12,726 nt of DNA, taken from the IMG/VR virus record IMGVR_UViG_3300014846_000084; one strand, written 5' to 3'. The position numbers were made by a program, and so were the translations under genes. This stretch comes from a virus. Taxonomy: Duplodnaviria; Heunggongvirae; Uroviricota; Caudoviricetes. A model generated the notes under the pieces. The model was not told the origin of the DNA, made no database searches, and was given only the letters and a program-made list of their open reading frames with translations. Shown here piece by piece: positions 1 through 12,726 of this stretch (its first letter is position 1; each line of letters starts with the position of its first letter).

Positions 1-1230
1 ATGAGCAGAGCACTTAACAAACTGAGCGATACACAGCTGAGGAAAATCAACGGCACACCCGCCCAAAAAACAGCCTTTCTTAATGACGGTGGAAACCTGA
101 GCGTCAGGCATTCAACCAGCGGCCTTTTAACCTGGTATTTCACCTACAGGGCCGGAACGGGAAGGGGAGCACGACCGGAACGGATTAAGCTGGGAAATTA
201 TCCTGATCTGAGTCTGAAAGCTGCCAGGGAAAAAGCGGCACAGTGTCGCGCTTGGCTTGCTGAGGGGAAAAATCCACGTCATGAGATGAATTACACCGTA
301 CAGAAAGCGTTAAAGCCCGTAACGGTTGGCGATGCGCTTACCTACTGGCTTGAGTCTTACGTAAAGGAAAACCGCGTGGATTATGCCGCCCTGAAAAAGC
401 GCCTTAATAATCACGTAATACAGCACATTGGTGCTATGCCGCTGGATAAATGCGAGCTACGGCACTGGCTGGCCTGTTTTGACCAGGTGGCAAAGCGAAC
501 GCCTGTTACTGCCGGATTCTTGCTACAGACGTGCAAACAGGCGCTTAAGTTCTGCCGGAGGCGGCGCTATGCAATCAGCAACGTTCTTGATGATATGAGT
601 GTGGCGGACGTTGGGAAAAAACCGGATATAAGCGAGCGTGTCTTAAGCACCAAAGAACTTGGCGAATTATTGCAGGCACTGGACAAAAAAATATTTTCCC
701 CTTACTACGTCGCACTAATCCGCCTCCTGATTGTTTTTGGATGCCGGACGGTAGAACTGAGGTTATCGGAGATCAGCGAGTGGGATTTTACCGAAATGCT
801 CTGGACCGTGCCGAAAGAACACAGCAAAACGAAGGTGGCAATATTCCGGCCCATACCGGAAGCAATACTGCCGTTCGTCACGCAGCTGGTGGAGCAGAAC
901 AGGCACACGGGCTTATTGCTGGGGGAAGTGAAACAGGAAACAAGCGTGTCGCAGTACGGCAGATTAGCGCACAGGAGGCTAAAACACCCTCACTGGTCAC
1001 TGCATGACATCCGGCGCACCTTTACAACGATGCTGAACGATTTAGGCGTGGATCCTCACGTCGTGGAGCAGCTTACAGGTCATCAGATGCCAGGGATGCA
1101 ACGAGTCTATAACCATTCCCGTTATCTGGATGCGAAACGTGACGCGCTGGATATGTGGACGGAGCGGTTAGGGATACTGGCGGGAACACATGAAAACGTA
1201 ACCACATTGCCAATAGCCAGAGAAATATAA
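1..1230 (+). CDS. int: Tyrosine site-specific integrase, P4-like family (409 aa)
   Basis: Full-length ORF from the track. C-terminal catalytic motifs are readable in the translation: R in GCRTVELRL, H-x-x-R in SLHDIRRTF, Y in QRVYNHSRY. N-terminal region resembles the arm-binding domain of P4-type integrases. Upstream start context is outside the window. Confidence 0.9.
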   Translation: MSRALNKLSDTQLRKINGTPAQKTAFLNDGGNLSVRHSTSGLLTWYFTYRAGTGRGARPERIKLGNYPDLSLKAAREKAAQCRAWLAEGKNPRHEMNYTVQKALKPVTVGDALTYWLESYVKENRVDYAALKKRLNNHVIQHIGAMPLDKCELRHWLACFDQVAKRTPVTAGFLLQTCKQALKFCRRRRYAISNVLDDMSVADVGKKPDISERVLSTKELGELLQALDKKIFSPYYVALIRLLIVFGCRTVELRLSEISEWDFTEMLWTVPKEHSKTKVAIFRPIPEAILPFVTQLVEQNRHTGLLLGEVKQETSVSQYGRLAHRRLKHPHWSLHDIRRTFTTMLNDLGVDPHVVEQLTGHQMPGMQRVYNHSRYLDAKRDALDMWTERLGILAGTHENVTTLPIAREI

Positions 1231-1257
1231 TTTTTTTTGCGATTTTTCAGGATGCGG

Positions 1258-1315
1258 ACAACGTGAAACAACGAGACACAACGACGAACAACAAGGAACA
1301 AAATGGAACAACGGG
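1258..1315. repeat. Tandem array of six phased 10-bp repeats (consensus about ACGnGGAACA, ACAAC core every 10 bp) immediately 3' of int
   Basis: ACAAC at 1258, 1268, 1278, 1288, 1308 and the variant ACAAA at 1298, exactly 10 bp apart. Top strand is almost entirely A/C/G. Confidence 0.6.
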
Positions 1316-1595
1316 TTAAAAATCAGCCATCGTAATAACCATTTGATTTTTATAGGTGTACTGTTTTTTTATACACTGGCGAATCACTCTTAAAAATATG
1401 TAAAAAAGGCGTAAAAGTAAAATTTTATGCCTTTGCATCATAATGAATTAAAAGAGTTTTTATTCTCATTCCCCCTGCTTCTGTAAAACGACCGCCGCCA
1501 GTGTTTGCCATTCCACAAACACCCTGACACAATCCGACACAACCCAACCCAATAATCCACCCAATGACTCTTTAAGAAACAACAAAGGGGGAATT

Positions 1596-1784
1596 GTGTT
1601 AAGCACAGATCGCTTTATACGTGAAAAAGAATGTCAGCAACTTACAGGCCTGAGCCGCTCATGTCGGTACCGCCTGGAAAAAGCCGGACAATTCCCATCA
1701 CGGCGTAAGCTGGGCGGTCGTTCCGTTGGCTGGTCTTTATCCGAAGTTCTGGCATGGAAGGACAGCTGCGAGGCAGTTCACTAA
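1596..1784 (+). CDS. alpA: AlpA-family (Vis/excisionase-like) HTH transcriptional regulator, 62 aa, GTG start
   Basis: Translation LTGLSRSCRYRLEKAGQFP...GWSLSEVLAWK matches the AlpA/MerR-like winged HTH pattern. Strong SD (AAAGGGGGA) 5 to 8 nt upstream of the GTG at 1596. Confidence 0.85.
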   Translation: MLSTDRFIREKECQQLTGLSRSCRYRLEKAGQFPSRRKLGGRSVGWSLSEVLAWKDSCEAVH

Positions 1785-1836
1785 TCAGGCTGGCGGCACA
1801 CAGCCGCCACCCATCCACTAATACAGAGATCTAACC

Positions 1837-3039
1837 ATGAATACTGGATATTCTCCCGAACAAGGGCGGGGCTTCGTTCGTCCTGAAAAACAGAATCTGC
1901 AAAATTTTGCCGAAATTATTCCGGTTATTTCCGGCCTTACTGGCGGGAGTGAAACCAATATTGTTAACGCCAGAGCGTTGCAGATGTTTGATGATAAAAA
2001 GGGAGTAAATTTAACTTACACCCCTGACGGCAATCAGAATATGAGCATTATCTCTGAGTCAGGTTTCTACAAACTAATAAAAACAAAAAGCGCCCCGTTG
2101 CCGGAGCGCCTTTGTGAACAATTAACCTACTGCGCAAAAAATGAATCTGAGCAGTGGGATTATATCAACCATGTGGAGAAGCGCCACAATTGCCGAATAA
2201 CGGGCAAAACAAAGGCCACCCGCTACGGTGGCCCCTCGACACAAGCTACACGTTATCCCCAACGCATGAGCATTGCCAACAATGCCACATTTGCGGCTGG
2301 TGGGCAATGCAATCAGTCTGGTTCAGTTCGTTGCCATACCTGCAATGAGCGCTTTTCCCTGTACTCTTTAAGGAATTGCTCAAGGGCAAAAGCACATGGC
2401 GCGAATCTTTCTGATTCATGCTCTATCTTTCTGCGCCGTCTTTTCCGTGCCGGTGATAATGTTTTGGTCAATTCTTTATCGGTCATTGTGTTGTCCTGCA
2501 TAGCAATGCGCCGTAATACCTTACACCACGGCGCTGATGGTGATTACTCTGGTTCTTTGGTCTTGCGGCGCTGGAGTTCTTCACGTGCGACAGTGACGAG
2601 CTGCCCGATCTCCTCGGCGGCTTTGATTCCGAGTTTTTCCACCTGCGCCAGTGCATCGAGCGAAGAAACTAGGGGATTTTCTCCACTTCCTTCTGCCTGG
2701 CGCCGGGCGATCTCACCGCGTACAGCCGTAACTATAAAATTCGCTTTAGTTTCCCCTGGCTGTAGGGATGCCTCAATGCCACTCACTACTTCATGTGGAA
2801 ATCTGGCATTCAGTTGCTGTGACTTATTGTTAACAGAACTCCTGGACATGTTTGCACCTCCCATTAATAACGGGATGCAGTGTAATACAAAAGTGAATAC
2901 CAAAAAAGACTTGAAATGGTATTCACCTAAATGTAATGTGAATACCACAAGTGCTGATACATGCAATTCAGCAATTGAAACGACGAAGCCCCGCACTGTT
3001 GGAGCAGTAACGGGGCTTCTAACCAACAACGTAAACTAG
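1837..3039 (+). CDS. Hypothetical ORF with a Bro-N/KilA-N-like segment in the first ~110 aa. The 3' boundary is uncertain: the open frame runs 400 codons, but the distal two thirds look like non-coding antisense of the minus-strand regulator gene. Possible pseudogene or mis-extended ORF.
   Basis: N-terminal translation contains KGVNLTYTPDGNQNMSIISESGFYKLIKTKS, which resembles the conserved Bro-N core. From about residue 150 the composition turns S/C/R-rich and overlaps a well-supported gene on the opposite strand. Weak SD before the ATG at 1837. Confidence 0.3.
   Translation: MNTGYSPEQGRGFVRPEKQNLQNFAEIIPVISGLTGGSETNIVNARALQMFDDKKGVNLTYTPDGNQNMSIISESGFYKLIKTKSAPLPERLCEQLTYCAKNESEQWDYINHVEKRHNCRITGKTKATRYGGPSTQATRYPQRMSIANNATFAAGGQCNQSGSVRCHTCNERFSLYSLRNCSRAKAHGANLSDSCSIFLRRLFRAGDNVLVNSLSVIVLSCIAMRRNTLHHGADGDYSGSLVLRRWSSSRATVTSCPISSAALIPSFSTCASASSEETRGFSPLPSAWRRAISPRTAVTIKFALVSPGCRDASMPLTTSCGNLAFSCCDLLLTELLDMFAPPINNGMQCNTKVNTKKDLKWYSPKCNVNTTSADTCNSAIETTKPRTVGAVTGLLTNNVN
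2313..2486 (-). CDS. Possible small basic protein (57 aa, MTDKELTKTLSPARKRRRRK...), downstream of the RHH gene on the minus strand
   Basis: ORF in the track (2313..2501) trimmed to the second ATG, which has an AGGA about 8 nt upstream. Composition is protein-like but there is no recognisable family. Overlaps the open + frame of the preceding feature. Confidence 0.2.
   Translation of the reverse strand: MTDKELTKTLSPARKRRRRKIEHESERFAPCAFALEQFLKEYREKRSLQVWQRTEPD
2544..2849 (-). CDS. Ribbon-helix-helix (Arc/MetJ-like) DNA-binding regulator, about 101 aa; candidate island repressor
   Basis: Track ORF 2544..3029 trimmed to the internal ATG at 2849, which has a strong SD (GGGAGGTG) 5 nt upstream. 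N-terminal segment LNARFPHEVVSGIEASLQPGETKANFIVTAVRGEI fits an RHH beta-strand/helix pattern. Transcribed divergently from the downstream operon. Confidence 0.7.
   Translation of the reverse strand: MSRSSVNNKSQQLNARFPHEVVSGIEASLQPGETKANFIVTAVRGEIARRQAEGSGENPLVSSLDALAQVEKLGIKAAEEIGQLVTVAREELQRRKTKEPE
2893..2947. promoter_or_regulatory. Operator-like triple repeat GTGAATACCA (direct 2893-2902, inverted 2918-2927, direct 2938-2947) in the divergent intergenic region between the RHH gene and the 3048 operon
   Basis: Three exact copies of a 10-mer in alternating orientation, within about 55 bp, lying between two divergent start codons (2849 minus, 3048 plus). Confidence 0.5.
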
Positions 3040-3047
3040 GAGCCGTT

Positions 3048-3248
3048 ATGGTTGCCGTAAATCATATACCACACCTTGTACACACACAAACGGCCTTTGT
3101 GTGGCGTTTTCTGGCACTGAGTGCCGGAGAATCTCAAATCATCCACGTAACCGCCTGGACGGAACGCGAAGCGCGTAGCCGTTGCCCGTCAGGTTGTGTT
3201 GCTGTATTTGCCGCTCGTATTCGTCAGGGGAAAACCTATGCACAATAA
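3048..3248 (+). CDS. Hypothetical small protein (66 aa), first gene of a coupled operon leading to the primase
   Basis: AGGAG SD at 3038-3042, 5 nt before the ATG. Stop overlaps the start of the next ORF. Confidence 0.5.
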   Translation: MVAVNHIPHLVHTQTAFVWRFLALSAGESQIIHVTAWTEREARSRCPSGCVAVFAARIRQGKTYAQ

Positions 3249-3477
3249 AACCACACCGGACGCAGCAGCCGCCGCGCTCACTACGCTGATGCACGCGCTT
3301 ATTGATATTTCTGTTATTGCTGACAGGGCGCATAAGCACGCCACCAGTGAAACAGAATATGCCGGGGCTTTCGTTCCTCATTCGCTGGCGGTTATGCAAC
3401 TTAGTGCGGATATGGCGCTGAATGAGGCCAAAGCCATCCTGATTGCTGATTGTGAAAATGGGGGGGGTTATGCGTGA
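3238..3477 (+). CDS. Hypothetical small protein (79 aa, MHNKTTPDAAAAALTT...)
   Basis: Track ORF 3196..3477 trimmed to the ATG at 3238, which overlaps the upstream stop and has AGGGGA upstream. Alanine/helix-rich, protein-like composition. Confidence 0.5.
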   Translation: MHNKTTPDAAAAALTTLMHALIDISVIADRAHKHATSETEYAGAFVPHSLAVMQLSADMALNEAKAILIADCENGGGYA

Positions 3478-3703
3478 TGATCGTTTTAATTCCCTGAAAC
3501 AGGAATTTTCCGACGTTCCTGATGATGCGGCTGATGCGCTTTCGTCAATGCCAGAGCTTATTAGAGCGGCTTTTTTCTTACTTTCCACGAGAGAATATAA
3601 ATCAACGGGGCTTGATGTACTGAATATCGCCGCCGATTATGCGGAATATGTGGCAGAGGCGCATTACAGAAGAAAATTTCCTGAGGATGTAAGCCATGCG
3701 TGA
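3470..3703 (+). CDS. Hypothetical small acidic protein (77 aa, MRDDRFNSLKQEF...)
   Basis: Track ORF 3443..3703 trimmed to the ATG at 3470, which overlaps the upstream stop in the motif ATGCGTGA. G-rich SD upstream. Confidence 0.55.
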   Translation: MRDDRFNSLKQEFSDVPDDAADALSSMPELIRAAFFLLSTREYKSTGLDVLNIAADYAEYVAEAHYRRKFPEDVSHA

Positions 3704-3929
3704 TATTTACCACGAAACAATAGACCGCGCATTTCTTGCACTTTCTCACAGTGAAAACATGCTGGAAATATTGCGCATATGGCTTGAAACACTTGGCGAC
3801 AATGAACGCGACAAACAAAAATCAAGAATTGCCACGGCATTAATAACGCTTCTTGATCCTGTAATAATGGAACTGCAAGAAATAGATCTATTGCACGACA
3901 GATATAAAGAACAGCACACCGGAGAATAA
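3696..3929 (+). CDS. Hypothetical small protein (77 aa, MRDIYHETIDRAF...)
   Basis: ATG at 3696 overlaps the upstream stop in the same ATGCGTGA arrangement. GAGGA SD at about 3682. Confidence 0.55.
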   Translation: MRDIYHETIDRAFLALSHSENMLEILRIWLETLGDNERDKQKSRIATALITLLDPVIMELQEIDLLHDRYKEQHTGE

Positions 3930-3934
3930 AAATA

Positions 3935-4234
3935 ATGAAACTTAAATATTCTGGCTTAACTGCCAGTGGCAACACTCACCCTAAATTTACGCGCGGTGAT
4001 ATTTACCGCGACCAGTACGGCGGCACGGTAATGATTAAGGGCGTGGAGGAACGTCGCGTAACTTACCGCCGTGAAGGCTACGAATATGATTGCGTGATGC
4101 CTGTTTATCAGTTCGACCGTGATTTTTCTCTTGTGCAGGCCGTACCGCGTAACGTGCCCACCAGCAGGGAGAAAGCACGCGCCAATATTCAGAAGATGAA
4201 AACCATGATTAACGGATTCAGGGGTAAAAAATGA
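3935..4234 (+). CDS. Hypothetical protein (99 aa), translationally coupled to the primase gene (ATGA overlap)
   Basis: Track ORF with GGAGA SD upstream. Its stop overlaps the primase ATG at 4231. Confidence 0.6.
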   Translation: MKLKYSGLTASGNTHPKFTRGDIYRDQYGGTVMIKGVEERRVTYRREGYEYDCVMPVYQFDRDFSLVQAVPRNVPTSREKARANIQKMKTMINGFRGKK

Positions 4235-5985
4235 AACTGGCACCGAACGTAAAACAGCAGTCACGCGGCATAAAACACAAAGAAACAGAAGTCATTATTT
4301 TTGCGGGTAGTGATGCCTGGTCACACGCAAAACAATGGCAGGAACATGACGCGCGTATGGCCGGAGATAATGAGCCTCCTGTGTGGCTTGGGGAGCAGCA
4401 GTTATCCGAACTGGATAAGCTGCAAATTGTGCCGGAAGGCAGAAAATGCGTACGAATATTCAGGGCCGGACATCTTGCGCCAGTAATGATAAAGGCGATT
4501 GGTCAGAAGCTGGCGGCGGCTGGCGTACAGGATGCAAATTTTTATCCTGAGGGTATGCACGGCCAGGAGGTGCAGAACTGGCGCGAATATCTGGCCCGTG
4601 AGCGACAGAATCTTTCTGATGGTCTGGTCATTGAGCTTCCGGTAAAGCAAAAGGCGCAACTTTCTCAGATGGCGGACAGTGAGCGCGCGCAGCTGCTTTC
4701 CGGGCGCTTTGATGGCGTTTGCGTGCATCCTGAAAGTGAAATCGTCCACGTCTGGCGCGGCGGGGGATGGTGTCCGGTCAGCACAATGGAACTGAGCCGC
4801 GAAATGGTGGCGATCTATTCAGAGCACAGGGCCACTTTCAGCAAGCGCGTAATCAATAACGCCGTGGAAGCGTTAAAAGTTATTGCCGAACCAATGGGCG
4901 AGCCGTCCGGTGATTTACTGCCGTTCGCCAATGGTGCGCTTGACCTGAAAACGGGGGAATTTTACCCGCACACGCCGGAGAACTGGATCACCACGCACAA
5001 CGGCATTGAGTACACGCCACCAGCACCAGGGGAGAACATCCGCGATAACGCGCCAAACTTTCATAAATGGCTTGAGCACGCAGCCGGAAAAGACCCGCGC
5101 AAGATGATGCGTATATGTGCCGCGCTGTACATGATTATGGCGAACCGGTACGACTGGCAGATGTTTATTGAGGCCACCGGAGATGGCGGGAGCGGTAAAA
5201 GTACATTCACGCACATAGCCAGCCTTCTGGCAGGGAAACAGAACACGGTAAGCGCTGAAATGACATCGCTTGATGATGCTGGTGGACGTGCGCAGGTTGT
5301 CGGGAGTCGTCTTATCGTCCTGGCTGACCAGCCGAAATATACAGGCGAAGGAACGGGCATCAAGAAAATCACGGGCGGTGACCCTGTGGAAATTAACCCG
5401 AAATACGAAAAGCGTTTCACGGCTGTAATCAGAGCGGTGGTGCTGGCGACCAACAATAACCCGATGATATTCACCGAACGGGCCGGAGGTGTGGCACGTC
5501 GTCGCGTGATTTTCCGTTTCGACAATATCGTCAGTGAGGCCGAAAAAGACAGGGAGCTACCGGAAAAGATTGCGGCTGAAATCCCTGTCATTATCCGCCG
5601 ATTGCTGGCGAACTTTACCGACCCTGAGAAGGCACGGGCTTTACTACTGGAACAGCGTGACGGTGATGAAGCTCTGGCAATAAAGCAACAGACGGATCCG
5701 GTTATTGAGTTTTGCCAGTTCCTGAATTTTCTGGAGGAAGCACGCGGCCTGATGATGGGCGGCGGTGGCGATTCAGTGAAGTACACGACCAGAAACAGCC
5801 TTTACCGCGTCTATCTGGCGTTTATGGCGTACGCAGGCAGGAGCAAACCGCTAAACGTAAATGACTTTGGCAAGGCTATGAAGCCAGCCGCGAAAGTTTA
5901 CGGACATGAATATATTACGCGGAAAGTTAAGGGAGTAACGCAGACTAACGCAATAACAACAGACGATTGCGACGCGTTTTTATAA
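4231..5985 (+). CDS. Phage/plasmid primase-helicase, P4 alpha-like (D5_N plus P-loop NTPase C-terminal region), 584 aa; probable replication initiator of the island
   Basis: Walker A reads EATGDGGSGKST and a Walker-B-like RLIVLADQ follows. Overall size and layout match P4-family primase C-terminal domain proteins. The iteron array starts directly after the stop. Confidence 0.88.
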   Translation: MKLAPNVKQQSRGIKHKETEVIIFAGSDAWSHAKQWQEHDARMAGDNEPPVWLGEQQLSELDKLQIVPEGRKCVRIFRAGHLAPVMIKAIGQKLAAAGVQDANFYPEGMHGQEVQNWREYLARERQNLSDGLVIELPVKQKAQLSQMADSERAQLLSGRFDGVCVHPESEIVHVWRGGGWCPVSTMELSREMVAIYSEHRATFSKRVINNAVEALKVIAEPMGEPSGDLLPFANGALDLKTGEFYPHTPENWITTHNGIEYTPPAPGENIRDNAPNFHKWLEHAAGKDPRKMMRICAALYMIMANRYDWQMFIEATGDGGSGKSTFTHIASLLAGKQNTVSAEMTSLDDAGGRAQVVGSRLIVLADQPKYTGEGTGIKKITGGDPVEINPKYEKRFTAVIRAVVLATNNNPMIFTERAGGVARRRVIFRFDNIVSEAEKDRELPEKIAAEIPVIIRRLLANFTDPEKARALLLEQRDGDEALAIKQQTDPVIEFCQFLNFLEEARGLMMGGGGDSVKYTTRNSLYRVYLAFMAYAGRSKPLNVNDFGKAMKPAAKVYGHEYITRKVKGVTQTNAITTDDCDAFL

Positions 5986-5997
5986 TTTGTTGCAATG

Positions 5998-6225
5998 GCT
6001 GTCTACCCTGTCTACCTGAGTAAAGAAAAATACATTTAATTCAGTACATTAACTTAGGTAGACAGCCTTTTTTCACTGTCTACCTACTATCTACCCTCTC
6101 TACCTGATTTTACCTGAATCAGACAGGGAGGTAGATACGGGGTAGATAGTGGATAAAAGCACTCTACCCTACTGAAAGCCGCGCCATTACTGGCATGGTG
6201 GCCAGTAAGGTAGATAAGGTAGACA
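5998..6225. repeat. Iteron array, candidate origin of replication: about 12 copies of GGTAGA(C/T)A / T(G)TCTACC in both orientations flanking an AT-rich spacer
   Basis: CTGTCTACC at 5999-6007, 6008-6016 and 6076-6084; GGTAGACAG at 6057-6065; TCTACC at 6090 and 6099; GGTAGATA at 6130, 6141 and 6209; GGTAGACA at 6218. AT-rich stretch at 6018-6056. Confidence 0.6.
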
Positions 6226-6273
6226 AGGGGAGGCACAACTCAAAACTTTTTAAACGAGGGGGTAAAAATAAAA

Positions 6274-6525
6274 ATGCGCACATCAGGAAAACTTAATAAT
6301 CAGAAGAAGCAGCATAACCGCGCCATTGACCTTACAGAGCACTGGCTGAGAGTGGCGATAAAAATCATCGACCGCAACACGGGGGAAGGATACGCGAAAG
6401 CACATCCCGACCTGATAAGCGCATTCATGACCACGGCGGCGGCAAACTTTGCCACGCTGACAGAACGGGAGATTGCCGAAGCGGAACAGGTAACAACCAT
6501 CAACGTTAAAAGCGCTGGAGAATAA
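6274..6525 (+). CDS. Hypothetical protein (83 aa)
   Basis: Track ORF. GAGGGGG SD at 6256-6262. Followed by an intrinsic terminator. Confidence 0.55.
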   Translation: MRTSGKLNNQKKQHNRAIDLTEHWLRVAIKIIDRNTGEGYAKAHPDLISAFMTTAAANFATLTEREIAEAEQVTTINVKSAGE

Positions 6526-6543
6526 CCGAAGAAGTGAGCACAT

Positions 6544-6568
6544 AGCCGGAGCAATCCGGCTTTTTTTC
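6544..6568 (+). terminator. Rho-independent terminator (AGCCGGA-gcaa-TCCGGCT followed by a T7 run)
   Basis: 7-bp GC-rich stem with a 4-nt loop and a run of seven T immediately after, 20 nt past the stop of the 6274 ORF. Confidence 0.6.
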
Positions 6569-6655
6569 GATCTCATATATCTTAAAAGATGGTTAATTAA
6601 TGATAATCTATCGAAAATACTGGTTATGTAATGATAAGTATCAGGAGAAAACAAA

Positions 6656-6850
6656 GTGGAAGAGATAAAGCAAAGCGCTACCGTGATGATTGATCATGAA
6701 ATCCTTAACGAGCTTAAAAAGTTGCAGTTCGATATTGTGCGCCGGATGAATGAATCAGGTATCTACGGCAGGGCGGCAACACCAACAATAGGGCATCTTG
6801 CGCGCGTACTGTTACGCGAACGCCTGGGCATTGCAACAAGTGAGGCGTAA
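6656..6850 (+). CDS. Hypothetical small protein (64 aa), GTG start; first gene of the putative late/packaging operon
   Basis: Track ORF. CAGGAG SD at about 6642. Preceded by an AT-rich promoter-like stretch at 6570-6650. Confidence 0.5.
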   Translation: MEEIKQSATVMIDHEILNELKKLQFDIVRRMNESGIYGRAATPTIGHLARVLLRERLGIATSEA

Positions 6851-6853
6851 ACA

Positions 6854-7015
6854 ATGGCTATCACAGAACGCGAGGCAAGCATCATTAAGGCCATTGGCGA
6901 GGAAACAAGAGACACCATAGCGCCATTGATGGAAAAGATCGCAGAGCTTGAGACACGAATAAACAAGCTGAGTAATGAAGTTGAAGGCCTGATCTCGTTA
7001 CTCGGTGAGCAATGA
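6854..7015 (+). CDS. Small predicted coiled-coil protein (53 aa, MAITEREASIIKAIGEETRDTIAPLMEKIAELETRINKLSNEVEGLISLLGEQ); absent from the ORF track, which appears to omit ORFs under 60 aa
   Basis: Translated by hand. ATG lies 4 nt after the upstream stop, with a GAGG about 9 nt upstream. Heptad-like charged/hydrophobic pattern. Confidence 0.4.
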   Translation: MAITEREASIIKAIGEETRDTIAPLMEKIAELETRINKLSNEVEGLISLLGEQ

Positions 7016-7143
7016 CATGGGGGGGAGTGTTCCGGCCGGAAAGTCGATCTCCCTGGACACCGCCCCCCGTCTCATTCGTAGAAAATTTTGCTTTTCAAAA
7101 AAGTTACACGAAAAGTTACACCCCCTCAAAACGAGGTTTTTGC

Positions 7144-7632
7144 ATGGCATTAACGACCAAAAAAAAGCGGTTTGCTGATGCGTTATCAAGGGGCGCAAAT
7201 CCCACGGAAGCCGCTATACATGCGGGATACAGCGAAAAGACCGCAAGGGTTAAAGGCTGGCAGCTATCCAACGATCCTGAGGTGAAAAAGTATCTTAAGG
7301 CTGTAACTCCTGATGTAACTTTTCAGGTTACAAAACCGAAAAAAGTTACAAAGAAAGTTACCGAAAAAGTTACACCGGAACGGGCATCAATTAACACCAT
7401 TGAGATGATGGATAACGGCCTACCCGACCCCATCAAAGCAATGGGCAGGATACTGATTGACAACATGGACACAGATCCAAAACTGGCTTTAGATGCCGCG
7501 TTTAAGCTGGCCCAGTTCACCCACCGCAAGATCGGCAGCATTGGGAAAAAAGAGGTTAAAAAACTCAATGCCGCTAGTGTCTCCTCAAATCGGTTCCCCA
7601 TCCCTAAGCCACCAACAGGCTTAAAACACTGA
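7144..7632 (+). CDS. terS: Terminase small subunit (TerS, Terminase_2-like), 162 aa
   Basis: Track ORF 7012..7632 trimmed to the internal ATG at 7144, which has a GAGG SD. N-terminus FADALSRGANPTEAAIHAGYSEKTARVKGWQLSNDPEV matches the conserved TerS HTH signature (AGYS..TA). The upstream 44 codons of the track ORF are GC-rich, structured, non-coding-looking sequence. Confidence 0.8.
   Translation: MALTTKKKRFADALSRGANPTEAAIHAGYSEKTARVKGWQLSNDPEVKKYLKAVTPDVTFQVTKPKKVTKKVTEKVTPERASINTIEMMDNGLPDPIKAMGRILIDNMDTDPKLALDAAFKLAQFTHRKIGSIGKKEVKKLNAASVSSNRFPIPKPPTGLKH
7303..7375. repeat. Cluster of six GTTAC/GTAAC pentamer-containing repeats spaced about 12 bp apart inside terS (encoding the repetitive KVT linker); candidate pac/TerS recognition site
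   Basis: GTAAC at 7303 and 7315; GTTAC at 7328, 7345, 7357 and 7369. Two further AAAAGTTACAC copies lie just upstream of the terS start (GTTACAC at 7103-7109 and 7115-7121). Confidence 0.45.
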
Positions 7633-7643
7633 GGTAGCGAACT

Positions 7644-7805
7644 ATGAGCGAATACATCACAGACCCTATTGATGTACTCACGGAAATCATGAACGACAAG
7701 CAGCAGTCGACCGAAATACGGTTACAGGCCGCCGCTATTCTGATGCCATATTTTCACGAAACACTAAACCCGTGCTTCCAAGAGGAGGAAGAAGATGATC
7801 TGTAA
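7644..7805 (+). CDS. Small acidic protein (53 aa, MSEYITDPIDVLTEIMNDKQQSTEIRLQAAAILMPYFHETLNPCFQEEEEDDL); absent from the ORF track
   Basis: Translated by hand. ATG at 7644 lies 11 nt after the terS stop, with a GAGG about 9 nt upstream. Its 3' end overlaps the start of the capsid-like gene by 11 nt. Confidence 0.4.
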   Translation: MSEYITDPIDVLTEIMNDKQQSTEIRLQAAAILMPYFHETLNPCFQEEEEDDL

Positions 7806-8718
7806 AAACATGAAAGGCGTGTCAGCAGTTCGCGCCGCCAGCGTGCTGGCATCGTGTAAATTTAGCCATGCTGACGCTATAGAGATGACGAAAAGAAATG
7901 ATCCGGCAGTATCGTTATTTCTTGAAAAATCCGTAGTAGCAGGAATGAACACGGATAACATGCCGTCGCTGGTGGCAGAGCCGATAGTAAGAGAGCTTGG
8001 CGAGTATATTTTTTCGCAGTCTGTACCAGGCAAGCTAATCAGCAGCGCGCTAAATCTTCCGTTTGGCGCAAAATTGCAGTCAATATCAGGCAAGGGTAGT
8101 AAATGGCTTAAAGAGGCCGAAGAAATCCCAGTCAAAGAGGGAGAAGTAAACGAAAGCGCGCTAAAACTGTGCAAACTCGGCGCTATTGTGATGCTGAATA
8201 ACGAGCTAATCAAATTTAGCACCCCTGGTACCAATTCAGCGATCAGAGACTTGATCACATCGGAATCGGTGAAAGAAATAGATAAAAAATTTCTTTCCAG
8301 TGACCAGGAGGTGGCTGGCGTATCCCCTGAGGGCGTGCTTAATGGTGCTGATGAGGCCGAAAACTTCATAGAGCTTTTCAAAAAGCACATAGCGAACGGT
8401 AACACGCTTGCCACGTCGTCGCTAATCTTGCCCGTAGAAAACGCCTTACAGCTTACTGATGCTGAGTTCTGGCAGATAGAGCTTTTGAGAATACCGGTAA
8501 TTGTGAGCGAACAGGCGGATCTCATGATGCTGATAGACGCTAAAAAGCTGATTATTAACGTTGAAGCCACGGTTATAACCCCAACTGATGAGGCGGTAAT
8601 AAAAACCGAATCAGGGACGGTTAGCCTTTTCCAGAATGACGCTACAGCGTTCATGGCAATCACCTATTGCGGATGGCAAAAACTCGATAAGGCCGTCACC
8701 GTTCTGGCGAAAAGCTGA
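7795..8718 (+). CDS. HK97-fold major capsid protein homolog (307 aa), putative; possibly a capsid-redirecting MCP paralog given the absence of other head genes
   Basis: AGGAGG SD 7 nt upstream of the ATG. The overall pattern, especially the C-terminal region (LRIPVIVSEQADLMMLIDAKKLIINVEATVITPT...SLFQNDATAFMAITYCGWQ), resembles HK97-type major capsid proteins. Assignment is by eye only. Confidence 0.55.
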   Translation: MICKNMKGVSAVRAASVLASCKFSHADAIEMTKRNDPAVSLFLEKSVVAGMNTDNMPSLVAEPIVRELGEYIFSQSVPGKLISSALNLPFGAKLQSISGKGSKWLKEAEEIPVKEGEVNESALKLCKLGAIVMLNNELIKFSTPGTNSAIRDLITSESVKEIDKKFLSSDQEVAGVSPEGVLNGADEAENFIELFKKHIANGNTLATSSLILPVENALQLTDAEFWQIELLRIPVIVSEQADLMMLIDAKKLIINVEATVITPTDEAVIKTESGTVSLFQNDATAFMAITYCGWQKLDKAVTVLAKS

Positions 8719-8732
8719 TTTTTCCGGCATCA

Positions 8733-8762
8733 ATCCCGATATGGTGATCCCCATATCGGGAT
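8733..8762. other. Perfect 12-bp inverted repeat hairpin (ATCCCGATATGG-tgatcc-CCATATCGGGAT) 15 nt after the capsid-like gene stop; possible weak terminator, RNA element or protein-binding site
   Basis: Arms at 8733-8744 and 8751-8762 are exact reverse complements. Followed by AT-rich sequence but not a clean T-run. Confidence 0.4.
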
Positions 8763-8805
8763 AATTACGAAATTTTCGCAGTTTAATAGCTGACCAGGTG
8801 GAGAA

Positions 8806-9087
8806 ATGACAGAAGCCGAAATACTGGGATTAATCCGCCGCGTTGCCGGAATCAGCAAGCAGGCCGACGAACAGGCCACGCAGCCGGACAGCGTGACCGC
8901 CGAAAATTATGTGCGTGTTGTTGCTGAGGTGATGCGCCGTGATGGTATCCAGCTTAATGATGTGGATATGCGCAACATACGGATCCGCGTTCTTGAAATG
9001 CTGGCCTACAATCGCCGCGTTGAACTGTATCGGGAGAAAGAAAAAATTACGTACCACTGGAAGAAGCCGGAGCGGTTACGGCGTTAA
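8806..9087 (+). CDS. Hypothetical protein (93 aa), last gene of the island
   Basis: Track ORF. AGGTGGAG SD at 8796-8803. Balanced, protein-like composition. Confidence 0.55.
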   Translation: MTEAEILGLIRRVAGISKQADEQATQPDSVTAENYVRVVAEVMRRDGIQLNDVDMRNIRIRVLEMLAYNRRVELYREKEKITYHWKKPERLRR

Positions 9088-9093
9088 CGAGTA

Positions 9094-9138
9094 GTGACAT
9101 ACCGTGACGGAGAGTGACAACCAGTGACACAACGTGAC
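9094..9138. repeat. Tandem array of five phased 10-bp repeats (GTGAC every 10 bp; consensus nnnGTGACAn) at the island terminus
   Basis: GTGAC at 9094, 9104, 9114, 9124 and 9134. Contains the octamer GACACAAC (9126-9133), which also occurs at 1275-1282 and 1536-1543. Confidence 0.6.
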
Positions 9139-9390
9139 AAAAAGACGGTATTTAAACAGGGGGAGTATTTAATACCCCTCCCACCAGCCTGATTAACATT
9201 TAACCGGAAAAAAAATCCGGTACCATGATGGCAGACGCTAGGGCAATCATTGCTGAAATTGCACACTTTTTAAGCAAATCATTTTAGTTATACGTTTGGT
9301 TATACGATTTAAAAGTTGAATCAAGCATATTTATTAAAATCATGTAGTTACACGCTAAATTAAACTACTCTCGTGCCAAAAATCCCAAGA

Positions 9391-9419
9391 AAAAACCAAC
9401 CCTTACGGTTGGTTTTTTT
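9391..9419. terminator. Bidirectional intrinsic terminator (AACCAACC-cttac-GGTTGGTT flanked by an A-run and a T-run); serves the convergent autotransporter gene and probably the island's rightward transcripts
   Basis: Perfect 8-bp stem (9394-9401 / 9407-9414) with a 5-nt loop, a T7 run on the + strand and an A-run upstream that gives a T-run on the minus strand. Lies about 60 nt past the autotransporter stop. Confidence 0.7.
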
Positions 9420-9480
9420 ATATCTGCAATTAATTCGATAAACAGACCGTGACACATCACAGCCTGTTTATTTTCTGTTA

Positions 9481-12072
9481 TCAGAACGTCCAGACCACAC
9501 CCGCCTGAGTATTCCACGGCGATTCTACCCCTGCGCCATTGCCATAGCTGACTGACAAATGACCGCTTAACGTCGGGGTAAACGATGACCTTATACCAGC
9601 CTGATAAACGCCACTGGTTCCAGCCACATCATTATTAAATTTGCCATCGTCATTAACTTTCACCTGGTTAGAATCGGCGTATTCCTGACGCACGGCCGCT
9701 TTCAGCCAGGGTTCCAGCGTCGTACCGTTTTGCAGGTCCATGTGATAGCTTACCGCCGTTCCCGCTTCAGCGCGTAATATCCGGGTATTTCCCACATCCG
9801 CGCGCATGCCGTTTGATAACGTGTAGTCCTGACCATCTGTGGTAAAGCCGGTAAAGGCCAGATAGGGTCTAACACTCCACAATCCGTCAACCCAACGGAA
9901 CCCGCTCTCAACATGAGCACCCGCGCCGTTACTATTGTAATCGCCAAACGCTGTTGCCCCATTACTCATCTTGCCATGGATGGTGTTGGCAAAACGGTCA
10001 ACTTTCACCACCCCATCAACATAGGCACCGTTCTGATGCTCCCAACCGGCATAAGCCCCCAGGGTATAGCTATCGATATTACCTTTGCCGCCGCGATCAA
10101 AACCAATATCAGAATGAGAGTAACCAAAGATCAAGCCGCGAATTGTACTGCTTTCTTCACGGGAGAAACGGCTATCGATACCGAGCGTCAGGCCCGTCAA
10201 TGTTTGCTCAAAACCAGCTCCCGCATCAGTGGTCACGTTGTTGCGGGTGTTAATTGCCGAACTCCACATCGCCGTATCGTAACTAACGCCTTTTACGCTA
10301 CCAAGACGCTCACGCACGGTGTCCAGTTCTGCATCAAATACCAGCGGTTGTGCGGCCGCCATATTCAGCACATCAGTGGTTGAAGGGGTAATTTGCGCGC
10401 GATTCTCTGCCAGACTCCAGCTATGGTTGCCATTATCCAGCAAGGTATATTCATACGTACCGATATCAACAACGCCTCCGGCATTGCCCAACGTAAATGC
10501 AGCATCACCGCCGCCCGTTGTTACCAGTGTAAGGCTATCTCCTGCTGCCGGGCTGGCACCGGTGTCCGTCACGAATATTTTGAAATCACCTGTTGCCTGA
10601 CCGGTGACGTTGAGCTGATCGCTCTGATGATTAGCCATATCGGTACGCATATAAAAATTGCCGTTTCCCGACAGGGTATTGGTGGTCAACGTAATGAAAT
10701 TTTCCGCACTTGCCGTCACTGATGAACGAGTCACTGGCTCATCCATCATAATCACATTTGCGTCAGACATCGCAAGGTTGGCTAAGTTGAGGAGGGTGTT
10801 TTGGTTCGTCGTAGTGATATCGGCAATGATGGTCCATACGCTATTTTCGAGCGAAACGTCCGCTTTGCTGGTATCCACGGCACCATTCGTTCTAAAAGAA
10901 GCGCCCTCAGAAACCACTACCTTACCCACCAACATTGCGGGTGCATAATTTATTTGCGGCTTCATGACCTCAAGAATGCCATCATTCCCTCTGACTGAAA
11001 CGTTAACCATTGTGCCAGCCCAGACGTTAGCGCGGCCATTGTTGATAACCATATTTTCAGAGATGGCTTTTGAGGAATACGTGATACTTCCATTCTGATA
11101 TGATCGACCGAGATCATATACCGCATTTGCCTGCACTTTCGTACCAGTATCCTTTCCCAGCGATTGCATAGTGGCATGCTTATCAAGGATAGTATCAATG
11201 GCCTGCGTGTCCTCCATAACAATGAGCCCGGAACCATCATCCAGTTCATAATTTTTTGACACACCATCTTTTATACTAAATTGGCCTTTACTGTTTGGAC
11301 CACTCACTTCCAGCGCATTCGTTGAGACAATTAATTTTCCGCCTGCTTTTTTATCAACGCCAGTTACAGTCCCGCCATCCATAACCTCCAGTAAGCCGCC
11401 ACTATCTACAGTGGTATTATAAGCGAAGTCATTTTCTTCAACTCGCAAACTTCCGCCGTTTTCCAACAACATATTATTAGCAATACCATTCTTGATATCG
11501 AACTGACCGAGACGGTTTGTTCCGAATACCTCCATGGCCCGCGTGGTTGTTTTAATAGCACCGCCTGCTTTCTGATCTACCGCAAATGCAAATCCCCCCT
11601 CTTTAACCTCCAGTAGTCCTCCCTTTTCGATAGCGACAAAGACGGCCCCCCCATCTTTTTCAACGATTAAGCGCCCGCCTTTAATCGTGGTATCATTCGC
11701 TGCGCCATAAACCTGTAGCACACCATTATTGAGCGTAGTCTGGTTTGCCGCGCCACCCATTTGAACAATTTGATAACCGTCATTTAATACTGAGTATTCT
11801 GCGGCGCCATTCATTTCAATGTACTGATACCCTCCGTTAATTTCAGTATTATTACTTACACCAAATTCTTTTATATGCTGTTCTCCGCCAGGATTGATTT
11901 TCGTATTATTGGCGGTCCCATAAACCAGCTGGATATCTTTTTCCAGGACAACACCATCAACTGTCTCACCATACTCAACAGTTGATGCCAATGCTATGGG
12001 TGAATATAACGCTGTAGCCACCAGAACAGATATTGCGGAACGACAAAGAGAAACAGAACCAGATTGATGCAT
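9481..12072 (-). CDS. AIDA-I-type (type Va) autotransporter adhesin, 863 aa, with signal peptide, repeat-rich passenger and C-terminal beta-barrel translocator
   Basis: N-terminal signal-peptide-like segment (LCRSAISVLVATALYSPIALAST). Passenger region has recurring glycine-rich repeats (e.g. NTKINPGGEQ, NTEINGGYQY, IVEKDGGAVF, LEVKEGGFAF). C-terminal about 280 aa has alternating aromatic/hydrophobic beta-strand pattern and ends ...AGVVWTF, typical of autotransporter beta-domains. Confidence 0.88.
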   Translation of the reverse strand: MHQSGSVSLCRSAISVLVATALYSPIALASTVEYGETVDGVVLEKDIQLVYGTANNTKINPGGEQHIKEFGVSNNTEINGGYQYIEMNGAAEYSVLNDGYQIVQMGGAANQTTLNNGVLQVYGAANDTTIKGGRLIVEKDGGAVFVAIEKGGLLEVKEGGFAFAVDQKAGGAIKTTTRAMEVFGTNRLGQFDIKNGIANNMLLENGGSLRVEENDFAYNTTVDSGGLLEVMDGGTVTGVDKKAGGKLIVSTNALEVSGPNSKGQFSIKDGVSKNYELDDGSGLIVMEDTQAIDTILDKHATMQSLGKDTGTKVQANAVYDLGRSYQNGSITYSSKAISENMVINNGRANVWAGTMVNVSVRGNDGILEVMKPQINYAPAMLVGKVVVSEGASFRTNGAVDTSKADVSLENSVWTIIADITTTNQNTLLNLANLAMSDANVIMMDEPVTRSSVTASAENFITLTTNTLSGNGNFYMRTDMANHQSDQLNVTGQATGDFKIFVTDTGASPAAGDSLTLVTTGGGDAAFTLGNAGGVVDIGTYEYTLLDNGNHSWSLAENRAQITPSTTDVLNMAAAQPLVFDAELDTVRERLGSVKGVSYDTAMWSSAINTRNNVTTDAGAGFEQTLTGLTLGIDSRFSREESSTIRGLIFGYSHSDIGFDRGGKGNIDSYTLGAYAGWEHQNGAYVDGVVKVDRFANTIHGKMSNGATAFGDYNSNGAGAHVESGFRWVDGLWSVRPYLAFTGFTTDGQDYTLSNGMRADVGNTRILRAEAGTAVSYHMDLQNGTTLEPWLKAAVRQEYADSNQVKVNDDGKFNNDVAGTSGVYQAGIRSSFTPTLSGHLSVSYGNGAGVESPWNTQAGVVWTF

Positions 12073-12269
12073 TGAGCTTTCATCCTATGAAATTAATTGC
12101 TGTTAAAAGCATTGGGTACAGAAAATACCCATAGCTCCATACCCGGAGTCAGTTTTTAAAAACTGTTTAAAGAAATGCACAAGTATTGTGATTGATTTTT
12201 TAGTTGTTTTTCTTGATGAGAAGCTGATGCAAAATTCCGTCTTTATAATGAAAATGATGCCAAAGCGAA

Positions 12270-12726
12270 TAGACTGGCCCCCTGAATCTCCAGACAACCA
12301 ATATCACTTAAATAAGTGATAGTCTTAATACTAGTTTTTAGACTAGTCATTGGAGAACAGATGATTGATGTCTTAGGGCCGGAGAAACGCAGACGGCGTA
12401 CCACACAGGAAAAGATCGCAATTGTTCAGCAGAGCTTTGAACCGGGGATGACGGTCTCCCTCGTTGCCCGGCAACATGGTGTAGCAGCCAGCCAGTTATT
12501 TCTCTGGCGTAAGCAATACCAGGAAGGAAGTCTTACTGCTGTCGCCGCCGGAGAACAGGTTGTTCCTGCCTCTGAACTTGCTGCCGCCATGAAGCAGATT
12601 AAAGAACTCCAGCGCCTGCTCGGCAAGAAAACGATGGAAAATGAACTCCTCAAAGAAGCCGTTGAATATGGACGGGCAAAAAAGTGGATAAAGCACGCGC
12701 CCTTATTGCCCGGGGATGGGGAGTAA
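12270..12726 (+). mobile_element. IS2 (IS3 family) insertion sequence, left end only; IRL begins about 12270 and the element continues beyond the window
   Basis: Sequence from about 12270 (TAGACTGGCCCCCTGAATCTCCAGACAACC...) matches my recollection of the IS2 left inverted repeat, and the downstream ORF matches IS2 orfA. Recognised from memory, not from a search. Confidence 0.8.
12361..12726 (+). CDS. insC: IS2 transposase OrfA (InsC-like HTH protein), 121 aa
   Basis: Track ORF 12316..12726 trimmed to the ATG at 12361, which has a GGAGAACAG SD-like sequence upstream. Translation [40 protein letters not shown]... is the IS2/IS3-family OrfA as I recall it. Confidence 0.88.

What the first reader, a model, noticed from the sequence alone, without database searches (positions are those of the whole stretch)
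7016..7143. GC-rich structured element in the terS leader (G7 run, 12-bp palindrome TTCCGGCCGGAA, C6 run)
The terS upstream region holds a run of seven G (7019-7025), a perfect palindrome (7030-7041) and a run of six C (7063-7068), able to form a long-range stem enclosing a hairpin. It is followed by the two AAAAGTTACAC repeats. This looks like an attenuator or protein-binding control element for packaging gene expression. The ORF track's N-terminal extension of terS runs through it.
Basis: seen in the sequence. Interest (0 to 1): 0.4.

Follow-up and report, generated by a model that had tools for sequence, protein, structure and literature searches.

The report
Satellite island's cos DNA-packaging site
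The GC-rich "structured leader" in front of the small-terminase gene is most likely not an RNA attenuator but the cohesive-end (cos) DNA-packaging site of a phage-satellite island, shared with Shiga-toxin phages of E. coli, so it is an ordinary, though neatly organised, feature.

Summary
The window is a PICI-like phage satellite (int, alpA, D5-type primase, ori iterons, terS, capsid homolog). The element is homologous to the HNH-terS intergenic region of Pankowvirus-type Stx phages. For one of them, Lys8385Vzw, published PhageTerm analysis places 3' cohesive ends (CGCCCCCCCT) on this motif, and the deposited genome ends there. HK97 and SfI/SfV ends, determined experimentally, align to the same position. 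By homology the C6 run is the core of a 10-nt 3' overhang (CGCCCCCCGT, 7061-7070). The G-run is a position-conserved upstream cos subsite, 31-35 nt before the overhang in every relative. The palindrome is at chance frequency and is not conserved. G-run length varies (7-10) among satellite copies, so the terS N-terminal extension is not coding. The AAAGTTAC repeats (six, all within 7100-7373, four inside terS) start at a fixed +31 from the cut. They are replaced by GTTAAC in the Stx phages, which fits TerS-recognition (cosB-like) sites specific to the satellite's own TerS. No cleavage or binding was shown for this island. Verdict: a new member of a known kind; moderate-low interest.

The parts
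7019..7025 (+). G-run: conserved upstream cos subsite (role unknown; possibly cosQ-like or a terminase/HNH contact)
   Evidence: A G-rich block lies 31-35 nt upstream of the overhang in all 10 cos relatives examined. Its length varies from 7 to 11.
7026..7054 (+). Variable spacer, including the palindrome TTCCGGCCGGAA (7030-7041)
   Evidence: Only 64% identical to the Stx phage over 7026-7053. It is A/T-rich with no palindrome in L053 and L055. Palindromes of this size occur at chance frequency in the window.
7055..7075 (+). cosN core GGACACCGCCCCCCGTCTCAT
   Evidence: Exact 21-mer shared with Stx phages and found in 39 IMG/VR loci. Unique in the window.
7061..7070 (+). Predicted 10-nt 3' cohesive end CGCCCCCCGT. 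Top-strand nick between 7070 and 7071, bottom-strand nick between 7060 and 7061.
   Evidence: Homologous position to the PhageTerm-determined 3' cos end CGCCCCCCCT of Lys8385Vzw (PMC7946995; record ends), to the HK97 right end and to the SfI/SfV end TGCCCGCCCC. Inferred for this island, not measured.
7080..7098 (+). Conserved A/T tract (AGAAAATTTT...) at +10 to +28 from the cut
   Evidence: (C/T)AGAAAAT is conserved in the Stx phages, E175, Silvanus, L051, L053 and L055. In HK97, TerS binds +15 to +29 including an A-tract (PMC11331095).
7099..7121 (+). Two AAAAGTTACAC repeats: proposed TerS recognition sites (cosB-like), proximal pair
   Evidence: The first copy lies at +31/+32 from the cut in four independent loci. 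The Stx phage has GTTAAC at +34 instead. All six AAAGTTAC copies in the window cluster in 7100-7373, against 0.54 expected.
7133..7146 (+). Shine-Dalgarno GAGG and the true terS start codon ATG (7144-7146)
   Evidence: Read from the sequence. Homology to the phage TerS begins at residue 2-3.
7144..7632 (+). terS of the satellite (Terminase_2; 47% identical to the Stx-phage TerS)
7315..7373 (.). Four more AAAGTTAC copies inside terS (7315-7322 on the minus strand; 7342, 7354 and 7366 on the plus strand), encoding the KVT-repeat linker. Proposed distal TerS sites.
   Evidence: The same DNA word is kept in terS of L051, L053 and L055 despite 54-62% protein identity. Copy number varies: P0003 lacks 8 aa, which equals two 12-nt units.
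6854..7015 (+). Upstream 53-aa ORF whose stop codon lies 4 nt before the G-run. It occupies the position held by the HNH gene in the phages.

Best explanation
The element at 7019-7121 is the cos (cohesive-end) packaging site of a phage-inducible chromosomal island. It works as double-stranded DNA.

Proposed mechanism. After a helper phage of the Pankowvirus/Stx type is induced, the island replicates into concatemers. The helper has the gene order HNH endonuclease - cos - terS - HK97-class terL. The helper's TerL nuclease, assisted by its HNH protein, makes staggered nicks in the conserved core GGACAC|CGCCCCCCGT|CTCAT. This leaves a 10-nt 3' overhang, so the C6 run is the middle of the sticky end. 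The G-run about 35 nt upstream is a second, position-conserved cos subsite of unknown role. Specificity for the island comes from its own TerS. I propose that TerS binds the AAAGTTAC repeats that begin 31 nt downstream of the cut and continue inside terS. The helper's TerS uses GTTAAC repeats at the equivalent place.

Shown: homology to the phage elements, synteny, the cut sites in relatives, and the distribution of the motifs. Inferred: cleavage in this island, TerS binding to the repeats, and the identity of the helper.
For: 1. Context. The window carries int, AlpA, a D5-type primase, iterons, terS and a capsid homolog, and sits next to yejO/narP. This is a PICI-type satellite.

2. Homology. 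Window 7019-7097 matches an intergenic stretch of Stx phages. In 94 phage records that stretch always lies between the HNH gene and terS-terL.

3. Terminase class. The phage TerL is PF03354/PF20441 and groups with HK97, SfV, phiE125 and phiSLT-type 3'-cos terminases.

4. Mapped ends. Lys8385Vzw, induced from E. coli O103 RM8385, is reported as a cos phage with 3' cohesive ends CGCCCCCCCT (PMC7946995). Its record ends ...GGACACCGCCCCCCCT and restarts CTCACGCAGAGAAAAAATT, the same element. The HK97 ends (G9 - 32 nt - CGCCGCCAAA|) and the SfI/SfV end (TGCCCGCCCC) align to the same place. The records of E175 and Silvanus start within 2-6 nt of it.

5. Selection pattern. Against the Stx phage, the cosN block is 95-100% identical and the G-run is kept. 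The spacer is 64% identical and the repeat zone 22%.

6. Independent satellites and a Hafnia prophage keep the same layout: G-run, about 35 nt, GGACAC, 10-nt overhang, CTCAC, A-tract, then the first repeat at +31/32.

7. The satellite and a helper-type prophage co-reside in RM8385. The island module is in 222 of 5426 complete E. coli genomes and the helper-type module in 1255.

8. The conserved C-terminal half of the satellite TerS fits use of the helper TerL.
Against: - There is no experimental end-mapping, packaging or binding data for this island. The cut is placed by homology, with an uncertainty of about 2 nt.
- The island has no HNH or terL of its own, and its helper has not been identified experimentally.
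- The overhang differs by one base from that of Lys8385Vzw (GT versus CT at its end), although other Stx prophages have the identical GT form.
- TerS binding to AAAGTTAC is inferred only from position, clustering and co-variation with TerS type. The conserved A-tract at +10 to +28 could be the real TerS site, as in HK97.
- The complementarity between the G-block and the C-rich end recurs in 7 of 9 relatives, and pair counts slightly exceed shuffles. A structural role for the inverted repeat, in DNA or RNA, is therefore not excluded.
Confidence: 0.85

Rival explanations
1. RNA attenuator or regulatory hairpin in the terS leader. The G7:C6 stem enclosing a hairpin would terminate or modulate transcription or translation of terS.
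For: The RNA fold pairs the G-run with the C-run at -28.7 to -38.9 kcal/mol, z about -1.8 to -2.5. Similar closing stems are predicted in 7 of 9 relatives. Pair counts are slightly above shuffles, 59% against 53%. The element lies in a transcribed intergenic position.
Against: No U-tract or terminator call at the element and no Rfam hit. The z-scores are weak, and the fold is absent in HK97 (z = +1.3) and in the Hafnia phage. The inner hairpin and palindrome are not conserved. G-run length is polymorphic. The strongest conservation falls on the mapped cut site, not on the stem partners. The control measures are known to be exceeded by related sequences that have no structure.
Confidence: 0.05
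2. Inactive relic. The cos sequence was dragged in with terS by recombination with a phage and no longer functions in the island.
For: The island lacks HNH and terL. No transfer data exist. TerS-encoding E. coli PICIs tested in PMC6092414 were not mobilised under the conditions used.
Against: The cosN core is exactly conserved while its flanks have diverged. The layout is kept in at least three divergent satellite lineages. terS, the capsid homolog and the repeats are intact. The island is present in 222 complete genomes at 96-99.8% identity.
Confidence: 0.07
3. A pac site for headful packaging. The Terminase_2-type TerS would bind the repeats and initiate imprecise cuts, as in SPP1 or pac-type SaPIs.
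For: TerS belongs to PF03592, a family common in pac phages. Repeats lie inside terS, as with the P22, SPP1 and P1 pac sites (my own knowledge).
Against: The homologous TerS of Lys8385Vzw (47% identical) works with an HK97-class TerL and gives defined 3' cohesive ends. The cosN core is conserved in the island.
Confidence: 0.03

Closest known systems
cos site of Stx-converting phages of the Pankowvirus type (Lys8385Vzw, 1717, 2851, BP-4795; 3' overhang CGCCCCCCCT)
   Same: Same G-run, same GGACACCGCCCCCC(G/C)TCTCA core, same A-tract, same position immediately upstream of a homologous terS.
   Different: The island has no HNH gene upstream and no terL downstream. The spacer differs (64% identity). 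The downstream repeats are AAAGTTAC instead of GTTAAC, and the distance from the cut to terS is 73 nt rather than about 230 nt.
HK97 cos (10-nt 3' overhang; cleavage stimulated by the HNH protein gp74; TerS site at +15 to +29)
   Same: G9 block 32 nt upstream of the overhang, an ACCGCC motif at the cut, a C-rich 10-nt 3' overhang, and an A/T tract downstream.
   Different: The HK97 TerS belongs to another family. There are no GTTAC-type repeats, and sequence identity outside the anchors is low.
SaPIbov5-type cos satellites of Staphylococcus (carry the helper phi12/phiSLT cos site and Ccm, a capsid homolog)
   Same: A satellite carrying the cos of an HNH-dependent helper plus a homolog of the helper's major capsid protein (PMC8569155, PMC5052747).
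   Different: This island also encodes its own TerS with its own candidate recognition repeats. SaPIbov5 is described as relying on the helper terminase complex. The host phylum is different.
EcCICFT073-type E. coli PICIs (lambda-like cosN, divergent cosB, Rpp)
   Same: Same idea of sharing the helper's cosN while having a different cosB so that packaging is redirected (PMC6092414).
   Different: Those use lambda-type 5'-overhang cos and the adaptor Rpp, and have no terS. This island has HK97-type 3'-overhang cos and a complete TerS homolog.
cf-PICIs (EcCIEDL933 type)
   Same: Target HNH-dependent cos phages and encode hnh-terS-terL and capsid genes.
   Different: This island has only terS and a capsid homolog. 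It has no terL, portal or protease, and in this window no HNH.

Membership tests
HK97-type (3'-overhang, HNH-assisted) cos site | Sequence homology to a cos site whose ends were mapped on virion DNA | tested here: met
   Aligns with the Lys8385Vzw, HK97 and SfI/SfV ends.
HK97-type (3'-overhang, HNH-assisted) cos site | Located immediately upstream of terS and downstream of an HNH gene, with an HK97-class TerL (PF03354) next to terS | tested here: inconclusive
   Met in the phage relatives and partly in satellite L051, which has HNH-cos-terS. In this window the element is upstream of terS, but no HNH or terL is present. They would have to come from a helper.
HK97-type (3'-overhang, HNH-assisted) cos site | Staggered cleavage giving a 10-nt 3' overhang in the element's own DNA | not testable with these tools
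   Needs virion or particle DNA end mapping.
Phage-inducible chromosomal island (PICI) | int, alpA-type regulator, primase/replicase with adjacent ori, about 10 kb, no lysis or tail genes, specific att site | tested here: met
   int (1-1230), AlpA (1596-1784), D5_N primase (4231-5985), iterons (about 6000-6230), and att-like repeats at 9283-9306. The island is integrated beside tRNA-Pro between yejM and yejO.
Phage-inducible chromosomal island (PICI) | Induction, replication and high-frequency transfer dependent on a helper phage | not testable with these tools
   Experimental.
Intrinsic terminator / transcription attenuator | GC-rich stem-loop followed directly by a U-run, or alternative terminator/antiterminator structures | tested here: not met
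   The stem is followed by GUCUCAUUCGUAG. There is no terminator call at the element, no Rfam match, and no conserved inner hairpin.
cosB / TerS recognition repeats | Repeated short motif at fixed distance from the nick site that changes together with the TerS type | tested here: met
   AAGTTAC at +31/32 in four loci with KVT-type TerS, and GTTAAC at +34 in the Stx phage. The motifs are confined to the cos-terS region.
cosB / TerS recognition repeats | Direct binding by the cognate TerS | not testable with these tools
   Needs EMSA or footprinting.

The most novel reading that the evidence does not exclude
The satellite keeps the helper's nick site (cosN) but has its own TerS and its own cosB. 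That cosB is written partly into the terS coding sequence: the AAAGTTAC words force a KVT-repeat linker in the protein. Copy number changes in 12-nt steps, so packaging specificity and TerS linker length would evolve together. In addition, the G-block 35 nt upstream, often complementary to the C-rich overhang, could be a second copy of the nick-site recognition sequence that acts as a cosQ-like termination signal for HNH-dependent terminases.
Probability: 0.35. Interest if true: 0.55.

Novelty: new member of a known kind. Interest (0 to 1): 0.35.

Why it matters
It corrects a plausible-looking misreading: GC-rich inverted repeats just upstream of terS in phage-like islands should first be tested as cos or pac sites. 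It predicts the exact sticky end (CGCCCCCCGT) and a candidate helper class, the HNH-type Stx and lambdoid prophages present in about 23% of complete E. coli genomes. The island family itself is found in about 4% of complete E. coli genomes, largely STEC lineages (O26, O103, O111, O157). If the island is mobilised by Stx phages, it is relevant to gene flow and possibly to interference with Stx-phage production. The comparison also shows a common layout across HK97-like cos sites that could guide terminus prediction: a G-block, 31-35 nt, then GGAC and a C-rich 10-nt overhang.

Tried and rejected
- Megablast of 6600-7700 against phages found nothing. Only the sensitive mode revealed the 79-nt match.
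- A literature search for the literal sequence returned only a 16S primer and unrelated human loci.
- Kala 2014 and Weiditch 2020 (HK97 gp74) are not held.
- The Silvanus announcement states that PhageTerm could not place its cos site, so the record starts of Silvanus and E175 are supportive but not proof.
- A genome-contig scan with the TerS protein found no relatives.
- The Rfam search gave only a sub-threshold miRNA chance hit.
- The promoter scan found no sigma-70 promoter in 6200-7700, so the source of terS transcription remains unknown.
- The O157 defective-prophage paper discusses only lambda-type cos, Sp4/Sp14.
- The idea that the 12-bp palindrome is a protein site was dropped. It is at chance frequency and absent from all non-identical relatives.
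- The idea that the ATG at 7012 starts a longer TerS was dropped: frame-breaking G-run polymorphism, homology that begins at 7144, and a good SD at 7133-7136.

Full report
**Observation.** The terS start codon is at 7144, preceded by GAGG at 7133-7136. RNA folding pairs the G-run with the C-run around an inner hairpin, but stability is only modestly better than shuffles (z = -1.8 to -2.5). A 12-bp perfect palindrome is expected about three times in a window this size and is seen four times. A G7 run followed within 80 nt by a C6 run appeared in 4 of 300 shuffles. On statistics alone the element is only mildly unusual.

**Context.** The window encodes a tyrosine integrase (1-1230), AlpA (1596-1784), DUF4222, a D5_N-type primase (4231-5985) followed by iterons, small ORFs, a Terminase_2 small terminase (7144-7632) and a 307-aa HK97-fold capsid homolog (7795-8718). 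The chromosomal autotransporter yejO follows on the other strand. Near-identical copies lie beside tRNA-Pro between yejM and yejO/narP. This is a PICI-type phage satellite. The module from 6600 to 8800 occurs in 222 of 5426 complete E. coli genomes, many of them STEC (O26:H11 11368, O103 RM8385, O111:H8, O157:H7).

**What the element matches.**
- Sensitive blastn matched window 7019-7097 to an unannotated intergenic stretch of Stx1a-converting phages.
- In those phages the stretch lies between an HNH endonuclease gene and terS-terL.
- The same arrangement occurs in 94 deposited phage records, including 1717, 2851, BP-4795 and YYZ-2008.
- The phage TerL is PF03354/PF20441. Its relatives are HK97, SfV, phiE125 and phiSa2/phiSLT-type terminases, the class that makes 3' cohesive ends with the help of an HNH protein (PMC9410871).
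- The 21-mer GGACACCGCCCCCCGTCTCAT is shared exactly by the island and the phages. It retrieved 39 IMG/VR loci that fall into a phage class and a satellite class.

**Where the DNA is cut in relatives.**
- Zhang et al. 2021 report that Stx1 phage Lys8385Vzw, induced from O103 strain RM8385, is a cos phage with 3' cohesive ends of sequence CGCCCCCCCT at the end of its genome (PMC7946995). The record MT225100 ends ...GGGGGGGATCATCCGGCGAAAAAAACGATCGCTCCGGACACCGCCCCCCCT and restarts CTCACGCAGAGAAAAAATTCCC...GTTAACATGTTAAC. This is the same element.
- HK97 ends were determined experimentally (10-nt 3' overhang). Its record ends ...GGGGGGGGGATCAAATC...ATGACCGCCGCCAAA.
- The SfI/SfV end is TGCCCGCCCC (PMC3636060). 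It lies 31 nt downstream of a GGGGAGGGGCGGG block and directly after CCGGAC.
- The records of Burkholderia phage vB_E175 and Stenotrophomonas phage Silvanus start within a few bases of the aligned position. For Silvanus the authors state that cos could not be placed by PhageTerm, so this is weaker evidence.
- In the alignments all of these share one layout: a G-rich block, a 31-35 nt variable spacer, (G)GAC(AC), a C-rich 10-nt overhang, often CTCAC, and then an A/T tract.

Transferred to the window, the overhang is CGCCCCCCGT (7061-7070), with nicks at 7060/7061 and 7070/7071. The C6 run is therefore the core of the sticky end, and the G7 run is the conserved upstream block.

**Conservation pattern.** Against the Stx phage, the G-run and the cosN block are 95-100% identical. 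The spacer that holds the palindrome is 64% identical, and the repeat zone 22%. A Salmonella satellite (L055), a second E. coli satellite carrying HNH-cos-terS-capsid homolog (L051), and a Hafnia prophage carrying HNH-cos-terS-terL-protease/capsid (L053) all keep the layout. Their spacers are unrelated and mostly A/T-rich, with no palindrome.

**Test of the RNA-structure idea.**
- No terminator is called at the element and the stem is not followed by a U-run.
- No Rfam family matches.
This is within the range the tool warns can arise from relatedness alone, and the structure was derived from one of the sequences.
- Individual folds do pair the G-block with the C-rich end in 7 of 9 cases, with weak z-scores of -1.0 to -1.8. 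They do not in HK97 (z = +1.3) or in the Hafnia phage, whose overhang CTCGCCTTCT has no C-run while its G7 block is retained.
- I conclude that the hairpin is not the selected feature. The recurrent inverted-repeat relation between the G-block and the overhang remains unexplained and may be a DNA-level property of these cos sites.

**The ORF extension.** The G-run is 7, 8, 9 or 10 nt long in different satellite copies, which breaks the frame from the ATG at 7012. Homology with phage TerS starts at residue 2-3 of the 7144 start. The extension is not coding.

**The repeats.**
- All six AAAGTTAC words of the window lie in 7100-7373, against 0.54 expected and 0 of 200 shuffles. Two are upstream of terS and four are inside it, one of them inverted. 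There they encode the linker KKVTKKVTEKVT.
- In the four loci with this TerS type, the first copy sits at +31/+32 from the predicted cut, and the internal copies are at similar offsets. In the Stx phage no AAGTTAC exists; five GTTAAC copies occupy +34 to +148.
- TerS proteins that are only 54-62% identical keep the same DNA word in their linker. One variant has lost exactly two 12-nt units (P0003).
- The satellite TerS is 47% identical to the Stx-phage TerS. The N-terminal HTH and the C-terminal half are conserved and the middle is unrelated. No deposited phage has a closer TerS.
- This fits a cosB-like set of TerS sites specific to the satellite, downstream of a cosN shared with the helper. 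It is analogous to lambda R sites and to the EcCICFT073 situation (PMC6092414).
- An alternative or additional TerS contact is the conserved AGAAAAT tract at +10 to +16, by analogy with the HK97 TerS site at +15 to +29 (PMC11331095). Binding was not tested.

**Helper.** The island and a Pankowvirus-type Stx1 prophage co-reside in RM8385. Helper-type HNH-cos-terS modules occur in 1255 of 5426 complete E. coli genomes, usually in several copies. The RM8385 island has overhang ...CCGT and Lys8385Vzw has ...CCCT. Other Stx prophages carry the identical CCGT form.

**Comparison with known systems.** Functionally the island resembles SaPIbov5-type cos satellites (helper cos plus a capsid homolog, Ccm) and EcCICFT073 (shared cosN, private cosB). 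It differs from both in encoding a full TerS homolog. It differs from cf-PICIs in lacking terL, portal and protease. Fillol-Salom et al. 2018 mention TerS-encoding E. coli PICIs whose helpers were unknown. I found no paper describing this cos site in an island. It is a new member of a known kind.

**Limits.** Everything about this particular island is inferred from homology and motif distribution: cleavage, helper identity and TerS binding. The exact nick positions carry an uncertainty of about 2 nt.

Noticed in passing
window 7644-7805 (+): A 53-aa ORF (MSEYITDPIDVLTEIMNDKQQSTEIRLQAAAILMPYFHETLNPCFQEEEEDDL) matches the TerS profile phrog_641 at positions 89-125 (E = 4e-7). By eye it resembles the conserved TerS core (DPIKAMGRILIDN...LALDAAFKLAQFTH), with an added acidic tail. 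BLASTP finds no similarity to either TerS. It could be a TerS decoy or packaging-interference peptide.
   Followed up: partly
window 7795-8718 (+): A 307-aa Phage_capsid homolog. It corresponds to the capsid half (residues 291-629, 24% identity) of the protease-capsid fusion protein of a helper-type phage (L053). It is a candidate Ccm-like capsid-size redirection protein, and a similar gene follows terS in satellite L051.
   Followed up: partly
window 7300-7375 (inside terS): The TerS linker KKVTKKVTEKVT is encoded by 12-nt AAAGTTAC-containing repeats. Copy number differs between alleles: P0003 lacks 8 aa. This suggests slippage and a DNA-level constraint on a coding region.
   Followed up: partly
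window about 6000-6230: A cluster of GGTAGA(C/T)A / CTGTCTACC iterons directly after the primase gene, a likely replication origin of the island. The RM8385 variant has a different replicase (RepA helicase) and different iterons (AAAAAGTGGGGAGTAAAA, three copies).
   Followed up: no
window 9283-9306; L057 1337-1362 and 9886-9911: A tandem TTTAGTTATACG pair at the right edge of the island. In RM8385 the identical 26-mer flanks the island on both sides, 8549 bp apart, so these are probably att-associated repeats that define an island of about 8.5 kb.
   Followed up: partly
phage records LC567818, LC567822 and others (PPompW prophages), at the position equivalent to window about 7019-7025: An IS110-family element, ISEc20, is annotated at this locus. 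The match to the cos region begins inside the G-run, so the HNH-proximal part is not matched. The IS may sit in or next to the G-run and disable these prophages for packaging.
   Followed up: no
window 6544-6561 (+): A strong intrinsic terminator (AGCCGGAGCAATCCGGCT followed by T7) after ORF 6274-6525, upstream of the operon that leads into terS. No sigma-70-like promoter was found between it and terS, so how terS is transcribed is unclear.
   Followed up: no
L001 9255-9416 (equivalent to window 6854-7015): In record CP061244 the 53-aa coiled-coil ORF just upstream of the cos site is annotated 'antitermination protein NusG'. Its size and sequence make that name doubtful. CP061244 itself is a 1.4-Mb 'plasmid' that carries chromosomal genes (yejM, narP, ccm).
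   Followed up: no
cos regions of SfV (L059/L058), the Stx phages, E175 and Silvanus: The G-rich block is often the reverse complement of the C-rich overhang core: in SfV, GGGGCGGG against CCCGCCCC. The pattern is absent in HK97 and in the Hafnia phage. This recurrent inverted repeat in HK97-like cos sites is unexplained.
   Followed up: partly

What the first reader, a model, noticed from the sequence alone, without database searches (positions are those of the whole stretch)
7795..8718. Satellite-encoded HK97-like capsid homolog with no other head genes (candidate capsid redirection)
A single major-capsid-like gene sits directly downstream of terS, with no portal, protease or scaffold. In some staphylococcal islands a capsid homolog co-assembles with helper capsid protein to change capsid size or shape. 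A similar role here would be a distinct hijacking mechanism. Alternatively this may be a decoy or interference protein.
Basis: inference. Interest (0 to 1): 0.6.

Follow-up and report, generated by a model that had tools for sequence, protein, structure and literature searches.

The report
Phage satellite's truncated capsid-protein copy
A small E. coli phage satellite (a PICI next to tRNA-Pro) carries its own shortened copy of a phage head-shell protein and no other head genes; this is a known but functionally untested feature of such satellites, and here it probably lets the satellite tamper with head assembly of Shiga-toxin-type helper phages.

Summary

It lies in a ~9.6-kb int-alpA-primase-terS island at tRNA-Pro. 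No portal, protease, scaffold or terL was found. A 53-aa gene separates it from terS.

Its relatives (40-80% identity, several Enterobacterales genera) all sit in 8.4-9.7-kb satellites, some embedded in prophage late genes. All lack the first ~70 residues of the scaffolding (delta) domain and the protease that candidate helper capsid proteins carry.

The island's terS (47%) and a cos-like site point to HNH-terS-terL-protease::capsid lambdoid phages, including Stx-converting phages, as helpers.

The capsid-redirection idea is plausible but untested. It is already the standing hypothesis for Gram-negative PICIs, where "capsid morphogenesis" is a SatelliteFinder core component. The only tested E. 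coli case (EcCICFT073 c1499) belongs to an unrelated lambda gpE family and had no phenotype.

Verdict: new member of a known kind, moderate interest.

The parts
7795..8718 (+). Capsid-like gene (307 aa): HK97-fold major capsid protein paralog with only the C-terminal ~60 residues of the delta/scaffold region and no protease domain
   Evidence: family and fold; N-terminus aligns to about residue 71 of a 431-aa helper-type MCP; dN/dS 0.15-0.33; 220 of 5426 genomes, all full-length
7783..7788 (+). Shine-Dalgarno AGGAGG, 6 nt before the ATG at 7795, inside the end of the upstream 53-aa ORF (translational coupling)
   Evidence: read directly from the sequence
7644..7805 (+). 53-aa 'mini-TerS': matches only the central helical segment of Terminase_2-type TerS, with no HTH and no C-terminal tail. 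Conserved immediately upstream of the capsid-like gene in all terS-bearing relatives
   Evidence: phrog_641 positions 89-125, E 4.4e-7; hhalign 97% probability, E 5e-11; conserved in L001/L002, L003, L020, L027
7144..7632 (+). Satellite small terminase (162 aa; the ORF list starts it at 7012, RefSeq at the equivalent of 7144)
   Evidence: PF03592, 41 bits; phrog_641, E 3e-43; 47% identical to the TerS of Stx-converting phages
7020..7085 (+). cos-like non-coding segment (G-run ... ACACCGCCCCCCGTCTCA) homologous to the HNH-terS spacer of the candidate helper phages
   Evidence: 74% over 66 nt, E 4e-8; the only non-coding match between the window and the 15-kb helper locus; motif also upstream of terS in Serratia and Arsenophonus satellites; the phage Lys8385Vzw record begins and ends inside this motif
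7099..7121 (+). Two direct AAAAGTTACAC repeats just upstream of terS; candidate satellite-specific TerS binding sites (inferred)
   Evidence: the helper has GTTAAC repeats at the same place instead
7302..7375 (.). Cluster of further GTTAC/GTAAC repeats in both orientations inside terS
   Evidence: D1, D9, D10, I1-I3
8733..8762 (.). Perfect-centre 15+15 nt palindrome 15 nt after the stop codon of the capsid-like gene (possible terminator or binding site; not followed by a T-run)
   Evidence: I4; not called as a terminator
8806..9087 (+). Last island gene, 93 aa, function unknown (phrog_1561)
9368..9377 (+). attR core: duplicate of the 3' end of tRNA-Pro (proL). The sequence from 9376 onward is identical to the empty K-12 site, so yejO (9481-12072, minus strand) is chromosomal
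9285..9354 (+). Three TAGTTATACG-like repeats next to attR; four copies flank attL in the ZH48 island. Probable integrase or AlpA arm-type sites (inferred)
1..1230 (+). Tyrosine integrase (left end of the island; attL lies just outside the window)
1596..1784 (+). AlpA-family regulator
   Evidence: PF05930, 65.8 bits
4231..5985 (+). Primase/replicase (D5_N, DUF5906, Pox_D5)

Best explanation
This is the 'capsid morphogenesis' gene of a Gram-negative phage-inducible chromosomal island (PICI). The island is about 9.6 kb and is integrated at the 3' end of tRNA-Pro (proL).

Shown: the protein is an HK97-fold paralog of the capsid protein of its likely helpers, which are lambdoid phages with the late-gene order HNH-terS-terL-protease::capsid fusion-portal, including many Stx-converting phages. 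It is stripped of the protease and of the first ~70 residues of the scaffolding (delta) region. It keeps the conserved C-terminal part of that region and the whole shell-forming body.

Inferred mechanism:
1. The gene is expressed with the satellite terS and a 53-aa mini-TerS from one tightly coupled gene string after the helper induces the island.
2. Lacking scaffold, protease and portal of its own, the protein cannot build a head alone.
3. It enters procapsids nucleated by the helper's protease::capsid protein, possibly at the vertices as Ccm does.
4. Carrying far less internal scaffold mass, it shifts assembly toward heads too small for the ~50-58-kb helper but fit for the cos-delimited ~9-10-kb satellite.
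5. The satellite TerS directs helper TerL/HNH to the satellite's own cos.
For: Shown:
- HK97 fold and PF05065 membership.
- Purifying selection and intact copies in 220 genomes.
- PICI architecture with no other head genes, bounded by the tRNA-Pro att site.
- In the nine relative contexts examined (plus the identical ZH48 copy), every close relative sits in an int-regulator-replication island or at its right end. No other head genes were found. The seven fully captured islands span 8.4-9.7 kb and two are cut by contig ends; four islands lie inside prophage late-gene clusters.
- The 16 closest 50%-identity clusters are 133-349 aa; the full-length ones start at their N-termini. More distant relatives are 450-470-aa (delta-bearing) or ~650-aa (protease-fused) proteins that match only through their C-terminal ~300 residues. 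Where context was checked, these lie in real phage head modules.
- The N-terminus aligns to about residue 71 of a helper-type 431-aa MCP, with a shared conserved motif.
- Helper link: terS is 47% identical, the cos-like spacer is homologous, and the closest E. coli phage MCPs are all in the same Stx-type phages.
- The helper-type gene is present in 1252 of 5426 genomes. O157:H7 PV15-279 carries both partners.

Precedent:
- Ccm, an HK97-fold CP homolog of a cos-type SaPI with HNH-type helpers, forms the pentamers of small T=4 capsids (PMC8569155).
- PmCI172 makes small capsids and carries a capsid homolog (PMC6092414).
Against: - No experiment or computation here shows co-assembly or a size change.
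- The only tested E. coli PICI capsid homolog (c1499 of EcCICFT073) affected neither interference nor transfer, and that island is packaged in full-size heads (PMC6092414). It belongs to an unrelated family.
- Identity to candidate helper MCPs is only 22-25%, so compatibility at capsomer interfaces is not guaranteed.
- Unlike Ccm, the delta domain is truncated, which could just as well make the protein a poison subunit.
- Five or six copies of a 9.6-kb concatemer would also fill a normal head, so small heads are not required.
- The two terS-encoding E. coli PICIs tested in 2018 (IHE3034, 18098) were not mobilised by resident prophages.
Confidence: 0.45

Rival explanations
1. Interference-only poison subunit or decoy. 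The delta-truncated, protease-less paralog joins helper capsomers and blocks or misdirects procapsid assembly or maturation. This lowers helper yield (host or satellite defence) without producing functional small heads. The island is packaged as multimers in the normal-size heads that still form.
For: Truncating the scaffolding region and losing the protease is the classic design of a dominant-negative subunit. The neighbouring mini-TerS looks like a second truncated assembly-protein paralog. EcCICFT073 is packaged in phage-size heads (PMC6092414).
Against: The narrow 8.4-9.7-kb size of all seven fully captured islands that carry the gene, despite different replication and cargo modules, hints at a packaging-size constraint. 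A satellite that needs helper heads gains little from simply destroying them. Ccm and PmCI172 point to size change.
Confidence: 0.25
2. Semi-autonomous satellite capsid. The protein self-assembles, as encapsulins do without a scaffold, into a small shell. It borrows only the portal, protease, terminase and tail from the helper, making the island an intermediate between classical PICIs and capsid-forming PICIs.
For: Encapsulins, which assemble without delta domains, are among the best structural matches. The family is an old, satellite-restricted lineage only 22-25% identical to helper MCPs and with no nucleotide similarity to them, unlike terS/cos.
Against: No portal, protease, connector or terL is present in any of the islands examined. 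A shell must still accept a foreign portal. Published phylogenies separate PICI capsid genes from cf-PICI capsid genes (PMC10085698). Ccm alone forms no capsids (PMC8569155).
Confidence: 0.1
3. Backup copy. The gene replaces a helper capsid gene that the satellite itself interrupts when it integrates inside prophage late genes, as proposed for helper-embedded PICIs.
For: A relative (P0005) lies in a satellite inserted exactly at the protease/capsid junction of a prophage gene. The idea appears in PMC10111431.
Against: The window island sits at tRNA-Pro, not in a prophage. The protein is only 22% identical to the interrupted MCP and lacks its protease and half its delta region. The same gene occurs in satellites inserted in terL or tail genes and in chromosomal sites.
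Confidence: 0.05
4. Decaying remnant of a captured phage head module, with no present function.
For: The island shows some decay elsewhere: a split phrog_2512 homolog and a Bro/Ant-like fragment.
Against: dN/dS is 0.15-0.33 with no stop codons in 10 variants. All 220 genomes carry full-length copies. The protein is conserved at 40-80% identity across genera in the same position, with a strong SD site and translational coupling.
Confidence: 0.03

Closest known systems
Ccm (cos capsid morphogenesis protein) of SaPIbov5, Staphylococcus aureus
   Different: Ccm (355 aa) keeps a full delta domain, is cleaved by the helper protease, and converts prolate heads to isometric T=4 heads by forming the pentamers. 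The window protein (307 aa) lacks the N-terminal half of the delta region. Its helpers probably make isometric heads from a protease::capsid fusion, and the island also has its own terS, which SaPIbov5 lacks. There is no detectable sequence relationship beyond the shared fold.
'Capsid morphogenesis' core component of Proteobacterial PICIs (SatelliteFinder; Fillol-Salom 2018 GN-PICIs)
   Same: The island architecture matches exactly: int, alpA, pri-rep, capsid homolog and terS, with no other structural or lysis genes (PMC10085698; PMC10111431, reports a capsid gene in 21 of 29 reference GN-PICIs).
   Different: That category is defined by annotation and its function is only 'thought to' be capsid modification. 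The points established here for this HK97/PF05065 lineage were not found in the papers read: delta truncation, satellite-only distribution, linkage to mini-TerS, and Stx-type helpers.
EcCICFT073 c1499 (capsid) and c1500 (decoration) genes
   Same: A capsid homolog near the right end of an E. coli PICI that shares the family of its helper's (lambda/phi80) capsid protein.
   Different: c1499 belongs to the lambda gpE family (PF03864), is full length, is paired with a gpD-like decoration gene, and shows no sequence similarity to the window protein. Its deletion had no effect on interference or transfer, and that island uses Rpp rather than TerS (PMC6092414, PMC6739421).
PmCI172 capsid-like protein (Pasteurella multocida PICI)
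   Same: A Gram-negative PICI with a single capsid homolog. It produces small isometric heads (PMC6092414; PMC6893505).
   Different: The helper is a Mu-like myovirus. The gene's role was never tested, and its relationship to this family was not examined here.
Capsid-forming PICIs (cf-PICIs, e.g. EcCIEDL933, EcCI2)
   Different: cf-PICIs also encode portal, protease, head-tail adaptors and connectors, and terL, and build complete heads. None of these is present here.
T4 gp24 vertex protein
   Different: It is encoded by the phage itself, not by a parasite. It serves only as an analogy for a possible vertex role.

Membership tests
HK97-like major capsid protein family (Pfam PF05065 Phage_capsid) | Sequence score above the curated family threshold | tested here: met
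   28.1 bits against a cutoff of 24.2, covering profile positions 47-274 of 280. A family profile finds 938 proteins at E<=1e-10.
HK97-like major capsid protein family (Pfam PF05065 Phage_capsid) | HK97 fold (A and P domains, spine helix, E-loop) | tested here: met
HK97-like major capsid protein family (Pfam PF05065 Phage_capsid) | Full N-terminal delta (scaffolding) domain or fused protease, as in HK97-type phages that lack a separate scaffold | tested here: not met
   The protein starts at the equivalent of about residue 71 of a 431-aa helper-type MCP and about residue 290 of the 645-aa fusion. Only about 60 residues precede the position equivalent to the mature N-terminus.
HK97-like major capsid protein family (Pfam PF05065 Phage_capsid) | Chainmail cross-link residues (HK97 K169, N356, E363). 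Typical of HK97 itself but not required for family membership. | tested here: not met
   K169 and E363 equivalents are absent in 0 of 28 satellite-type proteins having them (I/V and I/V/T instead), against 75 and 76 of 133 related phage proteins. The N356 equivalent is mostly kept, and is D in the window protein. This is not satellite-specific: the E. coli helper candidate has R/G/E.
Gram-negative PICI (Fillol-Salom 2018; SatelliteFinder PICI model) | Integrase, AlpA-type regulator, primase-replicase, terS and capsid-morphogenesis gene, co-oriented | tested here: met
   int 1-1230, alpA 1596-1784, pri 4231-5985, terS 7144-7632, capsid-like 7795-8718, all on the + strand.
Gram-negative PICI (Fillol-Salom 2018; SatelliteFinder PICI model) | No other phage structural or lysis genes; small size (about 10-20 kb or less); own att site | tested here: met
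   No such genes found, apart from one weak (E 0.005) portal-family match of a 53-aa ORF. The island is about 9.6 kb, running from the tRNA-Pro 3' end to attR at 9368-9377, with the empty site seen in K-12.
Gram-negative PICI (Fillol-Salom 2018; SatelliteFinder PICI model) | Induction, replication, packaging and high-frequency transfer by a helper phage | not testable with these tools
   Only indirect evidence: a helper-like cos segment and terS, and co-residence with helper-type prophages in O157:H7 PV15-279.
Ccm-like capsid size/shape redirection proteins | Satellite-encoded HK97-fold homolog of the helper's capsid protein | tested here: met
   22-25% identity to helper-type MCPs over about 300 residues. 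Structurally similar to Ccm.
Ccm-like capsid size/shape redirection proteins | Delta domain present and removed by the helper protease | tested here: inconclusive
   Only the C-terminal part of the delta region is present. A cleavage site could not be placed: two alignments put the HK97 S104 equivalent at residue 59 or 64.
Ccm-like capsid size/shape redirection proteins | Incorporated into capsids (at pentamers) and necessary and sufficient for small capsids | not testable with these tools
   Requires EM, mass spectrometry and genetics.
Capsid-forming PICI (cf-PICI) | Portal, protease, head-tail adaptor/connector and terL encoded by the island | tested here: not met
   None is present in the window island or in the related islands examined.

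The most novel reading that the evidence does not exclude
The satellite carries a cassette of two 'amputated' paralogs of helper assembly proteins. One is a TerS reduced to its oligomerisation helices. The other is a capsid protein stripped of protease and scaffold.

Together they would re-programme Stx-type lambdoid phages. The mini-TerS would poison or re-target the helper terminase. The capsid paralog would either form the shell of a very small (T=3-like, ~10-kb) head largely by itself around the helper portal, or force the helper protein into such a head.

That would be a new size-redirection mechanism for isometric HK97-type phages. It would also be a natural antagonist of Shiga-toxin phage spread.
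Probability: 0.12. Interest if true: 0.7.

Novelty: new member of a known kind. Interest (0 to 1): 0.4.

Why it matters
How Gram-negative PICIs use their very common capsid homologs is still open. The one knockout done so far (EcCICFT073) had no phenotype, and the one island known to make small heads (PmCI172) could not be manipulated genetically.

This lineage offers a tractable E. coli case:
- a defined candidate helper type (HNH-terS-terL-protease::capsid lambdoid phages, many Stx-converting, present in 23% of complete E. coli genomes);
- a clear structural peculiarity, loss of the protease and half of the scaffold domain;
- a tight 8.4-9.7-kb island size that suggests small heads.

If the gene does redirect or poison head assembly, these satellites would limit the production and spread of Shiga-toxin phages in STEC. 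That bears on pathogen evolution and on satellite-based delivery tools. If it does nothing, as with c1499, the widespread retention of capsid genes in PICIs needs another explanation.

Tried and rejected
1. The single-sequence and alignment word-index searches returned only 7 and 18 proteins. Breadth came from the full HMMER scan.

2. The genome-contig scan recovered one locus that was already known. These were useful for dN/dS but not for diversity.

3. I first took a 13-bp repeat, TTTTAGTTATACG, as the att core. I rejected this after comparison with the empty K-12 site. The junction is the tRNA-Pro 3' end at 9368-9377, and the repeat is a flanking arm-type motif.

4. I considered the invariant K45 ('LEK|S') as the maturation cleavage site. 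I dropped the idea because two alignments place the HK97 K103|S104 equivalent at residues 59 or 64, not 45.

5. I considered loss of the chainmail cross-link residues as a satellite-specific adaptation. I rejected this because about 40% of related phage MCPs, and the E. coli helper candidate itself, also lack them.

6. Pairwise BLASTP between the 53-aa protein and either TerS found nothing. Only profile methods show the relationship.

7. I tested whether the published negative result for c1499 applies here. It does not, because c1499 belongs to an unrelated family.

8. The promoter scan found no sigma-70-like sites in 5900-9500, and no canonical terminator after the gene.

9. Five literature searches found no experimental work on this HK97-type PICI capsid homolog.
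Full report
**1. The observation**

Bases 7795-8718 on the + strand form a 307-aa ORF. AGGAGG at 7783-7788 lies 6 nt before the ATG. The same CDS is annotated in RefSeq as 'phage major capsid protein' (WP_088548802.1) in E. coli ZH48, with zero nucleotide differences.

The protein passes Pfam's curated threshold for PF05065 Phage_capsid (28.1 bits against 24.2). It also matches PHROG 'major head protein' families 617 and 10. An AlphaFold2 model built from 18 family sequences has mean pLDDT 74 and pTM 0.76. Its structural neighbours are exclusively HK97-fold shell proteins:
- Foldseek gives probability 1.00 for its best-ranked hits.

Against ten E. coli variants (94-98% identical), dN/dS is 0.15-0.33 and none has a stop codon. 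The gene is present, always full length and at least 95% identical, in 220 of 5426 complete E. coli genomes. The long antisense ORF 7764-8663 is a shadow of this gene.

**2. The setting**

The window holds the following co-oriented genes:
- int (1-1230)
- alpA (1596-1784)
- a DUF4222 gene (3935-4234)
- a D5-type primase (4231-5985)
- three small ORFs
- a Terminase_2 small terminase (7144-7632)
- a 53-aa ORF (7644-7805)
- the capsid-like gene (7795-8718)
- a 93-aa ORF (8806-9087)

Apart from one weak (E 0.005) portal-family match of the 53-aa ORF at 6854-7015, no ORF matches portal, protease, scaffold, terL, connector, tail or lysis families.

In strain ZH48 a mosaic relative sits between tRNA-Pro (proL) and yejO. 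It has a different replication module but an identical packaging module. Comparison with the empty K-12 site puts the right junction at a duplicate of the tRNA 3' end, window 9368-9377. Downstream of that point the window is identical to K-12. The autotransporter (9481-12072, minus strand) and the IS2 fragment are therefore chromosomal.

The island is about 9.6 kb. It has exactly the five core components of the SatelliteFinder PICI model: integrase, AlpA, primase-replicase, capsid morphogenesis and terS (PMC10085698).

One correction to the finding: the capsid-like gene is not directly downstream of terS. The 53-aa ORF lies between them and overlaps the capsid-like gene by 11 nt.

**3. Anatomy of the protein**

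A full HMMER scan of 1.84 billion representative proteins with a family profile gave 16 clusters at E<=1e-30. These are 133-349 aa, and all but one 133-aa fragment are 315-349 aa and align from their own N-termini. More distant hits are mostly one of two kinds:
- 450-470-aa proteins matched from about residue 100;
- about 650-aa proteins matched from about residue 300. These are protease-capsid fusions.

In a joint alignment, the satellite proteins begin at about residue 71 of a 431-aa helper-type capsid protein. They lack its N-terminal, coiled-coil-like part. They share a conserved segment with it:
- satellite: KG.sA.RAA..LA....DA.E.T..NDP.VS..LEK
- helper: KGIGFARFAKALAAAGGSRSEALEIAKKQYPND..HHVLK

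Two alignments place the equivalent of the HK97 mature N-terminus (S104) at residue 59 or 64. About 60 residues of 'delta remnant' therefore precede the shell-forming body, against about 130 in the helper-type protein, which in E. coli helpers also carries a 215-residue protease. I could not place a maturation cleavage site.

The HK97 cross-link lysine and catalytic glutamate equivalents are present in none of 28 satellite-type proteins. They are also absent from about 40% of related phage proteins, and the lysine and asparagine are absent from the E. coli helper candidate. I give this no weight.

**4. Where the family lives**

I examined nine independent genomic contexts of relatives (40-52% identical), plus the E. 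coli copies. Each was an int-AlpA/HTH-replication island or its right end, with the capsid-like gene at or next to that end and no other head gene. In the seven contexts captured in full the island is 8.4-9.7 kb; two are cut by contig ends.
- Serratia aquatilis
- Arsenophonus nasoniae
- Klebsiella aerogenes and Serratia marcescens, both at the fis locus
- a contig holding only the right end of a fis-locus island
- a contig that begins at the capsid-like gene
- a metagenomic island with a DUF927 primase
- two tandem islands in one contig

Four of these islands are embedded in prophage late regions:
- one in the terL gene;
- one exactly at the junction of a protease::capsid gene, giving fragments of 224 + 431 aa against 645 aa when intact;
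- one between head-completion and tail genes.
This is the 'helper-embedded PICI' configuration described in PMC10111431.

By contrast, a distant 475-aa relative lies in an ordinary terL-protease-capsid-portal phage module. The short, delta-truncated form thus appears to be a satellite-restricted lineage.

**5. The likely helper**

Three independent signals converge on one phage type.
- The satellite TerS is 47% identical over its whole length to the TerS of Stx1a-, Stx2a- and Stx2c-converting phages and related E. coli prophages.
- Among E. coli phages, the closest homologs of the capsid-like protein (22%, covering 93% of it) are the protease::capsid fusions of those same phages.
- The only non-coding similarity between the window and a 15-kb helper late region is 66 nt just upstream of terS (7020-7085, 74% identity, E 4e-8). 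It matches the helper's HNH-terS spacer.

That third motif is a G-run followed by ACACCGCCCCCC(C/G)TCTCA. It recurs upstream of terS in the Serratia and Arsenophonus satellites. The GenBank record of phage Lys8385Vzw begins and ends inside it. That fits, but does not prove, the idea that it is the cos cleavage site.

Next to the motif the helper has five GTTAAC repeats. The satellite instead has AAAAGTTACAC repeats (7099-7121), with more GTTAC copies inside terS. By inference, the cleavage site is shared while the TerS recognition sites are private.

The helper late-gene order is HNH-terS-terL-protease::capsid-portal, the same as in the prophage that hosts the embedded satellites. The helper-type capsid gene occurs in 1252 of 5426 complete E. 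coli genomes, with up to seven copies per genome. O157:H7 strain PV15-279 carries both partners.

**6. How it most likely works**

Shown:
- The protein is a conserved, selected HK97-fold paralog.
- It lacks the protease and half of the scaffold region.
- It is found only in satellites that have no other head genes.
- It is tightly coupled to the packaging genes.
- These satellites share a cos-like site and a related terS with a defined helper type.

Inferred:
- The protein cannot build heads alone and acts by entering helper procapsids.
- Each satellite subunit brings about 285 fewer internal residues than a helper subunit, so incorporation should alter the internal scaffold core that sets curvature. 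A vertex role, as for Ccm or T4 gp24, is a natural possibility.
- The narrow 8.4-9.7-kb island size, kept despite swapped replication and cargo modules, hints at a head sized for one cos-to-cos monomer. Helper records are 48-58 kb.
- By rough scaling from the P2/P4 and 80alpha/SaPI1 pairs (my own knowledge), a T=3-like shell would fit better than T=4. This is speculation.

I put the size-redirection reading at about 0.45. The alternatives are:
- a poison or interference-only role, about 0.25;
- a largely self-built small shell, about 0.10;
- a backup copy for interrupted helper genes, about 0.05;
- a dead relic, about 0.03.
The rest is unassigned.

**7. Comparison with what is known**

Capsid homologs in Gram-negative PICIs are well documented.
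- They occur in 21 of 29 reference elements (PMC10111431).
- They are a core component in SatelliteFinder (PMC10085698).
- They have been suggested to act like Ccm (PMC6893505).

The only genetic test used EcCICFT073 c1499 and c1500, and found no effect on lambda interference or on transfer (PMC6092414). I retrieved that locus. c1499 is a full-length lambda gpE-family protein (PF03864, 174 bits) paired with a gpD-like decoration protein, and it shows no similarity to the window protein. Each PICI thus carries a capsid paralog of its own helper's family, and the negative result does not transfer directly.

The closest mechanistic analogue is Ccm. It is a cos-type satellite protein with HNH-type helpers and an HK97-fold paralog that forms the pentamers of T=4 heads (PMC8569155). 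But Ccm keeps its delta domain, is cleaved, and turns prolate heads into isometric ones.

The island fails every defining test for a cf-PICI.

**8. Verdict**

This is a new, uncharacterised member (an HK97/PF05065-type, delta-truncated lineage) of a known kind of satellite gene.

What this analysis adds:
- the delta/protease truncation;
- the satellite-only distribution;
- identification of Stx-type HNH-cos lambdoid phages as probable helpers;
- the shared cos-like site with private repeats;
- the constant island size;
- the conserved mini-TerS neighbour.

Interest is moderate (0.4). The function of PICI capsid homologs is a real open question that this system could answer, but the feature itself is expected and already annotated.

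Noticed in passing
window 7644-7805 (+): The 53-aa ORF is a 'mini-TerS'. Profile methods align it to the central helices of Terminase_2 small terminases (hhalign 97%, E 5e-11; phrog_641 positions 89-125). It lacks the N-terminal HTH and the C-terminal tail and ends in an acidic tail. It is conserved immediately before the capsid-like gene in every terS-bearing relative and is absent from the fis-locus satellites that lack terS. It may be a terminase-interfering or terminase-retargeting factor, functionally like Ppi or Rpp.
   Followed up: partly
window 7020-7085, and 7099-7121 / 7302-7375: A cos-like 66-nt segment is shared with the HNH-terS spacer of Stx-type phages, and the Lys8385Vzw genome record starts and ends inside the motif. 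It is followed by satellite-specific GTTAC(A) repeats where the helper has GTTAAC repeats. Several of the satellite repeats lie inside terS, where they encode a repetitive KVT peptide.
   Followed up: partly
L001 1877-11149 and L002 1528-10969 (same contig, ENA ERZ15232907 NODE_13): Two related satellites sit in tandem inside one prophage late region. One interrupts terL. The other splits a protease::capsid fusion gene exactly at the protease/delta junction (224 + 431 aa against 645 aa when intact). Each also carries an unannotated 763-800-aa protein that is also found in the fis-locus satellites.
   Followed up: partly
window 9093-9142 and 9285-9354: Five GTGAC(A) repeats occur at roughly 10-nt phasing just after the last island gene. 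Three TAGTTATACG-like repeats lie next to attR, and the latter motif occurs four times (two direct, two inverted) between attL and int in the ZH48 island. These are probably integrase or AlpA arm-type sites.
   Followed up: partly
window 3196-3703 and 1837-2100: A phrog_2512 homolog is split into two overlapping ORFs (profile positions 1-76 and 72-154), which indicates a frameshift. The 400-aa ORF at 1837-3039 matches Ant/Bro-type anti-repressors only over residues about 50-84 and otherwise looks non-coding. The early region of this island copy may be partly decayed.
   Followed up: no
window 8733-8762: A 15+15-nt palindrome (ATCCCGATATGGTGA/TCCCCATATCGGGAT) lies 15 nt after the capsid-like stop codon. 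It has no T-run, so it may be a protein-binding site rather than an intrinsic terminator.
   Followed up: no
window 9481-12072 (-) and 12316-12726 (+): The chromosomal yejO autotransporter appears intact here (863 aa), whereas it is a pseudogene in K-12 and ZH48. It is followed by the start of an IS2-like orfA.
   Followed up: no
phage records ON170149.1, ON170171.1, ON170322.1 (Ralstonia 'phages' of 12.9-13.4 kb): Very small 'phage' records hit by the capsid-like protein (25% identity over 87% of it). Their size suggests they may be satellites rather than phages.
   Followed up: no

What the first reader, a model, noticed from the sequence alone, without database searches (positions are those of the whole stretch)
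8806..9087. Terminal 93-aa ORF in the accessory position of the island
The last island gene sits where satellites commonly carry cargo (between the packaging module and the att site). No family was recognised by eye.
Basis: inference. Interest (0 to 1): 0.35.

Follow-up and report, generated by a model that had tools for sequence, protein, structure and literature searches.

The report
Conserved last gene of E. coli PICIs
The 93-codon gene is real, but it is a fixed, satellite-specific backbone gene of unknown function found at the right end of nearly every E. coli phage-inducible chromosomal island, not swappable cargo.

Summary
The ORF at 8806-9087 (+) is real: ATG to TAA, 93 aa, purifying selection (dN/dS 0.1-0.35). 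It is the last island gene, about 195 bp before the attR-like repeats and yejO.

It belongs to PHROG family phrog_1561 (unknown function). It is the ortholog (92% identity) of EcCICFT073 c1505. It has no Pfam, NCBIfam, PADLOC, PDB or fold match, and no similarity to connector or head-completion proteins.

It does not behave like variable cargo. It occurs in 1558 of 5426 complete E. coli genomes, about as often as the island replication marker DUF4222, and in none of 50,697 phage records. In the 17 distinct island contexts examined it is always the terminal gene. This holds behind at least six different packaging modules, at more than eight integration sites, and even at 43% identity.

Published strains matter here. 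Primer mapping shows that pBAD18-c1505 did not block lambda. EcCICFT073 lacking c1504-07 still transfers.

My best reading, which is inferred, is a small three-helix binding protein made at the end of the helper-activated packaging operon. It would be a non-essential aid in late or transfer steps. The function remains unproven, and the interest is modest.

The parts
8806..9087 (+). The 93-aa gene itself. Family phrog_1561, ortholog of EcCICFT073 c1505. Predicted to have three helices (3-13, 28-45, 52-82), an acidic N-terminal half, a basic C-terminal half and an invariant tail WKKPERLRR.
8796..8803 (+). Shine-Dalgarno-like AGGTGGAG just upstream of the ATG. In the minimum-energy RNA fold it pairs with UUUUUCCGG at 8718-8726.
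8733..8762 (.). A 30-bp near-perfect palindrome in the 87-nt gap between the capsid homolog and the ORF. As RNA it forms a strong hairpin (fold z-score -4.8). The same module lies downstream of the ORF in other islands.
9094..9138 (+). Five GTGAC(A/G) copies at exactly 10-bp spacing, starting 7 nt after the stop codon. The array is found only downstream of orthologs of this gene in other islands.
9147..9220 (+). An inverted repeat GGTATTTAA/TTTAATACC and the hairpin CCGGAAAAAAAATCCGG. This may end transcription, but the consensus terminator scan did not call it.
9282..9308 (.). The attR-like direct repeats AGTTATACG / GGTTATACG, shared with the left end of the yejM/yejO-site island L001. They mark the right end of the island.
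7795..8718 (+). Upstream neighbour: a 307-aa HK97-type capsid homolog (Pfam Phage_capsid, weak match).
7012..7632 (+). Island small terminase (Pfam Terminase_2, phrog_641).
9481..12072 (-). Host flank: the autotransporter gene yejO.

Best explanation
The ORF encodes the conserved terminal backbone protein of Escherichia/Shigella PICIs (phrog_1561, EcCICFT073 c1505).

Shown:
- There is about one copy per island.
- It is always the last gene, whatever the packaging module or integration site.
- It is a discrete conserved cassette within mosaic flanks.
- It is under purifying selection.
- It is absent from phage genomes.

Published for the 92%-identical ortholog: no lambda interference when expressed alone, and dispensable for lambda- or phi80-mediated transfer.

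Inferred:
- Its 11-kDa three-helix product is not an enzyme. It has an acidic N half, a basic C half and an invariant loop and C-terminal tail.
- It works by binding a protein or nucleic acid during the induced cycle.
- It acts as a non-essential aid to a late step. The most likely place is the packaging or right-arm nucleoprotein stage. That DNA becomes the P arm of attP, upstream of int, after excision. Alternatively it acts on arrival in a new host. It is not an anti-phage effector.
For: Prevalence and specificity:
- 1558 of 5426 genomes carry it, at 1934 places. The PICI-type DUF4222 gene has 1880 places.
- No match in 50,697 phage records.
- Only 34 clusters at 50% identity among 1.84 billion proteins.

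Terminal position behind different upstream genes:
- TerS plus capsid homolog (this window).
- ClpP-capsid fusion (L002).
- Capsid, decoration protein and Nu1-like TerS (L003, L004, L014, L016).
- RppA (L007).
- DUF1441 (L015, L019).
- TerL of capsid-forming PICIs (L005, L006, L008, L017).
- An unrelated module, for the 43%-identical homolog (L010).

Other points:
- Gaps of 2-13 nt to the upstream gene in L005, L006, L008, L015, L016, L017 and L019 suggest it belongs to the operon.
- The window's homology to L003 is exactly 8805-9088. Homology to L002 starts at 8805.
- dN/dS is 0.1-0.35.
- No sigma-70-like promoter was found in 8600-9500.
- The AlphaFold2 model has three helices, pLDDT 70.9 (83-89 over residues 31-70).
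- Charge is bipolar: pI 4.9 for the N half, 10.3 for the C half.
- In a circular excised island the order is ORF, about 720 nt, then int (L019).
Against: - No binding partner or biochemical activity has been shown.
- No fold or sequence relative exists to anchor a mechanism.
- EcCICFT073 c1504-07::cat lacks the ortholog yet served as the transferring 'wild type' (PMC6739421 supplement). Any packaging role is therefore not essential with lambda or phi80.
- That deletion also removed cos2, whose loss alone raises transfer (PMC6092414). A modest defect could be masked.
- The family is almost confined to Escherichia and Shigella. Similar islands exist in other genera, which argues against a universal packaging role.
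- In this window and in L002 the gene follows a capsid gene, not a terminase gene.
Confidence: 0.38

Rival explanations
1. It is cargo after all: a single-gene anti-phage or host-benefit function that has swept to near fixation in E. coli PICIs and sits in the 3' hot spot.
For: - Its position matches the 3' accessory or immune region described for PICIs.
- It is dispensable for transfer.
- It is a discrete cassette with recombination breakpoints at both ends.
- Its host range is restricted to Escherichia and Shigella.
- Only lambda, and probably phi80 and HK97, were tested with the ortholog.
Against: - It is invariant rather than variable, and as frequent as an island core gene.
- It has no PADLOC hit.
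- The ortholog did not reduce lambda plating.
- It abuts the preceding late gene by 2-13 nt in many islands, which leaves no room for its own promoter.
Confidence: 0.2
2. It is an attP-associated factor. It would be either a recombination directionality (architectural) protein or a regulator of int. It would act on the right-arm DNA, which after excision lies between this gene and int.
For: - It is a small basic protein encoded next to attR. After circularisation it lies upstream of attP and int on the same strand.
- The window has five GTGAC copies at one helical turn immediately downstream. This is the layout used by Cox/Apl-type factors (the comparison rests on my own knowledge).
- Other islands carry arrays of IHF-consensus sites there.
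Against: - Nearly identical proteins sit next to different repeat types and with integrases only 25% identical. There is thus no co-variation with the DNA sites or with int.
- The model shows no winged-helix fold.
- Deleting the ortholog together with its downstream repeats does not stop transfer, which requires excision and integration.
- AlpA is the factor known to be required for excision.
Confidence: 0.12
3. It is an establishment factor for the recipient cell. It could be anti-restriction or otherwise protect or condition the transferred DNA. Such a role would be invisible in laboratory crosses between K-12 derivatives.
For: - It is dispensable in K-12 to K-12 transfer.
- Its distribution is host-restricted.
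- It is expressed late in the donor (inferred).
- In cos-type islands an inverted cos site lies 60-70 nt upstream. DNA cut there would carry this gene at its very end.
Against: - It has no similarity to Ral or Gam or to any known anti-restriction fold.
- It is not a strongly acidic DNA mimic; its overall pI is 9.7.
- The idea is purely circumstantial.
Confidence: 0.1
4. It is a morphogenesis protein, either a CpmB-like internal scaffold or size factor, or a head-completion or connector protein.
For: - It is small and helical, with a conserved basic C-terminal tail, and is encoded with capsid genes.
- An unnamed 'hypothetical gene 1792' in the EcCIEDL933 packaging module strongly reduces transfer when mutated. 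That gene could be this ortholog. The 61-aa gene between HNH and terS is the more likely candidate.
Against: - It shows no sequence, profile or fold similarity to the connector or head-closure proteins, to FII, W or FI.
- It is present in islands with and without their own capsid genes.
- EcCICFT073 is packaged in full-size capsids and does not need it.
Confidence: 0.05

Closest known systems
EcCICFT073 c1505 (WP_000133413.1), the gene after rppA and cos2 in the prototype E. coli PICI
   Same: It is 86/93 identical, the same length, and sits in the same terminal position before the right end. It is the same PHROG family.
   Different: In EcCICFT073 an inverted lambda-like cos site (cos2) and rppA lie upstream. 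This window has its own TerS and a capsid homolog, and no lambda cosN. The function of c1505 is unknown. It was only shown not to block lambda and to be dispensable.
Small proteins of the SaPI packaging/interference operon (Ppi, CpmB, Pti proteins)
   Same: They are also short, satellite-specific proteins encoded at the distal end of the helper-activated operon alongside terS or capsid-redirection genes. This comparison rests on my own knowledge and on PMC6739421.
   Different: There is no sequence or fold similarity. The ortholog does not interfere with lambda. No partner is known.
Cox/Apl/TorI-type recombination directionality factors
   Same: They are about 70-90 aa. They are encoded near an att end and act on direct repeats spaced one helical turn apart (my own knowledge). 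The window has such an array at 9094-9138.
   Different: The predicted fold is all-helical with no wing. The repeats do not co-vary with the protein. The ortholog is not needed for transfer.
P4 Psu, the last gene of the satellite P4 late operon
   Same: It is the terminal gene of a satellite's late morphogenesis operon and is non-essential for transduction (my own knowledge).
   Different: The size and sequence are unrelated (Psu is about 190 aa). No evidence here points to a capsid-decoration or Rho-inhibiting role.

Membership tests
phrog_1561 / EcCICFT073 c1505 family | Full-length match to the family profile | tested here: met
   The match covers residues 1-93 against profile positions 1-93 of 93, E = 2.9e-57. 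There are 930 homologs, the best 120 at 89% identity or more.
phrog_1561 / EcCICFT073 c1505 family | Terminal gene of a PICI, co-oriented with the packaging genes and just before the right end | tested here: met
   True for the window and for 16 other distinct islands.
phrog_1561 / EcCICFT073 c1505 family | Conserved motifs: RRDGIxLNxxD...IRxRV and the C-terminal YxWKKPERLRR | tested here: met
   Alignments A1 and A2. The tail is identical even in the 43%-identical P0152.
PICI 3'-end accessory or immune cargo | Located between the packaging module and attR | tested here: met
PICI 3'-end accessory or immune cargo | Variable presence or replacement among related islands | tested here: not met
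   The gene is present in all sampled island types. Its copy number is about the same as the island core marker. Only rare capsid-forming PICIs lack it.
PICI 3'-end accessory or immune cargo | Match to a known defence protein model | tested here: not met
   PADLOC gave 0 families. Pfam and NCBIfam gave none.
PICI 3'-end accessory or immune cargo | Anti-phage activity when expressed alone | not testable with these tools
   Published for the ortholog only: pBAD18-c1505 (pJP2220) did not reduce lambda plating. The primers map to L007 3317-3690, in the sense orientation by the pBAD18 polylinker order, which I took from my own knowledge. Other phages are untested.
Head-completion, connector or head-tail joining proteins | Sequence, profile or fold similarity to connector, head-closure, FII, W or FI proteins | tested here: not met
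Recombination directionality factors (Xis/Cox/Apl/TorI) | Winged-helix or HTH DNA-binding fold | tested here: inconclusive
   The AlphaFold2 model has three helices and no strands, but pLDDT is only 70.9. No HTH family was hit.
Recombination directionality factors (Xis/Cox/Apl/TorI) | Required for excision | not testable with these tools
   Published: an island lacking c1504-07 still transfers. That argues against a requirement.
Rpp / small terminase | Similarity to RppA or to the TerS DNA-binding domain | tested here: not met
   hhalign against RppA gave probability 0.08%. No terminase family was hit.

The most novel reading that the evidence does not exclude
The gene and the repeat-rich DNA that always follows it form a previously unrecognised functional right-end module of enterobacterial PICIs. 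That DNA is either phased GTGAC arrays or arrays of IHF-consensus sites each followed by a variable-stem hairpin. The protein would be a new kind of small nucleoprotein factor that governs a step not probed by K-12/lambda assays. Candidate steps are establishment or integration in natural recipients, insulation of int from late transcription, or helper-specific packaging.
Probability: 0.15. Interest if true: 0.55.

Novelty: new member of a known kind. Interest (0 to 1): 0.3.

Why it matters
PICIs sit in roughly a quarter to a third of E. coli genomes, where they move virulence and defence genes. This gene is as universal in them as their replication genes, and it is absent from phages. Yet it has no assigned function and has only been handled incidentally, once as a cloned control and once as part of a marker-replacement deletion. 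Knowing what it does would fill in the minimal gene set of these satellites. In practical terms it is a clean, satellite-specific marker for the right end of E. coli PICIs. For this window, however, it is an ordinary family member and not a new cargo gene.

Tried and rejected
- **Family searches.** Pfam, NCBIfam and PADLOC found nothing. PDB searches by sequence and by profile found nothing.
- **Profile comparisons.** The family profile showed no relationship to lambda Ral, FI, W, Gam or FII, to the head-closure and connector proteins of capsid-forming PICIs, or to RppA.
- **Other sequence checks.** Rfam found no RNA family in the window. There is no lambda-type cosN. The consensus scan found no promoter or terminator around the ORF.
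- **Does the protein bind the downstream repeats?** I tested this through co-variation and rejected it. Near-identical proteins sit next to different repeat types.
- **Does the ORF type track the integrase or att site?** The data are too few. This window's own integrase does not even match its right end.
- **Which gene is 'hypothetical gene 1792' of EcCIEDL933?** I could not resolve whether it is this ortholog. The preprint has no supplement and the journal version is not held.
- **Species breadth.** The species-level scan of genome contigs returned only one locus, in Shigella. Its peptide patterns were strict, so it is a weak measure of breadth.

Full report
**Observation**

The ORF is at 8806-9087 (+), ATG to TAA, 93 aa, preceded by AGGTGGAG. 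The window is an Escherichia PICI-type satellite. Its genes, in order:
- integrase (1-1230)
- AlpA-like regulator (1596-1784)
- DUF4222 (3935-4234)
- D5/P4-type primase (4231-5985)
- small terminase (7012-7632)
- a 307-aa HK97-like capsid homolog (7795-8718)
- the ORF in question
- about 195 bp of non-coding DNA ending in attR-like repeats (9282-9308)
- yejO on the opposite strand

The ORF is a real gene. Across eight orthologs, variable sites fall 26/20/48 by codon position. Pairwise dN/dS is mostly 0.1-0.35. The overlapping antisense ORF would place the most variable sites at its first codon position, so it is spurious.

**Family**

The protein matches PHROG family phrog_1561 ('unknown function') end to end, E = 2.9e-57. 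Nothing was found in the following:
- Pfam, NCBIfam or PADLOC
- PDB sequences, by single sequence or by profile

A search of 5.8 billion proteins found 930 relatives. All were unnamed or 'hypothetical' (a few 'prophage protein'), and nearly all came from E. coli. An exhaustive search of 1.84 billion cluster representatives found only 34 clusters, mostly fragments. The most distant full-length member is 43% identical. The family is therefore small and essentially confined to Escherichia and Shigella.

**Distribution**

The gene occurs in 1558 of 5426 complete E. coli genomes, at 1934 places and up to six per genome. The PICI-type DUF4222 gene of the replication module occurs at 1880 places. That amounts to about one copy of this gene per island. 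There is no match in 50,697 phage records. The five 'plasmid' hits include a 10.79-kb circle that is plainly an excised island.

**Context**

I examined 17 distinct island contexts, including this window. The gene is always the last one, co-oriented with the packaging genes. What precedes it varies completely:
- TerS plus a capsid homolog (this window and L001)
- a ClpP-capsid fusion (L002)
- capsid, decoration protein and Nu1-like TerS (L003, L004, L014, L016)
- capsid, decoration protein and RppA (EcCICFT073, L007; also L013)
- DUF1441 (L015, L019)
- the large terminase of capsid-forming PICIs (L005, L006, L008, L017)
- for the 43%-identical homolog, an unrelated module ending in a 175-aa HTH protein (L010)

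The integration sites also differ. They include yejO, phoQ, clpS, thiM, smrA, tRNA-Ile/mug, and sites inside prophage terL or capsid genes.

In seven loci the gap to the upstream gene is only 2-13 nt, so the gene is most simply the distal member of the packaging operon. In this window the gap is 87 nt. It holds a strong hairpin (fold z-score -4.8) and no promoter-like site.

The gene behaves as a discrete cassette. The window's homology to L003 is exactly 8805-9088. Its homology to L002 begins at 8805.

**Published evidence on the ortholog**

EcCICFT073, the prototype E. coli PICI, carries a 92%-identical ortholog (86/93) at L007 3374-3655. It lies after rppA and an inverted cos2 site.

I mapped the primers listed in the supplement of Fillol-Salom et al. 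2019 (PMC6739421) onto L007. Three results follow:
- Plasmid pJP2220 ('pBAD18 c1505') spans 3317-3690 in the sense orientation. The orientation follows from the pBAD18 polylinker order, which I took from my own knowledge. So c1505 is this gene.
- The clone called 'c1506' is the antisense ORF.
- The marker replacement 'c1504-07::cat' removes 3104-4001. That includes c1505, cos2 and the downstream repeats.

The paper states that only c1503 (rppA) reduced lambda plating. It also used the c1504-07::cat island as the transferring 'wild type' in lambda and phi80 lysogens. The ortholog therefore does not interfere with lambda and is not needed for induction, packaging, transfer or integration in K-12.

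There is a caveat. Loss of cos2 alone raises transfer (PMC6092414), so a modest defect could be masked.

In the capsid-forming island EcCIEDL933, mutation of a 'hypothetical gene 1792' in the packaging module severely reduced transfer. I could not determine whether that gene is this ortholog (L008 10676-10957) or the 61-aa gene between HNH and terS. I think the latter is more likely.

**Structure**

AlphaFold2, run on a shallow alignment, gives three helices (3-13, 28-45, 52-82). Mean pLDDT is 70.9, and 83-89 over residues 31-70. The N-terminal half is acidic (pI 4.9) and the C-terminal half basic (pI 10.3). The invariant residues cluster in three places: the helix 2-helix 3 loop, the start of helix 3, and the tail YxWKKPERLRR.

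**Interpretation**

The cargo reading fits only the position and the dispensability. It does not fit four things: the invariance, the abundance matching a core gene, the operon-like spacing, and the negative lambda assay.

I conclude that this is a backbone gene of Escherichia PICIs. I infer that it encodes a non-enzymatic binding protein made late in the induced cycle. It would assist a non-essential late step, in packaging or right-arm nucleoprotein assembly, or in establishment in a new host. My confidence in that mechanism is about 0.38. My confidence that the gene is backbone and not variable cargo is much higher.

The rivals, in order of likelihood:
- cargo or defence that has reached fixation (0.2)
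- an attP or int-associated factor (0.12)
- an establishment or anti-restriction factor (0.1)
- a morphogenesis protein (0.05)

**The DNA after the gene**

In this window five GTGAC copies follow the stop codon at exactly 10-bp phase (9094-9138). None of 200 shuffles produced such an array. The array recurs only downstream of orthologs, in L001, L002, L006, L015 and L018.

In most other islands the 600 nt after the gene carry matches to the IHF consensus (YAAN4TTGATW), nearly all (25 of 27) in one orientation. The density is 2.78 per kb, against 0.09 per kb in 258 kb of surrounding sequence. In 9 of 16 loci the first match overlaps the stop codon. Most matches are followed by a short hairpin whose stem sequence varies while the pairing is kept.

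Near-identical proteins sit next to either repeat type, so the repeats are unlikely to be the protein's specific binding sites. Together with the gene they form the conserved right-end architecture. After excision this architecture lies upstream of attP and int.

**Mosaic nature of the window**

Positions 1-2294 (int and alpA) are 100% identical to the left end of islands at the icd/phoQ site, including O157:H7 capsid-forming PICIs. That integrase is only 25% identical to the integrase of the yejM/yejO-site islands. The rest of the window (2295-12269), including attR, matches those yejO-site islands.

No complete E. coli genome in the collection holds the whole window. The junction lies inside the 400-aa ORF at 1837-3039, which is therefore an artefactual fusion across an Icd-like pseudogene. 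The integrase is probably not cognate to the right end. The motif GGTGTAGTYAAT, seen near the right ends of icd/phoQ-type islands, is absent from the window. The island may therefore be unable to excise precisely.

**Verdict**

The cargo interpretation is only partly supported. The gene is an ordinary member of a widespread, uncharacterised, satellite-specific family. Interest is modest (0.3).

Noticed in passing
window 1-2294 versus 2295-12269: The window is a mosaic. Its int-alpA segment is 100% identical to icd/phoQ-site PICIs. That integrase is only 25% identical to the integrase of yejO-site islands. Everything from 2295 onward, including attR and yejO, is of the yejO-site type. No complete E. 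coli genome among the 5426 holds the whole window. The integrase is probably not cognate to the right end, so the island may be locked in place.
   Followed up: partly
window 1837-3039 (+) and 2544-3029 (-): The 400-aa ORF next to alpA spans the recombination junction and has an odd amino-acid composition. It corresponds to an 'Icd-like, incomplete' pseudogene in related islands. It also overlaps a real YlcI/YnfO-family gene on the reverse strand. It is probably not a genuine 400-aa protein or cargo gene.
   Followed up: partly
window 9094-9138: There are five GTGAC(A/G) copies at exactly 10-bp spacing directly after the stop codon. No shuffle out of 200 produced such an array. In 19 loci the array occurs only downstream of orthologs of this gene (L001, L002, L006, L015, L018). 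Its binding protein is unknown.
   Followed up: partly
L003, L005, L007, L008, L010, L013, L017, L019 and others: the 600 nt after the ortholog's stop codon: Arrays of IHF-consensus sites (YAAN4TTGATW), nearly all in one orientation, are 30-fold enriched: 2.78 per kb against 0.09 per kb. In 9 of 16 loci the first site overlaps the stop codon. Most sites are followed by a short hairpin whose stem sequence varies while the pairing is kept. This repeated unit is absent from the present window.
   Followed up: partly
window 8733-8762: A 30-bp palindrome and an adjacent ACGAAATTTTCG palindrome lie upstream of the ORF here. In L002, L003, L004, L007 and L018 the same modules lie downstream of it, so they appear to move around within island right ends. 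In the RNA fold the ribosome-binding site is paired.
   Followed up: no
window 12270-12726: This is the start of an IS3-family element (orfA-like product [18 protein letters not shown]...) inserted beyond yejO. It is where homology to other yejO loci stops, and it explains the thousands of plasmid and chromosome hits.
   Followed up: partly
L005 and L009 (prophage terL), L016 (prophage major capsid gene): Some PICIs are integrated inside morphogenesis genes of resident prophages, leaving those genes truncated next to the island's right end.
   Followed up: no
L019 (NZ_CP148328.1, 10,790 bp, circular): A record deposited as a plasmid is a complete circular PICI running from int to the ortholog. 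It is probably an excised episomal form captured by the assembly.
   Followed up: no
L003, L004, L007, L013: 60-70 nt upstream of the ortholog: In cos-type islands an inverted lambda-like cos site (cos2 of EcCICFT073) sits immediately upstream of the gene. DNA cut there would carry this gene at its extreme end.
   Followed up: no
L010-L012 (SRA contigs): The 43%-identical homolog ends an island whose 'packaging' region consists of unannotated proteins of 194, 223, 205, 678 and 175 aa, preceded by ProQ-like and PerC genes. This may be a further, undescribed hijacking module.
   Followed up: no

What the first reader, a model, noticed from the sequence alone, without database searches (positions are those of the whole stretch)
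12073..12300. IS2 inserted about 200 bp upstream of the autotransporter start, next to a perfect 16-bp palindrome
The IS2 left end begins about 198 bp upstream of the autotransporter ATG at 12072, and the perfect palindrome CAGTTTTTAAAAACTG (12150-12165) lies between them. IS insertions in promoter regions can silence or activate adhesin genes, so this may alter expression of the autotransporter.
Basis: partly seen in the sequence, partly recalled or inferred. Interest (0 to 1): 0.4.

Follow-up and report, generated by a model that had tools for sequence, protein, structure and literature searches.

The report
IS2 in the yejO–narP control region
An ordinary IS2 jumping gene has landed in the short shared control region between the E. 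coli adhesin-like gene yejO and the nitrate/nitrite regulator gene narP; it most likely cuts off narP's mapped upstream promoter rather than changing yejO, and the nearby 16-bp palindrome shows no sign of being a conserved control site.

Summary
yejO (863 aa, intact) starts at 12072 on the minus strand. The perfect palindrome lies at 12150-12165. The IS2 left end starts at 12270, preceded by GCGAA.

In the one complete genome with the same junction, IS2 is 1,331 bp, flanked by a 5-bp GCGAA duplication, and followed 127 nt later by narP. So the element sits in the 319-bp divergent yejO-narP region, which is uninterrupted in 5,354 of 5,426 complete E. coli genomes.

The published distal narP start site (-150) maps to window 12242. 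IS2 therefore cuts that transcript at +28, inside the +1..+50 leader needed for one form of RprA control. The roughly 113-nt narP-proximal block, conserved across genera, stays intact. I found no hybrid promoter at the junction.

The yejO promoter is unmapped, and the 197 nt upstream of yejO are unchanged.

The palindrome is 104 nt from IS2. It is only modestly improbable, is mutated in B2 strains and E. albertii, and is absent wherever yejO is absent.

At least five independent IS2-family insertions fall within 80 bp here, which suggests a regional hot spot. This is an ordinary kind of event with no expression data.

The parts
9481..12072 (-). yejO, an intact AIDA-type autotransporter gene of 863 aa; ATG at 12072
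   Evidence: ORF list. Pfam AIDA, Pertactin and Autotransporter hits. Annotated 'autotransporter YejO' in matching RefSeq genomes. The exact protein is found in public assemblies.
12073..12269 (.). Retained yejO-proximal 197 nt of the 319-nt yejO-narP divergent intergenic region. It is 33% G+C and identical to the K-12-type empty site.
   Evidence: Sequence, alignment and composition. The empty site is intact in 5,354 of 5,426 complete genomes.
12150..12165 (.). Perfect 16-bp palindrome CAGTTTTTAAAAACTG. It lies 78-93 nt upstream of the yejO ATG, at -92..-77 relative to the distal narP TSS, and 104 nt from IS2.
   Evidence: It is not conserved in LF82/AVS0068 (CAGTTTTAAAAAACTG), ECMA0423 or E. 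albertii. It is absent in Escherichia species that lack yejO.
12228..12249 (+). Core of the narP distal promoter region. It holds TG+CAAAAT (12228-12235, an extended -10-like element), the published distal TSS position (12242) and a perfect TATAAT (12244-12249).
   Evidence: The TSS position is derived from the 150-nt 5' UTR stated in PMC9262595 and mapped onto the sequence. The hexamer assignments are my inference from the sequence.
12242..12269 (+). First 28 nt of the distal narP transcript, now separated from the rest of the narP leader by IS2
   Evidence: coordinates. [quoted passage not shown]
12265..12269 (.). Left copy of the 5-bp target-site duplication GCGAA
   Evidence: The window shows GCGAA immediately before IS2. 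In L001 the same GCGAA flanks both ends of a 1,331-bp IS2, and the empty site carries a single GCGAA.
12270..12726 (+). Left 457 nt of IS2 (IS3 family): the left terminal repeat from 12270 and the orfA/insA reading frame 12361-12726. The element is cut by the end of the window.
   Evidence: Left-end string match. 455/457 identity to complete IS2 copies. HTH_Tnp_1 hit. PGAP annotation 'IS3-like element IS2 family transposase' in L001/L002.

Best explanation
This is a genuine IS2 transposition into the 319-bp divergent control region shared by yejO (leftward) and narP (rightward).

Shown. The left end of IS2 faces yejO at 12270. The target is GCGAA. In the one complete genome with the identical junction, the element is 1,331 bp long, is flanked by GCGAA on both sides, and its right end lies 127 nt from the narP ATG, with the transposase reading toward narP.

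Inferred. The insertion point is +28/+29 of the narP transcript that starts at the published distal TSS. The distal promoter is therefore moved more than 1.3 kb away from narP and must read through IS2. The +1..+50 leader segment needed for one mode of RprA repression is split.

The roughly 113 nt immediately upstream of narP stay intact. This block is conserved across Escherichia, Citrobacter and Salmonella, and it is the only narP upstream DNA in Escherichia species that lack yejO. narP is therefore probably still expressed from a proximal promoter, at a reduced or differently regulated level.

No hybrid promoter is evident at the IS2 right end. yejO keeps its 197 upstream nt, including the palindrome, so its expression is most likely little changed. 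It would change only if its unmapped promoter uses sequence beyond -197.

The palindrome is probably part of the AT-rich yejO upstream DNA and not a constrained operator.
For: Structure: searches give the left end at 12270, the 1,331-bp IS2 in L001, the GCGAA duplication and narP downstream. Searches show the same junction in independent assemblies of ERR526049.

narP promoter and leader: PMC9262595 states a 150-nt 5' UTR from the most distal TSS. It describes active PnarP(-207+50)-lacZ fusions and shows that the first 50 nt of the leader suffice for a second RprA control. maps the TSS to IGR 170 (window 12242) and the insertion to IGR 197/198.

The K-12 intergenic sequence is 100% identical to the empty site, and the window's 197 nt match it, so K-12 mapping transfers.

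Proximal block: searches show that conservation starts about -113. In E. ruysiae, E. whittamii and Escherichia sp. E1V33, tRNA-Pro and its terminator sit directly upstream of that block. Strain EC36 has naturally deleted everything left of about IGR 197 yet keeps an intact narP.

NarP is the identical protein WP_001113637.1 in the IS2-bearing genomes L001, L002, L005, L006 and L098.

No hybrid promoter. PMC12095673 reports that the 150-bp IS2 right end has no detectable promoter activity, and that promoters more than 150 bp inside an IS give no detectable output.
Against: There are no expression data for any IS2-bearing strain.

The window stops inside IS2. That IS2 is complete and narP follows it in the source strain is inferred from NZ_CP047277.1, which lacks the window's P4-like island.

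'Most distal TSS' implies other start sites, whose positions and relative strengths I could not retrieve. If the distal TSS is minor, the effect on narP is negligible.

The stated TSS lies 2 nt upstream of a perfect TATAAT, which is an odd geometry. My -10 assignments are consensus guesses.

The K-12 TSS data come from a strain whose yejO is disrupted by IS5.

Consensus scans have little power in AT-rich DNA, so a weak hybrid or read-out promoter cannot be excluded.
Confidence: 0.55

Rival explanations
1. One reading: the IS2 insertion mainly changes yejO expression. It would either remove an upstream promoter or regulatory element, or relieve or alter silencing of the AT-rich upstream region.
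For: IS2 lies 197 nt upstream of an intact yejO. One weak yejO-direction promoter-like pair in the empty site is split by this insertion: TTGTCG, a 19-nt spacer, then CATTAT, with its -35 at IGR 198-203. yejO is among the least-detected K-12 genes (PMC10392735), which fits a silenced gene that an IS could reactivate. IS-mediated activation of silent operons is well documented (PMC9330008, PMC11894529).
Against: The yejO promoter is unmapped (PMC11677980). The split candidate is poor (8/12 matches, 19-nt spacer), and similar-scoring candidates lie inside the retained 197 nt. No new promoter-like site of any quality spans the left-end junction toward yejO. The low K-12 expression is confounded by the IS5 disruption of yejO.
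Confidence: 0.2
2. Neutral passenger: the insertion has no meaningful effect on either gene. The stretch is simply a preferred, tolerated IS2 landing zone in AT-rich intergenic DNA.
For: At least five independent IS2-family insertions fall within 80 bp: GATTG, ATGAG (two IS2 variants differing by 57 substitutions), CTGAT and GCGAA. IS1 and IS5 also hit this locus. The conserved narP-proximal block is spared by every IS2 insertion seen. narP and, in most cases, yejO remain intact.
Against: The ATGAG, CTGAT and GCGAA sites all lie within or just downstream of the mapped distal narP promoter (-26 to +28). It is hard to see how that promoter's output to narP could be unaffected. Four of the five events share one orientation, which may reflect something beyond random tolerance, or merely target geometry.
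Confidence: 0.2
3. Activation of narP: the outward-facing -35 element in the IS2 right end, or read-out transcription from IS2, creates a new promoter that raises narP expression, as in the ampC and acrEF cases.
For: IS3-family right ends carry an outward -35 used for the circle-junction promoter, and IS2 has created fusion promoters at ampC, acrEF and neo (PMC9330008; PMC12095673). In 15 of the 16 complete genomes with an IS2-family element in this region, as in the window, the right end faces narP.
Against: No -10-like hexamer lies at 15-19 nt spacing across the right-end junction in L001. The first promoter-like pair downstream is native sequence, and the tool scan found none toward narP. 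The IS2 right-end 150 bp has no detectable promoter activity by itself (PMC12095673).
Confidence: 0.05

Closest known systems
IS2 insertions that remodel promoters (ampC hybrid promoter, Jaurin & Normark 1983; acrEF activation; polar and turn-on effects in gal)
   Same: It is the same element, IS2 of the IS3 family, with a 5-bp target duplication. It is inserted in a promoter region, with the right end, which carries an outward -35, facing a downstream gene.
   Different: No correctly spaced -10 sits next to the right end here. The expected outcome is disconnection of an existing promoter or leader, not creation of a stronger one. No phenotype or expression measurement exists.
IS5K in yejO of E. 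coli K-12, and IS1 insertions at or in yejO in other strains
   Same: It is the same locus. Mobile elements repeatedly hit yejO and its upstream region.
   Different: Those insertions break the yejO coding sequence or its ribosome-binding region. The IS2 here leaves yejO and 197 nt of its upstream DNA intact and instead interrupts the narP distal leader.
narP post-transcriptional control through its 150-nt 5' UTR (RprA, SdsN137, Hfq; Brosse et al. 2022, PMC9262595)
   Same: The insertion falls at +28 of exactly this leader, within the +1..+50 segment shown to mediate a second RprA effect.
   Different: That work used K-12 with an uninterrupted leader. A natural allele split by an IS has not been examined.
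IS5-type activation of silent operons (bgl, flhDC, fucAO)
   Same: An IS inserts in AT-rich upstream DNA of a poorly expressed gene.
   Different: It is a different IS family and mechanism, and there is no evidence that yejO is activated here.

Membership tests
IS2 (IS3 family insertion sequence) | Characteristic terminal sequence at the left end (TAGACTGGCCCCC...) | tested here: met
   An exact 22-nt left-end string starts at window 12270. It is identical to the left ends of complete copies annotated as IS2 in L001, L002 and L005.
IS2 (IS3 family insertion sequence) | orfA encoding a helix-turn-helix transposase N-terminal protein, followed by an A6G slippery site for orfAB frameshifting | tested here: met
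   Window 12361-12726 gives a 121-aa product with an HTH_Tnp_1 hit, E = 2.8e-19. AAAAAAG is present at 12678-12684. That A6G is the IS2 frameshift site comes from my own knowledge. PGAP annotates a 'programmed frameshift' in the matching copies.
IS2 (IS3 family insertion sequence) | Full length of 1,331 bp with a matching right terminal repeat | not testable with these tools
   The window ends 457 nt into the element. In the complete genome with the identical junction (L001) the element is 1,331 bp and ends ...GGGGCAAATCCA.
IS2 (IS3 family insertion sequence) | 5-bp direct target-site duplication | tested here: inconclusive
   Only the left GCGAA copy (12265-12269) is in the window. L001 has GCGAA on both sides, and the empty site has a single copy. 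Other insertions in this region also show 5-bp duplications: ATGAG, CTGAT and GATTG.
AIDA-type (type Va) autotransporter: YejO | N-terminal signal peptide, passenger with AIDA/pertactin-like repeats, and a C-terminal beta-barrel translocator | tested here: met
   Pfam AIDA (2.1e-52), Pertactin (3.2e-45) and Autotransporter (2.6e-45) hits. The hydrophobic N-terminus ending ALA|ST was read from the sequence and is my inference. Adhesin function is untested.
IS-generated hybrid (fusion) promoter | An outward -35 in the IS end with a -10-like hexamer in the flank at about 16-18 nt spacing | tested here: not met
   No such pair spans either IS2 junction toward narP. Toward yejO there is only a 7/12 match with a 15-nt spacer.
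Transcription-factor operator (palindromic) | Sequence conservation above that of the flanks in orthologous regions, or a match to a known motif | tested here: not met
   The palindrome is broken in LF82/AVS0068, ECMA0423 and E. albertii, while the flanking CTGTTTAAAGAAATGCAC is better kept. There is no literature hit for the sequence. I compared it with known motifs such as Lrp and Fis only by eye, which is not a formal test.
Known structured RNA (Rfam) | A covariance-model match in the intergenic region | tested here: not met
   No Rfam hit at E <= 1 across the empty-site region on either strand. The yejO-sense 197-nt RNA folds only modestly better than shuffles, z = -2.3.

The most novel reading that the evidence does not exclude
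The 80-bp stretch between the palindrome and the conserved narP-proximal block (window 12190-12269) is a true IS2 hot spot. Repeated insertions, mostly oriented toward narP, would be retained because they uncouple narP from its E. coli-specific distal promoter and RprA-responsive leader. If so, IS2 traffic would recurrently retune the NarQ-NarP nitrate/nitrite response in gut E. coli.
Probability: 0.1. Interest if true: 0.5.

Novelty: new member of a known kind. Interest (0 to 1): 0.2.

Why it matters
If the inference holds, a natural E. coli lineage carries a narP allele that lacks its distal promoter input and part of its sRNA-responsive leader. That lineage is represented by a human rectal isolate and a human gut metagenome. 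Such strains would be ready-made material for asking how much the distal promoter and the +1..+50 leader contribute to NarP levels and to nitrate/nitrite respiration in the gut.

For yejO, an uncharacterised adhesin-like autotransporter, the case adds little. The clustering of independent IS2 insertions is a small but concrete data point on IS2 target choice. Overall this is routine IS biology.

Tried and rejected
- Genome-wide TSS tables, to place all narP and yejO start sites. The Thomason 2015 paper is not held. The Cappable-seq supplement is truncated well before 2.29 Mb. No supplements are held for PMC9262595. Darwin & Stewart 1995 is not held. As a result only the 'most distal' narP TSS could be placed.
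- Hybrid promoter at the IS2 ends. I scanned with the tool and with a laxer script. Nothing credible spans the junctions, so I rejected this as the leading mechanism.
- The palindrome as a conserved operator. I checked orthologous regions in 22 NarP loci and 9 aligned Escherichia sequences. It is not conserved, and it is absent where yejO is absent. Rfam and a literature string search were both empty.
- Assembly artefact. Rejected, because the junction recurs in a complete genome and in two independent assemblies of a metagenome run.
- 'All IS2 insertions here share one orientation.' I tested this with a synthetic inverted-junction query. One opposite-orientation case turned up (KD0845), so the claim was softened to 4 of 5 events.
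- A full census of the roughly 70 genomes with a disrupted intergenic region was not possible, because the search output lists only the top or evenly spread rows.

Full report
**1. The observation**

The window carries an 863-aa ORF on the minus strand, 9481-12072. It has AIDA, Pertactin and Autotransporter beta-domain hits. Matching RefSeq genomes annotate it as 'autotransporter YejO'.

CAGTTTTTAAAAACTG occurs once, at 12150-12165.

The IS2 left end (TAGACTGGCCCCCTGAATCTCC) starts at 12270. That leaves 197 nt between the yejO ATG and IS2.

The window ends at 12726, the stop codon of IS2 orfA, so only 457 nt of the element are visible. These match complete IS2 copies at 455/457 positions. The stated coordinates are correct.

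**2. What the interrupted DNA is**

A 1,027-nt query across the junction found exactly one complete genome among 5,426 with the junction in one piece: NZ_CP047277.1, strain N18-04097, a human rectal isolate. In that genome:
- IS2 is 1,331 bp long.
- It is flanked on both sides by GCGAA.
- narP follows 127 nt after the right end, and the transposase reads toward narP.

Genomes without the element have a single GCGAA and a 319-nt yejO-narP intergenic region. That region is present in one piece in 5,354 of 5,426 genomes and is 100% identical in K-12.

The event is therefore a standard IS2 transposition into a divergent control region.

The same junction, with the same neighbouring island, occurs in ENA and Logan assemblies of human-gut run ERR526049. 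This argues against a chimera.

**3. Consequence for narP (inferred)**

Brosse et al. 2022 (PMC9262595) state three relevant things:
- The narP 5' UTR is 150 nt from the most distal TSS, taken from dRNA-seq.
- They used active PnarP(-207+50) fusions.
- The first 50 nt of the leader suffice for a second, TIR-independent repression by RprA.

Mapping -150 onto the sequence puts the TSS at window 12242. A TG-CAAAAT element lies just upstream and a perfect TATAAT lies at 12244-12249. The IS2 insertion point is +28/+29.

IS2 therefore separates the distal promoter and the first 28 nt of the leader from narP by 1,331 bp of IS2, and a second GCGAA copy now follows the element.

I found no -35/-10 pair spanning the IS2 right end toward narP. 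Published reporter work found no detectable promoter activity in the 150-bp IS2 right end, and no output from promoters more than 150 bp inside an IS (PMC12095673).

**4. What remains for narP**

Alignment of narP upstream regions shows that cross-genus conservation begins at about -113. The species compared were E. coli, E. albertii, E. ruysiae, E. whittamii, Escherichia sp. E1V33, Citrobacter and Salmonella.

In the Escherichia species that lack yejO, tRNA-Pro(GGG) and its terminator lie immediately upstream of this block. This has two implications:
- The ancestral narP promoter is probably inside the block, which IS2 leaves intact; the insertion lies about 10 nt to its left.
- The distal TSS and the palindrome belong to the yejO-associated segment found only in E. 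coli and E. albertii.

Two further observations point the same way. Strain EC36 has deleted, between GAACGACAA repeats, the yejO 5' end and the intergenic region up to about position 197, yet keeps an intact narP. NarP is the identical protein in all the IS2-bearing genomes I examined.

I conclude that narP is likely still expressed, but without its distal-promoter input and with an altered leader.

**5. Consequence for yejO**

The yejO promoter is unmapped (PMC11677980). Strict consensus scanning finds no sigma-70-like promoter in the intergenic region.

A laxer scan finds several weak candidates:
- Most lie inside the retained 197 nt.
- One (TTGTCG, 19-nt spacer, CATTAT) is split by the insertion.

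No convincing new promoter is created at the left-end junction. An effect on yejO cannot be excluded, but it has no positive support.

**6. The palindrome**

It is perfect, and it is the only palindrome of 14 nt or longer in the window. However, window-sized first-order Markov simulations contain at least one perfect 16-mer palindrome 21% of the time. For the 197-nt spacer alone the figure is 0.9%.

Its conservation is poor:
- It is perfect in K-12-type, O157:H7, ST648 and AR_0162 sequences.
- It reads CAGTTTTAAAAAACTG in LF82 and AVS0068, where yejO is a pseudogene.
- It has a 1-nt deletion in ECMA0423.
- It differs at about four positions in E. albertii, while adjacent sequence is better conserved.

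There is no Rfam hit and no hit in the literature search. The palindrome is 104 nt from IS2 and is unaffected by it. I treat it as part of the AT-rich upstream DNA. An unknown dimeric regulator is not excluded.

**7. Recurrent IS2 insertions**

Besides GCGAA (window and L001), IS2-family elements sit at three other sites:
- ATGAG (window-equivalent 12216-12220), in L002 and L005. The two copies differ by 57 substitutions with no gaps, so they are probably separate events.
- CTGAT (12224-12228), in L006, a third variant.
- GATTG (12190-12194), in KD0845, in the opposite orientation.

In total, 15 complete genomes carry IS2 in the window's orientation and one carries it inverted.

About 18,000 IS2 places were found across the 5,426 genomes. 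A uniform model would therefore put well under one copy in any given 80 bp. This looks like a regional hot spot or a tolerated or selected site. Gene conversion between IS2 copies could inflate my count of independent events.

IS1 also occurs at the yejO ATG and inside yejO, and IS5 sits in K-12 yejO.

**8. Context**

Window 1 to about 9384 is a P4-like satellite or island integrated at tRNA-Pro proL. It encodes:
- an integrase (1-1230)
- a D5-type primase (4231-5985)
- a small terminase (7012-7632)
- a capsid-family protein (7795-8718)

A degenerate tRNA 3' remnant lies next to the proL terminator.

**9. Verdict**

The kind of event is well known. This particular allele has not, as far as I could find, been described or tested. 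Interest is low.

Noticed in passing
window 12190-12269 (equivalent sites in L002, L005, L006, L098): This stretch is a cluster of independent IS2-family insertions with 5-bp duplications. The sites are GATTG (12190-12194, inverted; KD0845), ATGAG (12216-12220; two IS2 variants differing by 57 substitutions), CTGAT (12224-12228; a third variant) and GCGAA (12265-12269; the window). Four of the five events have the right end toward narP. This suggests an IS2 regional hot spot, or selection.
   Followed up: partly
window 1-9400: A P4-like satellite or integrative island lies at tRNA-Pro (proL). It encodes a tyrosine integrase (1-1230), a DUF4222 protein (3935-4234), a D5/primase-helicase (4231-5985), a small terminase (7012-7632) and a capsid-family protein (7795-8718). 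A degenerate att/tRNA 3' remnant (CTCTCGTGCC..AAAAATCCC) lies at about 9384-9400. No complete genome in the collection combines this island with the IS2 junction.
   Followed up: partly
L010, L014, L015, L016 (1241-1500) versus L003 3374-3692: yejO and the left ~205 nt of the intergenic region form an islet. It is present in E. coli and E. albertii but absent in E. ruysiae, E. whittamii, Escherichia sp. E1V33 and one cryptic-clade 'E. coli'. In those, the proL terminator sits about 45 nt from the conserved narP-proximal block. The published distal narP TSS therefore lies in lineage-specific DNA.
   Followed up: partly
L009 2990-3020 (strain EC36): A natural deletion between two GAACGACAA repeats, one in the yejO signal-peptide codons and one at the IS2 target site, removes the yejO 5' end and the distal narP promoter while keeping narP. 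Its right boundary coincides with the window's IS2 insertion point.
   Followed up: partly
L003 3590-3625 and the aligned Citrobacter/Salmonella loci: The conserved narP-proximal block contains an inverted repeat, TTACCC-N12-GGGTAA. It is clearest in Citrobacter; in E. coli the left arm is degenerate. It resembles NarL/NarP heptamer halves and could be an autoregulatory or other operator. It lies outside the window, beyond IS2.
   Followed up: no
window 12691-12692: The IS2 orfA carries a rare GC-to-AA dinucleotide change (ATAGCGCAC to ATAAAGCAC) just downstream of the A6G slippery site. Only 1 of 6,431 matching records is 100% identical over this 97-nt stretch.
   Followed up: partly
window 12113-12131 (-) and 12134-12149 (+): Two short G+C-containing hairpins, each followed by a T-rich run, are terminator-like by the consensus scan (2 found against 0.4 expected). 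They lie between the palindrome and the yejO ATG. With the palindrome they form three consecutive hairpins in a yejO-sense RNA fold (z = -2.3). Whether they are transcribed is unknown.
   Followed up: partly
L007 1873-2650; L008 1600-2350; L004 4920-6114: Other mobile elements hit the same locus: IS1 inserted exactly at the yejO ATG (9-bp duplication TGATGCATT) in QDFD216, IS1 inside yejO in several Bangladeshi diarrhoeal isolates, and IS5K in K-12 yejO. In B2 strains (LF82, AVS0068), EC36 and KD0845, yejO is annotated as a pseudogene.
   Followed up: partly
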